Source of the DNA: Escherichia coli
GTDB lineage: Bacteria; Pseudomonadota; Gammaproteobacteria; Enterobacterales; Enterobacteriaceae
Length of the DNA stretch: 64,000 nt
Direction: 5' to 3' (one strand)
NCBI RefSeq assembly: GCF_048403405.1
Contig: NZ_CP183129.1
Below the pieces are notes generated by a model that saw nothing but the letters and a program-made list of their open reading frames with translations, was not told where the DNA came from and searched no databases. A program made the position numbers and the translations under genes. Below are positions 1 through 64,000 of this stretch, one piece after another. How positions within the stretch are numbered: the first letter of the stretch is position 1; the number at the start of each line of letters is the position of its first letter.

Positions 1-370
1 GAATGTAGAAGAAAAATATTTCGATACCGTCCTGGCCGGACTGTGTGTGGGTTATGCCACCGAAAGACATGCGGGCACCAAAAAAGAGGTCTGCACCTGC
101 GTCGGCAATGTCGATTTACAGATGGGACGTGACCTGACAACCGTGCGTAAAGTCGTCGGATCCGGCGGATGGCTCTCGCGTGCCAGTCAGTTCGATATGC
201 ATCACTGGTTGAAATACCGCGAGTTAAACGACGACGGTAAACGCATTCTCTTACCGACCGAATTTGAATATTACCGCGATTCCCGGGGGCTATTACCACT
301 GCTGGCAAACGTCGCCAGAGTCGATCCGCTGGCCGCCGCGCGCACCAGTATTCAATGCTTAACCCTATAA
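1..370 (+). CDS. 5'-truncated CDS, probable glutamate mutase accessory component L (GlmL/MutL-like), C-terminal part
   Basis: Reading frame is open from window position 2 to the stop at 368-370; lies immediately upstream of the glmE-like gene as in known glmS-glmL-glmE operons; identity inferred from gene order, not from a recognised motif. Confidence 0.5.
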   Translation, partial: NVEEKYFDTVLAGLCVGYATERHAGTKKEVCTCVGNVDLQMGRDLTTVRKVVGSGGWLSRASQFDMHHWLKYRELNDDGKRILLPTEFEYYRDSRGLLPLLANVARVDPLAAARTSIQCLTL

Positions 371-388
371 CAATTAAGGCTGCAATCA

Positions 389-1834
389 ATGGAACTTCGA
401 AATAAGAAATTAACCCATGACGAATTCATGACCGAGCGGCAACAGGTACTGAAAACCTGGGAAACCGGCAAGGATGTTGAAAACTTTGAAGATGGCGTTA
501 AATACCAACAAACCATTCCTGAGCATAAACGCTTCTCTCTTGTGCTGTTGAAAGCAGACAAGGAAGGTAAAACCCTTAGCCAACCGCGCGCAGGTGTGGC
601 GCTGATGGACGAACACATCGAACTACTGAAAACACTACAAGAAGAGTGCGATCTGCTGCCGAGCACTATCGATGCATATACCCGTCTGAATCGGTACGAA
701 GAAGCGGCTGTAGGGATTAAAAAATCCATCGAAGCCGGAACCTCTAAACTGAACGGTTTACCGGTCGTTAACCACGGCGTCGCAGCTTGCCGTCGCCTCA
801 CCGAAACTTTGCAAAAACCGCTACAGATCCGCCACGGCACGCCAGATGCGCGTCTGCTGGCTGAAATCTCGATGTCCAGCGGCTTTACCAGTTATGAAGG
901 CGGCGGCATTTCCTACAATATTCCGTATGCCAAGCGCGTAACGCTGGAAAAATCGATCCGCGACTGGCAGTACTGCGACCGTTTAATGGGGATGTATGAA
1001 GAACACGGGATCCGCATCAACCGCGAACCGTTTGGCCCACTAACGGGTACGCTGATCCCGCCGTTTATCTCGCACTCTATCGCGATAATCGAAGGCTTGC
1101 TGGCGCTGGAACAGGGTGTGAAATCTATCACCGTTGGTTATGGACAGGTCGGCAGCCTGACGCAGGATGTTGCGGCGATCCAGTCTCTGCGTGAACTTGC
1201 ACACGAATATTTTCAGAGCTATGGCTATACCGACTATGAATTAAGTACCGTGTTTCACCAGTGGATGGGCGGCTTTCCGGAAGACGAATCGAAAGCGTTC
1301 GCTATTATCTCCTGGGGCGCAGCCGTCGCGGGGATGTCTGGTGCCACCAAAGTCATCACCAAAAGTCCGCACGAAGCCTGGGGTATCCCGACTGCCGCTG
1401 CCAACATTCAGGGGCTGAAAGCCTCCCGCCAGATGCTCAACATGGTCAACGAGCAGAAATTCCCGCCGTGCCCTGCGGTTGAACTGGAAATTGAACTGAT
1501 TAAGAGCGAGGTTCGCGCGGTACTGAATAAAGTGTTCGAACTGGGTAATGGTGATATTGCGCGCGGTACGGTGCTGGCATTTGAAGCGGGCGTACTGGAT
1601 GTGCCGTTTGCGCCAGCCGCCTGCAACGCGGGCAAAATTCTTCCGGTCCGTGACAACACCGGCGCGATACGCGTACTGGAAGCCGGAGCCGTTCCATTGC
1701 CAAAAGATATTCTCGACCTCCACCACGATTACGTTGCGGAACGCGCACGCTTTGAAGGACGCCAACCGACATTCCAGATGGTTGTAGATGACATCAATGC
1801 TGTATCCCACAGTAAATTAATAGGAAGACCATAA
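389..1834 (+). CDS. glmE: glutamate mutase epsilon (E) subunit, coenzyme B12-dependent methylaspartate mutase
   Basis: 481 aa ORF; N-terminus MELRNKKLTHDEF...PRAGVALMDEH resembles GlmE as I recall it; followed by methylaspartase with overlapping stop/start. Confidence 0.8.
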   Translation: MELRNKKLTHDEFMTERQQVLKTWETGKDVENFEDGVKYQQTIPEHKRFSLVLLKADKEGKTLSQPRAGVALMDEHIELLKTLQEECDLLPSTIDAYTRLNRYEEAAVGIKKSIEAGTSKLNGLPVVNHGVAACRRLTETLQKPLQIRHGTPDARLLAEISMSSGFTSYEGGGISYNIPYAKRVTLEKSIRDWQYCDRLMGMYEEHGIRINREPFGPLTGTLIPPFISHSIAIIEGLLALEQGVKSITVGYGQVGSLTQDVAAIQSLRELAHEYFQSYGYTDYELSTVFHQWMGGFPEDESKAFAIISWGAAVAGMSGATKVITKSPHEAWGIPTAAANIQGLKASRQMLNMVNEQKFPPCPAVELEIELIKSEVRAVLNKVFELGNGDIARGTVLAFEAGVLDVPFAPAACNAGKILPVRDNTGAIRVLEAGAVPLPKDILDLHHDYVAERARFEGRQPTFQMVVDDINAVSHSKLIGRP

Positions 1835-3075
1835 TGAAAATAAAACAGGCTCTGTTCACCGCTGGCTACTCCTCATTCTATTTCGATGACCAGCAGGCGA
1901 TAAAAAACGGAGCGGGTCACGACGGTTTTTTTTATACCGGGGAGCCGGTAACACAGGGGTTTAACGCCGTTCGTCAGGCCGGGGAGTGCGTATCGGTACA
2001 GTTGATTCTGGAAAACGGCGCGGTCGCCGTAGGTGACTGTGCTGCCGTACAGTATTCCGGGGCAGGTGGTCGCGATCCACTGTTCCTCGCAGAGCACTTT
2101 ATTCCGTTCCTCAACGACCATATCAAGCCATTACTGGTAGGCCGCGATGTGGATGCTTTCCTGCCGAATGCCCGTTTCTTCGACAAATTGCGTATTGACG
2201 GCAACTTGCTGCATACCGCCGTGCGCTACGGATTATCACAGGCGCTGCTTGATGCTACCGCGCTGGCAACCGGCCGTCTGAAAACTGAAGTGGTCTGTGA
2301 TGAATGGCAGTTGCCACGCGTGGCGGAATCCATTCCATTATTTGGTCAGAGCGGCGACGATCGATATATCGCCGTCGATAAGATGATCCTTAAGGGCATC
2401 GACGTGCTGCCCCATGCGCTGATTAATAACGTCGAAGAGAAGCTGGGCTTTAAAGGTGAAAAACTGCGCGAATATGTCCGCTGGCTGTCGGATCGTATTC
2501 TGAGCAAGCGCACCAGCGCACGCTACCACCCTACCCTGCACATCGATGTATACGGCACTATCGGTCTGATCTTCGATATGGATCCGCTTCGCTGTGCGCA
2601 ATACATCGCCAGCCTGGAAAAAGAAGCGCAAGGCCTGCCGCTCTACATTGAAGGGCCGGTCGATGCTGGTAACAAGCCCGATCAAATTCGCCTGCTGACC
2701 GCGATTACCAAAGAGCTGACACGCCTCGGTTCCGGCGTGAAAATTGTGGCCGATGAATGGTGTAACACCTACCAGGATATTGTTGATTTCACAGATGCCG
2801 CCAGTTGCCACATGGTGCAAATCAAAACCCCGGATCTGGGCAGTATTCACAACATCGTCGATGCGGTTCTTTACTGCAACAGCCACAGCATGGAAGCGTA
2901 CCAGGGCGGCACCTGCAATGAAACTGATGTCAGTGCCCGCACCTGTGTCCACGTCGCCCTTGCCGCTCGCCCTATGCGTATGCTGGTAAAGCCAGGGATG
3001 GGCTTTGACGAAGGCCTCGATATCGTCTTCAACGAAATGAATCGTACTATCGCGCTGTTGCAGGCTAAGGATTAA
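1834..3075 (+). CDS. 3-methylaspartate ammonia-lyase (beta-methylaspartase)
   Basis: 413 aa, the expected size for methylaspartase (enolase superfamily); start ATG overlaps the glmE stop (TAATG at 1832-1836). Confidence 0.8.
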   Translation: MKIKQALFTAGYSSFYFDDQQAIKNGAGHDGFFYTGEPVTQGFNAVRQAGECVSVQLILENGAVAVGDCAAVQYSGAGGRDPLFLAEHFIPFLNDHIKPLLVGRDVDAFLPNARFFDKLRIDGNLLHTAVRYGLSQALLDATALATGRLKTEVVCDEWQLPRVAESIPLFGQSGDDRYIAVDKMILKGIDVLPHALINNVEEKLGFKGEKLREYVRWLSDRILSKRTSARYHPTLHIDVYGTIGLIFDMDPLRCAQYIASLEKEAQGLPLYIEGPVDAGNKPDQIRLLTAITKELTRLGSGVKIVADEWCNTYQDIVDFTDAASCHMVQIKTPDLGSIHNIVDAVLYCNSHSMEAYQGGTCNETDVSARTCVHVALAARPMRMLVKPGMGFDEGLDIVFNEMNRTIALLQAKD

Positions 3076-3078
3076 CAA

Positions 3079-4449
3079 ATGGCTCGTTCTTTTAAAGTCT
3101 TATCGCCAACGGCAATCCTCGGGTATGGATTCCCGGAAGAGAGCTTCCGTAAAGCGATGGCAGAATCGCCCGATCTGATCGCCGTTGATGCAGGCTCTTC
3201 CGATCCTGGCCCCCACTACCTCGGGGCGGGCAAACCGTTTACCGATCGCGCAGGGGTCAAGCGCGATCTGCGCTATATGATCACCGCAGGCGTGCAAAAT
3301 AATATACCGGTGGTGATCGGAACGGCTGGCGGTTCTGGTGCCGCACCACACCTGGAGTGGTGCCGAGAAATAATTCATGAGATTGCCCAGGAAGAGCACC
3401 TCTCGTTCTCAATGGCGCTGATCCCGGCAGACGTTGACAAAGCCATCGTCCACCAGGCGCTGGATAACGGCAAAATCACGGCGCTGGAGTTTGTCCCGCC
3501 GTTAACCCACGACGCGATTGACGAAAGTACGTATATCGTTGCGCAAATGGGCATCGAACCCTTCCAGCGGGCGCTGAAAGAAGGCGCGCAAGTGGTGCTG
3601 GGCGGGCGCGCTTACGACCCGGCCTGCTTTGCTGCGCTTCCGATCATGCAAGGCTTTGATGAAGGTCTGGCGCTGCATTGTGGGAAAATCCTTGAATGCG
3701 CGGCAATCGCCGCAACGCCCGGCTCAGGCTCTGACTGTGCGATGGGCATCATTGATGACAACGGCTTTACGCTGAAGACATTTAATCCGAAGCGTAAATT
3801 TACCGAAACGTCAGCGGCTGCACACACACTGTATGAGAAATCCGATCCCTACTTCCTGCCTGGACCTGGCGGCGTGTTGAACCTGAAAGGCTGCACATTT
3901 AAAGCGGTCAATGACAGCGAAGTGTACGTCAGCGGTTCTAAGCATGAAGAAACGCCGTATGCCCTGAAACTGGAAGGTGCGCGACGAGTGGGCTTCCGCT
4001 GTCTGACCATCGCAGGAACGCGCGACCCGATCATGATCGCCGGGATCGATAAAATCATCGATGAAGTCAAAACCAGCGTTTCGCGTAACCTGTCGCTCGA
4101 CGATGACAGCATTCGCATCAATTTCCACCTGTACGGCAAAAACGGGGTGATGGGAGACCATGAACCGATGCAAACTGCCGGGCATGAGCTGGGGATTGTC
4201 CTTGATGTAGTTGCACCGACCCAGGAAATTGCCAACAGCGTTTGCTCGCTGGTGCGCTCTACCATGCTGCACTACGGCTATGAAAACCGCATCGCTACCG
4301 CAGGTAATCTGGCGTTCCCGTTCTCCCCTTCTGATATCCAGGGCGGGCCGGTATACGAATTTTCCATATATCACCTGATTGAAGCCAACGACGCTCTGCG
4401 TTTTGATTTCCATATTGAACAGGTGACGCCAGAAGGAGTTCAGGCATGA
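3079..4449 (+). CDS. uncharacterised protein, AtuA/DUF1446-like family (function unknown)
   Basis: 456 aa ORF 3 nt after the methylaspartase stop; family assignment from memory of AtuA-like proteins, unverified. Confidence 0.55.
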   Translation: MARSFKVLSPTAILGYGFPEESFRKAMAESPDLIAVDAGSSDPGPHYLGAGKPFTDRAGVKRDLRYMITAGVQNNIPVVIGTAGGSGAAPHLEWCREIIHEIAQEEHLSFSMALIPADVDKAIVHQALDNGKITALEFVPPLTHDAIDESTYIVAQMGIEPFQRALKEGAQVVLGGRAYDPACFAALPIMQGFDEGLALHCGKILECAAIAATPGSGSDCAMGIIDDNGFTLKTFNPKRKFTETSAAAHTLYEKSDPYFLPGPGGVLNLKGCTFKAVNDSEVYVSGSKHEETPYALKLEGARRVGFRCLTIAGTRDPIMIAGIDKIIDEVKTSVSRNLSLDDDSIRINFHLYGKNGVMGDHEPMQTAGHELGIVLDVVAPTQEIANSVCSLVRSTMLHYGYENRIATAGNLAFPFSPSDIQGGPVYEFSIYHLIEANDALRFDFHIEQVTPEGVQA

Positions 4450-4763
4450 AACAGTCAATTGTCTCACTGGCGCAAGTCATTCGTTCGAAAAATGCCGGAC
4501 CTTACGAACTGGTTTTAGATATTTTATTTAAAACCAAAGAAAACTATGAGCGTGTCAAATCATCAGGGCAATTAACCCCAGAACTGATCGCGCGCTTATA
4601 TCATGTTGAACCTGACTTTATTCATCGTATTGTCTGGTTTGATCCTTCTAACGCAGTAAAAATCGTCATGCCACGAGATATTATCTCCGGGAATGTAGGT
4701 GACAATGATGTCTATGGTGCACAGCAACATGCACCTTTATTAAATATGAGTTTCGATTTGTAA
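4446..4763 (+). CDS. small uncharacterised protein, DUF4387-like partner of AtuA-like proteins
   Basis: 105 aa ORF; start ATG overlaps the upstream stop (ATGA at 4446-4449), indicating translational coupling. Confidence 0.5.
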   Translation: MKQSIVSLAQVIRSKNAGPYELVLDILFKTKENYERVKSSGQLTPELIARLYHVEPDFIHRIVWFDPSNAVKIVMPRDIISGNVGDNDVYGAQQHAPLLNMSFDL

Positions 4764-4923
4764 AAATCCGAATACTTTTAGCCAACTGACATCCCGTCAC
4801 TTATTGCAGTTCAACACTTCAGCTATTTGTAAGGTTGTAATAGCAGGTAGATGCCTGAATCTCTATTCGGGCATCTACTTCTCCTGATTCTGATTTATCG
4901 CCGTGCACCTGATGGAGGAAAAA

Positions 4924-6204
4924 ATGAAGAAAATAAGTTTAACCACGATGATTCTTTTGGCGCTGGTACTTGGAATGATTATCGGCGTAGTGCTCAATAA
5001 CACTGCTTCACCGGAAACCGAAAAACTCTATGCGCAAGAAATATCGATATTCACGACGATTTTCTTACGACTGATAAAAATGATTATCGCTCCGTTAGTG
5101 GTCTCTACCCTGGTGGTAGGTATAGCTAAAATGGGCGATGCCAAAGCCCTTGGTCGTATTTTTTCTAAAACACTCTTTTTATTTATTTGCGCCTCATTGC
5201 TGTCAATTGCCTTAGGCTTGATAACAGTAAATTTCTTCATGCCAGGCACAGGAATTAATTTTGTTGCACACGGAGCCGAAACCACCGGAGTGGTCGCGTC
5301 AGAACCCTTTACGCTAAAAGTATTTATTTCGCATGCTTTCCCCACCAGCATTGTCGATGCCATGGCGCACAATGAAATTTTGCAAATCGTGGTGTTCTCA
5401 ATTTTCCTCGGCTGTAGCCTGACGGCGATTGGCGAGAAAGGCAGCGCCATCGTTCACGCCTTAGATTCGCTGGCACATGCCATGTTAAAGCTCACTGGCT
5501 ACGTCATGCTCTTCGCTCCCCTGACCGTATTCGCTGCTATTTCAGCATTGATTGCTGAACGAGGACTGGCAGTTATGGTGAGCGCCGGGATCTTTATGGG
5601 TGAATTTTATTTCACCATGTTATTACTTTGGGTGCTGCTTATCGGTCTGGCCATCGTTTATGTTGGCCCCTGCATCAGACGCCTGACCCGCGCCCTTTCG
5701 GAACCCGCCCTGCTGGCATTTACCACATCCAGTTCTGAAGCGGCTTTTCCGGGAACGCTTGAAAAACTGGAGCAATTTGGCGTTTCCCCCAAAATTGCCA
5801 GCTTTGTCTTACCCATTGGCTACTCATTTAATCTTGTTGGATCAATGGCCTACTGCTCCTTCGCCACAGTTTTCATCGCCCAGGCCTGCAATATCCATTT
5901 ATCCATCGGTGAGCAAATCACCATGCTGTTGATCCTGATGTTGACCTCGAAAGGAATGGCTGGCGTACCACGCGCCTCAATGGTGGTTATCGCCGCCACG
6001 CTCAACCAGTTCAATATTCCGGAAGCGGGGCTGATCTTGCTGATGGGCGTTGATCCGTTCCTTGATATGGGGCGTTCCGCGACAAACGTCATGAGCAACG
6101 CAATGGGCGCTGCGATGGTGAGTCGGTGGGAAGGCGAACATTTCGGCGAGGGTTGTCGGGGTAAAGCATTAAAACCCAATGAATCGAACGTTGCTCTGCC
6201 CTGA
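4924..6204 (+). CDS. sodium:dicarboxylate symporter family transporter (glutamate/aspartate or C4/C5-dicarboxylate:cation symporter-like)
   Basis: About 426 aa, highly hydrophobic multi-helix protein; GGAGG 5 nt upstream of the ATG at 4924 (longest ORF begins at 4903). Confidence 0.75.
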   Translation: MKKISLTTMILLALVLGMIIGVVLNNTASPETEKLYAQEISIFTTIFLRLIKMIIAPLVVSTLVVGIAKMGDAKALGRIFSKTLFLFICASLLSIALGLITVNFFMPGTGINFVAHGAETTGVVASEPFTLKVFISHAFPTSIVDAMAHNEILQIVVFSIFLGCSLTAIGEKGSAIVHALDSLAHAMLKLTGYVMLFAPLTVFAAISALIAERGLAVMVSAGIFMGEFYFTMLLLWVLLIGLAIVYVGPCIRRLTRALSEPALLAFTTSSSEAAFPGTLEKLEQFGVSPKIASFVLPIGYSFNLVGSMAYCSFATVFIAQACNIHLSIGEQITMLLILMLTSKGMAGVPRASMVVIAATLNQFNIPEAGLILLMGVDPFLDMGRSATNVMSNAMGAAMVSRWEGEHFGEGCRGKALKPNESNVALP

Positions 6205-6311
6205 GGGGGATCTTAAGCAATCAGAAGCCAATGACTACGCATTTTTATAAGCCGGATCATGAAGTTAGACGGCAATTAAGTAAAACTAACGTTTAAGGTG
6301 AAAAGTGAAAT

Positions 6312-7964
6312 ATGTCCAAACCATTTATCTGGCAAGAACCGTTTCTACAAAATAAAGACGGTACAGAATATACATTAATTAGCGATCAACATATTACAGT
6401 AACGGAATTAGACGGCGAAGAAGTAATAAAAATCGCTCCTGAAGCATTAACGCTGCTTGCCCGGCAGGCATTTTATGAAGCCTCTTTTTTCTTACGTTCC
6501 GCTCATTTGCAACAGGTCGCCAGCATTCTTAACGATCCGCAGGCCAGTAGTAATGATAAATACGTTGCGTTGCAGTTATTACGTAATGCTGAAGTCTCAG
6601 CAAAAGGGGTATTACCCAACTGTCAGGATACCGGCACCGCAACTATTGTTGCCAGTAAAGGGCAACAGATATGGACGGGAGGTAACGACGCTGAAGCCTT
6701 AAGCAAAGGCATTTACAGTACTTTCCAGGAAAATAACCTGCGCTTTTCACAAAATGCGCCGCTGGATATGTACACCGAAGTCAATACGCAAACCAATCTC
6801 CCGGCGCAGATTGATATCAGCGCTGTCGCTGGTGATGAGTACCATTTTCTCTGTATTAATAAAGGGGGCGGCTCTGCCAATAAAGCCGCGCTTTATCAGG
6901 AAACCAAATCCTTATTGCAACCAGAAAAACTGACCGCATTTTTAATCGAAAAAATGAAATCGCTGGGCACCGCTGCCTGCCCGCCTTACCACATCGCCTT
7001 TGTCGTCGGAGGGCTTTCAGCCGATCAAACCTTAAAAGTTGCCAAGCTGGCCTCAACGAAATATTACGACAATTTGCCCACCAGCGGAAACGAGCAAGGA
7101 CAAGCATTCCGTGATATTGAGCTGGAAAAAGTATTGCTCGAGGCCAGTCAGCAATTTGGTATTGGTGCGCAATTTGGAGGTAAATATTTCGCTCATGATA
7201 TTCGCGTCATTCGTCTGCCGCGTCACGGTGGCTCCTGCCCGATAGCTATGGCGCTCTCCTGTTCTGCCGATCGCAATATCAAAGCAAAAATTAACAAGCA
7301 CGGTATCTGGCTGGAAAAACTCGAACACAATCCGGGGCAATATATTCCAGCCTCACTGCGGGAAGAAAATCACGCGCAACATGTACAACTGGATCTAAAC
7401 CGTCCGTTGCGTGACGTGATGCAGGATCTCGCCAGATTACCGGTAGGCACCCGCGTGTCGTTAAGTGGTCCCATCGTAGTGGCACGCGATATCGCCCACG
7501 CCAAAATAAAAGCGCGGCTGGATAACGCCGAACCGATGCCGGATTACCTGAAGCATCATATTGTCTATTACGCTGGCCCGGCGAAAACACCGGAGAACAT
7601 GGCCTGCGGTTCACTGGGTCCAACCACGGGCGGTCGAATGGACGGTTATGTCGATACCTTCCAGGCGGCTGGCGGCAGTCTGGTGATGTTATCGAAAGGT
7701 AACCGCAGCCAGCAGGTCACCGATGCCTGTCACAAACATGGTGGCTTCAATCTGGGTAGTATTGGCGGTGCAGCTGCGTTACTGGCGCAAGAATATGTCA
7801 AAAGTCTGCGTTGCCTGGAATACCCGGAGCTGGGTATGGAAGCGGTGTGGATGATGGAAGTGGAAAATCTGCCCGCATTCATCCTGGTAGATGATAAAGG
7901 CAATAATTTCTTTAGTCAGTTTGAGCAGCAACACCGCTGCGCCAGTTGCCCTGCGGGACATTAA
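6312..7964 (+). CDS. fumD: class I fumarate hydratase family protein, probable mesaconase/fumarase (FumD-like)
   Basis: 550 aa, FumA/FumB-like length; C-terminal Cys-rich tail; located in the methylaspartate operon. Confidence 0.75.
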
Positions 7965-7973
7965 GGAAAATGA

Positions 7974-8576
7974 ATGGAAGCGCGAATTTCAACTGAACGG
8001 CATGTGCAGCGCCAGCAGAAATTGAAGGAACAGGTCGATACGCGCGTCGCGGCGGCGATAGAGAAAAAAGGGATTTTGATTGTTTTCACCGGCAATGGCA
8101 AAGGGAAATCCACTGCCGCGTTTGGTACTGTGACGCGCGCGGTGGGTCATGGCAAAACGGTGGGGGTTGCGCAGTACATCAAGGGGCAATGGGACAACGG
8201 CGAATACAACCTTCTCCAGCCGCTGGGGGTTGAGTTTCATATTATGGGAACCGGTTTTACCTGGGAGACACAGAACCGGCAAGCGGATATCGACGCGGCG
8301 AAAGAGGTCTGGTCGGAAAGCAAACGGATGCTGGCTGACAAGCGTTACGACTTAGTGGTGCTTGATGAGCTGACCTATATGCTGGCTTACCATTATCTGG
8401 ACACCGAAGAAGTGATCGCTTCTCTGCAAAACCGCCCGGCACAACAAAGTGTCATTGTCACCGGACGCGGTTGCCACAGTCAGATATTAAAAATGGCGGA
8501 TACGGTCAGCGAAATCCGCCCCGTCAAACATGCTTTTGATAACGGCATTCAGGCGCAGCCGGGTATCGACTGGTAA
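7974..8576 (+). CDS. corrinoid (cob(I)alamin) adenosyltransferase, BtuR/CobO-family paralog
   Basis: 200 aa with P-loop-like FTGNGKGKSTAAFG motif; close resemblance to E. coli BtuR (about 196 aa) as recalled. Confidence 0.8.
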   Translation: MEARISTERHVQRQQKLKEQVDTRVAAAIEKKGILIVFTGNGKGKSTAAFGTVTRAVGHGKTVGVAQYIKGQWDNGEYNLLQPLGVEFHIMGTGFTWETQNRQADIDAAKEVWSESKRMLADKRYDLVVLDELTYMLAYHYLDTEEVIASLQNRPAQQSVIVTGRGCHSQILKMADTVSEIRPVKHAFDNGIQAQPGIDW

Positions 8577-8609
8577 TAACTGCGCCTGGCATCCCGCCAG
8601 GCGCAGGTT

Positions 8610-9515
8610 TTACATCTCCTGCGGTACGACCGATTTCGCCAGCAACCATTCACGAAATTGCTGCAAGTGCGGCGAGTCAGACTTCTCTTCCTGCCACGTC
8701 ATAATAAAACGATTACCGGTACGAATAGGCACATCACAGGGAATCACCATATCGCCACTATCCAAATCATGTTGAATAGCGAACCGTGGTAACAGCGCCA
8801 CGCCGAGATTAGAGCGCACGGCGGCAATCAGCATTGAAAGCAAATCGAAACGTGGTCCGTTATTGACCAGCGGACTGCTAACGCCAGATAAAGCAAACCA
8901 CTCTTCCCAGCCAGTAATACGGGTGCTTTGATGCAGAAGTGGTAACTCAGTAAGCAGTTCTGCCACTGACAGTTTTTGATCGGACATTGCAAGCAAACTG
9001 CCGCTGCATACCGGCAAAATCTCCTCATCAAAGAGATATTCTACTTCCGCCCAGGGCGCGCAAAAATTTTCGCGCATAATGACAGCATCGTACTCCCGAT
9101 TAAGAAAATCGCCGTTATTAGCTAAAGAATGAATATTAACAATAATATCGGGATGTAACTTTGTGAATTCATGTAAATTTGGGATTAACCAGTGGGTACT
9201 AAAAGTAGGATTAACGGCAAGTTCAATAACCTGAACCGTAGGCTGCCAGGTCATAATGGTATTGGTATCGCGTTCCAGCTTATTTAATGTTTCTTTTACT
9301 ATCCCCAGGTAATACTTCCCTGCATCATTAAGAAAAATACGTTTTTTAGAGTGTGAAAATAACGGAGTATGTAAAAATTCCTCCAGCGCACTCACTTGTC
9401 TGAATACAGCACTTTGGGTTAACGCTAACTCCTCTGCCGCTCTGGTATAACTTTCATGACGTGCGACGACCTCAAAAGTCACCAGCAGCTCCGTTTTAGG
9501 TATTTTTCCTCGCAT
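8610..9515 (-). CDS. LysR-family transcriptional regulator
   Basis: 301 aa; N-terminal helix-turn-helix (LVTFEVVARHESYTRAAEELALTQSAVFRQVSALE) plus a substrate-binding-domain-sized C-terminus. Confidence 0.85.
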   Translation of the reverse strand: MRGKIPKTELLVTFEVVARHESYTRAAEELALTQSAVFRQVSALEEFLHTPLFSHSKKRIFLNDAGKYYLGIVKETLNKLERDTNTIMTWQPTVQVIELAVNPTFSTHWLIPNLHEFTKLHPDIIVNIHSLANNGDFLNREYDAVIMRENFCAPWAEVEYLFDEEILPVCSGSLLAMSDQKLSVAELLTELPLLHQSTRITGWEEWFALSGVSSPLVNNGPRFDLLSMLIAAVRSNLGVALLPRFAIQHDLDSGDMVIPCDVPIRTGNRFIMTWQEEKSDSPHLQQFREWLLAKSVVPQEM

Positions 9516-10080
9516 AATGCCGTCCCTTAAAAATAGTTTAAACCATCAAAAATACATTACTTATTACGAAGTAATGGTAACCAAAGCAGCAATAAATAAT
9601 TTATAAGAATCATGATTGACATTTATAACCCAGTAAGCCTGGCGTGACAAATATCTTAATCAGATAATAATAATCCGAAAAGCACAGCGCCTTTCGAATT
9701 ATCCGGAATCACATTAAGTGAAAATTATTAAATTGATATCATTTATCATATCTGTGGATATTATGATAAACAATCAACAAAGATTTTATTTTTGATTTAT
9801 AGCATATCCCTCTAAGAATTTTTGCGATGCTGCAATATCCGGGTAAAGACCCGATCCTGGCTGACAAATGGCACGACTTGACGATAAGCGGTGAACATCG
9901 CTTTTGTTGATTTACTTAACGCTACGGTCAAACGCTGGGAAGCCAGTGCATCAGGTAACGATTCGAAATTCGCCGTCGTTCTTATTCGTGGCTTGCGGTC
10001 GGTTGCGGCAATCCACAGTGGCTGTGGTCATGCAGTCAAGCCAGCGGTCAGATTTCGACCGTGGTTAACATTTAAGGCAT

Positions 10081-10179
10081 AAAAAAGGCCATCATACGAT
10101 GGCCAACCATGTCGAAACCGACAGCCCTTCGCCATTCCTGTAGAGGGAAGCGGCGAGGGCTATTTCTTATTACAGATAT
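10081..10179 (-). ncRNA. sdhX: 3'UTR-derived small RNA SdhX (RybD) at the end of the sdh-suc operon, with intrinsic terminator
   Basis: Lies immediately 3' of the sucD stop on the minus strand; ends in hairpin GGCCATCGTATGATGGCC followed by a T-run (plus strand 10081-10104); identity recalled from E. coli K-12. Confidence 0.5.
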
Positions 10180-11049
10180 TTATTTCAGAACAGTTTTCAG
10201 TGCTTCACCGATATCCGCCAGGCTGCGAACGGTTTTCACGCCTGCGGCTTCCAGAGCAGCGAATTTCTCATCCGCAGTCCCTTTTCCACCGGCAATGATC
10301 GCACCCGCGTGGCCCATACGTTTGCCTTTCGGCGCAGTCACACCAGCGATGTAACCCACAACAGGCTTGGTAACGTGCTCTTTGATGTACGCAGCCGCTT
10401 CTTCTTCAGCGCTACCGCCGATCTCACCGATCATCACGATCGCTTCGGTCTGCGGATCTTTTTCGAACATTTCGAGGATGTCGATAAAGTTAGAGCCAGG
10501 GATCGGGTCGCCGCCGATACCAACACAGGTCGACTGACCGAAACCGTAATCCGTGGTCTGTTTCACCGCTTCATAGGTCAGTGTACCGGAACGGGAAACG
10601 ATACCCACTTTACCCGGTTTGTGAATGTGACCAGGCTGGATACCGATTTTGCATTCACCCGGAGTGATAACGCCTGGGCAGTTCGGGCCGATCATGCGAA
10701 CGCCCGCTTCATCCAGTTTCACCTTCACGGTCAGCATATCCAGCGTCGGGATGCCTTCAGTGATGGTGATAATCAGTTTGATGCCTGCATCAATAGCTTC
10801 CAGAATGGAGTCTTTGCAGAACGGTGCTGGTACGTAGATAACAGAAGCGGTAGCGCCAGTAGCAGCAACAGCTTCACGCACGGTGTTGAACACCGGCAGG
10901 CCGAGGTGGGTGGTGCCGCCTTTACCTGGGGTTACGCCGCCAACCATTTTAGTGCCGTATGCAATGGCCTGTTCTGAGTGGAAAGTCCCCTGGCTACCGG
11001 TAAAGCCCTGGCAGATAACCTTGGTGTTTTTATCAATTAAAATGGACAT
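10180..11049 (-). CDS. sucD: succinyl-CoA synthetase alpha subunit
   Basis: 289 aa; [33 protein letters not shown]; canonical operon position. Confidence 0.96.
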
Positions 11050-12215
11050 TATTTCCCCTCCACTGCGGCAACAACCTGCTGAGCTGCATCCGTCAGACCT
11101 TTTGCTGCAATAATATTCAGGCCGCTGTCAGCCAGTTTCTTCGCGCCGAGTTCGGCGTTGTTACCTTCCAGACGTACCACGACCGGTACGTTAACACCCA
11201 CTTCCGCTACCGCGCCGATGATACCGTCAGCGATCAGGTCGCAACGAACGATACCGCCGAAGATGTTAACCAGAACGGCTTTCACTTTGTCGTCAGAGAG
11301 GATGATTTTGAACGCTTCGGTTACACGTTCTTTGGTTGCGCCGCCGCCAACGTCAAGGAAGTTAGCTGGTTCGCCGCCGTGCAGTTTAACGATGTCCATC
11401 GTACCCATCGCCAGACCTGCGCCGTTAACCATACAACCGATGTTACCGTCCAGCGCAACGTAGTTCAGTTCCCACTGTGCAGCCTGTGCTTCACGTGGAT
11501 CTTCCTGCGACTGGTCACGCATTTCGCGCAGATCAGGCTGGCGGAACAGTGCGTTGCCATCAGCGCCCAGTTTGCCGTCGAGGCAAATCAGATCGCCCTG
11601 TTTGGTGATGACCAGCGGGTTGATTTCGATCAGCGCCAGGTCGCGCTCCAGGAAAATGGTCGCCAGGCCCATGAAGATTTTGGTGAACTGCTGAACCAGT
11701 TTACCTTCCAGACCCAGTTTGAACGCCAGCTCGCGTCCCTGATACGGCATCGGGCCAGTCAGCGGATCAAGCGCAACTTTGTGGATCAGGTGCGGAGTTT
11801 CTTCCGCCACTTTTTCGATTTCCACGCCGCCTTCGGTGGAGGCCATAAAGACCACACGACGGGAACTACGGTCAACAACGGCACCGAGATACAGCTCTTT
11901 AGCGATATCGGTCGCTGCTTCAACCAGAATCTGGTTAACCGGTTGGCCATTGGCATCTGTTTGATACGTTACCAGACGCTTGCCCAGCCAGTTTTCTGCA
12001 AAAGCACGGATGTCTTCTTTGCTGTTTACAACTTTCACACCGCCCGCTTTACCGCGGCCACCAGCGTGAACCTGACATTTCACTACCCACGGACCGGCAC
12101 CGATTTTTGAAGCGGCTTCTTCTGCTTCGCGCGGAGTAGTACAGGCATAACCCACCGGTGCTGGTAAGCCATAGCGGGCAAAAAGTTGTTTTGCCTGATA
12201 TTCATGTAAGTTCAT
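11049..12215 (-). CDS. sucC: succinyl-CoA synthetase beta subunit
   Basis: 388 aa; [18 protein letters not shown]; stop overlaps the sucD start. Confidence 0.96.
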
Positions 12216-12254
12216 GTGTTCTGTCCATCCTTCAGTAATCGTTATCTTTTAAAC

Positions 12255-12286
12255 CGTAGACCGACACCCTATCCACGTCGGTCTAC
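12255..12286 (-). other. 10-bp perfect inverted repeat (RNA stem-loop) in the sucB-sucC intergenic region
   Basis: GTAGACCGAC...GTCGGTCTAC with an 11-nt loop, between the sucB stop and the sucC start. Confidence 0.5.
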
Positions 12287-12308
12287 AGTGCAGGTGAAGC
12301 TTAAACTA

Positions 12309-13526
12309 CTACACGTCCAGCAGCAGACGCGTCGGATCTTCCAGCAACTCTTTGATCGTTACCAGGAAGCCCACGGATTCGCGACCATCGATCAGACGGT
12401 GATCGTAGGACAGCGCCAGGTACATCATCGGCAGGATCTCAACCTGACCATTCACCGCCATCGGACGATCTTTGATAGCGTGCATACCCAGAATTGCGCT
12501 CTGCGGCGGGTTGATGATCGGCGTAGACATCAGGGAACCGAACACACCACCGTTGGTGATGGTGAAGTTACCACCGGTCAGATCTTCAACCGTCAGCTTG
12601 CCGTCACGGCCTTTAACTGCCAGCTCTTTGATTTTCTTCTCGATGTCTGCCATGCCTAGGGTATCGACATCACGCAGTACCGGCGTCACCAGGCCGCGCG
12701 GCGTAGAAACCGCCATGCTGACGTCGAAATAGTTGTGGTAAACCACATCATCGCCGTCGATAGACGCGTTCACTTCCGGGTAACGTTTCAGGGCTTCAAC
12801 CACCGCTTTCACGTAGAAGGACATAAAGCCCAGACGAATACCGTGACGTTTTTCAAACGCTTCACCGTACTGCTTACGCAGATCCATAATCGGCTTCATG
12901 TTGACTTCGTTGAACGTGGTCAGCATAGCGGTGGAGTTTTTCGCTTCCAGCAGACGCTCTGCCACACGCTTACGCAGGCGAGTCATCGGGACACGTTTTT
13001 CGCTACGTGCAGCCAGAGCCGGTTGCGCCGCCGGAGCAGCCGCTGCCGGAGCAGACTCTTTCGCCGGGGCTTTCGCCAGATGTTTTTCCACATCTTCACG
13101 AGTCAGACGACCACCCACACCGGTGCCTTTAATGGCGCTGGCGTCGAGGTTGTGTTCAGCCAGCAGGCGACGGATCGCCGGGCTTAACGCATCGTTGTTT
13201 TGCTCTTCCAGAGACGCCTGCTGGCGTTGCGCCGGAGTGGACGCTTTCTCTTCAGATTTGGCGCTGGTTTCTTTACCGGCGCTGTTGCCTTCACGCAGGC
13301 GACCAAGGATCTGACGAGACGTTACCGTTGTACCTTCATCTTCCAGAACCGCATCCAGAATGCCGTCTGCTGATGCCGGTACTTCCAGTACCACTTTGTC
13401 AGTTTCGATTTCTACCAGCACTTCATCACGTACGACTGCGTCGCCGGGTTTTTTATGCCAGGTTGCGACGGTGGCATCGGCTACGGATTCAGGCAGGTCA
13501 GGGACCAGAATATCTACGCTACTCAT
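12309..13526 (-). CDS. sucB: 2-oxoglutarate dehydrogenase E2 (dihydrolipoyl succinyltransferase)
   Basis: 405 aa; lipoyl domain and Ala/Pro-rich linker. Confidence 0.96.
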
Positions 13527-13540
13527 TGTGTATCCTTTAT

Positions 13541-16342
13541 TTATTCGACGTTCAGCGCGTCATTAACCAGATCTTGTTGCTGTTTCTGGTGAACGGACAT
13601 ATACCCTACCGCCGGAGAGGCGGAGGCCGGGCGGCCTGCATAACGCAGAGAAGCCCCAAACGGAATCACTTCACGGAAATGATGCTGGCTGCAGTACCAT
13701 GCGCCCTGGTTGAGCGGCTCTTCCTGGCACCAGACAAAATCCTTGACGTGAGCAAACTGCTGCAACACTTCCTGCATCGCTTTATGCGGGAACGGGTAGA
13801 GTTGCTCGATACGCACAATGGCGACATCGTGTTGATTGTTCTTACGGCGTTGTTCCAACAGGTCGTAATAAACCTTACCAGAACACATCACTACGCGCTT
13901 CACACCCTTCGGATCAAGCTCGTCGATTTCACCAATGGCAGGCAGGAAGGTGCCGTTCGCCAGTTCTTCGAGGCTGGAAACCGCCAGCGGATGACGCAGC
14001 AGGGATTTCGGCGACATCACGACCAGCGGACGACGCATCCCGCGCAGCGCCTGACGACGCAGCATGTGGTAAACCTGTGCCGGGGTAGACGGTACGCACA
14101 CCTGCATGTTTTGCTCAGCACAAAGTTGCAGATAACGTTCCAGACGCGCGGAGGAGTGCTCCGGCCCCTGCCCTTCGTAACCGTGCGGCAGCAACATCAC
14201 CAGACCACACATCCGGCCCCATTTCTGTTCGCCAGAGGAGATGAACTGGTCGATAACCACCTGAGCACCGTTAGCGAAGTCACCGAACTGTGCTTCCCAG
14301 ATAGTCAGAGTGCGTGGTTCTGCGGTGGCATAACCGTATTCAAACGCCAGCACGGCTTCTTCTGACAGTACGGAGTCCCAGACACGAAACGCGCCCTGAC
14401 CGTTATGGATGTGTTGCAGCGGCGTGTAAGTGGAACCGTTAGACTGGTTGTGGATCACCGCGTGGCGGTGGAAGAAGGTACCGCGACCGGAGTCTTCACC
14501 CGACAGGCGAACCGGAATGCCTTCGTCAACCAGCGTGGCGTAAGCGAGGTTTTCCGCGCCGCCCCAGTCGAACAGTTTCTCACCAGCTGCCATCGCCTGG
14601 CGATCGCCATAAATCTTGGCAACGCGAGACTGCATTTCAACTGCTTCCGGCACCGTGCTGATGCGTTTAGCCAGTTCCTGCAGGCGCTTCATCTCAACTT
14701 TGTTCGGGTACTCTTCGTCCCATTCGTGGTTGAGGTACGGCGACCAGGTGAAAGAGTGCATGTTCATCGGACGCCACTCTGCCACTACGCAATCGCCAGC
14801 ATCCAGCGCATCGCGGTACAGGTTAACCATCTCGGTGGCATCTTCGAGCGTCGCCACTTTTTCTTGCTCCAGCTTGTCAGCGTAGATTTTGCGCGGCGTC
14901 GGATGTTTTTTGATTTTCTGATACATCAGCGGCTGGGTTGCGCTCGGCTCGTCGGCTTCGTTGTGGCCATGACGGCGGTAGCACACCAGGTCGATGAAGA
15001 CATCACGTTTAAAGGTGTTACGGAAATCGAGCGCCAGACGGGTCACAAAGGCAACGGCTTCCGGATCATCCGCGTTAACGTGGAAAATCGGTGCCTGAAC
15101 CATCTTACCGATATCAGTACAGTACGGCGTCGAACGGGCATCCAGCGGGTTAGAGGTGGTGAAGCCAACCTGGTTGTTGATAACGATACGTACCGTACCG
15201 CCAACTTCATAGCCACGCGCTTTCGACATGTTCAGGGTTTCCTGAACCACGCCCTGCCCGGTCACTGCGGCGTCACCGTGGATGGTAATTGGCAGCACTT
15301 TGTTGCTGCTCGGCTCATCAAGTCTGTCCAGACGGGCACGAACAGAACCGATAACGACCGGGCTTACAATCTCAAGGTGAGACGGGTTAAACGCCAGCGC
15401 CAGGTGTACCAGGCCGCCATCGGTCTGGAAGTCAGACGAGAAGCCCATGTGGTATTTCACGTCACCCGTGCCGAGGTGTTCTTTATGTTTACCGGCAAAC
15501 TCGTCGAACAAGTCTTGCGGTTTTTTACCCAGCACGTTCACCAGCACGTTCAGACGACCACGGTGCGCCATCCCAAGAACCACTTCGCGGGTGCCGCTGT
15601 TGCCAGCGTGGCGGATCATCTCTTTAAGCATCGGGATTAACGCGTCACCGCCTTCCAGCGAGAAGCGTTTTGCACCAGGGAATTTTGCACCGAGGTAACG
15701 TTCAAGGCCTTCAGCGGCGGTCAGTTCGCTTAAGAAGCGTTTTTTCTCTTCGCTATTGAAAGTCGCGCGACCAGACTCGATACGCTGTTGGATCCAGCGT
15801 TTTTCTTCGGTGCTGGTAATATGCATATACTCGGCGCCAATCGGGCCGCAGTAGGTTTGCTTGAGTGCTTCCAGCAGTTCGCCGAGTTTCATGGTTTCTT
15901 TGCCGCTGGCAAATGAACCGACGTTGAAGGTCTCCTGGAAGTCTGCTTCGGTCAGATCGTGGAAAGACGGATCCAGATCGGCCACTTTATCTTGCTGCCA
16001 CAGTCCCAGCGGATCGAGATTCGCATGCTGGTGACCACGGAAGCGGTATGCGTTAATGAGCTGCAGGACTTTAACCTGCTTCACATTGGTGTCAGGGTCG
16101 GAGATCGTTGAAGAGTAACGTGAAGCGTCTTTCGCCAGGCGGCGGAAATATTCACGCGTTTGAGAGTGGAATTGATCCGGTTTGACTCCCGTACCAGGTA
16201 ACTGCTGGAACGTCGAACGCCAGTTAGCGTCAACCGAGTCAGGATCGGTTAAGAAGTCTTCATAGAGCTGTTCTATCCAGCTCTGGTTTGCGCCAGAGAG
16301 GTAAGAAGAGTCCAACCAGGCTTTCAAAGCGCTGTTCTGCAT
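13541..16342 (-). CDS. sucA: 2-oxoglutarate dehydrogenase E1 component
   Basis: 933 aa; [31 protein letters not shown]. Confidence 0.96.
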
Positions 16343-16506
16343 CGTGATCCCTTAAGCATCTTTTTTATGCTTACTTCGCCGTGGATACTACCACGCACAG
16401 TGATGTGCGTGCCGGGGTTCACTTGCGAGCTCTTGTCTACGTAGTGGCTCGCGAAGGAACCTTTAAAAACTGTCTTAGTGTCAGGGGCAGTTTTTAAAGA
16501 TTTCCT

Positions 16507-16691
16507 GCATTTCTTTTGTAGGCCGGATAAGGCATTCACGCCGCATCCGGCGCTGTTTGCCTGATGCGACGCTTGCGCGTCTTATCAGGCCTACGATTTC
16601 TGCATTTCTTTTGTAGGCCGGATAAGGCGTTCACGCCGCATCCGGCACTGGTTGCCTGATGCGACGCTTGTGCGTCTTATCAGGCCTGGGT
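16507..16691. repeat. two tandem REP/BIME-type palindromic units (about 95 bp each) between sucA and sdhB
   Basis: Near-identical direct copies beginning GCATTTCTTTTGTAGGCCGGATAAGGC...GCCTGATGCGACGCTTG.GCGTCTTATCAGGCCT at 16507 and 16602. Confidence 0.75.
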
Positions 16692-17408
16692 TTACGCATT
16701 ACGCTGCAACAACATCGACTTGATATGGCCGATGGCGCGCGTCGGGTTCAGCCCCTTCGGACATACACTGACGCAGTTCATGATGCTGTGACAGCGGAAT
16801 ACACTGAATGCATCGCTCAAACCGTCGAGGCGGCTGTCAGTCTCGGTATCACGGCTATCGATCAGGAAACGATATGCCGCTAACAAGCCTGCCGGGCCGA
16901 TAAACTTATCGGGATTCCACCAGAAAGACGGACAAGAGGTTGAACAACATGCGCAGAGAATACATTCATACAACCCGTCGAGTTTTTCGCGCTGCTCTGG
17001 CATCTGTAAATGCTCGCGAGCTGGCGGATTTTGTCCATTATTCAACAGGTAAGGCTTAATTTTCTCATATTGCGCATAGAATTGTCCCATGTCTACCACC
17101 AAATCGCGGATCACCGGTAAACCTGGCAGCGGGCGAATCACAATCTTCTTGCCTGGCTGGTTGAGTGCCGAAATCGGGGTAATACAGGCCAGACCATTCT
17201 TGCCGTTCATGTTCAGACCGTCGGAACCGCACACACCTTCACGGCAGGAGCGGCGGAACGACAGGCTGGGATCTTTCTCTTTCAGCTGGATAAGCGCATC
17301 CAGCAGCATCATGTCACGACCTTCTTCCGCTTCCAGGGTGTAATCCTGCATACGCGGAGCATCATCAACATCCGGGTTATAGCGATAAATTGAAAACTCG
17401 AGTCTCAT
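16692..17408 (-). CDS. sdhB: succinate dehydrogenase iron-sulfur subunit
   Basis: 238 aa; Cys clusters. Confidence 0.96.
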   Translation of the reverse strand: MRLEFSIYRYNPDVDDAPRMQDYTLEAEEGRDMMLLDALIQLKEKDPSLSFRRSCREGVCGSDGLNMNGKNGLACITPISALNQPGKKIVIRPLPGLPVIRDLVVDMGQFYAQYEKIKPYLLNNGQNPPAREHLQMPEQREKLDGLYECILCACCSTSCPSFWWNPDKFIGPAGLLAAYRFLIDSRDTETDSRLDGLSDAFSVFRCHSIMNCVSVCPKGLNPTRAIGHIKSMLLQRNA

Positions 17409-17423
17409 TTTCCTGTCTCCGCA

Positions 17424-19190
17424 TTAGTAAGTACGAATCTTCGGCGGGAATGCCGGGCGCAGTTTCGGTTCCATGTTGACGCTTCGGCGCGTCATGGATT
17501 CCGACTCAGGCAGATACAGGGAGTGGCACAGCCAGTTTTCATCATCACGATCCGGGAAGTCGAAGCGGCTATGCGCGCCACGGCTTTCGGTACGGAAGTT
17601 GGCAGAAACAGCCGTTGCATACGCCGTTTCCATCAGGTTATCCAGTTCCAGGCACTCAACACGCTGGGTGTTGAACTCGCTGGAAGTGTCATCCAGACGG
17701 GCATTTTTCAGACGCTCACGGATCACTTTCAACTGCTCAAGCCCTTTCGCCATCGCATCACCTTCACGGAAGACCGAGAAGTTATGCTGCATACATTCTT
17801 GCAGTGCTTTACGGATCGCCACCGGATCTTCACCGTTACGGTTGTTGTTCCAGCGGTTCAGGCGATCCAGAGACGCTTCTACATCAGACTCGCTGGCATC
17901 GCGCAGTGCGCCCTGCTCGGCTATAGACTCTTGCAGATGCAGACCCGCTGCGCGACCAAAGACCACCAGGTCCAGCAGCGAGTTGCCGCCCAGACGGTTA
18001 GCGCCGTGTACCGATACACAAGCGATTTCACCAACGGCAAACAGCCCCGGAACAACCACATCTTCGCCTTTCTCGTTCACCGTCAGCGCCTGACCGGTCA
18101 CTTTGGTCGGAATACCGCCCATCATGTAGTGACAGGTTGGGATAACCGGAATCGGCTCTTTCACCGGATCAACGTGAGCGAAGGTACGGGAAAGCTCCAG
18201 GATACCCGGCAGACGGGATTCAAGAACTTCTTTACCCAGGTGGTCGAGTTTCAGTTTCGCGTGTGGCCCCCACGGACCATCACAGCCGCGACCTTCACGG
18301 ATTTCGATCATGATGGAACGCGCCACCACATCACGGCCCGCCAGGTCTTTGGCGTTCGGCGCATAACGCTCCATAAAGCGTTCGCCATGTTTGTTCAGCA
18401 GATAACCGCCTTCACCACGGCAACCTTCGGTGACCAGTACGCCCGCACCGGCAATACCGGTCGGGTGGAACTGCCACATTTCCATATCCTGCACCGGTAC
18501 GCCTGCACGGATAGCCATGCCGACACCGTCGCCAGTGTTAATGTGGGCGTTGGTAGTGGACTGATAAATACGCCCTGCCCCGCCAGTCGCCAGCACGGTA
18601 GCGCGGGCTTTGAAATAAACCACTTCACCAGTTTCGATGCACAGTGCGGTACAACCGACCACCGCGCCATCCTGGTTTTTCACCAGATCCAGCGCATACC
18701 ACTCGGAGAAAATGGTGGTGTGGTTTTTCAGGTTCTGCTGATAAAGGGTGTGCAACAGTGCGTGACCGGTACGGTCAGCTGCCGCCGCAGTGCGTGCCGC
18801 CTGCTCGCCGCCGAAGTTTTTCGACTGGCCGCCAAACGGACGTTGATAGATACGACCATCATCAAGGCGCGAGAACGGCAGGCCCATGTGTTCGAGCTCC
18901 AGAATCGCTTCCGGCCCGGTTTTACACATATATTCAATCGCGTCCTGGTCACCGATATAGTCCGACCCTTTTACGGTATCGTACATATGCCATTCCCAGT
19001 TATCTTCATGGGTATTACCCAGCGCAACGGTAATGCCGCCTTGCGCAGAAACGGTATGGGAACGGGTCGGGAAGACTTTAGAGAGCAGCGCACAGGTCTG
19101 ACCGCTCTGGGAAATTTGCAGCGCCGCGCGCATACCTGCGCCGCCGGCACCAATCACAACTGCATCAAATTCTCTGACTGGCAATTTCAT
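17424..19190 (-). CDS. sdhA: succinate dehydrogenase flavoprotein subunit
   Basis: 588 aa from [24 protein letters not shown] (the longest ORF adds 4 codons upstream). Confidence 0.96.
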
Positions 19191-19537
19191 CACACACCCC
19201 ACACCACAACGAATCCATAAATCACGTAAACCACCAGTGCAACGACAATCACCAGTTGCAGCATCAGGCGCAAAGCCAGCGGTTTAACGTAGTCGGTCAA
19301 CACCTGCCACATGCCGATCCAGGCATGGATCAAGATAGAAAACAGCGCCAGCAGGGTGAACACTTTGGTGAACGCAGAGGCGAAGAAACCAATCCAGACT
19401 TCATATGTCAGCTCGCCACTGGTAGCGAAAAAACCGACCATATAAATGATGTAGAGCGTCAGGACGATAGCGGTAGCGCGAACGAGGATGAAATCATGTA
19501 CGCCATTGCGTCCTAATGCGGAGGCGTTGCTTACCAT
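19190..19537 (-). CDS. sdhD: succinate dehydrogenase membrane anchor subunit
   Basis: 115 aa hydrophobic protein. Confidence 0.95.
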
Positions 19538-19920
19538 ACGAGGACTCCTGCGAGAAGTGAAAGCACGACAGTAATAACAAAGGAGATTTTGGCGGAGCGT
19601 TTACCCGCTTCGAATGTTTCTTCCAGATAGCCAAAATCCATCATCATGTGGCGAATACCTACGACGACGTGATACGCCAGAGCGGTAAGGATGCCCCACA
19701 TGATAAATTTGACGAAGAAGCTGCCCATAATCGCAGAAGCTTGCTCGAAACCTTCAGGGGAAGAGAGGCTGGTACCCAGAAGCCACAGCAGGATGCCCAC
19801 TGCAACAAAGGTGATCACACCGGAAACGCGATGGAGAATGGACGCTATCGCCGTGACGGGGAACCGGATGGTCTGTAGGTCCAGATTAACAGGTCTTTGT
19901 TTTTTCACATTTCTTATCAT
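19531..19920 (-). CDS. sdhC: succinate dehydrogenase cytochrome b556 subunit
   Basis: 129 aa from [20 protein letters not shown]. Confidence 0.95.
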
Positions 19921-20628
19921 GAATAACGCCCACATGCTGTTCTTATTATTCCCTGGGGACTACGGGCACAGAGGTTAACTTTCTGTTACCTGGAGACGTC
20001 GGGATTTCCTTCCTCCGGTCTGCTTGCGGGTCAGACAGCGTCCTTTCTATAACTGCGCGTCATGCAAAACACTGCTTCCAGATGCGAAAACGACACGTTA
20101 CAACGCTGGGTGGCTCGGGATTGCAGGGTGTTCCGGAGACCTGGCGGCAGTATAGGCTGTTCACAAAATCATTACAATTAACCTACATATAGTTTGTCGG
20201 GTTTTATCCTGAACAGTGATCCAGGTCACGATAACAACATTTATTTAATTTTTAATCATCTAATTTGACAATCATTCAACAAAGTTGTTACAAACATTAC
20301 CAGGAAAAGCATATAATGCGTAAAAGTTATGAAGTCGGTATTTCACCTAAGATTAACTTATGTAACAGTGTGGAAGTATTGACCAATTCATTCGGGACAG
20401 TTATTAGTGGTAGACAAGTTTAATAATTCGGATTGCTAAGTACTTGATTCGCCATTTATTCGTCATCAATGGATCCTTTACCTGCAAGCGCCCAGAGCTC
20501 TGTACCCAGGTTTTCCCCTCTTTCACAGAGCGGCGAGCCAAATAACAAACGGGTAAAGCCAGGTTGATGTGCGAAGGCAAATTTAAGTTCCGGCAGTCTT
20601 ACGCAATAAGGCGCTAAGGAGACCTTAA
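19921..20628. promoter_or_regulatory. divergent sdhC / gltA promoter-regulatory intergenic region
   Basis: About 700-bp AT-rich non-coding spacer between divergently transcribed sdhC and gltA, as in K-12. Confidence 0.6.
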
Positions 20629-21912
20629 ATGGCTGATACAAAAGCAAAACTCACCCTCAACGGGGACACAGCTGTTGAACTGGATGTGCTGAAAGGCACG
20701 CTGGGTCAAGATGTTATTGATATCCGTACTCTCGGTTCAAAAGGTGTGTTCACCTTTGACCCTGGCTTCACTTCAACCGCATCCTGCGAATCTAAAATTA
20801 CTTTTATTGATGGTGATGAAGGTATTTTGCTGCACCGCGGTTTCCCGATCGATCAGCTGGCGACCGATTCTAACTACCTGGAAGTTTGTTACATCCTGCT
20901 GAATGGTGAAAAACCGACTCAGGAACAGTATGACGAATTTAAAACTACGGTGACCCGTCATACCATGATCCACGAGCAGATTACCCGTCTGTTCCATGCT
21001 TTCCGTCGCGACTCGCATCCAATGGCAGTCATGTGTGGTATTACCGGCGCGCTGGCGGCGTTCTATCACGACTCGCTGGATGTTAACAATCCTCGTCATC
21101 GTGAAATTGCCGCGTTCCGCCTGCTGTCGAAAATGCCGACTATGGCCGCGATGTGTTACAAGTATTCCATTGGTCAGCCATTTGTTTACCCGCGCAACGA
21201 TCTCTCCTATGCCGGTAACTTCCTGAATATGATGTTCTCCACGCCGTGCGAACCGTATGAAGTTAATCCGATTCTGGAACGTGCTATGGACCGTATTTTG
21301 ATCCTGCACGCTGACCATGAACAGAACGCCTCCACCTCCACCGTGCGTACCGCTGGCTCTTCGGGGGCGAACCCGTTTGCCTGTATCGCAGCAGGTATTG
21401 CTTCACTGTGGGGACCTGCGCACGGTGGTGCTAACGAAGCGGCGCTGAAAATGCTGGAAGAAATCAGCTCCGTTAAACACATTCCGGAATTTGTTCGTCG
21501 TGCGAAAGACAAAAATGACTCTTTCCGCCTGATGGGCTTCGGGCACCGCGTGTACAAAAATTACGACCCGCGCGCCACCGTAATGCGTGAAACCTGCCAT
21601 GAAGTGCTGAAAGAGCTGGGTACCAAAGATGACCTGCTGGAAGTGGCTATGGAGCTGGAAAACATCGCGCTGAACGACCCGTACTTTATCGAGAAGAAAC
21701 TCTATCCGAACGTCGATTTCTACTCTGGTATCATCCTGAAAGCGATGGGTATTCCGTCTTCTATGTTCACCGTGATCTTCGCTATGGCACGCACCGTTGG
21801 CTGGATCGCCCACTGGAGCGAAATGCACAGTGACGGTATGAAGATTGCCCGTCCGCGTCAACTGTATACAGGATATGAAAAACGCGACTTTAAAAGCGAC
21901 ATCAAGCGTTAA
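20629..21912 (+). CDS. gltA: citrate synthase
   Basis: 427 aa; [36 protein letters not shown]. Confidence 0.96.
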
Positions 21913-21942
21913 TGGTTGATTGCTAAGCCGTTTACTTTCCGG

Positions 21943-21972
21943 ACCCGCCTTTAATAGAGCGGGTTCTTTTTT
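21943..21972 (+). terminator. putative intrinsic terminator downstream of gltA
   Basis: CCCGC...GCGGG stem followed by TTCTTTTTT. Confidence 0.45.
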
Positions 21973-22301
21973 ATATGGCTGAACATAATAAATTGTAAAA
22001 ATTAAACCAGATGCAAATACCCATTAATAAGGTGAAAAAATGTGACAAGTCACATACTGAGCAGAATGATAAGTTTATTTTTATACTTTCATGCCGGTAG
22101 CATTGTTAACCCAATGAAAATTATGCATATCCATCCCACCCCATCTTTCATCTCATTAAACAATAAATTTATGCACTCAATTATTCCATTCTTTATATAA
22201 CAAGCTTTTTAATATTGTTAAATAAAACCAAATACATTCAACTGTCAGTTAATATATTCTTGCCTCGCAACACTCTATCTCATTATTTAAAGGACTCAGC
22301 T

Positions 22302-22868
22302 ATGTTTAAAGGACAAAAAACATTGGCCGCACTGGCCGTATCTCTGCTGTTCACTGCACCTGTTTATGCGGCTGATGAAGGATCCGGTGAAATTCACTTT
22401 AAAGGTGAAGTTATTGAAGCACCGTGTGAAATACATCAGGATGATATTGATAAAGAAGTTGAACTCGGTCAGGTGACCACCAGCCACATTAATCAGTCGC
22501 ATCACAGCGATGCCGTTGCTGTCGACCTGCGCTTAGTCAACTGCGATCTGGAAAACTCCAACAACGGTTCCGGCGGCAAGATTTCTAAAGTTGCAGTCAC
22601 CTTTGACAGCTCAGCGAAAACCACCGGCGCAGATCCGATTCTCAACAACACCAGCACGGGTGAAGCGACCGGTGTCGGCGTGCGTTTAATGAATAAAGAT
22701 CAAAGCAATATCGTTTTAGGCACCGCTACTCCAGATATCGACCTGGCACCAACCTCCAGCGAACAAACGTTAAATTTCTTTGCGTGGATGGAACAAATTG
22801 ATCAGGCTACGCCCGTAACACCAGGCGCAGTTACGGCGAATGCGACCTACGTACTGGATTATAAATAA
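22302..22868 (+). CDS. ybgD: fimbrial major subunit (chaperone-usher fimbriae)
   Basis: 188 aa from MFKGQKTLAALAVSLLFTAPVYA (signal peptide); first gene of a subunit-usher-chaperone-adhesin operon. Confidence 0.85.
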   Translation: MFKGQKTLAALAVSLLFTAPVYAADEGSGEIHFKGEVIEAPCEIHQDDIDKEVELGQVTTSHINQSHHSDAVAVDLRLVNCDLENSNNGSGGKISKVAVTFDSSAKTTGADPILNNTSTGEATGVGVRLMNKDQSNIVLGTATPDIDLAPTSSEQTLNFFAWMEQIDQATPVTPGAVTANATYVLDYK

Positions 22869-22918
22869 GTATCACTTTGGCGGCGTCATCGCCGCCTTTC
22901 TTCAAATATTTATCAGGT

Positions 22919-25378
22919 ATGGACACCGTGAATATTTATCGACTCTCTTTTATATCCTGTCTGGTCATGGCGATGCCTTGCGCATTGGCGGTCGAATTCA
23001 ATCTGAATGTTCTCGATAAATCAATGCGCGACCGCATTGATATTTCATTATTAAAGGAAAAAGGAGTCATTGCTCCCGGTGAATATTTTGTTAGCGTTGC
23101 GGTGAATAACAACCAAATCAGTAATGGGCAAAAAATCAACTGGCAAAAAAAGGGGGACAAAACCATTCCATGCATCAATGATTCACTGGTCGATAAATTT
23201 GGTTTAAAACCAGATATCCGTCAGTCCTTGCCACAGATAGATCGGTGTATTGATTTCAGTTCCCGACCTGAAATGCTCTTCAATTTCGATCAAGCCAATC
23301 AGCAACTGAATATCACTATTCCACAAGCCTGGCTGGCGTGGCACTCAGATAACTGGACTCCCCCCTCAACATGGAAAGAAGGTGTCGCCGGCGTCCTGAT
23401 GGACTACAACCTGTTTGCTAGCAGCTACCGCCCACAGGATGGTAGCAACAGCACTAACCTGAACGCCTATGGAACAGCCGGAATTAACGCGGGAGCATGG
23501 CGTTTACGCAGTGATTACCAATTGAATCAGACCGATAGCGATGATAACCATGAACAGTCAGGCGAAATATCACGCACCTATCTTTTTCGTCCATTACCGC
23601 AATTAGGTTCAAAATTAACCCTTGGTGAAACGGATTTCAGTTCCAATATTTTCGACGGCTTTTCTTATACCGGCGCGGCACTGGCAAGTGACGATCGGAT
23701 GTTACCGTGGGAGCTACGCGGCTACGCCCCACAAATCAGCGGCATTGCACAAACCAACGCCACCGTCACCGTGAGTCACTCAGGGCGAGTTATTTACCAG
23801 AAAAAAGTCCCACCAGGTCCGTTTATCATTGATGACCTTAATCAGTCCGTCCAGGGTACGTTGGATGTCAAAGTGACGGAAGAAGATGGTCGGGTGAACA
23901 ATTTCCAGGTTTCGGCAGCATCGACTCCCTTCCTGACTCGCCAGGGACAGGTTCGCTATAAATTGGCCGCGGGTCAGCCACGGCCCTCCATGTCACATCA
24001 AACTGAAAATGAAACCTTTTTTAGCAATGAAGTTTCCTGGGGGATGCTGTCAAATACCTCGCTGTACGGCGGCCTGCTGATTTCGGGTGACGACTACCAT
24101 TCTGCCGCAATGGGTATCGGGCAAAATATGCTCTGGCTTGGTGCATTGTCGTTTGATGTCACCTGGGCCAGTAGTCAGTTTGATACTCAGCAGGACGAGC
24201 GGGGCTTAAGTTACCGCTTTAATTACAGCAAACAAGTGGATGCCACTAACAGCACGATTTCGCTCGCCGCTTATCGCTTCTCAGATCGTCATTTTCACAG
24301 CTACGCCAACTATCTGGATCACAAATACAACGACAACGATGCGCAGGACGAAAAACAGACGATCAGCTTATCCGTGGGGCAACCGATTACCCCACTGAAC
24401 TTCAATCTGTACGCCAACCTGCTGCATCAAACCTGGTGGAATGCAGACGCCTCCACGACCGCCAACATCACGGCGGGTTTTAATGTTGATATTGGTAACT
24501 GGAGAGATATCTCGATCTCGACGTCATTCAATACAACCCATTACGAAGATAAAGATCGCGACAATCAGATTTACCTGTCGATTTCGCTCCCCTTCGGTAA
24601 CGGGGGGCGGGTCGGTTATGACATGCAAAACAGTAATCACAGCACCACGCACCGCATGTCGTGGAATGATACGTTAGATGAACGTAATAGCTGGGGCATG
24701 TCTACCGGACTGCAATCCGACCGTCCGGATAATGGAGCCCAGGTGAGCGGTAACTATCAGCACCTGAGTTCAGCGGGTGAGTGGGATATTTCTGGTACCT
24801 ATGCCGCCAATGATTACAGTTCCGTCAGCAGCAGCTGGAGCGGTTCTTTCACGGCAACTCAATATGGTGCAGCGTTCCATCGTCGCAGCTCCACCAATGA
24901 ACCACGTCTGATGGTCAGTACCGATGGCGTGGCAGATATTCCGGTTCAGGGCAATCTCGACTACACCAACCATTTTGGCATTGCGGTGGTGCCGTTGATT
25001 TCCAGTTATCAGCCTTCCACCGTGTCGGTGAACATGAATGATTTACCCGACGGCGTAACAGTGGCAGATAACGTTATCAAAGAAACGTGGATTGAAGGCG
25101 CGATAGGTTACAAATCGCTGGCTTCCCGTTCCGGTAAAGACGTTAACGTCATCATTCGCAACGCCAGCGGTCAGTTCCCTCCCCTCGGTGCGGATATCCG
25201 CCAGGATGATAGCGGCATTAGCGTGGGGATGGTTGGCGAGGAAGGACATGCCTGGTTAAGTGGAGTCGCTGAAAATCAACAATTTACCGTGGTCTGGGGT
25301 GATAGCCAGCGTTGCTCGATCCATCTTCCTGAACATATGGAAGACACCGCAAATCGCCTGATTTTACCTTGTCATTAA
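22919..25378 (+). CDS. ybgQ: fimbrial outer-membrane usher protein
   Basis: About 820 aa; start ambiguous (ATG 22877 or 22919, GTG 22928). Confidence 0.85.
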   Translation: MDTVNIYRLSFISCLVMAMPCALAVEFNLNVLDKSMRDRIDISLLKEKGVIAPGEYFVSVAVNNNQISNGQKINWQKKGDKTIPCINDSLVDKFGLKPDIRQSLPQIDRCIDFSSRPEMLFNFDQANQQLNITIPQAWLAWHSDNWTPPSTWKEGVAGVLMDYNLFASSYRPQDGSNSTNLNAYGTAGINAGAWRLRSDYQLNQTDSDDNHEQSGEISRTYLFRPLPQLGSKLTLGETDFSSNIFDGFSYTGAALASDDRMLPWELRGYAPQISGIAQTNATVTVSHSGRVIYQKKVPPGPFIIDDLNQSVQGTLDVKVTEEDGRVNNFQVSAASTPFLTRQGQVRYKLAAGQPRPSMSHQTENETFFSNEVSWGMLSNTSLYGGLLISGDDYHSAAMGIGQNMLWLGALSFDVTWASSQFDTQQDERGLSYRFNYSKQVDATNSTISLAAYRFSDRHFHSYANYLDHKYNDNDAQDEKQTISLSVGQPITPLNFNLYANLLHQTWWNADASTTANITAGFNVDIGNWRDISISTSFNTTHYEDKDRDNQIYLSISLPFGNGGRVGYDMQNSNHSTTHRMSWNDTLDERNSWGMSTGLQSDRPDNGAQVSGNYQHLSSAGEWDISGTYAANDYSSVSSSWSGSFTATQYGAAFHRRSSTNEPRLMVSTDGVADIPVQGNLDYTNHFGIAVVPLISSYQPSTVSVNMNDLPDGVTVADNVIKETWIEGAIGYKSLASRSGKDVNVIIRNASGQFPPLGADIRQDDSGISVGMVGEEGHAWLSGVAENQQFTVVWGDSQRCSIHLPEHMEDTANRLILPCH

Positions 25379-25393
25379 TTAAGGAAATGAAAA

Positions 25394-26125
25394 ATGACAT
25401 TTATGAAAGGACTTCCCCTTTTGTTGTTGATTGCCAGTCTGTGCAGCTACGCTGCGCTACAACCCGATCGCACTCGCATTGTGTTTAACGCTAATGATAA
25501 AGCCACCAGCCTACGAGTGGATAATCGTAGCGATAAACTCCCCTACCTCGCTTATTCCTGGCTCGAAAATGAAAAAGGGGAGAAAAGCGACGATCTTCTG
25601 GTCGCCCTGCCACCGATACAACGTCTGGAACCGAAAGCAACAACGCAGGTGCGGATAGTCAAGCAAGCCTCGACCGCGAAATTACCGGGCGATCGCGAAA
25701 CGCTATTTTTCTACAATATGCGTGAAATTCCTCCCTCCCCAGAAAAAAACAGCGGCCATGCCGTTCTGCAGGTCGCCATCCAGAGTCGTATCAAGGTGTT
25801 CTGGAGACCGTCCGCGTTACGCAAGAAAGCAGGAGAAAAAGTCGAGCTACAGTTACAAGTCAGCCAGCAGGGCAATCAACTTAACTTAAAAAACCCGACC
25901 GGCTATTACCTGACAATCGCCTACTTGGGACGAAATGAGCAAGCTGTTCTCCCGGGCTTCAAAACCGTGATGGTTGCGCCTTTTAGTACAGTAATTACAA
26001 ACACCGGAAGTTATAGCGGCAGTCAGTTTTATCTCGGTTATATGGATGATTACGGCGCGTTACGCATGACGACGCTCAATTGCAACGGACATTGCCGTTT
26101 ACAAGCAGTGGAGGCGAAGAAATGA
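25394..26125 (+). CDS. ybgP: fimbrial periplasmic chaperone
   Basis: 243 aa with signal peptide; PapD-like size. Confidence 0.85.
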
Positions 26126-27183
26126 GTACTGGCAAAGGATTGTTGCTCGTCATCTGTCTGTTATTTCTGCCATTGAAGTCTGCGCTAGCGCTGAACTGCT
26201 ATTTTGGTACTTCCGGCGGAACGGTAGAAAAATCGGAAGCGATTCAACCCTTTGCTGTGCCAGGTAATGCCAAACCCGGCGATAAGATCTGGGAATCTGA
26301 CGATATTAAAATTCCCGTCTATTGTGACAACAATACCAACGGCAACTTTGAAAGCGAACATGTCTACGCATGGGTAAACCCCTACCCGGGGGTACAGGAT
26401 CGTTATTATCAACTCGGCGTGACATACAATGGTGTCGATTACGATGCCAGTCTGGGGAAAAGCCGCATCGACACCAACCAGTGTATCGACAGTAAGAACA
26501 TTAACATTTATACCCCTGAGCAGATTATCGCGATGGGCTGGCAGAACAAAATATGCTCGGGTGACCCCGCTAATATTCACATGTCGCGAACCTTTCTTGC
26601 TCGTATGCGGTTATACGTTAAGATTCGCGAAATACCGCCGCATGATTATCAAAGTACGCTTAGCGACTACATCGTCGTGCAATTTGATGGTGCCGGTAGC
26701 GTTAACGAAGACCCTACCGCCCAAAACCTGAAATACCATATTACTGGTCTGGAAAACATTCGTGTACTGGATTGCAGCGTCAATTTTTCTATTTCACCAG
26801 AAACACAGGTGATTGATTTTGGTAAATTTAACCTGCTGGATATTCGCCGCCACACAATGTCGAAAACATTCAGTATTAAGACGACAAAATCACAAAATGA
26901 CCAGTGCACCGACGGATTTAAGGTCAGCTCTTCGTTTTATACCGAAGAAACATTGATTGAAGAGGATAAAGCACTGCTGATTGGTAATGGACTGAAGCTA
27001 CGTTTGCTGGATGAAAATTCTTCACCCTATACTTTCAACAAATACAGCGAATATGCTGATTTCACCAGCGATATGCTGATCTACGAAAAAACCTATACGG
27101 CTGAACTTTCGTCCATTCCCGGCACCCCCATCGAAGCGGGTCCCTTCGATACAGTGGTGCTTTTTAAGATTAACTATAACTAA
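26122..27183 (+). CDS. ybgO: fimbrial adhesin-like / minor subunit protein
   Basis: 353 aa from [23 protein letters not shown]; start overlaps the ybgP stop. Confidence 0.8.
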
Positions 27184-27335
27184 TTTATCATGATGCCCTT
27201 TGCAGTCAGTAAAGGGCATCTCTTTCAGAAAATTGCTGATTTTCCCCTTTTCCTTGATTGCTGTTATTTTTTCCTGGCCCGGCTTTCTTTATGCTGTATC
27301 GATACACCAAAGAGAAAATAATGAGGGAGCGAAGG

Positions 27336-28382
27336 ATGCCAGTTTTGCAGTGGGGAATGTTATGTGTGCTCTCACTTCTCCTTTCTATTGGTTTCCTCGC
27401 GGTTCATCTCCCGGCGGCGCTATTACTTGGGCCGATGATCGCCGGGATCATCTTTAGTATGCGCGGAATTACTCTGCAACTTCCCCGCTCCGCTTTTCTC
27501 GCCGCCCAGGCCATTCTTGGCTGCATGATTGCGCAAAACCTCACTGGTTCGATTCTCACCACGCTGGCCGTCAACTGGCCGATCGTGCTTACAATTTTAC
27601 TGGTGACGCTGCTTTCCAGCGCCATTGTTGGGTGGCTACTGGTGCGCTATAGCTCATTACCAGGAAATACTGGTGCCTGGGGTTCTTCTCCTGGCGGCGC
27701 GGCGGCAATGGTCGCTATGGCGCAAGATTACGGCGCAGATATTCGCCTGGTGGCGTTTATGCAATATCTGCGAGTGCTGTTCGTCGCAGGGGCCGCTGTT
27801 CTGGTCACCCGCATGATGCTGGGCGATAACGCTGAAGCGGTTAACCAGCAGATCGTCTGGTTTCCGCCAGTGAGCATTAATCTCCTGCTTACGATTTTGC
27901 TCGCGGTCGTTGCCGGTACAGTGGGATGCCTGCTGCGTCTTCCTTCCGGCACGATGCTCATCCCGATGCTGGCGGGCGCAGTGCTCCAGTCTGGTCAGCT
28001 CATCACCATCGAACTACCGGAATGGCTGCTGGCGATGGCGTATATGGCAATTGGTTGGCGGATTGGTCTTGGTTTCGATAAACAAATATTACTGCGGGCA
28101 TTGCGCCCACTGCCACAAATCCTGCTGTCGATTTTTGCTCTGCTGGCTATTTGTGCGGGTATGGCGTGGGGACTGACCCGATTTATGCACATTGATTTTA
28201 TGACTGCCTACCTCGCCACCAGCCCCGGCGGGCTTGATACCGTGGCGGTCATCGCCGCAGGGAGCAATGCCGATATGGCGCTCATTATGGCGATGCAAAC
28301 CCTGCGCCTGTTCAGTATTTTGCTGACGGGACCTGCCATTGCGCGGTTTATTTCAACCTATGCGCCGAAACGTACGGCCTAG
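27336..28382 (+). CDS. abrB: AbrB-family membrane protein (putative regulator/transporter)
   Basis: 348 aa from [15 protein letters not shown]; polytopic membrane protein. Confidence 0.85.
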
Positions 28383-29170
28383 TGCTGACAGCCAGGGCAC
28401 CAGTAAAACGGGCGAGATGACAGCGTGGTTTTCTCAATGATGCTGCCACAGCGTTCACACGGTTCGCCATCACGATGAAAAACCTTAAAGCGAAACAACG
28501 CCCCATGATGTTTATTCTCATCCACCTGCCCCCGCGTAGCGTAAGAAAGTCGAGGAATATCCAGTAACGCGTCTGCGAGTGCATCCAGTTGCGCCGCACT
28601 GAGATCTTTCGCTTTACGATTGCCGGTTAACCCCACCTGCCAGAGGATCTCCACCCGCAAATAATTGCCAAGTCCTGCCAGAAACGCCTGATCGAGCAGT
28701 AATCCAGCAAACTGACGGTTACGAAAGCGCGGCGACAATAATCGTTCCTTTACCACCTCTGGCGTCAGATTCGGATCCAGCACATCTGGACCAACGCGTT
28801 GTAAAAACGGATGCGTGGTCAGTTGTTCCGGGGTCAACATCTCAATATCCGAGGCGCTATAAAGCAGAATGGTTTTGTCAGCCGTTTGCAGTTTTACCCG
28901 CAATACTCGCGTGGTCTGCGGCTCTTCGCCGGTTTCAACCACGCGCCAGACGCCGTAAAGCTGATTATGGCTGTAGAGCGTTAAGTCGTTGGAAAAATGA
29001 GTTAACAACGCCTTACCACGCGTTTCCACATGGGTAACGTGTTGACCGATAAGTCGTGATTGATAAGATTTTAACTGCGGGAAGGCAAACCAGACATCAG
29101 TTAGTGGTTTGCCTTTGATCGCCGCCTCCAGGTTATCCGCTGCACGGCGGATCTCCGGGCCTTCAGGCAT
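28379..29170 (-). CDS. nei: endonuclease VIII (DNA glycosylase/AP lyase)
   Basis: 263 aa; [10 protein letters not shown]-terminus typical of Fpg/Nei; C-terminal Cys4 zinc finger. Confidence 0.95.
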
Positions 29171-29205
29171 GGTGATATCCTTTTTTCATTCTTTATTAAG
29201 CGGGG

Positions 29206-29940
29206 TTATGCTGCGACAACAATCCCCTTTTCGGCAAATGTAGAGCGTAGTCGGCGGGCGAACGCCAGTGCGTGCTCGCCATCGCCATGCAGGCAGACCG
29301 TTTGCGCCGTGACCGTTGCCCATTCGCCGGTGATGCTTTTGACTCTGCCGTGTTGCACCATCTCCAACGTTTGCTCCAGCGCCTGTTCTTCGTTTTCAAT
29401 CAACGCGCCTGGCTGGCTTCGCGGCACCAGCGAACCGTCTGCCTGATAACCGCGATCGGCAAACACTTCCTCGCGCGTTGTCAGGCCATATTGCTTGCCT
29501 GCACGAATCAGCTCGCTTCCTGCCAGCCCGACGAGAATCAATGCCGGATCGCAAGCGTATACCGCTCTGGCGATGGCGTCTGCCAGTTGTGCCTCTTTCG
29601 CCGCCTGGTTGTATAACATGCCGTGCGGTTTGACATGACACATTACGCCGCCTTGCGCACGGGTAATCGCTGCCAGCGCGCCAATTTGATACAGCGTCTG
29701 GGCGTAAACGGTTTCTGGCGGCAGCTGCATGGCGCTGCGACCAAAATTTTCCCTGTCGGGAAAACTCGGATGAGCGCCAATCGCAACACCATTTTTTATT
29801 GCTTCACGCACGCAAGCCTGCATGGTTTGCGCATCGCCTGCATGAAATCCACAGGCAATATTGGCAGAGGAAACCAGCGTTAATAGCTCTGCATCGCTGG
29901 CATAGCCTTCGCCCAGATCGGCGTTCAGGTCAATTTTCAT
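29206..29940 (-). CDS. pxpA: 5-oxoprolinase subunit A (LamB/YcsF family)
   Basis: 244 aa; [12 protein letters not shown]. Confidence 0.9.
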
Positions 29941-30862
29941 TGTGCAGCCGCCACGCTAATTGTTCGAAATAACGTTGCTGATCTTGCCGTGCTTTCAGTG
30001 CTTCTTCCAGTGAACACTGGACAAAATGAATCGGCTGACCGAGCGGAATTTGCGCCAGATGGTACATATCAGCCTCGATGATACAGGCAATACGCGGATA
30101 ACCACCGGTGGTCTGTGCGTCGTTCAGCAACACAATCGGCTGCCCGTTATGCGGCACCTGCACCACGCCCGGTAACAAACCGTGAGATAACAGTTCGCGA
30201 TCGGTGGTACGTTTTAAAATTTGCCCCTGTAAGCGATAGCCCATTCGGTTACTTTGCGAGCTAAGCTGCCAGGGCGAACGCCAGAATGCATCCTGCGAGG
30301 CGCGATCGAACTCATGATATTCCGGCCCCGGCAAGGCGCGAATGCGGTTGCCCCACAGCAGCTGTTTAACGCCCTGCGCTTCCATAAAATCACGCTTCGC
30401 TTTGCCCATCGGGAGTCGGTCACCATCCTTCAGTAAACGGCCTTCCAGCCCGCCAATCCCTACTTTGAGATCGGTGCTGCATGACCCCATTACCGGCGGA
30501 ACATCAATACCACCCGCGACCGCCAGATAACTGCGCATCCCGTGCTGCGGGCGTTTAAGCGTTAAACGCTGGCCTGCTTTCATCGGCAATCGCCAGCCAG
30601 TCCAGACGGCATTATCATCCAGCCGCGCTTCGCAACCTGCCCCCGTCAGGGCAAACCAACCATCAGTTTCGAACTCTACCGTTAACTGACCGAGCGTGAT
30701 CTCCAGCGCGGGGGCATTGGCGTCATTACCCACCAGCAGGTTAGCAATGCGTAACGCAGGCATATCCAGTGCGCCGCAGTGGCTGATACCCGACTGGCGA
30801 AAACCGTGACGACCGCCATCCTGCACAGTGGTATACATGCCCGCACGAATAATCTTCAGCAT
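29930..30862 (-). CDS. pxpC: 5-oxoprolinase subunit C
   Basis: 310 aa; operon position between pxpB and pxpA. Confidence 0.9.
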
Positions 30863-31512
30863 ACTCCCTCCTTCTGCGGTACAAAGCGCACGCTGTCTCC
30901 CGGACGTAATAAGATGGGTTCGTCACGCGCCGGATCAAACAGGCTGAGTGAGGTATGACCAATCAACTGCCAGCCACCCGGCGTTGCCAGCGGATAAACA
31001 CCAGTCTGCGGCCCGCCGATCCCGACAGAACCTGCCGGAACGAGCAAGCGCGGTTCAGCGCGCCGTGGCGTATGTAGTTGTTCCGGCAAACTCCCGAGAT
31101 ACGGGAAGCCCGGTTGAAAACCTAAAAACCAGACCACGTATTCCACGGAGGAGTGCAATTCAACAACCTGTTTCTCACTCAACCCACAATGCGCCGCGAC
31201 CACCGCCAAATCCGGTCCGCCTGCGCCACCGTAAACCACCGGAATTTCAATAAAACGAGACTCCGGCTCCAGCGCCTCACTCTCCTCCCACCAGCGTTGC
31301 AAACGCTCAATGGCATCCAGCGCCAGCGACTCAGGATTACGTAAAATCACCGTGATATTGTTCATGCCGGGAATGGCTTCAACCACATTCGGCATATCCA
31401 CCAGACGCTGTGCCAGTCGCCAGATCCGTTTCTGGCTAGCCAGCGTCACCGGCGGTTCCAGCTCCAGCACTACCGCCGTTTCACCTATCAGATAACAACG
31501 CGCTCGTTGCAC
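30856..31512 (-). CDS. pxpB: 5-oxoprolinase subunit B
   Basis: 218 aa. Confidence 0.9.
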
Positions 31513-31534
31513 TTTCGATCCCTCTGATTATTCG

Positions 31535-32278
31535 TTATGCAGGATTAGGAATATCAATAAAGGTCACATCAAGATCGGTATTTTCATTCAGCCACTCGCT
31601 CAATGCGCGAATACCACCGCGTTCAGTGGCATGGTGACCCGCAGCATAAAAATGCAATCCCTGCTCGCGGGCTGAATGAATGGTCTGTTCAGAAACTTCG
31701 CCAGTAATAAAAGCATCCACGCCAAAACGCGCGGCGCTATCGATAAAACTCTGCCCGCCGCCCGTGCACCAGGCGACGCGCTGAACCACCTCAGGTCCGG
31801 TATCGCCACACCATAACGGCTTACGTCCCAGACGCGCTTCAATCCAGGAAGCCAGCTCCAGTCCCGGCACAGGCATGGTCAGCTCGCCCCACGGCACCAA
31901 CGGCTCAATTTCGCCCATGACCGTGATCCCCAGTAACGCCGCCAGCTGTGCGTTATTGCCCAACTCAGGATGTGCGTCAAGCGGCAAATGCCAGCCATAC
32001 AGGTTGATATCATTCGCCAGCAACGTTTTTAAACGGTTACGCTTCATGCCGCGAATGACCGGGGATTCGCCTTTCCAGAAGTAGCCATGATGCACAATGA
32101 CCGCATCCGCGCCCAGACGCACCGCTTCATCGAGCAAAGCCTGGCTGGCAGTGACACCGGTAACAATTTTTTGCACCGTCTCTTTGCCTTCCACCTGCAA
32201 ACCATTCGGCGCGTAATCACTAATCGCCGCGCTGTTCAGTTTTTCGTTAATCAGTTGTTCCAGTTCGGTGTTTTTCAT
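31535..32278 (-). CDS. ybgI: NIF3-family metal-binding protein (GTP cyclohydrolase 1 type 2 homolog)
   Basis: 247 aa. Confidence 0.9.
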   Translation of the reverse strand: MKNTELEQLINEKLNSAAISDYAPNGLQVEGKETVQKIVTGVTASQALLDEAVRLGADAVIVHHGYFWKGESPVIRGMKRNRLKTLLANDINLYGWHLPLDAHPELGNNAQLAALLGITVMGEIEPLVPWGELTMPVPGLELASWIEARLGRKPLWCGDTGPEVVQRVAWCTGGGQSFIDSAARFGVDAFITGEVSEQTIHSAREQGLHFYAAGHHATERGGIRALSEWLNENTDLDVTFIDIPNPA

Positions 32279-32365
32279 CTTCGCGCCTTCCGTATTCTGA
32301 TAGCTACACCGTTAACATAGCGTTACCTCGCCTGTTCGTCGATAGCCAATCTTTTGACATATTAA

Positions 32366-34030
<1,665 letters not shown>

Positions 34031-34072
34031 CAGGCCAGCACCGATGCCTGATAAAACGCTCGCTGCGTTTTA

Positions 34073-35491
34073 TCAGGCTCCTTTCCTCGCTTCTTCGTAC
34101 GCTGCCAGCGTTCGCAGCCTTGCCTCTTTGTGATCAACTATCGGTTGCGGATAATCCAGCGTCACACCTGCTTTCTGCGCCCACTTCCACGGCTCATGCA
34201 CCACTTTCCCTGGCACATCGCGCAGTTCCGGTAGCCACTGGCGGATAAACTCGCCTTCGCGGTCAAATTTCTCGCCCTGGGTTGTCGGGTTAAAAATACG
34301 AAAATACGGCGCTGCATCGGTTCCGGTTGAAGCGGCCCACTGCCAGCCACCGTTATTAGCTGCCAAATCACCATCAATCAGCTGCGACATGAAATATCGC
34401 TCGCCTTCGCGCCAGTCGATCAACAAATCTTTCACCAGAAAACTGGCTGTAATCATCCGTAGCCTGTTATGCATCCAGCCAGTGCTGTTAAGCTGACGCA
34501 TGGCAGCATCGACAATCGGGTATCCCGTTTTGCCTTCCTGCCAGACCTGTAAATGTGCGGGATTGCTCTGCCACTGCACACGATCCGTCCAGGCAATAAA
34601 CGGACAATGTTTACACAACGAGGGGTAATACGTCATCAGATGACGGTAGAACTCGCGCCAGATCAGCTCACTAAGCCAGACACTACCGGCCCCACCGTCC
34701 AGCGCCTGCGGCTGTTCCGCCAACAAGCGATGCAAACACTGGCGAGGCGATAACCCGCCCGTTGCCAGGCTGGCGGACAAACGACTGGTGCCTTCCACTG
34801 CCGGAAAATCTCGTTGTTGCTCATATTCTCCGGCACCGTTCTGGCAAAACTGGCGTAATTGCGCAATCGCCGCTTTTTCTTCCACCGGGAAATGCGCAGT
34901 ATCGAAAGGCTGACGAGGATAATTCAGCGTAATGGATGGCGCGGGATCTATCGATCCACTACTACGTACTTTTGGCGCAGCGACGCACTCCGGCATCCCT
35001 TCCCGCAGCCGTTTCAGCCAGGCGTTTTTAAATGGCGTAAAGACTTTGTACATCTCATGATTGCCAGTCATCACCGCCCCCGGCGGCAGGATCACGCTGT
35101 CGTCAAATCCTTCACACACCACGTTACGCAGCGTTCTCTCAACCTGCGCATCCCGCGCCCGCTCATTCACCTCATACTGATAGTTATAAAACAGATGGGT
35201 AACACGATTTTCCGCGCACACCTGTTTAACTATTTCGACGCTGGCAGCAAAGTCATCCACTTCATGAAACAGCAAAGGAATGCCTTTTTCCGCCAGCGCG
35301 ATTTGTAGCCTATTCAGTTGAGCATTGATAAGTTCAGCCTGACGCGGCGACACATTATGCGCCGCCCACTGGCGTGGTGTAGCGATATACAACGCCAGCA
35401 CGCGTGCAGACGAATAGCGGCAAGCGGCAGCCAGCGCGAGATTATCGTGCTGACGTAAATCCTGGCGAAACCAGACCAGATGGGTAGTCAT
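34073..35491 (-). CDS. phr: deoxyribodipyrimidine photolyase
   Basis: 472 aa; MTTHLVWFRQDLRQHDNLALAAA. Confidence 0.95.
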   Translation of the reverse strand: MTTHLVWFRQDLRQHDNLALAAACRYSSARVLALYIATPRQWAAHNVSPRQAELINAQLNRLQIALAEKGIPLLFHEVDDFAASVEIVKQVCAENRVTHLFYNYQYEVNERARDAQVERTLRNVVCEGFDDSVILPPGAVMTGNHEMYKVFTPFKNAWLKRLREGMPECVAAPKVRSSGSIDPAPSITLNYPRQPFDTAHFPVEEKAAIAQLRQFCQNGAGEYEQQRDFPAVEGTSRLSASLATGGLSPRQCLHRLLAEQPQALDGGAGSVWLSELIWREFYRHLMTYYPSLCKHCPFIAWTDRVQWQSNPAHLQVWQEGKTGYPIVDAAMRQLNSTGWMHNRLRMITASFLVKDLLIDWREGERYFMSQLIDGDLAANNGGWQWAASTGTDAAPYFRIFNPTTQGEKFDREGEFIRQWLPELRDVPGKVVHEPWKWAQKAGVTLDYPQPIVDHKEARLRTLAAYEEARKGA

Positions 35492-35997
35492 AAAACTCCT
35501 GAATGGCGCAAGTTAATCACATGCGGCCAAAGTTCGAAATAACGCTGCCCTGAAAGCCAGGCGTCAGGATAAAGCGCCATATAGTGTTTGATACGCATCA
35601 GCGGCGCAAGAAGCGGTTGCTCGCCACGGCGATAACTGTCGATAAGCGCCGCCAGCTGCTGGCGTTCTGTGGAATCAATATGCGGGCGAAAATACCCCTG
35701 AACGTGCATCAAAACGTTGGTGTGATCGCGCGGGTTGGCGGGATGAGAAAGCAAAACAATTACGCGTTGACGGTACTGGCTGTAAAAATCATCCAGATTT
35801 TGCCACTGGTGAATATCAGCCACAAACGGGCCAAGTTTGCGGTATTCCGGCTGGGAATGCGCCAGAAAGACGAGTTTATAGCGGCTGTGATAATCGTTGA
35901 GTGCCCCGCGCGTTAAGCCATGTTCTTTCAGTCGATATAGCTCATAAATCGCGAAGATGCGGATTAGGGTGCTTTCATCAAATCGTTGCTGATTCAT
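35488..35997 (-). CDS. ybgA: DUF1722-family protein
   Basis: 169 aa; stop overlaps the phr start (operon). Confidence 0.85.
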   Translation of the reverse strand: MNQQRFDESTLIRIFAIYELYRLKEHGLTRGALNDYHSRYKLVFLAHSQPEYRKLGPFVADIHQWQNLDDFYSQYRQRVIVLLSHPANPRDHTNVLMHVQGYFRPHIDSTERQQLAALIDSYRRGEQPLLAPLMRIKHYMALYPDAWLSGQRYFELWPHVINLRHSGVL

Positions 35998-36057
35998 TAC
36001 TGCTCCTGAGATATTAACAGGAGTAAGTGTAGACGTTGGGAAATGATGTTTGTGAAG

Positions 36058-36906
36058 TTAATCCTGTTGTAGCAGGACAAGATTACGAAAGCGCGCTCCC
36101 CGCAAGGACTGACGCCAGATAGTTTCTGTCCATGGCTGCCCTTTCCATTCAAACGTGAAATCAATAAGTTCATCAGGGACACCGCAAACAATATGAAGAC
36201 GGATTTCTTCTCTGCCGTGACTCTTTTCACTCATTGCGAAACTGTCATGCTCTGGATTATTTAATTCTTTCAGTGGGAATTTTTCCTCAAAGGCTTTATT
36301 AAGCCGTCCCTGATTTCCTTTTACAGCGAATAAATAATCACCGCCCTGTTTTTGTATCTTCTCTGCGATATCTTTCTGGCAACCCATCGCATCAGTTGTG
36401 ATAATTTTTCCTTTAATATCCAACATGTTAAGAAGTTCAGGGATAGCTGTGATCTCATTGGATTTCTCATCCGTCCTGATCTGTCCGATGACCAGACTGT
36501 GCATTGTTGAGAACGCACTAATGACATGAATCGCTCCCCTGCGGCGACTCTTGTCATAAGAATGCCGGAGCGTTTTTCCATCAATTGCAATAACGTCTTT
36601 ATCATCTGAAGAATGGCAGTCACGCATCCAGTTAATAAAGCACTCGTGAAATTTTGCAGGACTGATACAGGATACAACTCTGGCAATGGTATCGTGAACA
36701 GGAATACCATTTTCAAAATCACCATATTGCTTCAAAAAATCGAGATGTGTTTCCCCAAAATCCTCTATATCTTCCCAGCCTTCTGCACCAGAAATAACGG
36801 CACAAATAGTCAACAGTAGAATATCCGACAATTTATGTTCCACTTTCCAGGCTTGTCTGTAATCGGGGATAATAGAAATATGTTCCATCAATTTTTTAAG
36901 TTCCAT
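36058..36906 (-). mobile_element. ybfD: H-repeat-associated (ISAs1-family) transposase gene, 3'-truncated remnant
   Basis: 282 aa ORF with N-terminus [51 protein letters not shown] typical of H-rpt proteins; homology ends after ...FTFEWKG, then an unrelated short tail (full-length proteins are about 378 aa as recalled). Confidence 0.8.
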
Positions 36907-37013
36907 TTTGTTCTCCTTAATTATGTAAAGAGTATTTGATCATGTATACGCAATAAAAAACAGCTTCAGGTAATGAGGAATATCTCAATTTTTAAACATA
37001 AAATGCGAATTAC

Positions 37014-37593
37014 TTAGTACAAAAAGTGTACTTCTGATGATCTTTCCCTGTCCTTGGCACCATCATTTTTTGACGCTTCAAAAATACTACTACAAGTGAG
37101 TTTAGAAAACTCTTTTCCAGATAATTCTCCAGGTTGTAATCCTCCGCCGCCAAAAATCCTACTCCCAGGATTTCCATACCTATTTAGAGCATATGAATAG
37201 CAATTATTTACGGCAAGATAATACGCATCTGAATTTAGTTCTCGATTGAATACTGGAGCAGGTTTATCAATTAAGCCCAGCGGATCAATAGAATAGGTTG
37301 GATGTATGGAAGCATATACATACTGATTCCACCCGCCTTCCAGCCCAATCGGTTCCTGAGTGATATACCGCCCCTGCAGCGGGTCATAATAGCGGTGGCG
37401 GTTGTAATACAGGCCGGACTCCTCATCATACTGCTGCCCCGGCAGACGGATAAGCTGCTGCAGGTGCTGCGGGTTCTCTTCAGTCAGCAGGTTGCCCCAT
37501 TCATCATATTCTGCGCACCATTCTGTTGCCCCGTCAGGGCTGATAAGCGTCAGCGGCAGGCCGCGATAGTCGCAGTGGTAGAGGTGGATTATT
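37014..37593 (-). pseudogene. orphan rhs core-end plus alternative C-terminal toxin (CT) fragment, no start codon
   Basis: Minus-strand translation gives ...[12 protein letters not shown]...[46 protein letters not shown] then a unique tail ending ...SSEVHFLY, stop at 37014-37016; 37340-37600 is a near-identical DNA repeat of 38690-38950 inside the main rhs gene. Confidence 0.75.
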
Positions 37594-37623
37594 CGCAGTG
37601 GTAGAGGTGGATTATTCGCAGTG
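37571..37623. repeat. 23-bp tandem direct repeat (2 copies plus a partial third) at the 5' edge of the orphan rhs fragment
   Basis: CGCAGTGGTAGAGGTGGATTATT at 37571-37593 and 37594-37616, then CGCAGTG. Confidence 0.9.
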
Positions 37624-37706
37624 ATCTATATGCCAACGTCATCTTATTTTTCATCTACTCCAACGAGTAGACAAGTTTTTTATTAAACCATTTATACCTT
37701 TTACGA

Positions 37707-38210
37707 TTAAATTTTCTTATGTAATAGAGGTGAATAATCTTCCCAAAAATCCATACAAGCTTTACTTGCATAAAAGAATCCAGCGTCTGATTCATAAGAC
37801 ATAAACTGTGCAATAATAGATAGTTGTATATCTGAAAAATTAAAAACAAAATTCAAAAAATCATCGTGATCCCGATACTCAGGACATAAATATTGTTGAA
37901 TAAAATCGGATTCAAAAACCCAAAAATCATTCTTATTAAACAACGAGGCATAAATATACAGAGGGATGTAATAGCAGAATACTTTCTCAGGGAGGAATGT
38001 AATTCCTAACTCTAAAGCATAAGAGTCATCCTTTATTTTAAAATTGTTGGCTATTTCATTCCATTGTTTCTTTTGGAAAAAATTATATACAATATCCAGT
38101 TCCTCCAGCCCTGTAATATCATTTGAAATATGAGGTAATGGCTGGCATGGGAAATGAATCATAAGTTCATCATAGACTGCACTCTCGTTAGAGAAAATTA
38201 TTTTTTTCAT
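37707..38210 (-). CDS. candidate Rhs immunity protein (RhsI-like), cognate to the main Rhs toxin tip
   Basis: 167 aa from [16 protein letters not shown]; its ATG overlaps the rhs stop (ATGA at 38207-38210); low-GC, no signal peptide; position directly 3' of the toxin gene. Confidence 0.6.
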
Positions 38211-41200
38211 TTTATTAAGCCACTGCAATCAGCTGCTGTTTTATATGCTTTATTCTCTTCTTCCATATGGGCCTTATCTCCACCACCAAAGCACTGATTA
38301 TTAATCTGCTTTCTGACCGAAGCGCACGCCAAATTTATCTCGTACCGTCTCAATATTTCTTTTCTCAGCATCTGAGGAGCGCAAGCTCTAGACTGGTTAC
38401 ATAATCTGTTTTTTTCATTTTGTAAGTCACTCAGGTTCTGGGGACTACAGTTACCACCAGGATTTACACCTGACTTATGTTCATCTGTTAATTTGTCGGC
38501 TTCTGGATTAACTTTACGGCCATATTGATCTCTGCGTTGTTGCCCACTTTGGATAACACCACCTGATGAAAATAAACCGCAACTCATCAGTGCTACAACA
38601 CTAAGAATTAACGGATTTAACCCTTGTGGGTCTATCTCTGAGATCGGATTTAACGGATACTGATAAAAATTCCATCCCCCCTTAAGCCCAATCGGATCCT
38701 GAGTGATATACCGCCCCTGCAGCGGGTCATAATAGCGGTGGCGGTTGTAATACAGGCCGGACTCCTCATCATACTGCTGACCCGGCAGGCGGATGAGCTG
38801 CTGCAGCTGATGCGGGTTCTCTTCATTCAGCAGGTTGCCCCATTCATCGTATTCTGCGTACCACGCTGTTGTCCCTTCCGTGCTGACAAGCGCCAGCGGC
38901 AGGCCGCGATGGTCGCAGTGGTACAGGTGGATTTTTCGCGCCGGCGTGTACACCGGGTCCATCTGGTTTTGCATCTGCTCCACCGTCAGGCCGCACGATG
39001 CCAGCCAGCGGCGGCTTTCCTCGCTCACCCGGTCAGTAAGGATTTCACTTTCCAGCCGGTCGAGCATCTGCACCAGCACCGGCGGGAACACCACTCTGCC
39101 ACCGTCTTCGCCGCCGGACTGCTGAAGGGCATCCGCCAGGCTGCGGCGCTGCGTTTTCGCCAGCTCACCGGTGGCGGTTTCAACTCTGATGAGTGGCGTG
39201 AAGCTCCCCGGCTGATAAACCGTCTGGATGCGGGTTCTGTCGTTCTGTATTGTGGTCAGCCGGTCGCCGTCCCAGCCGTACCAGGTCACTTCCGGTTTCC
39301 GTGACAGCGACATCCAGCCCGTCAGGTCCCGTTCACGCCGCCATACCCGTTTTGCCACCCTGCGGCCCAGCGGGTCGTAAAGATAGCGACTTTCGACCAG
39401 CGGCTCTGCATATTGTGTCCGCGTGTAGTGCACCAGCCGGTGCCGGCTGTCGTAATGATACCGGTGAGTCCGCTCATCATCCGTGCGGATAACCCCTTCC
39501 GGGATGAGGTCGGTTTTCTCTGTCAGCCTGCCGTGACGGTCATACCGGTAAAGATAGTGCGCGTCACGGGCGATACGGTTATCCGGCCACATGCTGAGGG
39601 TGCTGTCCGGGTGCAGCTCCGGGTCGGGCAGGCGGTTGCCTGCCGGGTCCGTGGCATACGGGATGCGGATATCCAGATTCGCTGCGGTGGTGTGGACGCC
39701 GGTCAGCCTGCCGGTGTCGCTGTAGCTGTAACTCCGGGTCTGGCGCGGGCTGCTGATGCGGATGAGTTCGCCGTTGTCGTTCCAGGTGTAATCGCGGTCA
39801 TACTGCAGGCTGTTCAGGTGCTGGCTCTGTAACTGCCCGGCAGAGGTGTAAGCGGTGGTGAGTTCATAACGGCCGAAGCTGCGCAGCGTTTCCCGGTGCA
39901 GGCGGTCGCGGGTGAAATCCACCAGCGGTGTGTCGCCGAGTTTCATGCCTGACAGCCAGCCGCTGCCGTAGGTCAGCCATTCCACGGCGGGCAGGCTGTC
40001 CGGTATACAGCGGTTCGCCAGTCCCTGCGCGTTGTACGCATGTCTGGTTTCATGCTGCCAGAGCAGTGCTTCCGTCTGCGGGTGATGCACCGTCTGGCGC
40101 TCACCGGTCAGGCGGCCTTTCTCATCATACCCGTAATGCACCGTCACCCGGTGGCCTTCGCTGAGATGGCTGATGCCTGTCAGCCAGCCGCGTTCGTCAT
40201 ACTGCCACTGCTCTGCAGGTTCACCCTTCACGGTGCGGTGAGTGAGGCGGTCTGCTTCGTCATAGTGCCAGTGGGTGACCAGCCCCTCATCCTCGCTGCG
40301 GATAAGTTTACCGGTCAGGTCGTGGTGATAACGCTGTGTGCGGCCGTCAAAGCCGGTTTCCTGTATCAGCCGGTCAAGTACATCGTAACGGAAGGTGGTG
40401 TGGCTGCCGTTTTCACTGGTCAGGCGGATGACCCGCCCGGCAGCATCGTATTCCATACTGCGCGTCAGACCGCCCTGCGTGGTACGAACGGGCTTTCCCC
40501 ACGCATCGTACTGTGTCCCGTTTCTGCTGCCGTCCGGGGCAATGACGGCGGTCAGGTCACCGGCGGCGTTGTATTCATACCGCGTTTCATGGCCCTGCGT
40601 GTCTTTCACCGCAATTAACTGTCCACGGCTGTCGTATGCGCGGTACTGACTCAGCCCTTCCTCGCGGTGCACCGCCGTCACCTGACCAAAACGGTCATGG
40701 TCATAACGGGTTACATAACCGGAACAGTCAGTGACGGTCAGCAACTGACCGTAACGGCTCCATGTCATGGTTTTCCGGCTGCCGGTGGCATCTTCCGTTG
40801 CGCAGGGTAAGTCACTGTGTGGATTATCATAACGGTAGCGGGTGATATCGCCGTTGTGTGCGGTTTCCTGAATCAGACGGCCGGATTCATCATATTTGCG
40901 GCGCAACTCCAGCCCGTCAGTCCCGGTGGCTGACGTTAACTGGTTGTGGTGGTTATAGTAAAATGCCGATGCCCTGCCATCCGGTGTGGTGATGCGCGTG
41001 ATGAGTCCCGTCACCACATCCGGGCTGTACTCAGTCGTCCGGCCTGCGGCATCCGTCTGTGCCTTAAGCCCGCCCACCGCGTCAAACTGACTCTGCGTGA
41101 CGCTGCCGTCCGCGTGTTCCTTTTTCACCACCCGCTTCAGCCCGCCTTCGCCCTGCGTGTGCAGCACTTCACGGCGGTCCAGACTGTCGGTGATGGTGAT

Positions 41201-42358
41201 GCGGTCTTTCTCATACTGATACGTGTAGCTTAAGCCTGCCGGGTTTAGCTGTTCTGTCACCCGCCCGTCGCTGTCGTAACGGTAACGGATATCCGGCCGG
41301 CCCGTGTGACGGTGCGCCACCATCCGGCCCCGGTATTTATCATCGTAAGTAAAGCTGCGCACCTGTGTATTGCTGCGGTCATACACCGCCGCCAGTTCGC
41401 CGCGTGGCGTCCAGCCATAGCGCACCAGCGGCGCGGCAGGTAAATTCTCCGGGTATTCCGGGTCGTGCGTCAGCCACACGGCAGACAGACGGATGCCGTT
41501 GTCCCGGCCATATTCGGTGTAACCCGGCAGGGTATCAGGAAAAACGGACGGTTCCGTCCCGCCGGAAATGGCCTGCTGCCGGGCTTCTTCTGCCCGCTGC
41601 GCCTGCGTGGTCAGTACCAGCCGGAAGTGACGCCCGGCACCATCCGTCACGCCGGTGATTTCGCCGCTGAATTCGCCGCCAGCCTCACGGTGAAACGTCT
41701 GTGTGCGCCCGAAGCGGTCCACCAGCCCGGTCAGTACCCGGTACGGCGGCAGCGGCGCGGGCAGCACCTCATCCGCCTCCGGCACCCGCTCACACCAGCC
41801 GAGTACCCACCACGGCCCCTGCGGACTGTTTGTCGCCAGATAACGATGCGGACTCAGGCGAAGCTCTTCCGGCAGCGCCTGCCAGAGTGCGGCCAGCCGG
41901 TGACCTTCATCCAGTTTCGCCACGCCGCCGCGCACCAGCCAGAGTGACTCGCTGCGGCTGTAACCGTCCTCACCGGGAAACAGGTGCTCAAAATACAGGC
42001 TTCTGCCGCCGTTATCACTGAGTGTCAGTGTGTTATCGCGCAGCTGTAAGCGGATATCCGCAGGCATTTTCCAGCCGGGGCCGAGGCTCCCCACCGGCGC
42101 GGGCGTTTTTGTCCGGTAACTGCTGTAGGTGCGGGAGAGGATGAACGGCAGCGGGCCGGGCAGGGCAAGGTCGGTTTCGCCGGGAAGGACCTTCGCACCG
42201 AGCAGCGGATTGACCGGATGGCCGGACGTCACCCCGCCGGGGCACACCGAACAGGCCACGCCGGTGGGGGCACCAATACGTACCCCGGCTGAACCCTGAA
42301 CAATGCTACCGCCATACTGCGTCATGTCGCCCTGACGCGCCGCCGGTTTTCCGCTCAT
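38207..42358 (-). CDS. rhsC: Rhs-family polymorphic toxin (YD-repeat protein with variable C-terminal toxin domain)
   Basis: 1383 aa; N-terminus [34 protein letters not shown]; many YD repeats; conserved core end ...[17 protein letters not shown]...DPQGL followed by a unique Cys-rich tail; symbol from synteny with ybfA-kdp. Confidence 0.85.
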
Positions 42359-42545
42359 CTGCTCATCCTTGTTTTATCGGGTTATTTGTCTGCTGACAGG
42401 CGAAACCCTACAGATTTATAAGAAAGCCTTAAGTGAGATATCTGTCAGATAAGAACAATTAGGAAAATATTTATATATATTTCATGAATATATGTTTCGA
42501 TTGGTATAACGGTGTCTAAATATTCCTCTGAACATCTTCCTGATA

Positions 42546-42580
42546 CAAAAAAAACCGCCAGCGTTTCCGCTGGCGGTTTT
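42546..42580 (-). terminator. intrinsic terminator downstream of ybfA (bidirectional hairpin)
   Basis: CCGCCAGCG-TTTC-CGCTGGCGG flanked by an A-run and a T-run. Confidence 0.65.
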
Positions 42581-42602
42581 CAATGTATTCAAAACTCAGC
42601 AA

Positions 42603-42809
42603 TCAGTAAAAATCACCAGTTGCCTTTTCGGCCTGATCCATCCACACCGGTTTCTCGCTGGTTTTCGACCAGACGCGGTGCAGGTAGCTGTAAAAGCGGG
42701 CGCGGTCTTTCCAGAAAAGCATGAAAGGCAGCGCCAGAACGCCCGCTGCAACCGCATAAGTACGGCGTAAAAAGATAAGCCATGCAGGATATTCTCTGTA
42801 GAGTTCCAT
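42603..42809 (-). CDS. ybfA: small DUF2517-family protein
   Basis: 68 aa [29 protein letters not shown]; located between rhsC and kdpF as in K-12. Confidence 0.6.
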
Positions 42810-43017
42810 ACTTTTCTCCCCCTTTTGTATCTACCCGGTGAATGGCACCGGAAAAATGAATTTGTTTATCTGATGAAAATAGTACCGCCTTTTGTGTAAT
42901 TTTACTACTCATCCGACCACCTATTTTTGCTTATTGATGGTTTATTTACATTCACACTGTAATTAAGTTACACAAAAGTTAAATTAATACTAACCATCAG
43001 TTAAATCATGGCTTTTG

Positions 43018-43121
43018 CCATTTTTATACTTTTTTTACACCCCGCCCGCAGATTTTTGCGAAATCTTTGCAGCCAGAATTCTACTCTTCCGGTATCACTT
43101 TTAGGCCACTGGAGGTGCACT
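43018..43121 (+). promoter_or_regulatory. kdpFABC promoter region with T-rich putative KdpE-binding segment
   Basis: TTTTTATACTTTTTTTACACCCCGCCCG about 75-100 bp upstream of the kdpF start; assignment by position and recalled K-12 biology. Confidence 0.45.
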
Positions 43122-43211
43122 GTGAGTGCAGGCGTGATAGCCGGCGTGTTGCTGGTGTTTTTATTACTGGGTTATCTGGTTTATGCCCTGATCAATGCGG
43201 AGGCGTTCTGA
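43122..43211 (+). CDS. kdpF: K+-transporting ATPase small subunit F
   Basis: 29-aa hydrophobic peptide [29 protein letters not shown] with GTG start; stop overlaps the kdpA start. Confidence 0.85.
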
Positions 43212-44884
43212 TGGCTGCGCAAGGGTTCTTACTGATTGCCACGTTTTTACTGGTGTTAATGGTGCTGGCGCGTCCTTTAGGCAGCGGGCTGGCGCGGCTG
43301 ATTAACGACATACCTCTTCCCGGTACAGCGGGCGTTGAACGTATACTCTTTCGTTTACCTGGCGTCTCTGACAGTGAGATGAACTGGAAGCAGTATCTCT
43401 CTGCCATTCTCGGCCTGAACATGCTGGGGCTGGCGGTGCTGTTTTTTATGTTGCTCGGTCAGCACTATCTGCCGCTTAATCCACAGCAGTTGCCAGGGCT
43501 GTCGTGGGATCTGGCGCTGAATACCGCCGTCAGCTTTGTCACCAATACCAACTGGCAATCTTATAGCGGTGAAACCACGTTGAGCTATTTCAGCCAGATG
43601 GCGGGCTTAACGGTACAAAACTTTCTTTCTGCCGCCAGCGGGATTGCGGTGATTTTTGCCCTCATTCGTGCGTTTACCCGCCAGAGCATGAGCACACTCG
43701 GGAATGCCTGGGTCGATCTGTTACGTATCACGTTATGGGTGCTAGTCCCTGTGGCGTTGTTGATCGCACTGTTTTTTATTCAACAAGGTGCACTGCAAAA
43801 CTTTCTGCCCTATCAGGCGGTGAATACCGTTGAAGGAGCGAAACAGCTGTTACCCATGGGTCCGGTGGCTTCTCAGGAAGCGATAAAGATGCTCGGCACT
43901 AACGGCGGTGGCTTCTTTAATGCCAACTCGTCGCATCCGTTTGAAAACCCAACCGCACTGACCAACTTCGTGCAGATGCTGGCGATCTTCTTGATCCCAA
44001 CGGCACTGTGCTTTGCCTTTGGCGAAGTGGCGGGCGATCGCCGTCAGGGGCGCATGTTGCTGTGGGCGATGTCAGTGATTTTTGTCATCTGCGTAGGCGT
44101 GGTGATGTGGGCAGAAGTTCAGGGTAATCCTCATCTGCTGGCGCTGGGTGCGGACAGCAGCATCAATATGGAAGGTAAAGAGAGCCGTTTCGGCGTGCTG
44201 GTCAGTAGCCTGTTTGCGGTCGTGACTACGGCGGCTTCCTGCGGCGCGGTGATTGCGATGCATGATTCGTTTACCGCCCCCGGTGGCATGGTGCCGATGT
44301 GGCTGATGCAAATTGGTGAAGTGGTATTCGGCGGTGTCGGTTCTGGTCTTTACGGCATGATGCTGTTTGTCCTGCTGGCGGTGTTTATTGCCGGGCTGAT
44401 GATTGGTCGTACACCGGAATATCTGGGTAAAAAAATCGACGTACGCGAGATGAAACTGACCGCACTGGCGATTCTGGTCACCCCGACGCTGGTGCTGATG
44501 GGCGCGGCGCTGGCAATGATGACCGACGCCGGACGTAGCGCCATGCTCAACCCGGGCCCGCATGGTTTTAGCGAAGTGCTGTACGCCGTGTCGTCCGCCG
44601 CTAACAACAACGGCAGCGCCTTTGCCGGATTAAGCGCCAACTCCCCATTCTGGAACTGTTTGCTGGCGTTCTGCATGTTTGTTGGTCGCTTCGGGGTGAT
44701 TATCCCGGTGATGGCAATTGCCGGTTCGTTGGTGAGTAAAAAGAGCCAACCCGCCAGCTCCGGCACGCTGCCAACGCACGGCCCGCTGTTTGTTGGCCTG
44801 TTAATCGGCACCGTGTTGCTGGTTGGCGCACTGACCTTTATCCCTGCCCTGGCGCTTGGTCCGGTGGCGGAATATCTCTCCTGA
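43211..44884 (+). CDS. kdpA: K+-transporting ATPase subunit A
   Basis: 557 aa from [30 protein letters not shown]. Confidence 0.95.
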
Positions 44885-44906
44885 TGATATTGAGTGAGCA
44901 CTGAAT

Positions 44907-46955
44907 ATGAGTCGTAAACAACTGGCGCTATTCGAACCAACACTTGTCGTTCAGGCGCTGAAAGAAGCGGTGAAAAAATTAAACCCGCAGGCGCAATGGC
45001 GCAATCCGGTGATGTTTATCGTCTGGATCGGCAGTCTGCTGACCACCTGTATTAGCATCGCGATGGCAAGCGGTGCGATGCCTGGCAATGCGCTGTTTAG
45101 CGCGGCCATTAGCGGCTGGCTGTGGATCACCGTACTGTTCGCTAATTTCGCCGAGGCGCTGGCAGAAGGCCGCAGTAAAGCGCAGGCCAACAGCCTGAAA
45201 GGGGTGAAAAAAACTGCCTTTGCCCGCAAGCTGTGTGAGCCGAAATATGGCGCTGCGGCGGACAAAGTTCCCGCCGATCAACTGCGTAAAGGCGATATCG
45301 TACTGGTAGAAGCTGGCGATATTATCCCCTGCGATGGTGAAGTCATTGAAGGGGGCGCATCGGTCGATGAAAGCGCCATCACCGGGGAATCGGCACCGGT
45401 GATCCGTGAATCCGGCGGCGATTTTGCCTCCGTCACTGGCGGCACGCGTATTCTTTCTGACTGGCTGGTGATTGAGTGCAGCGTTAACCCCGGCGAGACA
45501 TTTCTGGATAGGATGATCGCGATGGTGGAAGGCGCACAGCGACGCAAAACGCCGAACGAGATTGCCCTGACCATTCTCCTGATTGCCCTGACTATCGTCT
45601 TTTTACTGGCAACCGCCACGCTGTGGCCGTTTTCCGCGTGGGGCGGTAATGCAGTGAGTGTAACGGTACTGGTGGCGCTGCTGGTCTGTCTGATCCCAAC
45701 CACTATTGGCGGCCTGTTGTCAGCGATCGGCGTCGCCGGGATGAGTCGGATGCTGGGCGCGAATGTGATTGCCACCAGCGGACGTGCAGTTGAAGCGGCA
45801 GGTGACGTTGACGTTCTGCTACTGGATAAAACCGGCACCATCACACTCGGTAACCGTCAGGCGTCGGAGCTTATCCCCGCGCAGGGCGTGGATGAAAAAA
45901 CGCTGGCTGACGCCGCACAACTGGCTTCACTGGCTGATGAAACGCCGGAAGGCCGCAGTATTGTGATCCTCGCCAAGCAGCGTTTTAACCTGCGCGAGCG
46001 CGATGTGCAGTCGCTCCATGCCACCTTTGTACCGTTTACTGCGCAAAGCCGGATGAGCGGGATCAACATCGACAACCGCATGATCCGTAAAGGTTCTGTC
46101 GATGCCATTCGCCGCCATGTTGAGGCTAACGGCGGTCACTTCCCTGCCGATGTCGATCAAAAAGTCGATCAGGTTGCGCGTCAGGGAGCCACGCCGCTGG
46201 TAGTAGTAGAAGGCTCCCATGTGCTTGGCGTTATTGCGCTGAAAGATATCGTCAAAGGCGGTATTAAAGAGCGCTTCGCCCAGCTGCGCAAAATGGGCAT
46301 TAAAACGGTGATGATTACCGGCGATAACCGTCTGACTGCCGCCGCGATAGCTGCGGAAGCGGGTGTCGATGATTTTCTCGCCGAAGCGACACCGGAGGCC
46401 AAGCTGGCATTGATTCGTCAGTATCAGGCGGAAGGCCGTTTGGTGGCGATGACCGGCGACGGCACCAACGATGCTCCGGCGCTGGCGCAGGCAGATGTCG
46501 CGGTGGCGATGAACTCTGGTACTCAGGCGGCGAAAGAAGCGGGCAATATGGTGGATCTCGACTCTAACCCGACCAAGTTGATCGAGGTGGTACATATTGG
46601 CAAACAGATGCTGATGACCCGTGGCTCGCTGACCACCTTCAGCATTGCCAACGATGTGGCGAAATACTTCGCCATTATTCCGGCGGCGTTCGCGGCAACG
46701 TATCCACAGTTAAATGCGCTGAACATCATGCGCCTGCATTCGCCCGACTCCGCCATTCTCAGTGCGGTCATTTTCAACGCCTTGATTATCGTCTTTTTGA
46801 TTCCCCTGGCGTTAAAAGGCGTGAGTTATAAACCGCTTACCGCTTCTGCCATGTTGCGCCGTAACTTATGGATTTACGGTCTGGGTGGGCTGCTGGTGCC
46901 GTTTATTGGTATCAAAGTCATTGATTTACTGCTGACCGTTTGCGGTCTGGTGTGA
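44907..46955 (+). CDS. kdpB: K+-transporting ATPase subunit B (P-type ATPase)
   Basis: 682 aa; DKTGTIT phosphorylation motif. Confidence 0.96.
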
Positions 46956-46963
46956 GGTTTACC

Positions 46964-47536
46964 ATGAGTGGATTACGTCCGGCATTATCAACATTTATCT
47001 TTCTGTTATTGATCACTGGCGGCGTTTACCCGCTGCTGACCACCGTGCTGGGGCAATGGTGGTTTCCCTGGCAGGCCAACGGTTCGTTGATTCGTGAAGG
47101 TGATACGGTGCGCGGTTCGGCATTAATCGGGCAGAATTTTACCGGCAACGGCTATTTTCATGGTCGCCCGTCGGCAACGGCAGAAATACCCTATAATCCA
47201 CAGGCTTCTGGCGGGAGCAATCTGGCGGTCAGTAACCCTGAGCTGGATAAACTAATAGCCGCACGCGTTGCTGCATTACGGGCCGCTAACCCGGATGCCA
47301 GCGCGAGCGTTCCGGTTGAACTGGTGACGGCATCGGCAAGCGGGCTGGACAATAATATCACCCCGCAAGCGGCGGCATGGCAGATCCCACGCGTGGCGAA
47401 AGCGCGTAATCTCAGCGTTGAACAGCTCACGCAACTGATCGCAAAATACAGCCAACAACCGCTGGTGAAATATATCGGCCAGCCGGTCGTCAACATTGTC
47501 GAACTCAATCTGGCGCTGGATAAGCTTGATGAATAA
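46964..47536 (+). CDS. kdpC: K+-transporting ATPase subunit C
   Basis: 190 aa from [27 protein letters not shown]. Confidence 0.93.
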
Positions 47537-50213
47537 CGAACCCTTACGTCCCGACCCCGATCGTCTGCTGGAACAAACTGCCGCGCCGCATCGGGGGAAG
47601 CTGAAAGTTTTCTTCGGTGCCTGCGCAGGCGTCGGGAAGACCTGGGCGATGCTGGCAGAAGCCCAGCGACTGCGGGCGCAAGGGCTGGATATTGTGGTTG
47701 GCGTGGTAGAAACCCACGGGCGGAAAGATACCGCCGCAATGCTGGAAGGGCTGGCTGTTCTGCCGTTAAAACGCCAGGCGTACCGTGGGCGGCACATCAG
47801 CGAGTTTGATCTCGATGCCGCCCTCGCCCGCCGTCCGGCACTGATCTTAATGGACGAACTGGCGCACAGTAATGCGCCAGGTTCTCGTCATCCCAAACGC
47901 TGGCAGGATATTGAAGAGTTGCTGGAAGCTGGCATTGATGTTTTCACTACCGTCAACGTTCAACATCTGGAAAGTCTGAATGATGTGGTCAGCGGCGTCA
48001 CCGGAATTCAGGTACGAGAAACCGTGCCCGATCCTTTTTTCGATGCCGCCGACGACGTGGTGCTGGTGGACTTGCCCCCGGACGATCTGCGCCAGCGGCT
48101 GAAAGAAGGCAAAGTCTATATTGCCGGGCAGGCGGAGCGCGCCATTGAACATTTTTTCCGCAAAGGCAATCTGATCGCCCTGCGCGAACTGGCACTGCGC
48201 CGTACTGCCGATCGCGTAGATGAGCAAATGCGCGCCTGGCGGGGGCATCCTGGCGAAGAGAAAGTCTGGCACACGCGCGACGCGATCCTTTTATGCATCG
48301 GGCATAACACCGGCAGCGAAAAACTGGTCCGCGCGGCGGCGCGGCTGGCGTCACGGCTGGGAAGCGTCTGGCACGCGGTGTATGTTGAAACCCCTGCCCT
48401 GCACCGCTTACCGGAGAAAAAACGTCGGGCAATTCTCAGCGCCTTACGTCTGGCGCAGGAGCTGGGCGCGGAGACGGCAACACTTTCTGATCCAGCGGAA
48501 GAGAAAGCGGTAGTGCGTTATGCCCGTGAACATAATCTCGGCAAGATTATTCTCGGTCGCCCGGCCTCGCGCCGCTGGTGGCGTCGGGAAACGTTTGCTG
48601 ACCGACTGGCGCGAATCGCCCCCGATCTCGATCAGGTGCTGGTCGCGCTTGATGAACCACCCGCCCGCACGATAAACAACGCGCCGGATAGCCGCTCTTT
48701 TAAAGACAAGTGGCGGGTACAGATTCAGGGATGCGTGGTTGCCGCCGCGTTATGCGCCGTTATCACCTTAATTGCCATGCAGTGGCTGATGGCGTTTGAT
48801 GCCGCCAACCTGGTGATGCTGTATCTGCTTGGCGTGGTGGTGGTGGCGCTATTTTATGGACGCTGGCCTTCGGTGGTTGCCACCGTTATTAATGTGGTGA
48901 GTTTCGATCTCTTTTTTATCGCCCCACGCGGCACGCTCGCCGTCTCTGATGTGCAATATCTGCTGACCTTCGCGGTGATGTTAACCGTCGGGCTGGTGAT
49001 CGGGAACCTTACTGCGGGTGTGCGTTATCAGGCGCGGGTAGCCCGTTACCGCGAGCAACGCACACGGCACTTATATGAAATGTCGAAAGCTCTGGCTGTG
49101 GGCCGCAGTCCGCAGGACATCGCCGCCACCAGCGAACAATTTATTGCCTCCACGTTTCATGCCCGCAGTCAGGTGTTGTTGCCCGATGACAACGGTAAAT
49201 TGCAGCCGTTAACACATCCGCAAGGAATGACGCCGTGGGACGATGCCATCGCGCAGTGGAGTTTTGATAAAGGCCTGCCTGCGGGCGCGGGCACCGACAC
49301 GTTACCCGGTGTACCGTACCAGATTCTGCCGTTAAAAAGCGGCGAGAAAACCTACGGACTGGTGGTGGTAGAACCGGGGAATCTGCGTCAGTTGATGATC
49401 CCGGAACAGCAGCGCCTGCTGGAGACATTTACGCTGTTAGTCGCCAATGCGCTTGAGCGGCTGACGCTGACCGCCAGCGAAGAACAGGCGCGGATGGCAA
49501 GCGAACGAGAACAGATCCGCAACGCCCTGCTGGCGGCGCTTTCGCATGATTTACGCACGCCGCTTACGGTGCTGTTCGGTCAGGCAGAAATCTTAACGCT
49601 CGATCTGGCAAGCGAAGGATCGCCTCACGCCCGCCAGGCCAGCGAGATTCGCCAGCATGTGCTGAACACGACCCGACTGGTGAATAATCTACTGGATATG
49701 GCGCGAATTCAGTCCGGCGGCTTTAATTTGAAGAAAGAGTGGTTAACGCTGGAAGAAGTGGTCGGCAGCGCGCTGCAAATGCTGGAACCGGGTTTATCGT
49801 CGCCCATCAATCTTTCTCTGCCAGAACCGCTGACCTTAATCCACGTTGACGGGCCGCTCTTTGAACGGGTGCTGATTAATCTGCTGGAGAACGCGGTGAA
49901 ATACGCGGGGGCGCAGGCCGAAATTGGTATCGATGCCCACGTTGAGGGCGAGAAGCTACAACTGGATGTCTGGGATAACGGCCCCGGTCTTCCGCCAGGC
50001 CAGGAGCAGACGATATTTGATAAGTTTGCTCGCGGGAATAAAGAGTCGGCGGTACCGGGTGTCGGGCTTGGGCTGGCAATTTGTCGGGCGATTGTGGATG
50101 TACACGGCGGCACCATTACCGCGTTCAACCGACCGGAAGGTGGTGCCTGTTTTCGTGTTACACTTCCCCAGCAAACTGCCCCTGAACTTGAAGAATTTCA
50201 TGAGGATATGTGA
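47529..50213 (+). CDS. kdpD: sensor histidine kinase KdpD
   Basis: 894 aa from [14 protein letters not shown]; His-kinase [11 protein letters not shown] motif; overlaps kdpC by 8 nt. Confidence 0.95.
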
Positions 50214-50887
50214 CAAACGTTCTGATTGTTGAAGATGAACAGGCTATTCGTCGCTTTCTGCGCACGGCGCTGGAGGGCGACGGTATGCGCGTCTTTGAGG
50301 CCGAAACGCTGCAACGCGGCTTGCTGGAAGCGGCAACCCGTAAGCCAGATTTGATTATTCTCGATCTCGGCCTGCCCGATGGTGATGGGATTGAGTTTAT
50401 CCGCGACCTGCGCCAGTGGAGCGCGGTGCCGGTGATTGTGCTTTCCGCACGTAGCGAAGAGAGCGATAAAATCGCCGCGCTGGATGCCGGAGCGGATGAT
50501 TACCTGAGTAAGCCATTTGGTATTGGCGAATTGCAGGCCCGTCTGCGCGTCGCTTTACGCCGCCACTCCGCCACCACCGCGCCCGATCCGCTGGTGAAAT
50601 TTTCCGATGTTACCGTCGATTTAGCGGCTCGTGTGATCCATCGCGGTGACGAAGAGGTGCATCTCACCCCGATTGAGTTCCGCCTGCTGGCGGTGCTACT
50701 TAACAATGCCGGAAAAGTACTCACCCAGCGCCAGTTACTCAATCAGGTGTGGGGACCAAACGCGGTCGAACACAGTCATTATTTGCGTATTTATATGGGG
50801 CATCTGCGACAAAAACTGGAACAGGATCCCGCCCGGCCTCGCCATTTCATTACTGAAACCGGTATTGGGTATCGGTTTATGCTTTAG
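50210..50887 (+). CDS. kdpE: response regulator KdpE (OmpR family)
   Basis: 225 aa; GTG start overlapping the kdpD stop (GTGA). Confidence 0.95.
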   Translation: MTNVLIVEDEQAIRRFLRTALEGDGMRVFEAETLQRGLLEAATRKPDLIILDLGLPDGDGIEFIRDLRQWSAVPVIVLSARSEESDKIAALDAGADDYLSKPFGIGELQARLRVALRRHSATTAPDPLVKFSDVTVDLAARVIHRGDEEVHLTPIEFRLLAVLLNNAGKVLTQRQLLNQVWGPNAVEHSHYLRIYMGHLRQKLEQDPARPRHFITETGIGYRFML

Positions 50888-50899
50888 GCGGTTAAATGC

Positions 50900-50990
50900 T
50901 GGATCCGGCATGAACGCCTTATCCGGCCTACAAAATAGCGCAAATTCAATATATTGCACCATCCTCGCAGGCCTGATAAGCGTAGCGCAT
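50900..50990. repeat. REP-type palindromic elements in the kdpE-pgm spacer
   Basis: GCCTTATCCGGCCTAC and AGGCCTGATAAGCGTAGCGCATCAGGC motifs. Confidence 0.6.
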
Positions 50991-51005
50991 CAGGCAGTCA
51001 TAAGT

Positions 51006-51036
51006 AAAAAAGGGCGATCTTCCGACCGCCCTTTTT
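51006..51036. terminator. bidirectional intrinsic terminator between kdpE and pgm
   Basis: AAAAAAGGGCG...CGCCCTTTTT. Confidence 0.65.
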
Positions 51037-51050
51037 CTTATTTAATGTGT

Positions 51051-52691
51051 TTACGCGTTTTTCAGAACTTCGCTAACAATCTCGACCGCTTCTTTCTCGA
51101 TCTGCTTGCGATGCTCTTCACCGAGGAAGCTTTCGCAATAAATCTTGTACGCGTCTTCCGTGCCTGACGGACGCGCGGCGAACCAGCCGTTGTCAGTCAT
51201 CACTTTCAGACCGCCAATAGAAGCACCATTGCCCGGTGCCGCAGTCAGGCGCGCAGTGATCGGGTCACCTGCCAGGGTGCTGGCGCTCACCATTTCCGGA
51301 GACAGCTTAGACAACGCCGCTTTTTGTGCGGAAGTCGCAGCTGCCTGCAAACGGTTGTAGCTCGGCGCACCAAAGCGTTTTGCCAGTTCGTTGTAGTGTT
51401 CCTGCGGGTTCTTACCGGTGACAGCGGTGATTTCCGCCGCCAGCAGACACATAATGATGCCGTCTTTGTCGGTGGACCACGGCGTGCCGTCGAAACGCAG
51501 GAAGGAAGCCCCTGCGCTCTCTTCGCCGCCAAAGCCGAAGCTGCCATCGAACAGACCATCAACAAACCATTTGAAACCTACCGGGACTTCTACCAGCTTA
51601 CGGCCCAAGTCATTGACCACACGGTCGATCATCGCAGATGAAACCAGCGTTTTACCGACAGCAACATCTTTGCCCCACTGCGGACGATGCTGGAACAGGT
51701 AGTTGATCGCCACCGCCAGGTAGTGGTTCGGATTCATCAAACCTGCCGGAGTGACGATACCGTGACGGTCATAATCCGGGTCGTTAGCAAACGCCAGATC
51801 GAACTTATCACGCAGTGCCAGCAGGCCCGCCATCGCACACTCGGAGGAGCAGTCCATACGGATCGCACCGTCTTTATCGAGGTGCATAAAGCGGAAGGTT
51901 TGATCGACCTGATCGTTAACGATGGTCAGGTTGAGGTTGTAATACTCGCCAATGCGCTTCCAGTATTCGATACCGGAACCACCCAGCGGATCAACGCCCA
52001 GCGTCAGGCCCGCTTTCTGAATCGCCGCCATATCAACGATATCGGCCAGCCCTTCCACAAACGGCTGCACCAGATCCTGCTCTTTCACATGACCGGATGC
52101 CATCGCTTCGTCGAGGGAGATACGCTTCACGCCTTTCAGGCCATCGGCCATCAGTGCGTTGGCCCTGTCTTCCACCACTTTGGTGACGTTAGTATCAGCC
52201 GGGCCACCATTTGGCGGATTGTACTTGATACCACCATCTTCCGGCGGGTTATGGGACGGTGTAATCACGATACCGTCTGCCAGAGGGCCACCTTTTTTAT
52301 TGTGAACCAGAATGGCATTGGAAATGGCAGGTGTCGGAGTGAAGCCATTGTTTTCCTGCACAATGACATCAACGCCGTTCGCTGCCAGCACTTCCAGTAC
52401 GGAAATGAACGCAGGCTCGGACAGGGCGTGAGTATCTTTACCCACATAGCAAGGGCCAGTGATGCCGTTTTTCGCACGTTCTTCAGCAATTGCCTGAGCG
52501 ATCGCCAGAATGTGCGGCTCGTTAAAGCTGTGGCGCGCTGCACTGCCACGGTGACCGGAAGTACCGAATTTCACCGCGTGCTCCGCATTCCCTGCTTCTG
52601 GTTTCAGTACATAATATTGCGCCGTCAGTTGGGCGACGTTAATCAAATCACTCTGTTGTGCAGGTTGGCCTGCACGATTGTGGATTGCCAT
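51051..52691 (-). CDS. pgm: phosphoglucomutase
   Basis: 546 aa from [19 protein letters not shown]; active-site TASHNP-like region ([12 protein letters not shown]). Confidence 0.95.
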
Positions 52692-52716
52692 TGCTTTGTC
52701 CTTTGTCTGCAACGTT

Positions 52717-53262
52717 TTAGATAGTTCCGCAAACCTTCTCAATCAATTCCGCCGGGAATTGCATCGACTGCATGATGTGTTCGATCATGCTGCATTTACG
52801 GCCGGTGTTGGTGTTGGTGATCACCCAATACGGCGTGCCAGGCACATGTTTCGGCTTGGTCTGATTACCATTTTTCAGCAGCGTTTGTTCATCTGCCGCA
52901 AAGTAAACGCGTGTACGACCGTGCAACGATTCCGTTGCCTCGGCAAACGCCTGGGCGTCAAGAGAATATAGTGTAGACAACAGCAGCATGAAGCGATTGA
53001 CCGCTCGCTTTTGCTCTGCGTATTCGTCCGAAAGCAGAAGTTCACGCATTGCGCGAACCTTGTCTTTAATCGTTTTGACCGGCTTCGCTTCGACGATAGC
53101 AGGTGACGCAACGCGAACCTCTTTCGTCACCGGAGCAGCAGGCTGTGATGCGGCGGAAAATTTCAACATACGCCGTAAAATGTCGGATGCGCTCTCGCCG
53201 ATATGCTTAGTGTGGCTGGCAATATAGCTGTAGAGTTCATCATCAACTTCAATCGTTTTCAT
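52717..53262 (-). CDS. seqA: replication initiation negative regulator SeqA
   Basis: 181 aa from [35 protein letters not shown]. Confidence 0.95.
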
Positions 53263-53446
53263 CTTAATCCAGTGCAGTGTCTTAGCTGAATACAAGTCGC
53301 CAGGAGTATATGAATAAATCCCGGCAGCGGATAGCGTCAAGCCTGGCTTGCAGAAAAACTCGGAATAAACCTTATTTGTTGCAGCCCTGTGGCACAATGG
53401 TCAACATAATACCCTAACCCGACAACGCGAAAAAAAGAACTTTGCC

Positions 53447-54211
53447 ATGAAATTGAATATCCGCGCGCAAACTGCACAAAACCAGCACAATAATTCTCCC
53501 ATCGTTCTTGTCCACGGTCTGTTTGGCAGCCTCGACAACCTTGGCGTACTGGCTCGCGATCTGGTAAACGATCACAATATCATCCAGGTTGATATGCGTA
53601 ACCACGGTCTTTCACCGAGAGATCCGGTGATGAATTACCCGTCGATGGCGCAGGATCTTGTTGATACCCTGGATGCACTGCAGATCGATAAAGCAACATT
53701 TATCGGTCACTCCATGGGCGGTAAAGCGGTAATGGCACTTACTGCACTGGCCCCCGATCGCATCGATAAACTGGTGGCGATTGACATCGCGCCGGTCGAC
53801 TATCACGTACGCCGTCATGATGAGATTTTCGCGGCCATCAACGCAGTCAGTGAATCGGACGCACAAACTCGCCAGCAAGCAGCAGCAATAATGCGCCAGC
53901 ATCTTAATGAAGAAGGGGTGATTCAGTTTCTGTTGAAATCTCTTGTTGACGGGGAGTGGCGCTTTAACGTGCCGGTATTGTGGGATCAGTATCCGCATAT
54001 TGTGGGTTGGGAGAAAATCCCGGCATGGGATCACCCTGCCCTGTTTATCCCTGGCGGCAATTCTCCGTATGTTAGCGAGCAGTACCGTGATGATTTACTG
54101 GCACAATTTCCACAGGCACGGGCGCATGTGATTGCAGGCGCGGGTCACTGGGTCCATGCTGAAAAACCGGATGCGGTATTACGCGCTATCCGTCGCTATC
54201 TCAATGATTAA
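53447..54211 (+). CDS. ybfF: alpha/beta-hydrolase esterase (acyl-CoA esterase)
   Basis: 254 aa; GHSMGG nucleophile elbow. Confidence 0.9.
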   Translation: MKLNIRAQTAQNQHNNSPIVLVHGLFGSLDNLGVLARDLVNDHNIIQVDMRNHGLSPRDPVMNYPSMAQDLVDTLDALQIDKATFIGHSMGGKAVMALTALAPDRIDKLVAIDIAPVDYHVRRHDEIFAAINAVSESDAQTRQQAAAIMRQHLNEEGVIQFLLKSLVDGEWRFNVPVLWDQYPHIVGWEKIPAWDHPALFIPGGNSPYVSEQYRDDLLAQFPQARAHVIAGAGHWVHAEKPDAVLRAIRRYLND

Positions 54212-54350
54212 CGCAACTGATTAAAAACCCAGCGTCCGCGTCGCTTTCCGCGCGTGGGCGTTGGCGTGACTCATCGCGCTGATGTATTATGGCGCGCTAT
54301 CCATCCGGGCAGAGGCCTGGCTGATTGTTTCCCCCGAAGTCACCAAAATC

Positions 54351-54644
54351 ATGGCCAAAGAACAAACGGACCGTACGACATTAGATCTGTTCGCGCACGA
54401 GCGTCGACCGGGACGACCGAAAACTAATCCGCTTTCGCGCGATGAACAGCTGCGTATTAATAAACGCAACCAGCTAAAACGCGACAAAGTACGTGGCCTT
54501 AAGCGTGTCGAACTGAAGCTGAACGCGGAAGCTGTCGAGGCGCTGAACGAGCTGGCGGAATCGCGCAATATGAGCCGTAGCGAACTGATCGAAGAGATGT
54601 TAATGCAGCAACTGGCGGCGCTGCGTAGTCAGGGCATCGTTTAA
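54351..54644 (+). CDS. ybfE: small CopG/ribbon-helix-helix-like protein
   Basis: 97 aa from [14 protein letters not shown]. Confidence 0.75.
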
Positions 54645-54783
54645 ATTTCCACTTTCATGTAGCACAGTGTGCAGTCCTGCTCGTTTGCTGATTCCGCAAG
54701 ACTGCCTGTTCTGCTATGATTGCCTTTATCCGTGGGCAATTTTCCACCCCCATTTCAATAAGTTTCAAGAGGTTATTTCACTC

Positions 54784-55314
54784 ATGGCTATCACTGGCAT
54801 CTTTTTCGGCAGCGACACCGGTAATACCGAAAATATCGCAAAAATGATTCAAAAACAGCTTGGTAAAGACGTTGCCGATGTCCATGACATTGCAAAAAGC
54901 AGCAAAGAAGATCTGGAAGCATATGACATTCTGCTGCTGGGCATCCCAACCTGGTATTACGGCGAAGCGCAGTGTGACTGGGATGACTTCTTTCCGACTC
55001 TCGAAGAGATTGATTTCAATGGCAAACTGGTTGCGCTGTTTGGTTGTGGTGACCAGGAAGATTACGCTGAATACTTCTGTGACGCATTGGGCACCATCCG
55101 CGACATCATTGAACCGCGCGGTGCAACCATTGTTGGTCACTGGCCAACTGCGGGCTATCATTTCGAAGCATCAAAAGGTCTGGCTGATGACGACCACTTT
55201 GTCGGTCTGGCTATCGACGAAGACCGTCAGCCGGAACTGACCGCTGAACGTGTAGAAAAATGGGTTAAACAGATTTCTGAAGAGTTGCATCTCGACGAAA
55301 TTCTCAATGCCTGA
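54784..55314 (+). CDS. fldA: flavodoxin 1
   Basis: 176 aa from [23 protein letters not shown]. Confidence 0.96.
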
Positions 55315-55332
55315 TGTGATGCGGCGTAGACT

Positions 55333-55354
55333 CATGTCTACGCCGTATTAATAG
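55333..55354 (+). other. stem-loop immediately downstream of fldA
   Basis: GGCGTAGAC-TCAT-GTCTACGCC; no clear T-run, so terminator function is uncertain. Confidence 0.4.
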
Positions 55355-55516
55355 ATAATGCCAATCAAAATAATTGCTACAAATTTGTAACTTTTGCTGT
55401 TGTACCTGTACAATGTCCCGGTGTTCAAGTGGCCTTGCCGTTGTAAATGTAAGCAGTGCCACGTTTTTATTAACAATATTTGCCAGGGACTTGTGGTTTT
55501 CATTTAGGCGTGGCAA

Positions 55517-55535
55517 TTCTATAATGATACGCATT
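55517..55535 (+). promoter_or_regulatory. Fur box (autoregulatory operator) in the fur promoter
   Basis: TATAATGATACGCATTATC, a close match to the GATAATGATAATCATTATC consensus; overlaps the uof start codon. Confidence 0.75.
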
Positions 55536-55610
55536 ATCTCAAGAGCAAATTCTGTCACTTCTCCTAATGAAGTGAACCGCTTAGTAACAGGACAGATTCC
55601 GCATGACTGA
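55524..55610 (+). CDS. uof: fur leader peptide (upstream ORF of fur)
   Basis: 28-aa ORF MIRIISRANSVTSPNEVNRLVTGQIPHD whose stop overlaps the fur start. Confidence 0.75.
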   Translation: MIRIISRANSVTSPNEVNRLVTGQIPHD

Positions 55611-56049
55611 TAACAATACCGCCCTAAAGAAAGCTGGCCTGAAAGTAACGCTTCCTCGCTTGAAAATCCTGGAAGTTCTTCAGGAGCCGGACAACCATCA
55701 CGTCAGTGCGGAAGATTTATACAAACGTCTGATCGATATGGGTGAAGAAATTGGTCTGGCTACGGTATATCGCGTACTGAACCAGTTTGACGACGCTGGT
55801 ATCGTCACCCGCCACAATTTTGAAGGCGGTAAATCCGTATTTGAACTGACACAGCAACATCACCACGATCACCTGATCTGCCTCGACTGCGGCAAGGTAA
55901 TCGAATTTAGTGATGATTCCATCGAAGCGCGTCAGCGTGAAATTGCCGCAAAACATGGCATTCGCCTGACTAACCACAGTCTCTATCTTTACGGTCACTG
56001 TGCCGAAGGCGATTGCCGCGAAGATGAGCACGCGCACGAAGGCAAATAA
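55603..56049 (+). CDS. fur: ferric uptake regulator
   Basis: 148 aa; MTDNNTALKKAGLKVTLPRLKILEVLQ. Confidence 0.97.
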   Translation: MTDNNTALKKAGLKVTLPRLKILEVLQEPDNHHVSAEDLYKRLIDMGEEIGLATVYRVLNQFDDAGIVTRHNFEGGKSVFELTQQHHHDHLICLDCGKVIEFSDDSIEARQREIAAKHGIRLTNHSLYLYGHCAEGDCREDEHAHEGK

Positions 56050-56066
56050 GCCAGCCGGAACGAGAA

Positions 56067-56093
56067 AAGCCAACCTGCGGGTTGGCTTTTTTA
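56067..56093 (+). terminator. intrinsic terminator downstream of fur
   Basis: AAGCCAACC-TGCG-GGTTGGCTT followed by a T-run. Confidence 0.65.
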
Positions 56094-56132
56094 TACACGG
56101 GAAATAAGAAAAGCGAGAGTTACAGCTCTCAC

Positions 56133-56459
56133 TTATTTGTTATTACTGCGAATTTCCTGCCAGACCTTATCACAATCGGCTTTTACCGCCTGGTCATTAC
56201 CGGTTTGCGTTGCGCGCAGACACTGCTGATAATCCAGTACGCGTACACTTTCCTGGTCGGCAAAATGCTGATGTTGTCTCTCTTTCTTCAGCACGTTTAA
56301 CACGCTCTGGCAGGCTTCAATTTTTTCCGGCGAACCTTGCGCGGTGTTAATACAGGCGCTGTATGCCTCTTTCAGACGACTGTCTTCCTGTGGCGCGGTT
56401 GATTGCGCACAAGCTACCAGCCCCGATGCCATTATGGCGATGAGAATCAGTTTTTTCAT
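56133..56459 (-). CDS. chiQ: chitooligosaccharide-associated lipoprotein ChiQ
   Basis: 108 aa with lipoprotein signal MKKLILIAIMASGLVAC; downstream of chiP. Confidence 0.85.
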   Translation of the reverse strand: MKKLILIAIMASGLVACAQSTAPQEDSRLKEAYSACINTAQGSPEKIEACQSVLNVLKKERQHQHFADQESVRVLDYQQCLRATQTGNDQAVKADCDKVWQEIRSNNK

Positions 56460-56508
56460 AGCAAATTCCTCAAACGTGCGGCAGGCACAAAACCTGCCGT
56501 GTCGGACA

Positions 56509-57915
56509 TCAGAAGATGGTGAATGGTGCGATTACCATAAATTTCACGTCACGCTCATCCTGGAAGATGTTGCCGTAACCACCGCCCCAGCTTGGGATGT
56601 CGGAGTGGTTGTCGTATTCGGTGAAGTGCAGTTTGAACATCGTGCCTTTGGCGCGACCGTCCTGAATGGTGTACACCGCATCCAGGCTGTAGGCAGACTC
56701 TTCAATAGTCCGGTTTTTGTCGTAGTACGCATCCGGATTGCTCTGCCAGGTAGCGGGCTTAGCATCCCATGCGTAAACGTAGGAAGCGCCGATGGCGAAG
56801 CCTGGAAGATTCCAGTTTTTCAGGTCATACATCGCACCGAAGAAGACCGCTTTTTCGCCGTTAGCGTTGAAGTCGGAACGGTTATCCCACCAGATATCCA
56901 GGCGGCCGTTGGAGGAAGCGTAGGTTGGAGTCATACGTTGCAGGAAGTATCCCTGCTGACCGTCGGCTTTAACCCAGGTGCCTTCCAGACGCAAATCCAC
57001 TACATCAGCCGCCCGGTAACCAAAGGTCAACGCTTGCAGCCAGGCAGTGCCGTCGTAAAGGTCGTTGACGCTGCGATCGTCAACTTTATCGCGCGTACCG
57101 TAGAACTGGTAGCTGGTGGTTAACGGGCTACCGGCGATATCAAATTTGTAGCTGGCTTTGGCAAAGTATTGATCGATATACCCTTCCGCCTGACCAAATG
57201 CTGCTTCCAGTACAAAGTTATTTTTGAAGTCGTACTTCGCACCGATGGAGTGCAGATAATCAACTTTGGTAGTTTTATCGTTCTGATAAAACTCATCCAT
57301 TTCGAGATGCCACGGTGCTTTGTATTCGTTGGTCCACATGTAGGAGAAACTCAACGCACCAGCATCGCCGTAATCAAAATTCGCCCCGGCTTCCGCCCCC
57401 TGATAAGTACCCGGCATAAAGCTCCAGTGCGGCGCTAACAGCGTTTGACCAGTTGGCTGAATGTAACCTGCCCTCGCCCAAACCGGACCGTATTTAAATT
57501 TGGCCGCTGCTTTATACAGGCTTATACCGCTTTTGTCGCCGGACCAGTCTTCGTCATAGGCTTTATTACTTTTTGAAAACGCGATTTCGTTCGGGTGAGA
57601 GCTGTCACCGTTTTCCGCCATTTCAATCGCCGTAAACGCAGCAATATCAAGGCCGAACATATCAGCAGCATAACCAGACTGAAAATCGAGGTTGGCGTTC
57701 CAGGTGGAGTGAGAAAGGTTGGTTTTGTATTTGTCGCCGTCGGTAACATCTTTACGGTCGCGTTCACGCTGCCAGTAATAGATACCGCCGGTTAAGGTTG
57801 AATCGTCGATGAATCCTTCGGCGCGAGCCTCCGGCATTGCCATAAAGCCCGACATTGCTGTAACACCGGCGATAGCCAGCGCCAGCGTACTACGTTTGCC
57901 ACTAAACGTACGCAT
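56509..57915 (-). CDS. chiP: chitoporin (OprD-family outer-membrane porin)
   Basis: 468 aa; signal peptide; C-terminal Phe (beta-barrel signature). Confidence 0.9.
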
Positions 57916-58265
57916 GGGTTAATCCTCTTTGACGTATAAATTGCTGCACCAAAGGTGAACAGCGAAAAAAATAAAAATTAAAAAAGTAGCGTTGAGAAAA
58001 GTCTCGCTGACTACAGGAACAGACTATTTTTCGCGACGCGAATTATCAATCTCTTTCTGTAACCAGAATGTAAGAACATGAGCAACCGCACATATTTTGA
58101 TGATTTTTGTTACAAGGCTTAAGTTGTAGTTGAAAGGTGTGTTGAAGAAAAAATGCGTGAATTTCCAGCAAGATGAAAGCGGTTACATTTTATTTAATTA
58201 TGATTTGTAATTTTAAATTTGCTTTATGAATAAATTACGAAGCAGAATTAATTCGCGAAGAAAAG

Positions 58266-58295
58266 CAGAAAAAAACGCCGCGGAGCGCGGCGTTT
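58266..58295 (-). terminator. intrinsic terminator downstream of glnS
   Basis: Minus strand CGCCGCG-CTC-CGCGGCG followed by a T-run. Confidence 0.6.
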
Positions 58296-58362
58296 GGGAT
58301 TGTTTGCATATTTCTTGCCGGATGCGGCGTAAACGCCTCACCCGGCCTGGTAGAACTTAAAA

Positions 58363-60027
58363 TTACTCGCCTACTTTCGCCCAGGTATCACGCAGCCCAA
58401 CGGTGCGATTAAATACCGGTTTTTCCGCCGTAGAATGGCGGCTGTCGAGGCAGAAATAACCTTCACGCTCAAACTGGAATGCTTTACCCGCTACCGCGTC
58501 TTTCAGAGACGGTTCAGCAAAGCCCTGTTTGATCACCAGCGATTCCGGGTTAATCACCGACAGGAAATCATCCGCAGCACCTGGGTTCGGCACGCTGAAC
58601 AGACGATCGTACAGGCGGATTTCAACCGGCAGCGCATGTGCCGAGCTCACCCAGTGAATAACGCCTTTCACTTTACGACCATCTGCCGGATCTTTGCTTA
58701 AGGTGTCGGCGTCATAAGTACAGAAGATGGTGGTGATATTGCCTTCGGCATCTTTCTCCACGCGTTCTGCCTTAATGACGTAAGCATTACGCAGACGCAC
58801 TTCTTTACCCAGCACCAGACGCTTGTACTGCTTGTTAGCTTCTTCGCGGAAATCGGCGCGGTCGATCCAAATCTCACCGCTAAACGGCACCTGACGGCTC
58901 CCCATTTCCGGTTTGTTCGGATGGTTCGGCATGGTAACCATTTCGCCTTCGCCCTGGTAGTTTTCGATAACCAGTTTCACCGGATCGATAACCGCCATTG
59001 CGCGCGGGGCGTTTTCGTTGAGATCTTCACGGATGCAGGATTCCAGCGACGCCATTTCAATGGTGTTGTCCTGCTTGGTCACGCCGATGCGTTTGCAGAA
59101 CTCACGAATAGAAGCCGCAGTGTAACCACGACGACGCAGACCGGAAATGGTCGGCATACGCGGGTCATCCCAGCCTTCAACGTGCTTGTCGGTCACCAGC
59201 AGGTTCAGCTTACGCTTGGACATCACAGTGTATTCCAGATTCAGGCGCGAGAATTCGTACTGGCGCGGGTGAACAGGAATGGTGATGTTGTCCAACACCC
59301 AGTCGTACAGGCGACGGTTGTCCTGGAACTCAAGCGTACACAGAGAGTGCGTAATACCTTCCAGCGCATCGCTGATGCAATGGGTGAAGTCGTACATCGG
59401 GTAGATGCACCACTTGTTGCCAGTCTGGTGGTGTTCAGCAAATTTAATGCGGTACAGCACCGGATCGCGCATTACGATAAATGGCGACGCCATGTCGATT
59501 TTCGCACGCAGGCAGGCTTTACCTTCTTCAAAACCGCCGGCACGCATTTTTTCGAACAGCGCCAGGTTCTCTTCAACGCTGCGGTCGCGGTACGGGCTGT
59601 TTTTACCCGGCTGCGTCAGGGTGCCACGGTATTCGCGGATCTGTTCCGGCGTCAATTCATCAACGTACGCCAGGCCTTTATTGATCAGTTCGATCGCATA
59701 GGCGTGGAGCTGATCAAAATAATCGGAGGAGTAACGGACGTTACCAGACCAGTGAAAACCTAACCACTCAACGTCGTTTTTGATCGACTCGACATACTCG
59801 ATATCTTCTTTTACCGGGTTAGTGTCGTCGAAACGCAGGTTGCACTGGCCTTTATAGTCCTGGGCGATCCCGAAGTTCAGGCAGATAGATTTCGCATGGC
59901 CAATATGCAGATAGCCATTCGGCTCCGGCGGGAAACGGGTGTGTACTGTGGTGTGCTTACCACTGGCCAGATCTTCATCGATGATCTGACGGATAAAGTT
60001 AGTCGGGCGGGCTTCTGCCTCACTCAT
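58363..60027 (-). CDS. glnS: glutaminyl-tRNA synthetase
   Basis: 554 aa; HIGH motif ([14 protein letters not shown]) and VMSKR (KMSKS-type) motif. Confidence 0.97.
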
Positions 60028-60246
60028 CGTGGATTCCTCAAAGCGTAAACAACGTATAACGGCGTATGATCTTATAAGCGGGACAGGCTGACAACTGTTA
60101 GTTAGTGAAAAAGTGGTTTTGCGTAAGATATTGGGGCGTTTTCTGCGCTACAGCCAGCAGATCCTCGCGCTGGAGACGTAAGGCCAAACGTCGCCAGCCT
60201 GACGCGTCTATTAAATTTCCGGATGAGCTGGCCGCAGAGTCGTAGA

Positions 60247-61008
60247 TTAATCGGCTATGATTAAACGCGTCGATAAGGACGCAAGCGTTCTACGCGTCTG
60301 CCCATCAAGCTGATTATCCGTAATAATCTCTGTCAGTTCATTAAGATGCGCGATATTAAACAGCGACCATGAACCGTATTTTGAGCTGTCAGCCAGGAGA
60401 ATTTTGCGCGAAGCATGCGCGATAAGATCGCGTTTTAGTGCGGCTTTCTCTTCCGTGGGTGCTGTAATACCCTTTTCAAGATCCCAGCTGTTACAGCTTA
60501 AAAATGCCACGTCCGGCCAGGTATTTTGCAGCAATTTACGACCATGTTCGCCAATGCAGGACTGGCTGGAGTCGTCGATACGTCCACCGATAATCGTCAC
60601 TTCAATCTGCTTGAATTCAGCCAAAAAAAGCGCGATATGCAGGTCGCTGGTGATCACGCGAAGCGGTAAATGTGTAATCTGCCGCGCAAGTTCAATCATT
60701 GTCGTACCGGCATCAAGGACGACGGAATCCCCCGCTTTGACCATTGACGCCGCTGCGCTGGCGATGGCATGTTTTTCCGCCAGGCTGCGCTGCATTTTCT
60801 CATGGGTAGTCGGTTGGGTAGGAATAAACCGGTTGAGGGTCACACCGCCGTGTGTACGGCTGATAACACCCTGCTCATCGAGTTTTATCAGGTCTCGACG
60901 AATCGTGGCCGGCGACGCATTGGTTACCGCCACCAGCTCATCAACGGTGACCAGATTATGGCTTTTCAGGTAATCCATGATCTGCTCTAACCGGTTATAT
61001 CCCTTCAT
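60247..61008 (-). CDS. DeoR-family transcriptional regulator
   Basis: 253 aa; N-terminal HTH plus C-terminal sugar-phosphate-binding domain. Confidence 0.85.
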
Positions 61009-61009
61009 T

Positions 61010-61996
61010 TTATTCTCGCGAAATCTGCATTGCTAACTGGATGGAAACTGCCATGCTCTCAGACTTGGCTTTTCCTGTCCAGGCAATATCAAACGCGGTG
61101 CCGTGGTCGGCAGAAGTGCGAATAAATGGCAACCCGGCGGTGATATTCACCCCATCATAAAATCCAAGCAGTTTTAAAGGGATATGCCCCTGATCGTGGT
61201 ACATAGCCACTACCATATCGAATAGCCCTTCATGGCATTGCATAAACACGGTATCTGGCGGGCACGGGCCAGTAACATCAATATCTTCGGCCTGCATTGC
61301 TTCAATCGCAGGCGCGATAATCTCGATTTCTTCAGTGCCGAATAAACCGTGTTCCCCTGCATGTGGATTTACACCCGCCACGGCAATACGCGGACGCTCA
61401 ATACCAACACGTTTCAGGAAGTGGTTCGCAACTCGAATAACCGTTTTGACCCTTTCACCATTCAAAGTATCCAGGAATTTACGCAGTGAGATATGCGTCG
61501 AAATATGGATAACCTTGAGCTTATCGGTATAGAGCACCATCGCGTACTCTTTGCTGCCGGTAAGATGGGCCAGCAATTCCGTATGCCCCGGATAGTTATG
61601 CCCGCCAAGATGCAACGCTTCTTTATTCAGCGGCGCAGTGGCTATGGCTTTCACCTCGCCTGATAAGGCCAGGGCCGTTGCACGTTTGATACAGCGATAC
61701 GCTAAATCGCCTGCCGCAGCCTGTACCACTCCGGGTGTCAGCGCATCGGGGTTAGCCAGCGGCTCATCCATCACGTTAATCACGCCGGGAGCAAAATGGG
61801 CGTCGCACACCTTTTCAATGACGCGTAACTCTGCCTTCGGCGTGATATTCATCGCCATAATACGTCTCAGCGTGCGCACACAGCCCACCACCACCACCGG
61901 GGCACCAGCAAGCCCGGCTTCGCTCAGGGATTTAATAATGATCTCCGGGCCAATACCCGCCGGGTCGCCCATCGTTACCGCAATAATATTATTCAC
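61010..61996 (-). CDS. PdxA-family NAD-dependent dehydrogenase (PdxA2-like; 4-hydroxythreonine-4-phosphate dehydrogenase family)
   Basis: 328 aa with [19 protein letters not shown] and [12 protein letters not shown] motifs typical of PdxA. Confidence 0.85.
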
Positions 61997-63224
61997 TACG
62001 CTTCTCCTCGATAAAATTCAGAACCTGATGCAACGTGGTCTCATCGCCAAACCCACCGGCTTTCGTCATCACCGAACGGGACCAGACGCCGCCCAGAAAG
62101 TGACCGTATGGAACGCATTGCGCCACCTTCGCCGTAATACGAAATCCGGTCGCGCCTAACGCACTGGCTGTTGCCATTGCGACATCACCACCAGAGAGAT
62201 AAAGCGCATCGGGCATTGCGCGAAGCAGAACTTGCCGGGTAAGTTCGCCAAGAAACCGGCAAATTTTTTCCCCAAGCGCAGCGCGACTCATCTGCCAACG
62301 CTGGCAAAGGGTGTCGATCTGGTGCCTTGCTACAGAATCGTTACAGGTGTGGACAATGCAGTGGTCGCCTTTCTGCAAGGCCTGCACAATACGCGCGTCA
62401 TAGTCACTGGCATTGCCTGCCAGAATGTGTTCAACATCGACGTATATCTGTGTGATACGTGGGTGTGAATGAAGTGTGGCGATCTGCCGTTGAGCGATTT
62501 CGCTCATTGAACCAATAATGGCCAGCACGGTGGGTGGCGGCATAATCGTGGAGCGCCGGGCAACGGCATCACAAATACCAGCGGAGCCGACCAGCAGCAG
62601 CGGTTGTTTAGCCTGCATCACAGCGGCAGCGATGCGATCCAGGTCGCTGTCCGTCTGCGCATCTATCACGCCAATCCACGGTTGCTCATAAGACAAATGG
62701 CTGAGCTGAGAAACCGTAACGGGCTGGCATGGAATGGCCGTCTGCAACCGGATGATGTCCGCAATTCGGGCGCTCAATACCGGGGTTTTCGGATCGCTGG
62801 CAAACTCGGTTTCCGTTATCCGCACACCGTTTACCCAACACTCACCGGCCACTGTGGTCCTTCCCGCCTGAGGAAATGCGGGGGCAACCACTGCGCCCGT
62901 TATACCGCATGCCTTCATCAGGGCTTCAATTTCTGCGCCAATATTGCCTCGCAGCGTGGAATCTATCTTTTTAATCACGAGCGGAGGGTTATTCGCCAGA
63001 GGGAGATGACTCATCAGCGAGGTTATTTTCATCGCCGCCAGCTTAGGATCCATCGCCCGGCTGTCGCTGTTAATCACCCATACGCTGGCATCACCGCGAT
63101 AAGGCATTTCAAAGGCCACATCAACTGTATGCCCCACCTGCGCCAGGCTTACCCCCGCGTCATTGGCTCCCGTGAAATCATCGGCAACGACGAGAATGCT
63201 CGGCTTAGTGATTCCCTTTTCCAT
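61989..63224 (-). CDS. DUF1537-family four-carbon acid-sugar kinase (OtnK/DtnK-like)
   Basis: About 411 aa from MEKGITKPSILVVADDFTGANDAGV (GGAG 5 nt upstream; the longest ORF extends to 63266); stop overlaps the PdxA-like start. Confidence 0.8.
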   Translation of the reverse strand: MEKGITKPSILVVADDFTGANDAGVSLAQVGHTVDVAFEMPYRGDASVWVINSDSRAMDPKLAAMKITSLMSHLPLANNPPLVIKKIDSTLRGNIGAEIEALMKACGITGAVVAPAFPQAGRTTVAGECWVNGVRITETEFASDPKTPVLSARIADIIRLQTAIPCQPVTVSQLSHLSYEQPWIGVIDAQTDSDLDRIAAAVMQAKQPLLLVGSAGICDAVARRSTIMPPPTVLAIIGSMSEIAQRQIATLHSHPRITQIYVDVEHILAGNASDYDARIVQALQKGDHCIVHTCNDSVARHQIDTLCQRWQMSRAALGEKICRFLGELTRQVLLRAMPDALYLSGGDVAMATASALGATGFRITAKVAQCVPYGHFLGGVWSRSVMTKAGGFGDETTLHQVLNFIEEKRSE

Positions 63225-63393
63225 CATCACTCCAGGTTGTTTTATGATAACAATGATTATATTCAATCACGATTGATTAAATGTGAGCAAGCTCAAGTTA
63301 TTAATCACTCGAATAAATTATAAAATTAGACCATGTTACGTAGGCTACGGCATTTTGAATGATTGAATTCAATCACCAGAAGAGAGGTTATTT

Positions 63394-64000
63394 GTGGTAA
63401 TTATCAATAGCACGATACTGAGCGGCGCAGGCGCTATCCCTTCCCTGACGTCGCTCTTACCCGACATCAGAAAAATGCTGCTGGTCACTGACCGTAATAT
63501 TGCGCAGCTCGACGGTGTGCAGCAGATTCGCGCCTTACTGGAAAAGCACTGCCCGCAGGTTAACGTTATCGATAATGTGCCCGCAGAGCCCACGCATCAT
63601 GATGTGCGCCAGCTAATGGACGCCCCTGGCGATGCCTCTTTTGATGTGGTGGTCGGGATCGGCGGTGGCAGCGTGTTGGATGTGGCGAAGCTGCTATCGG
63701 TGCTTTGCCATCCACAATCACCAGGGCTGGATGCGCTGCTTGCGGGTGAAAAACCGACTCAGAGGGTGCAATCATGGTTGATTCCTACAACCGCCGGAAC
63801 CGGCTCAGAAGCCACGCCGAATGCGATTCTGGCAATCCCTGAGCAAAGCACGAAGGTGGGTATTATTTCCCCGGTGCTGTTACCAGACTATGTGGCGCTT
63901 TTCCCGGAACTGACCACCAGCATGCCCGCGCATATTGCGGCGTCCACGGGCATTGATGCTCTTTGCCACTTACTGGAGTGTTTTACCGCGACCGTGGCAA
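63394..64000 (+). CDS. iron-containing (group III) alcohol dehydrogenase family protein, 3'-truncated by the window end
   Basis: GTG start preceded by GAGAGG; translation VVIINSTILSGAGAIPSL...MLLVTDRNI...FDVVVGIGGGSVLDVAKLL... with GGGS motif; absent from the ORF track because no stop codon lies inside the window. Confidence 0.7.
   Translation, partial: MVIINSTILSGAGAIPSLTSLLPDIRKMLLVTDRNIAQLDGVQQIRALLEKHCPQVNVIDNVPAEPTHHDVRQLMDAPGDASFDVVVGIGGGSVLDVAKLLSVLCHPQSPGLDALLAGEKPTQRVQSWLIPTTAGTGSEATPNAILAIPEQSTKVGIISPVLLPDYVALFPELTTSMPAHIAASTGIDALCHLLECFTATVA

Follow-up and report, generated by a model that had tools for sequence, protein, structure and literature searches.

An intercistronic hairpin between sucB and sucC in Escherichia coli: a short allele of a REP/BIME locus with a possible role at the 3' end of the sucAB mRNA

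In the stretch of Escherichia coli DNA that was analysed (64,000 nucleotides of RefSeq assembly GCF_048403405.1, contig NZ_CP183129.1, hereafter the window), the list of open reading frames places sucB (annotated odhB) at 12309-13526 and sucC at 11049-12215, both on the minus strand, and the two genes are separated by a spacer of 93 bp (12216-12308). On the minus strand, which is the transcribed one, the order of the elements is sucB ...GACGTG TAG TAG TTTAAGCTTCACCTGCACT GTAGACCGAC GTGGATAGGGT GTCGGTCTAC GGTTTAAAAGATAACGATTACTGAAGGATGGACAGAACAC ATG (sucC). The sucB frame is closed by a TAG codon at 12309-12311, with a second in-frame TAG at 12306-12308, and this tandem TAG TAG (12306-12311) is kept in E. 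albertii and in all the E. coli alleles. The left anchor of the locus is a CACCTG box (12291-12296) located just 5' of a perfect 10-bp inverted repeat of 31 nt (12256-12286), and the box is also kept in the spacers of Escherichia, Citrobacter, Enterobacter, Superficieibacter and Pseudocitrobacter.

In this inverted repeat, the 5' arm GTAGACCGAC (12277-12286) starts with a REP-type GTAG head, the loop GTGGATAGGGT comprises 11 nt (12266-12276) and the 3' arm GTCGGTCTAC (12256-12265) ends in CTAC, which is the head of an inverted REP. Downstream of it are found the tail GGUUUAAA (12248-12255), with only 3 U, and an A/U-rich linker predicted to be single-stranded (12233-12252), which may serve as an endonuclease entry region and extends to the ribosome-binding site of sucC, where the Shine-Dalgarno sequence AAGGA (12228-12232) precedes the ATG at 12213-12215. 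The initial annotation of this DNA had reported, in the 93-bp spacer, an inverted repeat of 10 bp enclosing an 11-nt loop, and all three figures were confirmed; of the boundaries that it gave, 12255 and 12286, the latter is exact whereas the former is one base off, the true position being 12256.

When the inverted repeat was searched as a pattern with up to 3 mismatches, it matched the window once and gave 0 matches in 100 dinucleotide shuffles of the window. Counting perfect hairpins with a stem of at least 10 bp and a loop of 3-20 nt, Markov simulations gave an expectation of 1.27 per 64 kb, i.e. about 0.002 per 93 nt, and 13 distinct ones were found in the window. Since no shuffle contained the pattern and since so few perfect hairpins are expected in 93 nt, a chance origin of the sucB-sucC repeat is unlikely. 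The other 12 hairpins of this count (at 8580, 16461, 27192, 27734, 29082, 32426, 34046, 42551, 51007, 55322, 56065 and 58273) are probably terminators and regulatory palindromes.

The minus-strand RNA was then folded. The predicted stem extends beyond the perfect repeat to 15 pairs, three of which are G-U pairs, and the resulting 37-nt hairpin (ACUGUAGACCGACGU / GGAUAGG / GUGUCGGUCUACGGU, 12253-12289) has a predicted free energy of -20.9 kcal/mol, compared with -15.7 kcal/mol for the 31-nt core alone. For the entire spacer, a value of -27.1 kcal/mol was obtained (z = -3.26 versus dinucleotide shuffles), with helix pair probabilities of about 1.0. Counted from the first TAG of sucB, the extended stem begins after 19 nt and the perfect stem after 22 nt, and the Shine-Dalgarno sequence of sucC is not occluded by the hairpin in the predicted fold. 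In the minimum free energy structure, a GCUUC segment situated after the sucB stop (12297-12301) is paired with a GAAGG segment overlapping this Shine-Dalgarno sequence (12229-12233). K-12 has GUUUC instead (C to U) and the segment is absent in Citrobacter; as the pairing is not conserved, an anti-Shine-Dalgarno element was rejected and the pairing is probably due to chance.

The hairpin was compared with REP elements. By definition, the palindrome of a REP has the conserved tetranucleotide GTAG at its foot, on the 5' side, and binding of TnpA-REP needs an imperfect stem with an internal mismatch (PMC3333891). GTAG opens the 5' arm of the hairpin, and CTAC, which is GTAG on the other strand, closes its 3' arm. 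The REP body of about 35 nt (y, z1 or z2) was not found: global alignment of the hairpin with the y and z2 REPs of the window and of K-12 gave z-scores from -0.75 to +0.67, versus 9.9-13.2 for the REP-versus-REP controls. No mismatch was present in the stem either, the 10-bp core being perfect and the predicted 15-bp stem being free of internal mismatches and bulges. In addition, the sequence occurs once in the window and is single-copy in the 3,402 genomes that carry it, so that a dispersed repeat was ruled out. A canonical REP was likewise ruled out by the alignment statistics (z at most 0.7), by the absence of a stem mismatch and by the single-copy status. Finally, a complete BIME, that is two inverted REPs and a linker, is not found in the window allele, which contains the heads only.

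Elsewhere in the window, the sdhB-sucA spacer contains a canonical BIME (16518-16657) made of a y REP (plus strand, 16518), a z2 REP (minus strand, 16594) and a y REP (plus strand, 16613), and a lone y-like REP, GTAGGCCGGATAAGGCGTTCATGCCGGATCCAGCA, lies on the minus strand at 50887-50931.

A 321-bp region of the locus was used as a query against 5,426 complete E. coli genomes, matches being kept at 95% identity or more. The flanks were matched in 5,425 of these genomes, with neighbours annotated odhB (sucB) and sucC. A blastn search for copies of the hairpin (word size 11, E up to 10) located the short form in 3,402 of the 5,426 genomes (62.7%), at one place per genome, with 2,559 identical matches, 835 with one mismatch, 7 with two mismatches and 1 more divergent. 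Long spacers of 274 or 365 bp, filled with REPs, are present in at least 1,884 genomes (34.7%), this count being based on coverage of at least 80% of the 365-bp spacer, and the classification does not cover about 140 genomes. In a sample of 60 rows spread across the ranking of the locus matches, discrete length classes were seen: 37 had the length of the window allele, 1 was 4 bp shorter, 13 were 272-273 bp longer, 8 were 181-182 bp longer and 1 was 168 bp longer. The short allele is present in O157:H7, O111:H8, 042, UM146 and one ST131 strain, and the long allele in K-12 and one B derivative. Strain HS-02 carries a second short allele, in which the same stem encloses a 7-nt loop (GGGATGT) in a spacer of 89 bp.

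The spacer of K-12 MG1655 measures 274 bp and corresponds to the BIME-2 between sucC and sucB, which contains multiple gyrase cleavage sites; gyrase prefers the y-type REP bodies (PMC6379681). The left end of the array, GTAGACCGGATAAGGCATTATCGCCTTCTCCGGCA, is a y-type REP (z = 13 versus the canonical y REP of the window) after which come inverted z2 and y REPs in alternation. The right end, ...GACCGACAATGCCCGGAAGCGATACGAAATATTCGGTCTAC, when reverse-complemented, resembles the left REP in degenerate form (z = 7.2). Two complete inverted REPs, and hence a BIME, are found at this site in the K-12, 365-bp and E. albertii alleles. T3PE-226 coincides with a BIME (PMC9023263), which may or may not be the sucB-sucC locus.

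Alignment of the short and long alleles showed that the flanks and the outer helix are identical and that the position is allelic with the known BIME, which excluded that the two forms are non-allelic. The outer helix, ACUGUAGACCG/CGGUCUACGGU, is common to all the alleles and the interior alone differs: a 7-nt loop in HS-02, an 11-nt loop in the window and a REP array of 175-280 nt in the long alleles, where the array takes the place of the 11-nt loop and of two base pairs at the inner end of each arm. As the same helix encloses such different interiors, the stem is what stays constant at the locus and the interior what varies. The outer 11 bp, ACTGTAGACCG/CGGTCTACGGT, are common to the window, K-12, 365-bp and E. 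albertii alleles, and the helix reaches 13-14 bp in both short alleles, K-12, E. coli strain 4750 and E. albertii. The outermost heads are also paired when the K-12 spacer RNA is folded in silico, where they form a predicted 15-bp helix around the array with 188 nt inside, and the pair probabilities predicted for the closing helix are 0.9-1.0 in the short as well as in the K-12 RNA. The alignments thus give good support to the view that the hairpin represents the sucB-sucC REP/BIME locus of E. coli in its short allelic form, a relationship that the initial annotation, having recognised the hairpin, had missed along with the GTAG/CTAC heads of its arms. The same alignments support well a short allele composed of two outward-facing REP heads (GTAGACCG... 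and ...CGGTCTAC) joined through 15 nt, a junction which corresponds to two further base pairs per arm and the 11-nt loop.

The natural variation of the short allele was examined in ten of the genomes with one mismatch. Three different SNPs were found, all of them within the 11-nt loop: two, G to A and U to G, affect the loop-closing G-U pair, the first converting it to A-U and the second breaking it, and the third is a G to A change inside the loop. In these ten genomes no SNP was observed in the 10-bp arms or in the three outer pairs. The indel of HS-02 is likewise located in the loop and leaves the arms intact. Such variants are a weak indication of constraint on the stem, as they amount to three events, with P about 0.03 if variation were uniform.

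Two routes from the long to the short form were considered. A deletion between GACCG direct repeats would give GTAGACCGACAATGCCC...TCGGTCTAC, which is not the loop observed, and cleavage by TnpA-REP at C|T would remove the whole hairpin. As neither route fits, no mechanism of interconversion is claimed. The type strain of E. albertii (NBRC 107761) has the long form, with a BIME like that of K-12. The 261-bp spacer of E. coli blood isolate 4750 is almost identical to the E. albertii one and has the same truncated z2 REP, a likeness that suggests introgression or a trans-species (shared) polymorphism. For this reason, E. albertii was rejected as a guide to the polarity of the alleles.

To extend the comparison to other species, one scan of species-representative genomes was made, which returned 80 loci, none of them from Salmonella, Shigella or E. 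fergusonii. In the close relatives, the locus has CACCTG as its left and TT(T)A(A)AAGATAACGATTAC as its right anchor. Between these flanks, a two-REP BIME is found in Citrobacter youngae, a heads-only palindrome, GTAGGCCTtatcAGGCCTAC, in Citrobacter sp. FP75 and a single hairpin, TCAGACCGGATG...CATCCTGTCTGA, in an Enterobacter species; the outer helix at the same flanks measures 10-12 bp in two Citrobacter species and 7 bp in the Enterobacter species.

More broadly, 59 species among those returned have sucB next to sucC; they belong to the Enterobacterales, Vibrionales, Aeromonadales and Alteromonadales. In their spacers, a hairpin with a folding energy between -7 and -33 kcal/mol is present, which most often begins 5-25 nt past the stop codon, and a U-tract follows the hairpin in only about five of them. 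The median folding z-score is -3.17, and 76% of the spacers are below -2. With such hairpins in 59 species, a structured sucB-sucC spacer is conserved in gammaproteobacteria far beyond the E. coli-type REPs, the sequences themselves being unrelated. At four of the loci (Rosenbergiella, Oceanisphaera and one Shewanella species), the hairpin between sucB and sucC is followed by 5-7 U and is a canonical intrinsic terminator within the operon. Four other loci, from the Enterobacteriaceae, have an extra G+C-rich hairpin, GCCCGGCGGCG...CGCCGGGC, directly after the sucB stop, which is absent in E. coli.

Published transcript ends were then compared with the position of the hairpin. In the K-12 Term-seq data of Adams et al. 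2021 (PMC7815308, supplementary file 1, LB OD 0.4), a 3' end is listed at 762981 on the plus strand, with an average of 1,569 reads, the class "orphan" and the sequence ...TTCGGTCTACGGTTTAA[A]AGATAACGAT. The thrL entry served to check the register of the table, and the coordinate was verified against the K-12 sequence. This end lies 8 nt past CTAC and 5 nt past the extended helix, and it precedes the ATG of sucC by 33 nt. As the helix and its flank are identical in K-12 and in the window, its equivalent in the window is position 12248. The end a few nucleotides past the stem is thus one seen in the K-12 long allele, which has the same helix and flank. In the same table, the end associated with a REP in the sdhB-sucA spacer, at 758531, has 1,404 reads and the end after sucD 19,842 (PMC7815308), so that the reads at 762981 represent about 8% of those at the 3' end of the operon terminator. 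The end at 762981 is listed in one of the three growth conditions, LB OD 0.4 only, and no Rho dependence is recorded for this position, which does not figure in supplementary file 2 of PMC7815308.

No terminator-like or promoter-like site was found in or near the spacer by a consensus scan of 11900-12700, and the covariance models of Rfam 15 gave, over the same interval, one chance snoRNA match (E = 9.5, far below the gathering score). A G+C-rich stem-loop, as required of an intrinsic terminator, is present in the form of the 37-nt hairpin; a U-tract, defined here as at least 5 U in the 8 nt directly after the stem, is not, the tail containing 3 U. Considering the missing U-tract and the negative scan together, efficient intrinsic termination is unlikely. 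The 10-kb transcript of the operon reportedly undergoes extensive processing by RNase III/E, and further processing sites have reportedly been deduced from Northern patterns.

Taken together, the most likely explanation is that the hairpin is a relic of the REP locus which would define and protect the 3' end of the sucAB mRNA, possibly with weak termination, a function extended to the window allele from K-12. In its precise form, the reading holds that the hairpin of the short allele defines the same 3' end as in K-12, blocks 3'-to-5' exonucleases and stabilises sucAB relative to sucCD, and we assign to it a probability of about 0.55. A stable stem placed in a transcribed, untranslated part of the sdhCDAB-sucABCD unit is what is expected of an exonuclease barrier. 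Genome-wide, stable stem-loops without U-tracts mark 3' ends trimmed by PNPase or RNase II in E. coli, REPs being one source of such structures (Dar & Sorek 2018, PMC6061677).

The hairpin would be transcribed as part of the sdhCDAB-sucABCD mRNA, where a stem-loop of 13-15 bp would form 19 nt past the sucB stop. Transcripts that end or are cleaved within the 38 A/U-rich nucleotides following the stem would be trimmed 3' to 5' by PNPase or RNase II up to the stem, and a stable ...CUACGGUUUAAA-3' end would remain. In this way the sucAB segment would be protected and its level uncoupled from that of sucCD. Since the hairpin is not followed by a U-tract, most polymerases would read through it into sucCD.

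The initial annotation had proposed an mRNA stem-loop separating the two halves of the operon, acting as a processing site or as a partial terminator or stabiliser, and had pointed to RNA folding, end mapping and conservation across enterobacteria as checks. The separating stem-loop finds partial support: the stable 15-bp stem of -20.9 kcal/mol bears out the folding and the structured spacers of 59 species (median z -3.17) the conservation, and a transcript end does map 5 nt past the shared helix, albeit in the long allele of K-12. Neither of the two findings said to speak against the proposal, a lack of conservation and a lack of nearby ends, was made, given the 59-species structure and the end at 762981. 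The stabiliser or partial-terminator reading is favoured by these same three results; the missing U-tract and the negative terminator scan speak against efficient termination, and nothing speaks in favour of a specific endonuclease processing site in the hairpin. It should be added that palindromic DNA repeats give RNA hairpins automatically, so that REP biology or the mechanics of deletion, and not selection on the RNA, could account for the conservation of the helix.

The same observations may be read in terms of a weak, partial intrinsic terminator, in which the hairpin and a short UUU would stop some polymerases 7-9 nt past the stem and lower sucCD transcription below that of sucAB. The G+C-rich and stable stem, the K-12 end 8 nt past the CTAC base of the perfect stem, a distance typical of intrinsic termination, and the true hairpin plus U-tract found here in other species are all in line with this proposal. 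However, the tail GGUUUAAA has only 3 U and the consensus scan for terminators was negative; sucCD is expressed from upstream promoters, so that termination would be inefficient at most, and the position of the 3' end fits exonuclease trimming equally. We consider a weak terminator doubtful.

It is also conceivable, though again unlikely in our estimation, that the hairpin is a neutral relic, either the remnant of a collapsed BIME or the seed of one, whose RNA structure has no selected role. A deletion across a large palindrome leaves its base, and the coexistence within one species of an 11-nt interior (63% of the genomes) and of interiors of 175-280 nt (at least 35%) indicates that the interior is dispensable. 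The heads-only palindrome of Citrobacter sp. FP75, beside the two-REP BIME of C. youngae, is comparable, and polymorphism for the presence or absence of BIMEs is called common in E. coli by the title of Bachellier et al. 1997. Against neutrality, a structured spacer is kept in the 59 species, including lineages without E. coli-type REPs, the K-12 3' end maps at the helix, and the natural variants sampled spare the stem.

An element acting at the DNA level, with the palindrome as a cruciform or as a site for gyrase, IHF or a dimeric regulator, is highly improbable. The strong gyrase cleavage site of the K-12 BIME-2 (PMC6379681) and the spacing of the 10-bp arms, 21 bp from centre to centre or about two helical turns, would be compatible with it, but the y-type REP bodies preferred by gyrase (PMC6379681) are absent in the window allele and the spacer has no promoter-like site. 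Furthermore, the arms are about 200 bp apart in the long alleles, so that there is no common binding geometry, and a single-copy sequence is not a recurrent operator. Lastly, translational down-regulation of the REP type, by stalling of the ribosome at the sucB stop followed by mRNA cleavage, trans-translation and reduced SucB, can hardly be retained: REPs near stop codons can act in this way (Liang, Rudd & Deutscher 2015, as summarised in PMC12306157), but the structure must, according to the same source, lie within 15 nt of the stop codon, and the stems are located 19 nt (extended) and 22 nt (perfect) past the first TAG.

On the preferred reading, definition and protection of the sucAB 3' end, the hairpin would belong to the ordinary class of protective stem-loops between cistrons, here at a REP/BIME locus, and the allele itself, with its relation to the K-12 BIME-2, is a small new detail. 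In this context, the sucB-sucC BIME-2 of K-12, a model gyrase site, is absent in about 63% of the complete E. coli genomes, which have in its place a hairpin of 31-37 nt that retains the closing helix and the 3' flank. The short and long alleles therefore constitute a natural pair with which the effects of the REP array (gyrase binding, attenuation) may be separated from those of a simple hairpin (3'-end definition, sucAB protection), in an operon that balances three enzymes of the TCA cycle.

A more speculative idea, which we hold to be distinctly unlikely, is that the closing helix itself is the unit under selection, as an operon-internal 3'-end hairpin in whose loop REP/BIME arrays have repeatedly been born or lost. 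In both Escherichia and Citrobacter it would be kept between the same anchors, with CACCTG preceding it and UUUAAAAGAUAACG following. If this were true, the two common E. coli alleles would be a natural experiment, the long one adding a gyrase site and a REP array; they would differ measurably in local supercoiling, read-through and the sucAB:sucCD expression ratio, and could be one source of lineage differences in TCA-cycle flux.

Compared with known systems, the hairpin resembles intrinsic terminators by its G+C-rich stem and by the distance from the stem to the 3' end, but it differs from them by the missing U-tract, its tail being GGUUUAAA. With the REP stabilisers of mRNA (malE-malF; Newbury et al. 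1987; Khemici & Carpousis 2004), it has in common a transcribed intercistronic stem-loop without a U-tract and, in the K-12 allele, a steady-state 3' end just downstream; it is, however, non-canonical in sequence, copy number and the absence of a stem mismatch, and stabilisation is here a prediction. Protective 3' stem-loops of Rho-dependent or processed transcripts (PMC6061677) are likewise stable, are not followed by uridines and have a precise 3' end nearby, as in K-12, whereas the sucB-sucC hairpin is internal to an operon, with read-through into sucCD. The closest relative is the K-12 BIME-2, an in vivo gyrase site (Espeli & Boccard 1997; Sutormin et al. 2019, PMC6379681). The window allele has no REP bodies, and thus none of the y REPs cleaved by gyrase, and an 11-nt loop takes the place of the 188 nt inside the K-12 helix; both alleles occupy the same chromosomal position with the same flanks, share the outer 11-bp helix ACTGTAGACCG/CGGTCTACGGT and are identical from there downstream to sucC.

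Follow-up and report, generated by a model that had tools for sequence, protein, structure and literature searches.

The sdhB-sucA spacer of the operon sdhCDAB-sucABCD in the window (the whole 64,000-nt stretch of Escherichia coli DNA analyzed here) carries a BIME-2-type cluster of REPs made of two tandem Z2-Y units, and the number of units at this site differs among E. coli genomes. By analogy with other REP arrays, the cluster probably acts in the operon mRNA as a barrier to 3' exonucleases and as a partial attenuator of read-through, raising sdh relative to suc mRNA. REP/BIME elements, their copy-number variation, the operon polarity effect, and the processing and termination in the sdhB-sucA spacer are already known; the allele census presented here is a small new descriptive result.

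Anatomy and family of the array

The array occupies positions 16500-16689 within the 349-nt sdhB-sucA spacer (16343-16691), and both strands were examined over 16200-17100. The two flanking genes, both on the minus strand, were identified from the ORF list and from the RefSeq annotation on a record with 100% identical DNA, so the gene context given in the earlier note, an array between the sdhB stop and the sucA start on the operon mRNA, was right. Along the mRNA, the sdhB stop is followed by 6 nt, unit 1, unit 2, the 157-nt sucA leader, and the sucA start (Table 1), and the first paired stem base comes 6 unpaired nucleotides downstream of the sdhB UAA, as judged from the sequence and the fold. 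Like other REPs, the array is extragenic. Two mechanical ORFs of the window, 16324-16539(-) and 16659-16883(+), are probably of the spurious REP-crossing kind, and the "hypothetical protein" that some RefSeq records (H76, H83, H128) place within the sdhB-sucA or the adjacent spacer is probably likewise a spurious ORF over a REP.

Table 1. Features of the sdhB-sucA region in the window, listed in mRNA order
Feature	Position	Strand	Description and basis
sdhB coding sequence	16692-17408	-	238 aa; stop codon TAA at 16692-16694; ORF list and RefSeq annotation
Unit 1 Z2 REP	16654-16689	-	First hairpin on the mRNA; GTAG tail degenerate (CCAG); pattern, inverted repeat I8, fold, Rfam alignment
Unit 1 short spacer S	16647-16653	-	AACCAGT on the mRNA; shorter by 6 nt than the linker of the naRNA4 model
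Unit 1 Y REP	16613-16646	-	CTAC at the mRNA 3' end; inverted repeat I6, fold, pattern, Rfam alignment
Inter-unit linker, 18 nt	16595-16612	-	AAAAGAAATGCAGAAATC on the mRNA; sequence
Unit 2 Z2 REP	16559-16594	-	GTAG intact on the mRNA strand; inverted repeat I7, fold, pattern, Rfam alignment
Unit 2 short spacer	16552-16558	-	AAACAGC on the mRNA; diagnostic of the sucA-proximal unit
Unit 2 Y REP	16518-16551	-	Loop GAATGCC, diagnostic of the sucA-proximal unit; inverted repeat I9, fold, pattern, Rfam alignment
Second 18-nt linker copy	16500-16517	-	AAAAGAAATGCAGGAAAT; connects the array to the unique sucA leader
sucA leader	16343-16499	-	Outside the repeat; long AT-rich hairpin and two smaller hairpins
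sucA coding sequence	13541-16342	-	933 aa; ORF list and RefSeq annotation

By repeat search, we found two 91-nt copies (16502-16592 and 16597-16687) with 95% identity at a spacing of 95 nt, and TRF reported a tandem repeat at 16499-16687 (period 95, 2.0 copies, 94% matches, score 343). With the linker counted in, the duplicated block comprises 16500-16594 plus 16595-16689, that is, two head-to-tail 95-nt units of 94 to 95% identity, which verified the tandem duplication of about 95-bp units that had been read from the sequence. On the mRNA each unit runs from a Z2 REP through a 7-nt spacer and a Y REP into an 18-nt linker. The Z2 REP reads GTAG (CCAG in unit 1) followed by GCCTGATAAGACGC-N4-GCGTCGCATCAGGC, the Y REP reads GCCGGATGCGGCG-N5-GCCTTATCCGGC followed by CTAC, and the linker has the consensus AAAAGAAATGCAGrAAAT(C). 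The same 18-nt linker recurs in the three- and four-unit alleles and in E. albertii, and the CAGGAAATC portion of its second copy is common to the BIME-less allele.

Every unit contains two imperfect palindromes, the Y REP GCCGGATAAGGC..GCCGCATCCGGC and the Z2 REP GCCTGATGCGACGC..GCGTCTTATCAGGC (inverted repeats I6-I9). The earlier note had correctly recognized palindromes here but counted one per unit; the string it quoted covers both. REPs are imperfect palindromes of 30 to 40 nt that contain a conserved mismatch and carry GTAG/CTAC at their foot. The four palindromes here are 30 to 32 nt long plus tail, and GTAG/CTAC is intact in three of them, while the fourth has CCAG/CTGG. Chance cannot account for such a tandem REP pattern: shuffles give 0.00 expected occurrences of the 69-nt Z2-N7-Y pattern, which is present twice, and for the REP tail motif 0.38 are expected in the 64-kb window, which has 6. 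The degenerate tail belongs to the first Z2 REP, where positions 16686-16691 read ACCCAGGCC in the window; K-12 and the ST131-type alleles have ACCGTAGGCC. Binding of the REP-associated transposase requires GTAG. Since the motif is lost from the first Z2 REP, this transposase may have ceased to act on unit 1 in the window lineage.

BIME-2 elements consist of Z2 and Y units in inverse orientation, joined by a short linker and present in tandem copies whose number at a locus varies between strains (PMC3333891). REP typing of the array gave Z2, Y, Z2, Y in alternating orientation, an assignment that the alignment to the REP325-unit model bears out, with 7-nt spacers as the short S linker and two copies at a 95-nt period, which is the BIME-2 build and not that of a Z1 and a Y separated by a long L linker. 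A REP-bearing query matched at a median of at least 37 places per E. coli genome, a copy number as high as expected of this family. The two units also match Rfam RF02564 (naRNA4) on the plus strand with 86.8 and 79.6 bits (gathering score, 59.5), and they are the only Rfam matches at the gathering threshold in the whole window. On the transcribed (mRNA) strand the same model scored 53.7 and 46.7, under the gathering score. Because the scoring plus strand is antisense to the operon and the transcribed strand falls below threshold, the match identifies a DNA repeat family and not an sRNA gene. Alternating Y and Z2 types, the BIME-2 layout, and the naRNA4 match together confirm the earlier identification of a tandem REP/BIME unit.

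Besides the sdhB-sucA array, the only other REP pair in the window lies at about 50.9 kb. This pair (50900-50997) is unrelated to the array; it joins a Y-type and a Z1-like REP in inverse orientation through a 36-nt AT-rich linker and is BIME-1-like. Directly after it, at 51004-51040, stands an intrinsic-terminator-like hairpin with a T-run.

Alleles at the two spacers of the operon

In order to survey the site, 5,426 complete E. coli genomes were queried with the region itself, with the flanks only, and with a 4.85-kb sucC-to-sdhB query; allele counts come from two evenly spaced samples of 60 and 59 informative rows (about 119 genomes), and representative alleles were read. Spacers of 199 to 200 nt have no REP but a 34-nt segment of unrelated sequence that forms a small GC hairpin; no BIME was present at sdhB-sucA in 39 of the 119 sampled genomes (33%). 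The K-12 type, in which a Z2-Y pair is followed after 12 nt by one Z1 REP, accounted for 50/119 (42%); its spacer measures 300 nt, and a 311-nt spacer combines the K-12-type BIME with an alternative sucA leader. Two units were found in 22/119 (18%), either in the 349-nt spacer of the window allele, whose exact form was seen in 7/119 (6%), or in a spacer of 360 to 361 nt that carries the alternative leader. Three units (455 to 456 nt) and four units (550 nt) were rare, with 4/119 (about 3%) and 3/119 (about 3%), respectively, and in one genome (1/119) an IS1397 copy is inserted in the first Z2 REP. The suggestion that the copy number could differ between strains therefore held: E. coli alleles have 0, 1 (plus Z1), 2, 3, or 4 units, E. 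albertii has 4, and the organization is not identical across genomes.

All multi-unit alleles that we read contain one sucA-proximal unit with the AAACAGC spacer and the GAATGCC loop; all further units belong to the type found next to sdhB. Copy-number change probably proceeds via unequal recombination or slippage between units, or via the REP-associated tyrosine transposase. A scan of genome contigs with a degenerate sdhB C-terminus pattern returned 7 loci, of which only E. albertii was informative; the scan gave no E. coli, Shigella, Salmonella, or E. fergusonii although the pattern matches K-12 exactly, and absence from it is uninformative for these taxa. In the E. albertii type strain, this site holds four units, partly decayed and joined by the same linkers, so the array either is older than the diversification of E. 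coli or was exchanged between the species.

In the BIME-less alleles (L005, L011), the first 45 nt past the sdhB stop contain the unrelated 34-nt segment TTAAATGTTGATGCCGGGGAAATCCCCCGGCTATT, which forms a 7-bp GC hairpin and lacks a U-run. Given this segment, the BIME-less allele did not arise by clean excision, and the two states are alternative cassettes. The disrupted allele belongs to strain SK0832 (NZ_AP046542.1, L010 3072-4420), where the IS3-family element IS1397 lies in the first Z2 REP of a two-unit array and places sdhB and sucA about 1.8 kb apart. IS1397 is known to target REP/BIME sequences.

The operon has a second polymorphic spacer, between sucB and sucC. In the window (12216-12308, genes on the minus strand) it is 93 nt long, without REP, and contains a hairpin GTAGACCGAC-N11-GTCGGTCTAC; in K-12 (L019 91-364) it is 274 nt long, with two Y-Z2 units inserted into the same hairpin. 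Across E. coli, we found sucB-sucC alleles of 93, 261, 274, and 365 nt, and in the joint sample they co-occur with the sdhB-sucA alleles in all combinations. Compensation between the BIMEs of the two spacers was considered and rejected, because all combinations occur, including none at both. A BIME is present at neither spacer in 13 of the 59 informative genomes (about 22%), which demonstrates that it is not required in the operon; being dispensable, it may have an effect that is small or incidental.

The sucA leader downstream of the array has structures of its own. Just downstream of the BIME, an AT-rich hairpin (16452-16507, inverted repeat I4; dG -19.9, z -4.8) has arms at 16458-16472 and 16488-16502, CTTTAAAAACTG-N16-CAGTTTTTAAAG, and extends to about 20 bp. 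It is kept in every E. coli allele read and in E. albertii, and could be either one of the reported RNase III sites or a palindrome bound by a protein. By comparing 16390-16453 with six other loci (L003, L004, L006, L008, L009, L012), we found two leader haplotypes with hairpins at the same positions and different sequences; the stems are GCGAGC..GCTCGC versus GCGGAC..GTCCGC, and the loop of the CACGCACAT stem is 8 nt longer in one haplotype. That different sequences form hairpins at the same positions suggests that the leader structure is conserved. Both haplotypes combine with different BIME alleles, which points to recombination or recurrent change.

The array in the operon transcript and competing explanations

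The RNA of the whole spacer is predicted to fold with -149 kcal/mol, versus -99.7 +/- 5.9 for shuffles (z = -8.4). Single units on the mRNA strand reach -43.5 and -46.0 kcal/mol (z of about -6.3), and the opposite strand is about equal. Overall z values range from -6.2 to -8.4, and 0 of 100 to 200 shuffles were as stable; the palindromic structure that the earlier note had expected on folding is evidently there. Two near-isoenergetic architectures are predicted, either four local hairpins or Z2:Y duplexes of about 30 bp, and the latter would be plausible RNase III substrates. As a check for a Rho-utilization signature, we looked at the C>G bias downstream of the array, which is weak (1.2 to 1.4), and a clear rut site was not seen there.

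Published data specific to the locus concern the K-12 allele (Z2-Y plus Z1), which differs from the two-unit allele of the window. Term-seq of MG1655 placed an RNA 3' end at 758531(+) (PMC7815308 supplement 1), and according to the flanking sequence printed in that supplement, it lies 5 nt past the last (Z1) REP stem. This is the position expected of an exonuclease-trimmed, hairpin-protected end, and for the K-12 allele it provides the transcript end at this site for which the earlier note had called. An RNase III-dependent coverage change was reported at 758515 under the label "P67/sucA" (PMC5371410), from which the K-12 sdhB-sucA cluster is probably "REP67"; the RefSeq annotation of NC_000913.3 does not list repeat features for this spacer. 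According to PMC9731577, which cites Cunningham and Guest 1998, RNase III cuts the sdhB-sucA spacer at three sites. Conway et al. described an internal terminator with partial read-through and a secondary promoter, which balance the coverage of sdhCDAB and sucABCD (PMC4161252).

Based on these data and on other REP arrays, a mechanism can be proposed. The array would be transcribed within the operon RNA, where four very stable hairpins or the long Z2:Y duplexes would form, and the folded array would block 3'-to-5' exonucleases. If the spacer were cut by RNase III or RNase E, or if transcription partly terminated downstream, the sdhCDAB message would keep a protected 3' end, while transcription or RNA continuity into sucABCD would be partly reduced. 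A weak internal suc promoter would top up the downstream genes, and the net result would be more sdh mRNA than suc mRNA. With more units, read-through would presumably be damped more strongly.

Work on REP325 argues in the same direction: this array makes the yjdM mRNA upstream of it more stable and, in part through Rho, attenuates transcription into yjdN; across the genome, tandem gene pairs separated by REPs show raised upstream/downstream expression ratios (bioRxiv 10.64898/2026.03.23.713779). Stem-loops, REPs included, also mark the exonuclease-trimmed 3' ends of Rho-terminated transcripts (Dar and Sorek; PMC6061677). The proposal of the earlier note that the pair may set the sdh:suc ratio is backed only indirectly, by the K-12 allele data and the REP325 analogy. 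On the other side, REP325 fragments of two and four hairpins showed no bicyclomycin sensitivity (bioRxiv 10.64898/2026.03.23.713779), which counts against a strong role here; a strong or selected role is also opposed by the dispensability of the array, by the missing U-run and clear rut signature, and by an orientation opposite to that of naRNA4.

Several rival explanations deserve weighing, and not all of them are mutually exclusive with an exonuclease barrier and attenuator. The array could be a neutral or selfish repeat, kept and resized by the REP-associated transposase and by recombination, with any effect on sdh and suc incidental and unselected. This seems a real possibility, although we tend to doubt it. 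It would account for the highly polymorphic presence and copy number, for the free combination with sucB-sucC alleles down to none at both spacers (the 13 of 59), for the unrelated small GC hairpin that takes the same place in the BIME-less allele, and for the IS1397 insertion in SK0832; strain-to-strain variation in copy number at a BIME-2 locus and in vitro recombination of BIMEs by TnpA-REP are on record (PMC3333891). It fits less well with the long persistence of the array, which follows from the same site and the same linkers in E. albertii, and with the K-12 RNA 3' end and RNase III processing that map to it. Besides, neutrality addresses selection and not mechanism, and is compatible with a real molecular effect. 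That the main role of the array lies at the DNA level is unlikely: here the array, with Y as the preferred unit, would be a strong, transcription-independent gyrase binding and cleavage site that relieves supercoiling in a long, highly transcribed 10-kb operon. According to the available text of PMC6379681, gyrase cleavage sites are over-represented in BIME-2, Y is cut more than Z2, and the K-12 sucB-sucC BIME-2 of the same operon is a named multi-site hotspot; the window strain has no BIME there and two units at sdhB-sucA. However, a compensation pattern is missing, many genomes have a BIME at neither spacer, and sdhB-sucA is not named as a hotspot in that available text.

With its first REP only 6 nt past the sdhB stop, the array might also stall ribosomes and cause mRNA cleavage, tmRNA rescue, and lower SdhB. 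This would be REP translational down-regulation as proposed by Liang, Rudd and Deutscher in 2015; as summarized in PMC12306157, it would operate when at most 15 nt separate REP and stop codon, and the 6 unpaired nucleotides after the UAA fall within that distance. We consider it quite unlikely, because lower SdhB would oppose the stabilizer effect and the production of SdhB has to match that of SdhA, SdhC, and SdhD. That the units are naRNA4-like genes for nucleoid-associated sRNAs, which would work with HU to condense the chromosome as originally proposed (PMC4550694), is highly improbable in spite of the RF02564 matches above the gathering score on the plus strand. That strand is antisense to the operon and had no promoter-like site nearby in our scan, the transcribed strand scores below the gathering score, and the Rfam model simply captures the BIME-2 repeat family; the nucleoid function itself is disputed, as no nucleoid compaction, ternary complex, or REP-REP contacts were found for naRNA4/REP325 (bioRxiv 10.64898/2026.03.23.713779). 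We rejected the sRNA gene for its wrong strand, its lack of a promoter, and this dispute. Equally hard to maintain is that the sdhCDAB transcript ends at the array by Rho-independent (intrinsic) termination, even though the hairpins are GC rich and Conway et al. spoke of an "internal terminator" in the operon (PMC4161252). An intrinsic terminator has a GC-rich hairpin directly followed by a U-run, and none of the four hairpins has one (the sequence past the last stem is ACAAAAGAAAUG); together with 0 terminator-like sites in the scan of 16000-17200, this led us to reject it. Cunningham and Guest in 1998 reportedly saw a 10-kb read-through transcript in rnc and rne mutants, which argues in the same direction.

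There is a small chance that both allelic series form a natural, heritable, promoter-independent dial for the stoichiometry of succinate dehydrogenase (SDH) versus 2-oxoglutarate dehydrogenase and succinyl-CoA synthetase. Were this true, lineages would have specific enzyme ratios with measurable consequences for TCA-cycle flux. One operon for three TCA-cycle enzymes carries BIME-2 alleles with anything from 0 to 4 units at sdhB-sucA, and its sucB-sucC spacer has a series of its own, independent of the first; these natural series make a test bed for the claim that REP arrays tune upstream/downstream ratios without any change of promoter or protein.

Comparison with known REP systems

At the same site, K-12 has a REP cluster that begins with the same Z2-Y pair and leads into the same leader. 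In K-12 one Z1 comes 12 nt after this pair (300-nt spacer), whereas the window has a second full Z2-Y (349 nt). As a family, BIME-2 in the classification of Gilson, Bachellier and Hofnung (PMC3333891) shares with the array the alternating Z2 and Y, the short within-pair spacer, the tandem pairs, the extragenic position at a gene 3' end, and the strain-variable copy number at a locus. The array departs from it in that its first Z2 unit has lost the GTAG tail in the window strain; an 18-nt linker is present where BIME-2 has a flanking or inter-unit motif of type s, l, or r.

REP325/naRNA4, a six-unit BIME-2 in the yjdM-yjdN operon of K-12, is the nearest relative in sequence and has Y and Z2 hairpins nearly identical to those of the window (86.8 and 79.6 bits) and also sits between two co-transcribed genes. 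In contrast, the window array counts 2 units instead of 6, with an internal spacer shorter by 6 nt. Relative to the naRNA4 model its transcription runs in the opposite orientation, and the operon around it serves central metabolism and has an internal promoter of its own. The REP stabilizers of malE-malF and hisJ-hisQ (Newbury et al. 1987; Khemici and Carpousis 2004, as cited in PMC6061677) belong to other loci and to REP types other than those of the sdhB-sucA array; like it, they are intercistronic REP hairpins, and according to that source, they protect the upstream mRNA from 3' exonucleases and lead to unequal expression within their operons.

Follow-up and report, generated by a model that had tools for sequence, protein, structure and literature searches.

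Ybg fimbriae are a chaperone-usher (CU) fimbrial type of Escherichia coli that is defined by locus position together with usher phylogeny (Wurpel 2013, PMC3559732), and passages of the same source class them as core-associated and "not intact in many strains". Among structurally solved assembly machineries the closest is that of P pili (PapC, PapD, PapA and PapG), which likewise have a two-domain tip adhesin and a rod subunit that undergoes donor-strand exchange. The same minimal four-gene plan, with one major subunit, a chaperone, an usher and a two-domain tip adhesin, is found in Yeh/Yhl pili (PMC12778044). At a different chromosomal locus, zupT-ribB, operons of Enterobacter, Salmonella enterica and Kluyvera share the four-gene order and have AT-rich leaders of 29-31% GC and a post-pilin hairpin; where computed, their adhesins are 58-61% identical to YbgO. 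In E. coli K-12 the zupT-ribB locus presumably carries ygiL-yqiGHI.

K-12 ybgDQPO (b0719-b0716) has the same locus, gene order, gene lengths, ybgP/ybgO overlap and 389-bp leader length as the operon described here, but represents a different allele combination, with identities of 79.3% for YbgD, 86.8% for YbgP, 95.9% for YbgQ, 97.5% for YbgO and 67% at the nucleotide level for the leader.

Results

The window, a stretch of 64,000 nucleotides, contains at positions 22302-27183 an intact chromosomal Ybg CU fimbrial operon of E. coli, ybgD-ybgQ-ybgP-ybgO, that would very probably make a fibre by the mechanism set out below. The open reading frame list gives four co-oriented genes between gltA (20629-21912) and abrB (27336-28382), all of which, like every feature described here, lie on the + strand. 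This synteny is that of K-12 b0715-b0720 in reversed orientation, and the gltA and abrB flanks are colinear with K-12 and 95-100% identical to it. The features that assign an operon to the Ybg type are present, namely the gltA-abrB/nei locus, the order ybgD-Q-P-O and an usher orthologous to K-12 YbgQ, as are those of a classical CU operon: a three-part usher, a PapD-like chaperone, pilin motifs and a two-domain tip adhesin. This is therefore a known core-associated locus and not a novel one, carrying old, divergent variants of the leader, YbgD and YbgP relative to K-12.

The sequence-only reading had placed these four genes next to gltA with all frames intact, naming a signal-peptide-bearing subunit, an usher, a chaperone and an adhesin-like protein behind about 390 bp of AT-rich DNA. 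Open reading frames, Pfam domains, PGAP annotation and K-12 synteny bear out each element at its position, and the Pfam domains and alignments agree with the roles. Protein alignment of all four products with K-12, O157 and three other alleles, and of the usher with PapC, was colinear and revealed no internal stop, frameshift or break in the four ybg frames. PGAP calls the same four coding sequences in the 100%-identical genome NZ_CP095533 and labels none a pseudogene. The AT-rich DNA measures 389 bp at 31.9% GC, and the adhesin start does overlap the chaperone stop, in AAATGAGT (ATGA).

The major pilin YbgD (188 aa, 22302-22868) starts at an internal ATG of the open reading frame at 22215 and matches Pfam Fimbrial (E = 4e-30). 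Its signal peptide ends ...APVYA|ADEG and is followed by an N-terminal donor strand, GEIHFKGEVIEAPC, by Cys42 and Cys81, and by a C-terminal ...YVLDYK. These motifs are invariant in six alleles except for a terminal K-to-Q change in O157; the donor strand is FimA-like, the penultimate Tyr is invariant across alleles, and FimA and PapA are the best solved relatives. Compared with K-12, ybgD has reached a dS of 1.56, at which synonymous sites are saturated, with a dN/dS of 0.10, and the substitutions spare the signal peptide, the N-terminal extension and the C-terminal strand.

The outer-membrane usher YbgQ (819 aa, 22919-25378) starts at an ATG inside the open reading frame at 22877, and the identical gene in RefSeq is named ybgQ. 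K-12 ybgQ is annotated from a GTG three codons downstream of this ATG, and once that start is allowed for, the K-12 identity given above holds over the full length. YbgQ contains PapC_N (E = 2e-34), Usher (E = 3e-187) and PapC_C (E = 2e-13) domains. Its signal peptide ends ...ALA|VEFN, and the mature protein has N- and C-terminal domains on either side of a plugged beta-barrel. It scores 527 bits against PapC, with residues 25-818 aligned, versus 277 bits against FimD, and its best NCBIfam matches are the StdB, Stf and Ste ushers (PRK15284, PRK15273). The periplasmic chaperone YbgP (243 aa, 25394-26125; Pfam PapD_N and PapD_C, E = 4e-34) likewise scores higher against PapD (169 bits) than against FimC (98 bits). 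Aligned to PapD, its DRTR holds the Arg8 equivalent and SRIKVFWRP the Lys112 equivalent and G1 strand, and it has a C-terminal Cys pair. Similarity scores suggest that the usher may belong to the pi clade of the Nuccio and Baumler scheme, which is based on usher phylogeny: YbgQ is nearer to PapC and the Std, Stf and Ste ushers than to FimD, an usher of the gamma type, and the nearest counterparts of YbgP are PapD, Ste, Stf and Std.

The tip adhesin YbgO (353 aa, 26122-27183) begins at the ATG that overlaps the ybgP stop and consists of a signal peptide (residues 1-23), a receptor-binding domain (24-217) and a pilin domain (218-353) lacking the N-terminal donor strand; a model of the full-length protein has two domains. 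Its sole Pfam match is a weak C-terminal Fimbrial hit of 24 bits, against a cut-off of 25.6. Residues 24-217 align end to end with the solved structure 9RWW (E = 1e-129), and 9RX0 is likewise of the same domain. These structures differ from YbgO in the window by seven substitutions (T30S, T34S, P52L, S110N, L111Q, N128D and I171M), and the crystallised sequence is that of the common AR437/2EC1 allele; related structures are 9RWU/9RWV and 9RWE. Fold neighbours of the receptor-binding domain are themselves receptor-binding domains of CU adhesins. In the literature library searched, no publication or ligand turned up for the YbgO-type structures 9RX0/9RWW. The adhesin had earlier been proposed as the place to look for allelic variation, a suggestion that did not hold up, as none of the other three proteins is as close to its K-12 counterpart as YbgO (9 of 353 residues differ); variation is located instead in the regulatory region, mature YbgD and most of YbgP. 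As a separate observation, the O157-type YbgO is as distant from other E. coli alleles as are the alleles of other Escherichia species.

Applying established CU biology to the features verified here, we infer both assembly and a receptor for the fibre. Sec signal peptides would export all four products, and in the periplasm YbgP would bind both subunits, YbgD and YbgO, through donor-strand complementation. YbgQ would take the YbgP-YbgO complex first, placing the adhesin at the tip, and would then polymerise YbgD by donor-strand exchange, each N-terminal extension entering the groove of the previous subunit. The product would be a minimal fibre of one adhesin and a homopolymer rod, without adaptor or terminator subunits.

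Upstream, the ybg intergenic and regulatory region (21913-22301, 389 bp) is bounded by the gltA intrinsic terminator (21941-21973), which was read from the sequence and folded; its 8-bp stem, GGACCCGC/GCGGGTTC, has a T6 run behind it and is retained in each of the six aligned alleles. AAGGA, 9 nt ahead of the ybgD ATG, is the ribosome-binding site. Leader identity at the nucleotide level is 54% to O157 and 96% to strain 2EC1, and the core of the window-type leader is present in 1332 of 5426 genomes. Homologous operons from other species and genera were examined too, and their leaders are likewise AT-rich (27-31% GC).

Transcription would start somewhere within this AT-rich leader; a promoter was not pinned down in the 389 bp, where a sigma-70 scan returned fewer sites than shuffled sequence. 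With only imperfect AT-rich inverted repeats (75-81% complementary) and no recombinase gene nearby, the leader does not resemble a fimS-type switch, and the 389 bp have zero GATC sites for a pap-type Dam/Lrp switch. Table 1 of PMC3661553 enters the K-12 ybgD/gltA intergenic region as a "promoter island" on which every ChIP study found H-NS, and Wurpel 2013, citing Korea 2010, describes H-NS-repressed cryptic CU fimbriae (PMC3559732). What these two sources report thus agrees with the earlier statement that the operon is cryptic in K-12. The window's leader is most likely an H-NS target silenced in laboratory conditions, although it is only 67% identical to the K-12 leader on which H-NS binding was measured, and it would open under conditions yet to be defined. 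On the expression side, PMC4337573 reports raised ybgD upon BolA overexpression, ybg transcripts are higher in HUS-associated STEC, and PMC6033998, citing Korea 2010, states that Ybg expression improved adherence to bladder cells.

Two hairpins accompany the coding sequences. The first, identified by a terminator scan in the intercistronic space after ybgD (22879-22906), reads GGCGGCG-TCAT-CGCCGCC followed by TTTCTTCAAA and folds at -16.1 kcal/mol (z = -4.1). Its stem GGCGGC/GCCGCC is invariant in 8 of 8 gltA-linked alleles while the loop and flanks vary; covariation within this group is minimal, as the seventh pair alone changes, from G-C to T-A in O157. The Enterobacter, Salmonella and Kluyvera homologues have a hairpin of unrelated sequence at the same post-pilin position. 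The U-tract is poor, and the element is probably an intra-operon attenuator or partial terminator, or an mRNA 3' stabiliser, a role that we infer. It would end or stabilise most transcripts and so yield pilin in large excess over usher, chaperone and adhesin. The second hairpin, 3' of the ybgO stop (27192-27220, GATGCCCTTTGC-AGTCA-GTAAAGGGCATC), folds at -22.2 kcal/mol (z = -4.8), is conserved in E. coli alleles and is the probable operon terminator, with a weak T tract.

Discussion

Compared with K-12, GltA is 100% identical at the protein level and gltA has a dS of 0.08, whereas ybgD, ybgQ and ybgO have dS values of 0.5 to more than 1.5 with dN/dS of 0.03-0.12; for ybgP, protein identity exceeds nucleotide identity. 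By these ratios (dN/dS being computed for ybgD, ybgQ and ybgO) the ybg genes are under purifying selection, and the operon is therefore maintained and not decaying. At least 95% identity to the window's ybgD is found in 2808 genomes, compared with 1335 at 60-80%, the range into which the K-12 and O157 types fall, so that the K-12-type ybgD is a minority allele, and a deeply divergent one. The best-matching reference switches every few hundred base pairs along the locus. Judged on such comparisons, recombination has made the ybg locus a mosaic of old allele families, with deep divergence in the leader, the surface-exposed YbgD and YbgP and a conserved adhesin.

It is conceivable, though we hold it only tentatively, that long-term balancing or diversifying selection has kept the allele families of leader, pilin and chaperone, with their saturated synonymous divergence, since before E. 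coli speciation. On this view, leader and pilin cassettes appear to have been reassorted independently where the conserved ribosome-binding site and signal peptide meet. If true, lineages would differ in which antigenic type of fibre they make and when they express it, with adhesin specificity fixed.

An alternative source of the divergence is a recent horizontal island, whose foreign origin would account for the AT-rich leader and low GC: the operon has 48.0% GC and the leader 31.9%, versus 51.9% for the whole window. Entries of PMC3661553 associate the K-12 ybgD/gltA promoter island with predicted foreign genes, and the homologous operons of Enterobacter, Salmonella and Kluyvera (about 60% YbgO identity) occupy another locus, zupT-ribB. 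We nevertheless regard a recent island as quite improbable. Of 5426 E. coli genomes, about 77% have the operon linked to gltA, as do Escherichia sp. E2593 and an enterobacterium further removed (a 73%-identity relative); no mobility genes, tRNA or flanking repeats were found at the locus, and both flanks run colinear with K-12. Homologous exchange of old alleles is therefore the better reading of the divergence, and one that the mosaic pattern supports.

Relaxed constraint could not yield dN/dS values of 0.03-0.12 (ybgD, ybgQ and ybgO) up to saturated synonymous divergence; a defunct relic, cryptic because it is degenerating into a set of pseudogenes, is therefore highly improbable. The frames intact in this allele and in five more that have diverged strongly, the invariant assembly-critical motifs and the retention of the locus in other Escherichia species and beyond all speak against such decay. 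Signs of loss do exist: the operon is described as poorly expressed or cryptic in K-12 and, in the words of PMC3559732 quoted above, lacks intactness in many strains; two independent deletions (L004 and L005) remove the operon, some genomes carry IS1 insertions (H32 and H103), and S. flexneri ybgO is listed as a pseudogene (PMC6854044). About 23% of complete E. coli genomes are deleted for the operon, which is therefore dispensable in some lineages.

That YbgQ and YbgP serve mainly as spare assembly machinery for subunits of other operons and not for a dedicated fibre, a fimbrial promiscuity raised in PMC6854044 for Shigella, where fimD is a pseudogene, is scarcely credible here, since the operon's own pilin and adhesin show the same degree of conservation and are translationally coupled (ATGA overlap) and chaperone divergence tracks that of ybgD across the alleles compared. 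The comparison suggests that YbgP is co-adapted with its own subunit, YbgD.

An intact operon making its own fibre thus remains our preferred reading. For this strain the value is chiefly one of annotation: it carries a complete Ybg operon, an adhesin locus deleted in many extraintestinal lineages. Since the K-12 allele is a deeply divergent minority type, it is an unsuitable reference for typing ybgD, ybgP and the leader. Strong purifying selection shows that this "cryptic" operon is, as far as substitution patterns tell, in use in nature, and the conserved post-pilin hairpin, together with the very different leader alleles, offers material for studying the regulation of H-NS-silenced fimbrial operons.

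The ybgDQPO operon beside gltA is intact

The sequence-only reading had described a four-gene chaperone-usher (CU) operon, ybgD-Q-P-O, next to gltA, and this was fully confirmed by open reading frames, Pfam domains, PGAP annotation and K-12 synteny. Four plus-strand ORFs sharing one orientation in the window encode the pilin YbgD (22302-22868, 188 aa, from an ATG internal to a longer TTG ORF; Pfam Fimbrial), the usher YbgQ (22919-25378, 819 aa counted from its ATG; PapC_N, Usher and PapC_C), the chaperone YbgP (25394-26125, 243 aa; PapD_N and PapD_C) and YbgO (26122-27183, 353 aa; Pfam Fimbrial at sub-threshold level only, over residues 218-353). The start of the adhesin gene does overlap the chaperone stop, as ATGA, and the AT-rich DNA of about 390 bp noted before the operon is a leader of 389 bp (21913-22301) with 31.9% GC, versus 51.9% for the window. 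No ybg protein had an equivalog-level NCBIfam match, the nearest models being Salmonella Std, Stf and Ste ushers and chaperones. A megablast search of 5426 complete E. coli genomes, the set used for all population counts, found the 5.6-kb stretch carrying the operon at 100% identity in six, and in one of these PGAP calls the same four CDSs, no pseudogenes, and gltA and abrB/nei as flanks. The arrangement in K-12 MG1655 (b0715-b0720) matches that of the window in reverse orientation; K-12 YbgQ differs by four residues in length, mostly through annotation, as the K-12 gene is annotated from a GTG three codons further in than the ATG taken for the window.

All reading frames had been called intact, and this held: none of the proteins contains an internal stop, each aligned colinearly with its K-12, O157:H7, EC42405, AR437 and 2EC1 versions, and the alignment of YbgQ to PapC spans residues 25 to 818. 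We rejected pseudogenisation of the operon on these intact frames and the low dN/dS reported below.

Several features were noted in the flanks. A 35-codon ORF upstream of gltA (20316-20423, coordinates mapped from the fetched locus L002) corresponds to YbgU, a small protein (Pfam YbgU hit in the Escherichia sp. E2593 locus; WP_001305582 in an identical genome). Non-O157 E. coli alleles show high conservation of the 150-bp ybgO-abrB spacer. The abrB frame can be extended back to a TTG at 27258 (374 aa, to 28382), with PGAP and K-12 both using a start at 27336 (348 aa). In O157:H7 TW14359, nei (endonuclease VIII) is annotated as frameshifted (L003:12084-12628).

Variation lies in the leader, pilin and chaperone

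The adhesin had been put forward as the place to look for allelic variation, and the comparison with K-12 did not bear this out: YbgO has just 9 substitutions in 353 residues (97.5% identity), all conservative and three of them in the receptor-binding domain, and the variation lies instead in the leader, YbgD and YbgP. Protein identity to K-12 is 100% for GltA, 99.1% for AbrB, 95.9% for YbgQ, 86.8% for YbgP and 79.3% for YbgD, and the leader, exactly equal in length in both, is 67% identical in nucleotides. Along the locus, nucleotide identity to K-12 is 98-100% in gltA but drops to 53-79% across the leader; the stretch with the ribosome-binding site and signal peptide of ybgD reaches 95% again, mature ybgD is back at 66-77%, and the later genes range over 85-100% (ybgQ), 77-84% (most of ybgP) and 82-96% (ybgO). 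Synonymous divergence (dS) is 1.56 in ybgD, a saturated value, 0.50 in ybgO and 0.08 in gltA, with dN/dS of 0.10 for ybgD and 0.03 for ybgO.

The best match among the five reference alleles changes every few hundred bases, and the ybg locus is a recombination mosaic. The O157 operon is about 77% identical in nucleotides throughout, and its YbgO (87%) is as far from other E. coli alleles as that of E. marmotae or Escherichia sp. E2593 (84-86%). Full-length ybgD is present in 4174 of the 5426 genomes, with a nearly bimodal identity to the window allele (at least 95% in 2808, 60-80% in 1335, and between these in 42). A window-type leader core occurs in only 1332 genomes as against the 2808 with window-like ybgD; leader and pilin alleles therefore reassort, and AR437 pairs a window-type ybgD (96.5%) with a leader just 64% identical. 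The window ybgO allele is rare at the nucleotide level (at least 95% identity in 433 genomes, 90-95% in 3166).

An ancestral locus with recurrent losses

A recent island was rejected as the origin of the operon. Escherichia sp. E2593 shares the sdhC-gltA-ybgDQPO arrangement, as does a more distant enterobacterium with a YbgO of 73% identity, so the operon is ancestral at the gltA site. Following ybgO, E2593 carries TRAP transporter (DctPQM) and sugar-acid dehydratase/dehydrogenase genes (L015:7788-13917) rather than abrB-nei, and the downstream flank is thus variable across the genus. The gltA-ybg-abrB stretch has matches at 6102 places, one of them on a record typed as plasmid.

Enterobacter (L009:3167-8062), Salmonella enterica (L011:3179-8074) and Kluyvera (L013:3178-8074) hold a Ybg-like four-gene operon away from gltA, between zupT/ygiD and ribB, with the ybg gene order and a YbgO homologue 58-61% identical in the two cases computed. 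The zupT-ribB locus of E. coli K-12 presumably carries ygiL-yqiGHI. These operons hint that fimbrial operons have been exchanged or duplicated between the two loci.

The operon is absent from about 1250 of the 5426 genomes. In one recurrent deletion (L004:7001-7672), window position ~22040 is fused to ~26790; the gltA terminator, 129 bp of leader of the window type and the final 392 nt of ybgO survive, the last under the annotation partial 'type 1 fimbrial protein'. A second (L005:7001-7270) removes ~21985-27137, joining ~21985 to ~27138 with nothing left between the gltA terminator and the final ~45 nt of ybgO. The remnant is present in roughly 600 genomes, and ~660 lack any ybgO match. These losses agree with the description of Ybg as core-associated yet not intact in many strains (Wurpel et al., 2013, PMC3559732). 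IS1 interrupts the leader/ybgD region in NZ_CP074012 (H32) and ybgO in NZ_CM167690 (H103).

Leader, hairpins and regulation

No RNA family was detected in 20000-29000 by an Rfam scan (E up to 1), and no promoter could be assigned to the operon, with a sigma-70 consensus scan giving 5 sites versus 9.9 expected from shuffles. A phase switch by invertible element or Dam methylation was rejected, as the inverted repeats present are AT-rich and weak, and neither a recombinase nor any GATC site occurs. The literature agrees with the view of the operon as cryptic in K-12: for cryptic CU fimbriae repressed by H-NS, Wurpel et al. (2013, PMC3559732) refer to Korea et al. (2010), and the K-12 ybgD/gltA intergenic region is among 78 'promoter islands', H-NS-bound in all ChIP datasets (Panyukov and Ozoline, 2013, PMC3661553). 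From its AT-richness, the window leader may likewise be silenced by H-NS, which we only infer because this leader diverges so far from that of K-12 (67% identity). [quoted passage not shown]

A GC-rich plus-strand hairpin, GGCGGCG-TCAT-CGCCGCC followed by TTTCTTCAAA, lies 10 nt past the ybgD stop and folds at -16.1 kcal/mol (z -4.1). Its stem GGCGGC/GCCGCC is invariant in eight gltA-linked alleles that differ in loops and flanks, the seventh pair being T-A in O157 in place of G-C. The Enterobacter, Salmonella and Kluyvera operons, ~60% identical, have a hairpin of unrelated sequence at the same position. Hairpins that raise the ratio of pilin to machinery are described in other fimbrial operons, and we infer that this one acts similarly, as a partial terminator or 3' stabiliser. 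A plus-strand hairpin after ybgO (27192-27220, -22.2 kcal/mol) is likely the operon terminator.

Subunits, chaperone, usher and adhesin

The signal peptide of YbgD (...APVYA|ADEG) is of the Sec type, its N-terminal donor strand (GEIHFKGEVIEAPC) resembles that of FimA, and it carries a Cys pair and, at the C terminus, ...YVLDYK; these parts are kept in six of six alleles, with changes clustered in the middle of the mature protein; FimA and PapA are its best solved relatives. Among solved chaperones YbgP scored best with PapD (169 bits, compared to 98 bits for FimC), and in alignment it retains the equivalents of PapD Arg8 and Lys112, the G1 strand and the C-terminal disulfide. A 2025 STEC study singled out ybgP for high variant density. 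YbgQ scored far higher with PapC (527 bits) than with FimD (277 bits), which fits a putative placement of Ybg among the pi-clade CU systems.

Describing the fourth protein as adhesin-like was correct. YbgO residues 24-217 (26191-26772) match the recently deposited crystal structures 9RX0 and 9RWW of the isolated domain (E 1e-130, 7 substitutions), AlphaFold models full-length YbgO (pLDDT 88.6) as two beta-rich domains, and its Foldseek neighbours are the two-domain tip adhesins LpfD, CupB6, FimH, PapG, CsuE and CfaE. Given the low whole-protein TM-scores (0.25-0.30), which stem from inter-domain orientation, we modelled and fold-searched the receptor-binding domain on its own. YbgO is thus a tip adhesin whose receptor-binding domain has a jelly-roll fold. 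The PDB holds an apparently unpublished structure set of this domain and its relatives (9RX0, 9RWW, 9RWU/9RWV, 9RWE); a literature search for a publication behind 9RX0, 9RWW, 9RWU and 9RWE gave nothing relevant, and neither the 'Beyond FimH' review nor the Yeh adhesin paper mentions Ybg.

With a single pilin, usher, chaperone and adhesin, the operon is a minimal classical CU system. The chaperone would cap subunits through donor-strand complementation, the chaperone-adhesin complex would prime the usher, and the usher would then polymerise YbgD through donor-strand exchange. Assembly of this kind is well established for CU systems, and all sequence features needed for these steps are present and conserved.

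Discussion

The ybg operon is a real finding, correctly interpreted and already known. Its intact frames and purifying selection favour the view of a conditionally expressed adhesin system over that of a relic. Ybg-type adhesins are apparently under study by others, judging from the PDB set, and a ligand may soon emerge. Mild interest attaches only to the alleles, whose deep mosaic structure, concentrated in leader, pilin and chaperone around a conserved adhesin, is compatible with antigenic or regulatory diversification.

Follow-up and report, generated by a model that had tools for sequence, protein, structure and literature searches.

An internally deleted H-repeat (ybfD) with both inverted repeats at the edge of an Escherichia coli RhsC locus and its likely link to the loss of an orphan immunity gene

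In Escherichia coli K-12, the RhsC locus contains three tandem H-repeat (H-rpt) copies, ybfQ, ybfL, and ybfD, the last of which (b0706, H-rptC3) lies immediately upstream of ybgA-phr. The three copies are reportedly defective through deletions or interrupted reading frames, as Zhao et al. are said to have found in 1993. The intact form of the element, ISEc1 or H-rpt, represented by yhhI of RhsB and by ydcC, is 1291 bp long and encodes a transposase of 378 amino acid residues; intact copies are common in E. coli. Transposition of an H-rpt has never been observed (PMC3032704). MITE-like derivatives of insertion sequences offer a further comparison: these keep both termini while an internal deletion destroys the transposase.

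The window analysed here is a 64,000-nt stretch of E. coli DNA (GCF_048403405.1, contig NZ_CP183129.1). It carries, in order, kdpA-kdpF-ybfA, an Rhs core protein, a small immunity-type gene, an orphan Rhs fragment, ybfD, and ybgA-phrB-dtpD, and the order kdp-ybfA-rhs-...-ybfD-ybgA-phr-dtpD is common to the window and the K-12 RhsC locus. The gene ybgA (DUF1722; 35488..35997, minus strand) is the first core gene past the Rhs/H-rpt accessory region, and the H-rpt sits at the boundary with the core genes ybgA-phr-dtpD, where the initial annotation had placed it. That annotation described an ORF of 282 residues at 36058..36906, belonging to the H-rpt/ISAs1 family and losing homology after ...FTFEWKG, all of which was borne out. 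The ORF, on the minus strand, is the ybfD orthologue, and consists of 256 transposase residues followed by a tail of 26 residues that is read out of frame. Pfam DDE_Tnp_1_assoc matches residues 8–94 over the complete profile (positions 2–88 of 88, E=3.5e-34), and DDE_Tnp_1 matches residues 102–232 over profile positions 3–139 of 200 only. The domain matches are far beyond chance. The NCBIfam model NF033564 (transpos_ISAs1; cut-off 70 bits) scores 295.1 bits, with only positions 1–229 of 314 covered. Against the 378-residue ISEc1 transposase YhhI, 250 of 256 residues are identical, and protein homology stops at residue 256.

Segment 35400–38300 matches two RefSeq chromosomes of E. coli, from strains 4621 and MS 69-1, at 100% identity. 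In this identical sequence, PGAP labels 36139–36906 as ybfD, an ISAs1 family transposase with a missing C-terminus, and a pseudogene. Judged by its sequence, the feature is the orthologue of K-12 ybfD/H-rptC3, an H-repeat copy (ISEc1, ISAs1 family) linked to RhsC: it lies directly upstream of ybgA and has in common with that group the 313-bp deletion junction and the right flank. The element passes the cut-off of the ISAs1 model and has terminal inverted repeats at both ends. What it lacks of an intact member is a complete DDE_Tnp_1 domain, the full length (978 bp vs. about 1.29 kb), and a 378-residue ORF, and the copy is a member of ISAs1/ISEc1 by descent but not a functional one. It is a known and ordinary element, already annotated as a pseudogene. 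An account that joins a ybfD relic with an internal deletion, vertical decay, and H-rpt-linked loss of toxin and immunity sequences is very probably the right one for the locus as a whole.

K-12 ybfD occupies the same place as the window copy and has the same 313-bp deletion junction and right inverted repeat. The right flanks (18 + 57 nt) match at 69 of 75 positions, and the proteins are identical at 237 of 253 residues. The two copies differ as follows. The window copy has its whole left end. K-12 C3, which begins at nt 25, lacks the first 24 nt, including the left inverted repeat, because copy C2 abuts C3. Codon 254 is TAG in K-12 ybfD, giving a protein of 253 residues, and TGG in the window copy, where the ORF runs to 282. 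The left neighbour in K-12 is a ybfO-ybfC-C1-C2 array; in the window it is a truncated orphan toxin. The window copy was also examined for signs of being a recombinant, resembling K-12 C2 on the left and C3 on the right, and the pattern was not clear. Over its whole length it most resembles intact ISEc1 (96.3%), with a yhhI-type left end.

For the anatomy of the element, two intact 1291-bp ISEc1 copies (L004, which is yhhI, and L005) served as references in alignments and blastn comparisons. Each runs from CAGGGAAAGAT... to ...ATCTT(G/T)CCCTG and encodes 378 residues. The whole defective element in the window is 978 bp long (36073..37050, minus strand) and corresponds to nt 1–911 plus nt 1225–1291 of ISEc1, with identities to the intact reference of 96.6% and 97%, respectively. 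Over the retained 978 bp, the window copy and intact ISEc1 are 96–97% identical and have the same inverted repeats, left untranslated region, and start codon. The left inverted repeat, IRL, is the 11-bp sequence CAGGGAAAGAT (37040..37050, minus strand), identical to the left terminus of both intact copies. The right inverted repeat, IRR, is also 11 bp (36073..36083, plus strand; CAGGACAAGAT when read inward) and is positionally homologous to nt 1281–1291 of the intact copies. IRR and IRL match at 9 of 11 positions here, and at 10 of 11 and 11 of 11 in the intact copies. The terminal repeats escaped an automated inverted-repeat finder, as their exact common seed is shorter than 6 nt; they were established by homology to the intact copies. 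The alignment and repeat search proposed as a check in the initial annotation gave a divided answer, since both repeats are present, against its expectation, and an intact transposase frame is absent, in line with it. No other H-rpt termini were found within the window besides this IRL and one chance-level match with three mismatches. No direct repeat or target-site duplication flanks the window element, nor does either of the two intact copies examined show one, which leaves no footprint of transposition to read. The left and right junctions of the window element probably arose in separate events.

IRL adjoins the orphan Rhs fragment (37051..37601, minus strand), which PGAP calls a pseudogene and which comprises the 3′ end of an Rhs core through ...SIDPLGL and a toxin tip that is cut at IRL after 74 of its 147 residues. 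The last 11 codons and the stop of the toxin frame (to 37014) are supplied by the H-rpt. Among 5426 complete E. coli genomes, 283 carry the 5′ part of this toxin gene at an identity of at least 99%; 41 of these also carry the toxin 3′ half and an immunity gene, and the other 242 cover at least 80% of window segment 35400–38300 (242 + 41 = 283). In the H-rpt-free allele, as seen in the examples inspected (e.g., MLI114, locus L006), the same toxin is intact as the main Rhs tip and extends for 147 residues beyond DPLGL. Downstream of it come a 124-residue ORF with a signal peptide, then 284 bp, and then ybgA, with no H-rpt. The 124-residue ORF is presumably the immunity protein of the orphan toxin. 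Its signal peptide suggests a periplasmic target, which would be unusual for an Rhs tip. Pfam has no family for either the orphan toxin or its immunity protein. The toxin tip (37051–37290, minus strand; 2972–3822 in L006) has the look of a Cys/His enzyme, with the NNCYSYA segment retained in the window and the DYHWYRQD segment in the lost half.

The window and the H-rpt-free allele are identical as far as ...GGTGCCAAGGA, after which the window continues with IRL from its first base. Homology stops at 37051 and resumes 57 nt before the ybgA start. Relative to the H-rpt-free allele, about 0.8 kb is missing: 73 toxin codons, with the DYHWYRQD segment among them, the entire immunity gene, and the greater part of the spacer. 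H-rpt-linked loss is the best explanation for the missing immunity gene, since the toxin gene, when set against the intact H-rpt-free allele, breaks off exactly where IRL begins. The initial annotation had named the element as the probable cause of this loss. This is supported insofar as the gap that took the toxin 3′ half and the immunity gene starts precisely at IRL; causation we infer from the exactness of the junction.

Two routes may be envisaged. In the first, a transposase supplied in trans would make an IS-type adjacent deletion starting from IRL. In the second, another H-rpt would insert in the toxin gene, and unequal crossing-over with the resident copy would follow. The two routes cannot be distinguished on the present alleles, nor do these fix the order of events. 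Other alleles bear on both, as follows. In K71-77, which represents 337 genomes, a full-length H-rpt reaches with its right terminus exactly to nt 244 of this immunity gene, and the last 132 nt of that gene plus the spacer remain before ybgA. The locus has from 0 to 3 H-rpt copies, depending on the strain. Where there is one, in 00_3230, it joins a left context of the K-12 C1/C2 type to a right end of the C3 type, a hybrid as expected from unequal crossing-over. No intermediate was found among the loci examined, such as a toxin gene interrupted by a full-length H-rpt or an H-rpt alongside a surviving immunity gene. The H-rpt-free allele may also be the derived state and not the ancestral one.

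The alternative that survives best is that the immunity gene was lost by C-terminal displacement of the Rhs type, or by an ordinary illegitimate deletion, with the H-rpt merely adjoining the scar. Rhs loci gain and lose tips by recombination (PMC2935791), and the orphan has clearly been displaced by a new Ntox16 tip with its immunity gene upstream. Jackson et al. (2009) do not mention H-rpt or transposases. However, the breakpoint in the toxin gene is the first base of IRL, to the nucleotide, and there is a second exact terminus junction elsewhere, with IRR at nt 244 of the immunity gene in other strains. Random deletion would not be expected to be so exact, unlike the action of a transposase or recombination between H-rpts, and we consider a loss unconnected with the element to be quite unlikely.

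IRL is the exact point at which the orphan Rhs toxin was deprived of its putative catalytic half and its immunity gene, and, if the loss was indeed linked to the H-rpt, the locus offers a clean, datable case of insertion-sequence-linked erosion of orphan toxin/immunity modules. Strains of the window type would be without protection against the 41 sequenced strains that still deploy the toxin. There are three different exact H-rpt terminus junctions in or near one ancestral toxin-immunity-ybgA segment. It is tempting to go further and propose that the window copy is a substrate for ISEc1 transposase acting in trans, that H-rpt ends repeatedly trim and re-join the distal tips of RhsC, and that the copies anchor swaps of toxin/immunity cassettes on the right. 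We regard this wider proposal as unlikely; if true, it would give the H-rpt a mechanistic part in the turnover of Rhs tips, though the element has never been seen to transpose. The overall significance of the present case is small, as the element is a known, annotated pseudogene and the gain lies in annotation and history.

The spread of the ybfD copy speaks to its age. A 203-nt probe comprising the ybgA flank, the right end, and the deletion junction is contiguous in 3435 of the 5426 complete genomes. The junction is seen only next to ybgA, and there is no sign that the derivative ever moved; in this it is unlike the MITE-like deletion derivatives. The window copy and K-12 C3 differ by about 5%, while the neighbouring ybgA and phr have 94.5% and 93.9% DNA identity to K-12, respectively. 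Since the divergence of the copy equals that of ybgA and phr, the copy appears to have been inherited vertically together with its flank. The 313-bp deletion is ancient by its distribution, older than much of the diversification of E. coli. The divergence of ybgA and phr (34073–35997) from K-12 is itself above what we consider usual for E. coli core genes, which points to a deep haplotype split or to imported DNA at the edge of the RhsC locus.

Orthologues of the ORF carry several nonsense mutations: W254* in K-12 and DETEC-E601, Q18* plus W254* in 00_3230, and E65* in 266917_2. Because these stop codons are independent, the element is a decaying relic, and because they differ between orthologues, the open 282-codon frame of the window reflects a lack of hits, not conservation. 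As a separate observation, 266917_2 (L012, 2576–3553) also has the toxin stub joined to an H-rpt, with an H-rpt that differs at 26 of 768 coding nucleotides and has its own stop codon. Set beside a toxin stub with an identity of at least 99% across the 283 genomes that bear it, this divergence suggests gene conversion among H-rpt copies.

The deletion removes residues 257–360. In intact YhhI, DDE_Tnp_1 extends over residues 102–343 (profile 3–200 of 200). The IAIDGK and TTDAMG segments of the DDE domain, which start at residues 106 and 170, are kept, and the HWHVENK segment, which starts at residue 302 of the intact protein, is lost. From family knowledge of IS4-like DDE transposases, we take HWHVENK to carry the catalytic Glu, and its loss would leave the ORF product incapable of catalysing transposition. 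With a frameshifting 313-bp deletion and an incomplete DDE domain, the view of the initial annotation that this is an inactive element of the H-repeat/ISAs1 type holds. The product is predicted not to be an active transposase, and the element to be a non-autonomous relic, although its DNA is still potentially a substrate for transposition because both ends are retained.

It could be supposed that the truncated protein, a DNA-binding N-terminus with a partial DDE domain, has been domesticated, either as a trans-inhibitor of ISEc1 or as a regulator of, or promoter donor for, ybgA-phr. The 282 codons are open in this strain, the copy is fixed at a single locus in 63% of genomes, and pairwise dN/dS between copies is low (0.05–0.3). 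Against these points, at least three distinct premature stops, at codons 18, 65, and 254, interrupt the orthologues, PGAP calls the ORF a pseudogene, and H-rpt-free and C3-free alleles exist in which ybgA-phr is intact. The same low dN/dS is found between copies that are certainly dead, and most likely reflects divergence inherited from once-active lineages or exchange between copies. On the independent nonsense mutations in the orthologues, domestication was rejected; we hold it to be highly improbable.

Global alignment to the 1291-bp reference places the 313-bp deletion junction at 36138..36140 (minus strand), with reference nt 912–1224 (codons 257–360) lost. The junction reads ...GAATGGAAAGG|GC|AGCCATGG..., and the GC is a 2-nt microhomology that makes the position ambiguous by 2 nt. 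To its left, the 144-bp left untranslated region and codons 1–256 are retained. To its right is the 67-bp right end (36073..36139, minus strand), which contains IRR and the final 57 nt of the transposase gene with its stop codon. Since 313 = 3 × 104 + 1, the last 18 transposase codons are read out of frame. Of the 26 codons in the ORF tail, 22 are element nt 1225–1291 in the shifted frame, and only LQQD* comes from the flank (15 nt). The initial annotation had called this tail unrelated and the element a truncated remnant whose last third was absent before ybgA. Neither description fits, as the tail comes from the 3′ end of the element itself, read in the wrong frame, and from four codons of the flank, only the internal 313 bp are gone, and the right terminus persists 75 bp upstream of ybgA. 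A simple 3′ truncation, in which the deletion took the last third with the right end and fused the ORF to unrelated DNA before ybgA, would suit the end of protein homology at residue 256 and a tail without protein-level similarity to the transposase, but it is scarcely credible, being refuted by the alignment to intact ISEc1, in which the 67 nt past the breakpoint are 97% identical to nt 1225–1291, right inverted repeat included. The annotation should be corrected from a 3′ stump to an internally deleted copy with both inverted repeats.

Between IRR and the ybgA start codon lies a 75-bp spacer (35998..36072, minus strand), which gives the ORF its last four codons and stop. The proximal 57 nt are common to the H-rpt-free allele; the distal 18 nt are not found there. 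These 18 nt just outside IRR (36055–36072, minus strand; CTACAACAGGATTAACTT) are common to K-12 and absent from the corresponding position of the H-rpt-free allele. A scan of 35900–37300 for promoters and terminators gave no more sites than shuffled sequence, with no sigma-70-like site in the 75-bp spacer, and an Rfam scan of 35400–38300 gave no match.

Two further observations concern the neighbours of the element. The tip of the main Rhs protein (38210–38620, minus strand) matches Pfam Ntox16 (E = 5e-13), and the presumed immunity gene downstream of it (37707–38228, minus strand) has only a sub-threshold match to DUF6714. Just upstream of the ybgA start (36003–36023, minus strand), the ybgA Shine-Dalgarno sequence forms part of a 6-bp stem, CUCCUG/CAGGAG. 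The fold of this hairpin at the ribosome-binding site is no better than that of shuffled sequence (z = -1.4). The stem is kept in all three alleles, and the 9-nt loop varies, reading UUAAUAUCU, UAAACCGCU, and UAAACCGUU.

Follow-up and report, generated by a model that had tools for sequence, protein, structure and literature searches.

A detached, IS-truncated and frameshifted Rhs toxin tip at the RhsC locus of Escherichia coli

The RhsC locus and its orphan tip

The window that we analyzed, a 64,000-nucleotide stretch of Escherichia coli DNA, carries the RhsC locus, in which ybfA, rhs, an immunity gene, an orphan rhs tip, a ybfD H-repeat and ybgA follow one another (Table 1). Strain TUM14771 matches the window with 100% identity across 36900-37720, and its PGAP annotation lists kdpFAB, ybfA, an "RHS element core protein", a hypothetical protein, an incomplete RHS pseudogene, an incomplete ybfD ISAs1 transposase, ybgA and phrB in that order. 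The equivalent slot of K-12 holds rhsC, ybfB, ybfO, ybfC, ybfQ, ybfL and ybfD. Within the rhs core (38691-42358) the window and TUM14771 differ by 33 mismatches and no gaps, with both flanks and the orphan identical. These differences may stem from gene conversion between paralogous rhs genes, from a source strain that is distinct though closely related, or from mixed paralogues in one of the assemblies.

Table 1. Features of the RhsC locus, in positions of the 64-kb window
Feature	Position	Strand	Basis
E. coli RhsC locus: ybfA, rhs, immunity gene, orphan tip, ybfD H-repeat, ybgA	whole window		
Main rhs gene, full-length, 1383 aa	38207..42358	-	ORF list; "RHS element core protein" in TUM14771 (PGAP)
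Tip B, C-terminal tip of main rhs, Ntox16 toxin domain	about 38210-38698	-	Pfam PF15523, E 1.2e-12
Putative tip B immunity gene (immB), 167 aa, WP_000720081.1	37707..38210	-	ORF list, PGAP; role from position
Non-rhs spacer, probably arrived with the tip B cassette	37624..37706	-	window and one-copy allele, both translated
23-bp tandem duplication	37570..37623	.	TRF; units 37570-37592 and 37593-37615, partial 8 bp 37616-37623
Orphan	about 37014-37625	-	ORF translation
Rhs core-end fragment of orphan	37341..37596	-	homologous to main rhs 38684-38939; Pfam PF03527 "RHS protein", E 5.5e-12
Tip A, divergent orphan tip	37051..37340	-	translation; comparison with full-length tips; family alignment
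IS-derived orphan tail: last base of junction Asp codon, 11 codons, TAA	37014..37050	-	IS terminus 37050
ISEc1 / H-repeat copy (ybfD), ISAs1 family	36073..37050	-	BLAST against intact ISEc1 copies; PGAP "ISAs1 family transposase", incomplete

The main rhs gene ends in an Ntox16 toxin tip, here called tip B, and a hydrophobic stretch precedes the Ntox16 domain. The next gene, immB, overlaps the rhs stop by 4 nt and, judged by this position, is the putative immunity gene of tip B; its product has no NCBIfam family and no Pfam match. Between immB and the orphan lies a spacer that, among complete E. coli genomes, is seen only together with the orphan; no donor context for the spacer or the tip B cassette was found there.

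The orphan itself is a minus-strand frame of 203 open codons (37017-37625), bounded upstream by a TAG at 37626-37628 and closed by a stop at 37014-37016, exactly as the initial annotation had translated it. Among ATG, GTG and TTG codons, the frame contains one TTG only, two codons before the stop. Its upstream part is homologous to the core end of the main rhs with 91.8% identity (235/256) and a perfect run of 83 bp, at an offset of 1343; past this 256-bp segment the homology to the main gene stops. The initial annotation had correctly recognized the repeated core end, but its second interval was 7 bases off and it overstated the similarity as near identity. Aligned at the offset of 1350 that its intervals imply, the two segments are 23% identical.

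Downstream of the core end, the frame continues into a divergent tip, which we call tip A. The PxxxxDPxGL boundary motif that precedes Rhs tips appears here as DPLGL (37272-37286), and what follows corresponds to the first ~75 residues of a Cys-His toxin domain that is ~150 residues long when complete. The copy keeps the NNCYSYA motif with its invariant cysteine and lacks the invariant C91 and D113-Y-H-W-x-R of the family. No Pfam domain was found in the orphan tail. With a core 3' end, a boundary motif and a tip unrelated to the Ntox16 tip of the main gene, the orphan has the architecture of the orphan rhs-CT modules that arise by C-terminal displacement (Jackson et al. 2009, PMC2935791; Poole et al. 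2011, PMC3150448). It also has no N-terminal or core delivery region and, in the window, no start of its own; an in-frame ATG is found in a one-copy allele described below. No cognate immunity gene follows the tip in the window, and one does follow it in an intact version from another assembly. We conclude that the window copy is a degraded member of the orphan rhs-CT class.

The tip is cut by an ISEc1 element. We mapped the ends of this element by comparison with two independent, unrelated ISEc1 copies, and both terminal inverted repeats, CAGGGAAAGAT... and CAGGACAAGAT..., could be placed. The element is 94-97% identical to ISEc1 copies and to K-12 ybfD, and an internal deletion of about 313 bp makes its transposase a pseudogene. 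No target-site duplication was found at its ends, where the flanks CCTGTTGTAG and TCCTTGGCAC differ. With an interrupted transposase and no duplicated target site, it does not look like a simple recent insertion. It is the orthologue of K-12 ybfD, with which it shares a collinear junction on the ybgA side. On that side, 18 bp (36055-36072) separate the right end of ISEc1 from the resumed homology to IS-free loci upstream of ybgA. The same 18 bp occur in K-12, so they belong to the old ybfD insertion haplotype.

Because the IS terminus at 37050 falls inside the reading frame, the orphan takes its last 11 codons and its stop from IS sequence, to which the next 107 bp belong as well. The initial annotation had taken these 107 bp as the gap before the H-repeat remnant; they are the distance to the transposase ATG at 36906, i.e., the leader of the IS itself. 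It had also treated the tip as complete, but the truncation removes the distal ~74 residues of tip A, including the invariant DYHW motif, and the gene for a 124-aa immunity protein bearing a signal peptide is gone as well.

Intact tip A and the family it belongs to

The missing parts could be read from other strains. In a survey of 5,426 complete E. coli genomes with probes for the junctions, the tip DNA and the tip A immunity gene, tip A DNA (37051-37300) was present in 283. In strains such as JNE21-003, MLI114 and NA3664, it forms the C-terminus of a full-length protein at the RhsC locus, WP_001605137.1 (1391 aa), and this arrangement occurs in 41 genomes. A 124-aa ORF (WP_000494465.1, which we call immA) overlaps the end of the attached tip by 16 nt, and ybgA comes next, with no IS present. 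Intact tip A extends 74 residues past the truncation in the window, via ...DLDNGSCPSGYHKAQLFIRPHNFIGMGGDYHWYRQDANGEWSDKQG...CGTICLPN. The immA product begins MFTKLSIAILLAFSAYVHA/ETS, which by the -3,-1 rule reads as a canonical Sec signal peptide.

A second arrangement links these loci to the window. A contig of assembly GCA_044158945.1 carries an intact orphan with the same 5' junction as in the window, one copy of the 23-mer, complete tip A, immA and ybgA, and no IS. Thus the same tip exists as the C-terminus of a full-length Rhs protein and as a complete orphan with the junction seen here, in agreement with the proposal of the initial annotation that the orphan is a toxin tip displaced by recombination. 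Its companion proposal, which ties the loss of the immunity gene to the H-repeat, is likewise borne out: every intact tip A has cognate immA behind it, the 41 genomes with full-length immA equal in number the 283 with tip A DNA minus the 242 with the IS junction, and immA was not found anywhere in the 64-kb window. In 337 other complete genomes that have no tip A, we observed an unannotated 132-nt remnant of the immA 3' end (equivalent to 6419-6550 of L005, one of the loci with full-length tip A), 97-98.5% identical. This remnant suggests that tipA/immA was once widespread at the RhsC position and has since suffered partial deletion, either on many occasions or in a deep ancestor.

What kind of toxin tip A might be is less easily read. 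Full-length tip A has no Pfam match even at E <= 10 and no NCBIfam match, and the same is true of immA. When the truncated tip was used as query in a word-index search of proteins, one partial Shigella fragment was the only match. An exhaustive HMMER search of 1.84 billion representatives nevertheless assembled a family of 14 clusters at 50% identity, the longer members of which carry Rhs/YD-type core-end sequence upstream of the domain. Residues N34, C35, Y36, A39, C71, C91, D113, Y114, H115, W116, R118 and K128 are invariant in the family alignment, and C151 and C155 nearly so. C91, D113, Y114, H115, W116 and R118 all lie past the truncation, which ends the window copy at about residue 84. 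Of the presumed catalytic pair, the window copy thus keeps C35 and is missing H115. The tip A family is small and has no model in Pfam or NCBIfam.

A sequence-profile search of the PDB with tip A had a best E of 0.13 (autolysin hits ~0.1), Foldseek against the PDB was non-significant, and no family profile of clan CA peptidases (Tox-PL, NlpC/P60, CHAP) matched. Against AFDB50, the predicted model of tip A found matches by Foldseek with E from 1e-7 to 1e-11, TM of 0.6-0.7 and 22-34% identity. The matches are many uncharacterized bacterial, archaeal, algal, cnidarian and mollusc proteins, among them the "insoluble matrix shell protein 1" of molluscs and corals; the domain family seems to have no Pfam model. 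Intact tip A may adopt a papain-like fold, with fold neighbors among NlpC/P60 and CHAP enzymes. Together with the Sec signal of its immunity protein and the conserved cysteines, these fold neighbors make intact tip A most likely a periplasm-acting papain-like Cys-His hydrolase, and plausibly a peptidoglycan amidase or endopeptidase.

The 23-bp duplication and its distribution in populations

The 5' edge of the orphan is marked by the tandem repeat that the initial annotation had seen there, and TRF returns the same unit of 23 bp in 2.3 copies that are 100% identical (37570-37623). Comparison with strain Survcare321, in which the segment is 23 bp shorter, shows what the locus looks like with a single copy: the 8-bp direct repeat TCGCAGTG stands on both sides of 15 bp. 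These two repeats would be a suitable slippage substrate, and slipped-strand duplication is the probable mechanism.

The duplication matters for the reading frame. The spacer upstream contains a GGAG placed 3 nt before an ATG (37652-37654) and a second ATG at 37640-37642. With a single copy of the unit, the spacer ATG and the rhs fragment share one frame, giving an ORF of 205 aa whose product is predicted from the DNA. In the window this ATG opens only a 21-codon ORF (37589-37654, stop included) that ends in TAA. The orphan is start-less because the 23-bp duplication shifts the spacer ATG out of the rhs frame. The description of the orphan as start-less therefore holds for the window, where none of the 203 codons is ATG, but not as an original property. 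Judged by the condition that the initial annotation had set against its own view, an in-frame start, the one-copy allele is an ORF with a start.

An inverted repeat, TCTACTC-N4-GAGTAGA, spans 37654-37671, and in a transcript of the minus strand both the GGAG and the first AUG would be base-paired within it. The hairpin over these elements is modest and falls short of significance (z = -1.5), and no Shine-Dalgarno sequence precedes the second AUG. We also considered the hairpin as a terminator after immB and rejected it, as its T-run lies on the plus strand only and its z is the same -1.5.

The structure recurs in about 242 independent complete genomes, so chance is no concern. Among these roughly 242 genomes that carry the orphan, about 110 have one copy of the unit, 130 have two and 2 have three. 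The probe for the duplication junction, which reports at least two copies, matched in 132 genomes and matched twice, indicating three copies, in 2 of them. One of the three-copy genomes is LH85-a, where the locus (about 5998-6090) is longer by 46 bp and also out of frame; one other genome gives two probe matches. The orphan 5' junction was found in 241-243 genomes and the IS/tip junction in 242. The agreement of the two counts means that no truncated tip has moved onto a main rhs; indeed, we found no fusion of the truncated tip to the main rhs among the 5,426 complete genomes.

We compared haplotypes over ten fetched loci. In one flank group, all four fetched strains have one copy. In a second, three strains that share a common flank haplotype have two copies, and the three-copy LH85-a is the sole departure. 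The lineage of the window represents a third flank type, 2-3% divergent, and yet its orphan segment is identical to that of the two-copy group. Across backgrounds with flanks 2-3% apart, the remnant shows only 0-2 mismatches in 519 bp. Such near-invariance could reflect recent horizontal spread and is also compatible with constraint. Rapid switching accounts for the pattern of copy numbers less well than does a single origin that spread through descent and recombination, with a further slippage now and then.

A step in divergence lies exactly at the IS/tip junction, with the IS differing by 2.5-3% between lineages over its full length and the orphan by 0-2 positions in 519. The mismatches in the IS reach 37013 and 37027, nearly to its end. 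We considered breakpoints inside the IS as the cause of this step and rejected them, since the mismatches run almost to the IS end. Either recombination tracts ended at the junction or the IS was homogenized against other ISEc1 copies in each genome.

History of the locus and comparison with known systems

The arrangements found in present-day genomes can be ordered into a proposed history. The ancestral locus would have been rhs-tipA, immA and ybgA, as is still extant in 41 complete genomes. A cassette consisting of an rhs core end, the Ntox16 tip B, immB and about 85 bp of spacer would then have recombined into the core and displaced tip A downstream, leaving an orphan with 256 bp of core homology that gained an in-frame ATG from the spacer by an accident of the junction. 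This stage survives in one assembly with tip A and immA intact. A deletion or recombination associated with ISEc1/H-repeat would next have taken out everything from the distal ~74 codons of tip A through immA to the intergenic DNA before the old ybfD beside ybgA, so that the orphan frame now enters the IS for 37 bp and stops. The IS may have come to lie against the tip either by insertion plus IS-IS recombination or by an adjacent deletion. Finally, slippage between the two 8-bp TCGCAGTG repeats would have duplicated the 23-bp unit at the 5' edge of the orphan and frameshifted the ORF away from its ATG. The anatomy of the locus, the truncation, the frameshift and the population frequencies are directly observed. 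The order of the last two steps, slippage as the mechanism and the lack of function are what we infer, the last from the sequence only. We put the probability at about 0.85 that the orphan is a non-functional relic of an older tip A at the RhsC locus, produced by displacement, IS truncation and the 23-bp frameshift. The orphan is a triple-hit pseudogene: detached from its delivery core, truncated with loss of its immunity gene, and frameshifted.

The initial annotation had suggested a different role, that of a reservoir for tip switching. On this view the orphan persists as a spare: exchange within the shared core segment would join tip A to the main rhs and arm the cell with a different toxin. 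The shared core, 256 bp at 92% with its 83-bp perfect run, would be enough for RecA-dependent exchange, and there is precedent in Salmonella LT2 with 522 bp at 95% (PMC3967940). In 41 genomes, moreover, full-length Rhs carries tip A as a real effector tip. However, the C-terminal half of the domain, invariant His motif included, is missing from the window copy, so fusion would yield a dead effector; the cognate immunity gene is absent from the window, and exchange with the main rhs would also delete tip B and immB. The 242 IS-truncated tips, set against 241-243 orphan 5' junctions, leave no recombinant in 5,426 complete genomes. We regard the reservoir idea as sound for the family (PMC2935791, PMC3150448) but unsupported for the window copy, for which it is very unlikely. 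Expression from within the fragment, as in a toxin-antitoxin-like unit, would bypass the frameshift altogether. Orphan rhs tips of Salmonella have an internal promoter, whose transcription start lies 89 nt upstream of PxxxxDPxGL, and their translation begins at a CTG codon (PMC7043789), so the absence of ATG, GTG and TTG here does not prove the absence of a product, and the conserved core end is kept in the orphan. Yet the domain is truncated, the partner immunity or antitoxin gene is missing, and the only promoter-like site near the orphan on the minus strand has its first hexamer at 37245, downstream of DPLGL. Intact tip A also appears built for the periplasm, given the signal peptide of its immunity protein and its conserved cysteines, so that action in the cytoplasm would be unexpected. 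We consider an internally expressed fragment extremely unlikely.

A phase-variable switch is suggested by the repeat itself: the number of 23-bp copies (one, two or three) would toggle the orphan ORF from the spacer ATG, with only one copy in frame. Three copy-number alleles are indeed seen, the one-copy allele has an ATG-initiated ORF of 205 aa with GGAG upstream, and tandem duplications revert by slippage. Nevertheless, copy number tracks haplotype, with the three-copy LH85-a as the sole departure, and the duplication travels with the orphan haplotype at 0 mismatches to the window, which points to one origin and inheritance or transfer. What would be regulated is a truncated toxin with an IS-encoded tail, from a ribosome binding site and first AUG inside a hairpin or a second AUG that has no Shine-Dalgarno sequence. 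Such toggling is extremely improbable. A broader version would take the repeat as a true, contingency-type copy-number switch through which selection repeatedly silences a harmful orphan ORF of core end, half toxin and IS tail, and would join to this the proposal that intact tip A represents an uncharacterized periplasm-acting Cys-His family whose fold recurs in the mollusc and coral "insoluble matrix shell protein 1"; taken as a whole, this is a long shot. There is practically no chance that the repeat or the fragment was mis-assembled from rhs paralogues, the artefact that the initial annotation had wished to guard against. Rhs loci are repetitive, and the 33 core mismatches to TUM14771 within identical flanks might have raised the suspicion, but the identical two-copy junction stands in 132 independently assembled complete genomes from many laboratories, one- and three-copy alleles occur in others, and the IS/tip junction occurs in 242. 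The 132 independent genomes rule the artefact out.

Taken as a relic of tip A, the feature in the window adds one ordinary decaying tip to an Rhs locus that has been studied well, and PGAP already annotates it as a pseudogene. What the surrounding genomes add is the life cycle of a displaced tip with all its stages extant in E. coli: attached, orphaned but intact with its immunity gene, IS-truncated, and frameshifted. The ~242 strains that carry the relic are predicted to have lost immunity to tip A and should be killed by the 41 strains still armed with it. Intact tip A and its signal-peptide partner may merit biochemical characterization.

Compared with canonical orphan rhs-CT modules, the window copy is likewise a core-end fragment with a PxxxxDPxGL boundary, a divergent tip and no usable start. 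Canonical modules keep a complete toxin and its immunity gene, whereas this one stops at residue ~84 of a ~150-residue toxin domain and has lost the immunity gene. For the intact tip, papain-like clan CA (NlpC/P60, CHAP) amidase effectors such as the T6SS proteins Tae3 and Tse1 offer the nearest parallel. The model of intact tip A places an invariant cysteine at a helix N-terminus (NNCYSYA) and an invariant histidine on a beta-strand (DYHWYR), as might be expected of such an enzyme, and a signal peptide on the immunity protein is a feature common to both. Unlike these effectors, tip A has no Pfam or NCBIfam match even at E <= 10, its family is small at 14 clusters, and the copy in the window is without the His half.

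Closer to the locus, the orphan occupies the same chromosomal slot as K-12 ybfO(rhsO)/ybfC, between rhsC and the ybfD H-repeat, but its tip is unrelated to that of ybfO beyond the core end. The left end of K-12 ybfD abuts other H-repeat fragments, in contrast to the truncated toxin gene found at this position in the window. The rhs-CT(orphan) of Salmonella Typhimurium LT2 (PMC3967940) is alike in pairing a main rhs and an orphan in tandem with a recombinable core segment, although the homologous stretch measures 256 bp at 92% here and 522 bp at 95% there. In LT2 the orphan has stayed intact together with its immunity gene and gives a competitive advantage, whereas the one in the window would give a truncated effector.

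What the first reader, a model, noticed from the sequence alone, without database searches (positions are those of the whole stretch)
38207..38620. Rhs C-terminal toxin tip of unknown type, cysteine-rich with a hydrophobic N-terminal segment
Seen in sequence: after the conserved core end (...[17 protein letters not shown]...DPQGL) the last 136 or so residues ([20 protein letters not shown] ... [10 protein letters not shown] ... CFGGGDKAH ... AADCSGLIK) are unique and contain at least seven cysteines plus a short hydrophobic stretch. Established knowledge: Rhs proteins deliver variable C-terminal toxin domains that are released by autoproteolysis at the DPxGL motif. I do not recognise this tip as a known nuclease, deaminase or ADP-ribosyltransferase, so its activity is unassigned.
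Basis: partly seen in the sequence, partly recalled or inferred. Interest (0 to 1): 0.6.

Follow-up and report, generated by a model that had tools for sequence, protein, structure and literature searches.

The report
Ntox16 toxin tip on E. coli Rhs
The cysteine-rich end of this E. coli Rhs protein is real, but it belongs to a toxin family catalogued in 2012 (Ntox16), sits next to its own antidote gene, and still has no experimentally known activity.

Summary
The minus-strand ORF 38207..42358 is an intact 1383-aa Rhs protein. Its last 136 residues follow two DPxGL motifs, contain seven cysteines and start with an uncharged hydrophobic stretch.

The "unknown type / unique" reading does not hold. 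Tip residues 54-133 match Pfam Ntox16 (PF15523, E=7.7e-13). [quoted passage not shown] About 242 of 5426 complete E. coli genomes carry the same module.

Across 133 aligned family members, six cysteines, R102 and G-G-[DN]-x-x-H117 are invariant or nearly so. AlphaFold2 gives a confident four-helix domain for residues ~27-136. It has no significant match among solved structures.

The translationally coupled downstream ORF (37707..38210) is a DUF6714 protein with no signal peptide. DUF6714 genes follow Ntox16 genes in unrelated Rhs, eCIS and lipoprotein loci, so it is the cognate immunity.

The best reading is a cytoplasm-acting enzymatic toxin, possibly an RNase as predicted in 2012, released by Rhs autoproteolysis. 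Its activity, the role of the cysteines and the role of the hydrophobic segment remain inferred. This is an ordinary member of a known but uncharacterised family.

The parts
38207..42358 (-). Complete Rhs gene (1383 aa plus stop) at the rhsC-type locus between ybfA/kdp and ybgA/phrB
   Evidence: ORF list. NCBIfam NF041261 RHS_core scores 2632 bits against a cutoff of 2000, covering residues 1-1247. RefSeq annotates it as RHS element core protein WP_230139585.1.
38618..38698 (-). C-terminal autoproteolysis signature: DPIGL, 17 residues, DPQGL (residues 1221-1247). Cleavage is expected after L1247.
   Evidence: Read directly from the translation. [quoted passage not shown] The core HMM ends at 1247.
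38210..38617 (-). The 136-aa variable tip (protein residues 1248-1383)
38552..38614 (-). Uncharged hydrophobic segment (tip residues 2-22, [21 protein letters not shown]), followed by a basic flank (RRDQYGRK)
   Evidence: Kyte-Doolittle 17-aa maximum ~2.0. pLDDT 55-60, so it is not packed on the domain. The flanks carry 0 K/R on the N side and 4 K/R on the C side.
38210..38539 (-). Folded toxin domain in the AlphaFold2 model (tip residues ~27-136): a short N-terminal motif [12 protein letters not shown], then four helices (38-49, 59-73, 85-109, 115-135)
   Evidence: Mean pLDDT 90.5, and >=96 from residue ~30 onward. The N-terminal D..G....P motif is conserved in more than half of the family (consensus).
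38219..38458 (-). Pfam Ntox16 (PF15523) match, tip residues 54-133
   Evidence: E=7.7e-13, model positions 2-84 of 85
38312..38314 (-). Codon of invariant Arg (tip R102, protein R1349), a candidate catalytic or substrate-binding residue
   Evidence: 1.00 conserved in 133 members. Invariant in alignment A1.
38267..38278 (-). D-K-A-H, the family [DNE]xxH motif (tip D114-H117), preceded by invariant G112-G113 at the helix 3/4 turn
   Evidence: GAT AAG GCC CAT read. H117 is 1.00 conserved and D/N114 is 1.00.
37707..38210 (-). Cognate immunity gene (167 aa, DUF6714). Its ATG overlaps the rhs TGA as ATGA. It has no signal peptide and is predicted all-alpha.
   Evidence: RefSeq CDS WP_000720081.1. 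Pfam DUF6714 E=3.9e-5, with 14 of 19 aligned relatives matching. AF2 pLDDT 87. DUF6714 genes lie immediately downstream of Ntox16 genes in L002, L004, L005, L008 and L012.

Best explanation
The region is the C-terminal toxin module of an Rhs polymorphic toxin, and the toxin belongs to the Ntox16 family.

Shown here:
- The Rhs core is intact.
- It ends in the double DPxGL aspartyl-autoprotease signature.
- The 136-aa tip matches Ntox16.
- The next gene, translationally coupled by an ATGA overlap, is a DUF6714 protein. This family recurs directly downstream of Ntox16 genes in unrelated loci.

Inferred mechanism:
- The tip is held inside the Rhs beta-cage in the producer and is cut off after L1247.
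- It is delivered into a neighbouring cell, most likely by a T6SS encoded elsewhere in the genome.
- Its folded part (residues ~27-136) is a four-helix bundle stapled or metal-loaded through six invariant cysteines, and it acts as an enzyme in the target cytoplasm.
- The active centre is built from invariant R102 on helix 3 and the G-G-D114-x-x-H117 turn at the start of helix 4.
- The most likely substrate class is nucleic acid. Zhang et al. 2012 listed Ntox16 among predicted metal-independent RNases.
- The cytoplasmic DUF6714 protein neutralises the toxin by binding it, in the producer and in sibling cells.
- The uncharged hydrophobic segment between the cleavage site and the domain is an optional accessory. 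It probably inserts into the inner membrane N-out/C-in, because its basic flank lies on the toxin side, and so helps carry the toxin from periplasm to cytoplasm.

My confidence differs by claim. Identity and architecture: ~0.9. Cytoplasmic site of action: ~0.7. Enzymatic nuclease: ~0.45, and RNase specifically ~0.3. Translocation role of the hydrophobic segment: ~0.35.
For: - Pfam Ntox16 match at E=7.7e-13.
- Zhang 2012 defines the family as alpha-helical with R and [DNE]xxH, linked to RHS/T6SS/PVC. Its Table 2 places it under 'Predicted metal-independent RNase toxins'.
- The family has 274 50%-identity clusters at E<=1e-3, and the domain is almost always at the extreme C-terminus.
- Six Cys, R102, G112, G113, D/N114 and H117 are >=0.99 conserved in 133 members.
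- The AF2 model has pLDDT 90.5 with four helices.
- RHS_core scores above its curated cutoff and ends at DPQGL. The double DPxGL motif with 17-residue spacing matches the experimentally mapped cleavage site in P. laumondii Rhs1 (PMC8636562).
- GC steps down 0.62 -> 0.40 -> 0.30.
- Immunity: ATGA overlap and a DUF6714 match. A DUF6714 gene sits immediately 3' of the Ntox16 gene in five unrelated loci, and alignable homologues sit there in two more.
- Close toxin and immunity relatives appear to share contigs: the same longest-contig length is reported for each pair in Lelliottia and Enterobacter quasimori.
- None of about 30 DUF6714 proteins inspected has a signal peptide, including the partner of a lipoprotein-signal Ntox16.
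- A hydrophobic stretch follows the DPxGL motif in 22 of 38 Rhs-linked members, against 18 of 59 others. Flanking K/R counts are 60 on the C side against 34 on the N side.
Against: - There are no experimental data for any Ntox16 member in the searchable literature. The RNase idea rests only on a conserved R/D/H pattern.
- The fold has no significant relative among solved structures that could support any chemistry.
- Six invariant cysteines fit a cytoplasmic enzyme awkwardly. About two dozen family members carry Sec or lipoprotein signal peptides. That suggests a disulfide-bonded extracytoplasmic fold.
- The route of delivery is not shown here. The PAAR match is not significant (E=0.22), and no vgrG, hcp or tss gene lies within 9 kb.
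- The hydrophobic segment is absent from several Rhs-linked members, so it cannot be essential.
- I could not obtain model coordinates, so Cys-Cys and R/D/H geometry were not checked.
Confidence: 0.75

Rival explanations
1. Periplasm-acting toxin. The six invariant cysteines form three disulfides once the tip reaches the oxidising periplasm of the target, possibly with the help of the target's DsbA. The domain then attacks an envelope component, tethered to the inner membrane by the hydrophobic segment.
For: Six invariant Cys sit in a ~105-aa helical domain. About two dozen of 147 family representatives begin with Sec or lipoprotein signal peptides, some followed directly by the domain, e.g. 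P0159 and P0112. There is precedent that T6SS effectors can need DsbA in the target cell (PMC5792426; title and abstract only).
Against: Every DUF6714 immunity protein inspected lacks a signal peptide or TM segment. That includes the partner of the lipoprotein-signal toxin P0112. Immunity to periplasm-acting effectors is normally periplasmic (established knowledge). eCIS/PVC-linked members would be injected straight into the cytoplasm. The basic flank lies on the toxin side of the hydrophobic segment, which favours a C-in topology.
Confidence: 0.1
2. Membrane-disrupting toxin. The hydrophobic N-terminal segment is the business end and depolarises or permeabilises the inner membrane, as the Rhs toxin Tse5-CT does.
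For: The 21-residue uncharged stretch follows the cleavage site directly. Relatives often carry Gly/Ala/Val-rich stretches at the same place. Pore-forming Rhs tips exist (PMC9637101 and PMC10684867, listed).
Against: The segment varies in sequence between close relatives and is missing in 16 of 38 Rhs-linked members. All family-wide invariants lie in the soluble helical domain and are polar or Cys. There is a single, only moderately hydrophobic stretch. The immunity protein is soluble.
Confidence: 0.05
3. Non-catalytic inhibitor. The small helical bundle binds and blocks an essential cytoplasmic target stoichiometrically rather than acting as an enzyme.
Against: A strictly invariant R, a D/N and an H over 133 diverse members, next to a GG turn, is a pattern typical of catalytic centres. 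Polymorphic toxins delivered a few molecules at a time are usually enzymes (established knowledge).
Confidence: 0.1

Closest known systems
Ntox16 (Pfam PF15523; Zhang, de Souza, Anantharaman, Iyer & Aravind 2012, PMC3482391)
   Same: Near full-length HMM match. All-alpha fold. Conserved R and [DNE]xxH (here R102 and DKAH). C-terminal position on an RHS-repeat protein. The family also occurs in PVC/eCIS and Sec-exported contexts.
   Different: Nothing excludes membership. This work adds four points to the 2012 table entry. Six invariant cysteines are a family hallmark. The folded unit extends ~25 residues N-terminal of the Pfam model. DUF6714 is the recurrent immunity partner, where the 2012 table lists none. 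A hydrophobic pre-toxin segment is frequent.
Classical E. coli Rhs elements (RhsA-E; NCBIfam NF041261 RHS element core protein) and T6SS Rhs effectors such as P. laumondii Rhs1 (PMC8636562)
   Same: GC-rich conserved core, double DPxGL motif with 17-residue spacing, AT-rich variable tip plus immunity gene, and a downstream orphan tip with an ISAs1 (H-repeat) element.
   Different: The tip family differs, for example from Tre23 ART in P. laumondii. No EagR, VgrG or prePAAR-TMD context is visible here, and the PAAR match is not significant.
Ntox15/Tde-type T6SS toxins (mostly alpha, HxxD motif), listed in the same block of Zhang 2012 Table 2
   Same: A small, mostly helical toxin domain with a short D/H motif and a cytoplasmic immunity protein. 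From my own knowledge, Ntox15 members (Agrobacterium Tde1/2) were later shown to be DNases.
   Different: The motif order is reversed ([DN]xxH rather than HxxD). Ntox16 has six invariant cysteines. No sequence or Foldseek link to any other family was found. The resemblance is by analogy only and was not tested.
Tse5-CT, the pore-forming Rhs tip of P. aeruginosa (PMC9637101, PMC10684867)
   Same: An Rhs-encapsulated tip that contains hydrophobic sequence.
   Different: Here the hydrophobic stretch is single, variable and dispensable across the family. The conserved part is a polar, Cys-rich soluble domain with a soluble immunity protein.

Membership tests
Ntox16 (PF15523) | Significant match to the Pfam profile over most of its length | tested here: met
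   E=7.7e-13, 48.9 bits, model positions 2-84 of 85, tip residues 54-133
Ntox16 (PF15523) | Conserved Arg and [DNE]xxH motif (Zhang 2012 Table 2) | tested here: met
   R102 and D114-K-A-H117 are present. Both are invariant in 133 members.
Ntox16 (PF15523) | Alpha-helical domain | tested here: met
   The AF2 model has four helices and pLDDT >=96 over residues 30-136
Ntox16 (PF15523) | C-terminal toxin position in a polymorphic toxin (RHS, PVC or Sec context) | tested here: met
   It forms the last 136 aa of an RHS core protein. The domain is C-terminal in nearly all relatives.
Ntox16 (PF15523) | Toxic on expression and neutralised by the adjacent gene product | not testable with these tools
   Needs an expression and rescue assay. 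No published test was found.
Ntox16 (PF15523) | Metal-independent RNase activity (the 2012 prediction, not a definition) | not testable with these tools
   This is only a computational placement in Zhang 2012 Table 2
Rhs polymorphic toxin (RHS element core protein, NF041261) | Core profile above the curated cutoff | tested here: met
   2632.5 bits against a cutoff of 2000, residues 1-1247
Rhs polymorphic toxin (RHS element core protein, NF041261) | Two DPxGL motifs 17 residues apart that mark the C-terminal autocleavage site | tested here: met
   DPIGL-(17 aa)-DPQGL read. The criterion comes from PMC8636562. Cleavage itself was not tested.
Rhs polymorphic toxin (RHS element core protein, NF041261) | Compositional break at the core/tip junction, and an immunity gene immediately downstream | tested here: met
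   GC 0.62 -> 0.40 -> 0.30. ATGA-overlapping 167-aa ORF.
Rhs polymorphic toxin (RHS element core protein, NF041261) | PAAR domain or T6SS linkage (delivery route) | tested here: inconclusive
   PAAR_motif E=0.22, covering residues 2-20 only. DUF6531 E=2.4e-18. No vgrG, hcp or tss gene lies within +/-9 kb. The rest of the genome was not examined.
DUF6714 (PF20461), proposed as Ntox16 immunity | Profile match of the downstream ORF | tested here: met
   E=3.9e-5 for this protein. 14 of 19 aligned relatives match at E<=1e-3, best 4.7e-18.
DUF6714 (PF20461), proposed as Ntox16 immunity | Recurrent adjacency to the toxin across unrelated loci | tested here: met
   A DUF6714 gene lies directly 3' of the Ntox16 gene in L002, L004, L005, L008 and L012. 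Alignable homologues lie there in L003 and L006. The exceptions are L009 (a 68-aa ORF) and L013 (contig end).
HEPN-type RNases (considered) | Rx4-6H motif in a helical bundle (recalled from memory) | tested here: not met
Pore-forming Rhs tips (Tse5-like; considered) | Conserved hydrophobic or amphipathic helices as the toxic unit | tested here: not met
   The hydrophobic stretch is variable and absent in 16 of 38 Rhs-linked members. The invariants lie in the polar domain.

The most novel reading that the evidence does not exclude
Ntox16 could be a structurally unprecedented enzyme. It would be a ~110-aa four-helix bundle whose six invariant cysteines form three disulfides or hold a metal or cluster, with an R / GG-D-x-x-H centre and an activity different from the RNase guessed in 2012. 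DUF6714 would be its dedicated, previously unassigned immunity family. The hydrophobic pre-toxin segment common in Rhs-linked members would be a self-contained inner-membrane translocation helix placed on the toxin itself, rather than on the PAAR end.
Probability: 0.2. Interest if true: 0.6.

Novelty: already known. Interest (0 to 1): 0.3.

Why it matters
As a genome feature this is ordinary. It is a standard Rhs toxin/immunity cassette whose tip family was catalogued in 2012, and identical proteins already carry that family label.

It keeps some value as an experimental target. Ntox16 is widespread, with 274 clusters at 50% identity across proteobacteria, cyanobacteria, myxobacteria, Akkermansia and Neisseria. 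It has no solved structure, no structural relatives and no tested activity. This E. coli copy comes with a clean, tightly coupled immunity gene.

Two by-products of this check may help whoever takes it up. First, DUF6714 is the family's recurrent cytoplasmic immunity partner, where the 2012 table lists none. Second, six cysteines are as invariant as the published R/[DNE]xxH motif. That raises a testable question: how does a cysteine-stapled domain work in a reducing cytoplasm?

Tried and rejected
- **Family libraries.** NCBIfam, PADLOC and PHROGs scans of tip and immunity gave nothing usable. The only result was phrog_28180 at E=0.006, of unknown function.
- **PDB by sequence.** Single-sequence and profile searches found nothing for the tip. 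The IpaB hits at E~0.4 are noise, and the immunity search gave nothing meaningful.
- **Cryptic lipobox.** I considered 'ALMSC' in the hydrophobic segment as a lipoprotein lipobox. I rejected it because close relatives replace the segment with unrelated hydrophobic sequence lacking the Cys.
- **Disulfide or metal geometry.** I tried to read it from the AF2 model, but coordinates are not exposed to the scripting environment.
- **Plasmid search.** It found only three distant hits, in Acetobacter and Ralstonia megaplasmids. There is no sign of plasmid carriage in E. coli.
- **Orphan tip.** A Pfam scan of the downstream orphan tip found only the RHS core end.
- **Literature.** Searches for Ntox16, PF15523, 'Novel toxin 16' and DUF6714 found only the 2012 catalogue and an incidental mention in an Akkermansia gene list.
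Full report
**Where we are.** The window is E. coli chromosome. The stretch 37600-38700 is 100% identical to strain 4621 (NZ_CP103479) and many other complete genomes. The RefSeq annotation around it reads kdpFABCD, ybfA, RHS element core protein, hypothetical protein, partial RHS fragment, partial ISAs1 transposase (ybfD), ybgA, phrB, dtpD, ybgI. This is the classical rhsC-type position.

**Observation check.**
- The minus-strand ORF 38207..42358 encodes 1383 aa.
- NCBIfam's RHS_core equivalog scores 2632 bits against a cutoff of 2000. It aligns to residues 1-1247 and ends exactly at the L of DPQGL.
- The end of the core reads DPIGL, 17 residues, DPQGL. [quoted passage not shown] The catalytic Asp lies in the second motif (PMC8636562).
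- The remaining 136 residues (38210..38617) contain seven cysteines and start with 27 uncharged residues, of which about 21 are hydrophobic.
- GC drops from about 0.62 in the core to about 0.40 in the tip and about 0.30 in the next ORF.

**What the tip is.**
- Pfam places tip residues 54-133 in Ntox16 (PF15523) at E=7.7e-13, over positions 2-84 of the 85-position model.
- Ntox16 was defined by Zhang et al. 2012 as an alpha-helical toxin domain with a conserved R and a [DNE]xxH motif. It is found in beta-, gamma- and delta-proteobacteria, cyanobacteria and verrucomicrobia. It is exported by T2SS, T6SS or PVC, is associated with RHS repeats and the PVC metallopeptidase, and has no immunity family assigned (PMC3482391).
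- Its table row lies in the block headed 'Predicted metal-independent RNase toxins'.
- The tip carries R102 and D114-K-A-H117.
- About 242 of 5426 complete E. coli genomes carry the same tip plus downstream ORF. Close relatives occur in Shigella, Citrobacter, Salmonella, Enterobacter, Lelliottia and Rahnella.
- So the tip is neither unique nor uncatalogued.

**Family anatomy.**
- An exhaustive phmmer search of 1.84 billion cluster representatives found 274 proteins at E<=1e-3. The domain sits at or within a few residues of the C-terminus in nearly all of them.
- I aligned 133 members. C57, C79, C98 and C131 are 1.00 conserved, and C73 and C109 are 0.99. R102 and H117 are 1.00, G112 and G113 are 0.98-0.99, and position 114 is D (0.86) or N (0.14).
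- G55, L65, Q66, R77, N95, A101, I105, N106 and F/Y110 are also strongly conserved (confirmed in alignment A1).
- The seventh cysteine (C13) lies in the hydrophobic segment. That segment is replaced by unrelated hydrophobic sequence in close relatives and is absent from many members.
- A short motif 20-25 residues before the first conserved Cys (D-x-x-G-x-K-V-x-P-x-A; here [12 protein letters not shown]) is conserved in more than half of the family.

**Structure.**
- AlphaFold2 with the 80-sequence alignment gives mean pLDDT 90.5. Values are >=96 from about residue 30 to 136, with helices at 38-49, 59-73, 85-109 and 115-135.
- Residues 1-25, the hydrophobic segment, score 55-60. The folded unit is therefore about 110 aa and starts before the Pfam boundary.
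- The conserved residues of helix 3 (N95, C98/A99, R102, I105/N106, C109) and helix 4 (H117, 120/121, A124, 127/128, C131) follow an i, i+3/4, i+7 spacing. They therefore line one face of each helix. This is my own reading.
- Foldseek against PDB gave no hit at E<=1e-3.
- All listed AFDB50 hits (65 hits reached E<=1e-3) are Ntox16, RHS or DUF4157 proteins.
- Sequence and profile searches of PDB found nothing.
- The fold therefore offers no transferable chemistry.

**The downstream ORF.**
- RefSeq and the sequence agree on a 167-aa ORF at 37707..38210. Its ATG overlaps the rhs TGA as ATGA.
- It matches Pfam DUF6714 weakly (E=3.9e-5). 14 of 19 aligned relatives match at E<=1e-3, with a best value of 4.7e-18.
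- I looked up nine diverse Ntox16 genes on their contigs.
  - A DUF6714 gene lies immediately 3' in five: an Rhs gene in L002, Rhs in L004, Rhs in L005, an eCIS-context gene in L008, and a lipoprotein-signal Ntox16 in L012.
  - In two more (L003, L006) the 3' neighbour has no Pfam hit on record, but it has the same size and aligns over the family's F-x-[FY]-Y-[LIV]-P and F-W motifs.
  - One locus has a 68-aa ORF instead (L009), and one contig ends (L013).
- Close relatives of toxin and immunity also report identical longest-contig lengths in Lelliottia and Enterobacter quasimori, which suggests they share a contig.
- None of the roughly 30 DUF6714 proteins I read has a signal peptide or a hydrophobic N-terminus.
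- The AF2 model of the E. coli protein is all-alpha with pLDDT 87.
- DUF6714 is thus the recurrent, cytoplasmic immunity partner of Ntox16. The 2012 catalogue lists no partner.

**The hydrophobic segment.**
- 38 family members have a recognisable DPxG[LWMIVF] motif upstream. In 22 of them a 17-aa window with Kyte-Doolittle >=1.6 lies between the motif and the first conserved Cys. The figure is 18 of 59 among members without such a motif.
- Several Rhs-linked members have almost no linker.
- Close relatives of the E. coli tip carry an unrelated hydrophobic sequence at the same place.
- Over 47 such segments, the eight residues on the toxin side hold 60 K/R against 34 on the N side. For this tip the counts are 4 against 0.
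- By the positive-inside rule (established knowledge), this fits an N-out/C-in orientation, which would put the toxin domain in the cytoplasm.
- The segment is therefore a frequent but dispensable accessory, not part of the conserved toxin.

**Mechanism.**
- Shown: the tip's identity as Ntox16, the Rhs core and cleavage signature, the immunity pairing, and the invariant residues.
- Inferred from established Rhs biology (PMC8636562): encapsulation, autocleavage after L1247, and delivery.
- The cytoplasmic site of action is inferred from the uniformly signal-less immunity family and from eCIS-linked members.
- Enzymatic action through R102 and the GG-D-x-x-H turn is inferred from invariance.
- Nucleic acid as the substrate is only the 2012 computational prediction. 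It gains some plausibility from analogy with other small helical D/H-motif toxins.
- The main tension is the six invariant cysteines, together with about two dozen family members that begin with Sec or lipoprotein signals. This suggests a disulfide-bonded fold that can exist outside the cytoplasm.
- I keep a periplasm-acting model as a rival at about 0.1. A DsbA requirement in target cells has precedent for other T6SS effectors (PMC5792426).
- A membrane-disrupting model and a non-catalytic binder model are less likely, for the reasons given under the rival explanations.

**Delivery route.** The N-terminus has DUF6531 (E=2.4e-18) but only an insignificant PAAR fragment (E=0.22). No T6SS gene lies within 9 kb. 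T6SS delivery is therefore assumed from the family, not shown.

**Literature.** Full-text searches for Ntox16, PF15523, 'Novel toxin 16', DUF6714 and PF20461 returned only the 2012 catalogue and an incidental gene-list mention in Akkermansia. A 2025 survey of Rhs tips in plant pathogens does not mention the family in its main text. I found no experimental characterisation. The library does not hold most subscription-journal papers, so one could exist.

**Verdict.** The feature is real and correctly delimited. The 'unknown type' claim fails because it is an annotated member of a catalogued family, while 'activity unassigned' stands. I rate it already known as a kind and modest in interest (0.3). 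It has some residual value as a clean E. coli entry point to an uncharacterised, structurally isolated toxin family and its newly linked immunity family.

Noticed in passing
window 37014-37601 (-): An orphan Rhs C-terminal fragment lies directly after the immunity gene. It has the core end with its own DPLGL, then a different tip ([44 protein letters not shown]...) that stops after about 85 aa next to the ISAs1 element. RefSeq marks it as a pseudogene missing its N-terminus. Pfam recognises only the RHS core end, so the tip family is unassigned.
   Followed up: partly
window 36058-36906 (-): A 282-aa ISAs1-family (H-repeat, ybfD-like) transposase ORF sits at the end of the rhs element. RefSeq annotates it as a partial pseudogene. 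It probably truncated the orphan tip and removed that tip's immunity gene.
   Followed up: no
P0005, P0006 (Citrobacter rodentium, Enterobacter cloacae): Close relatives of the tip are called as stand-alone 128-aa ORFs. They start at the Met inside the hydrophobic segment (MSCGLLSS..., which corresponds to M11 of this tip). These may be orphan toxin modules or a possible internal start. A Salmonella study listed (PMC7043789) reports that orphan Rhs toxins can act as toxin-antitoxin modules.
   Followed up: no
L009 3001-3566 (soil metagenome contig): This is a minimal Ntox16 protein of 118 aa: a Sec signal peptide followed directly by the domain. Its 3' neighbour is a basic 68-aa ORF with no Pfam hit instead of a DUF6714 gene. 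It may use a different immunity solution, or it may be aimed at non-kin.
   Followed up: partly
L008 2254-5707: An Ntox16 gene with a DUF6714 partner sits among genes hitting PF13699 (eCIS_core), PAAR and Tail_P2_I. This confirms the PVC/eCIS-linked branch of the family noted in 2012. These members lack the hydrophobic pre-toxin segment.
   Followed up: partly
L005 1-5400: A long genomic contig carries an array of Rhs C-terminal modules in tandem: a Tox-WTIP tip followed by a Prok-JAB gene, an unassigned tip, then Ntox16 with DUF6714. This is a typical orphan-cassette array and a possible source of further toxin/immunity pairs.
   Followed up: no
P0042, P0048, P0053, P0060, P0061, P0099, P0116: One subgroup of Rhs-like Ntox16 proteins has two hydrophobic or amphipathic stretches before the domain. 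They also share a conserved YDKAGLLVSP motif, a variant of the [12 protein letters not shown] motif of the E. coli tip.
   Followed up: no
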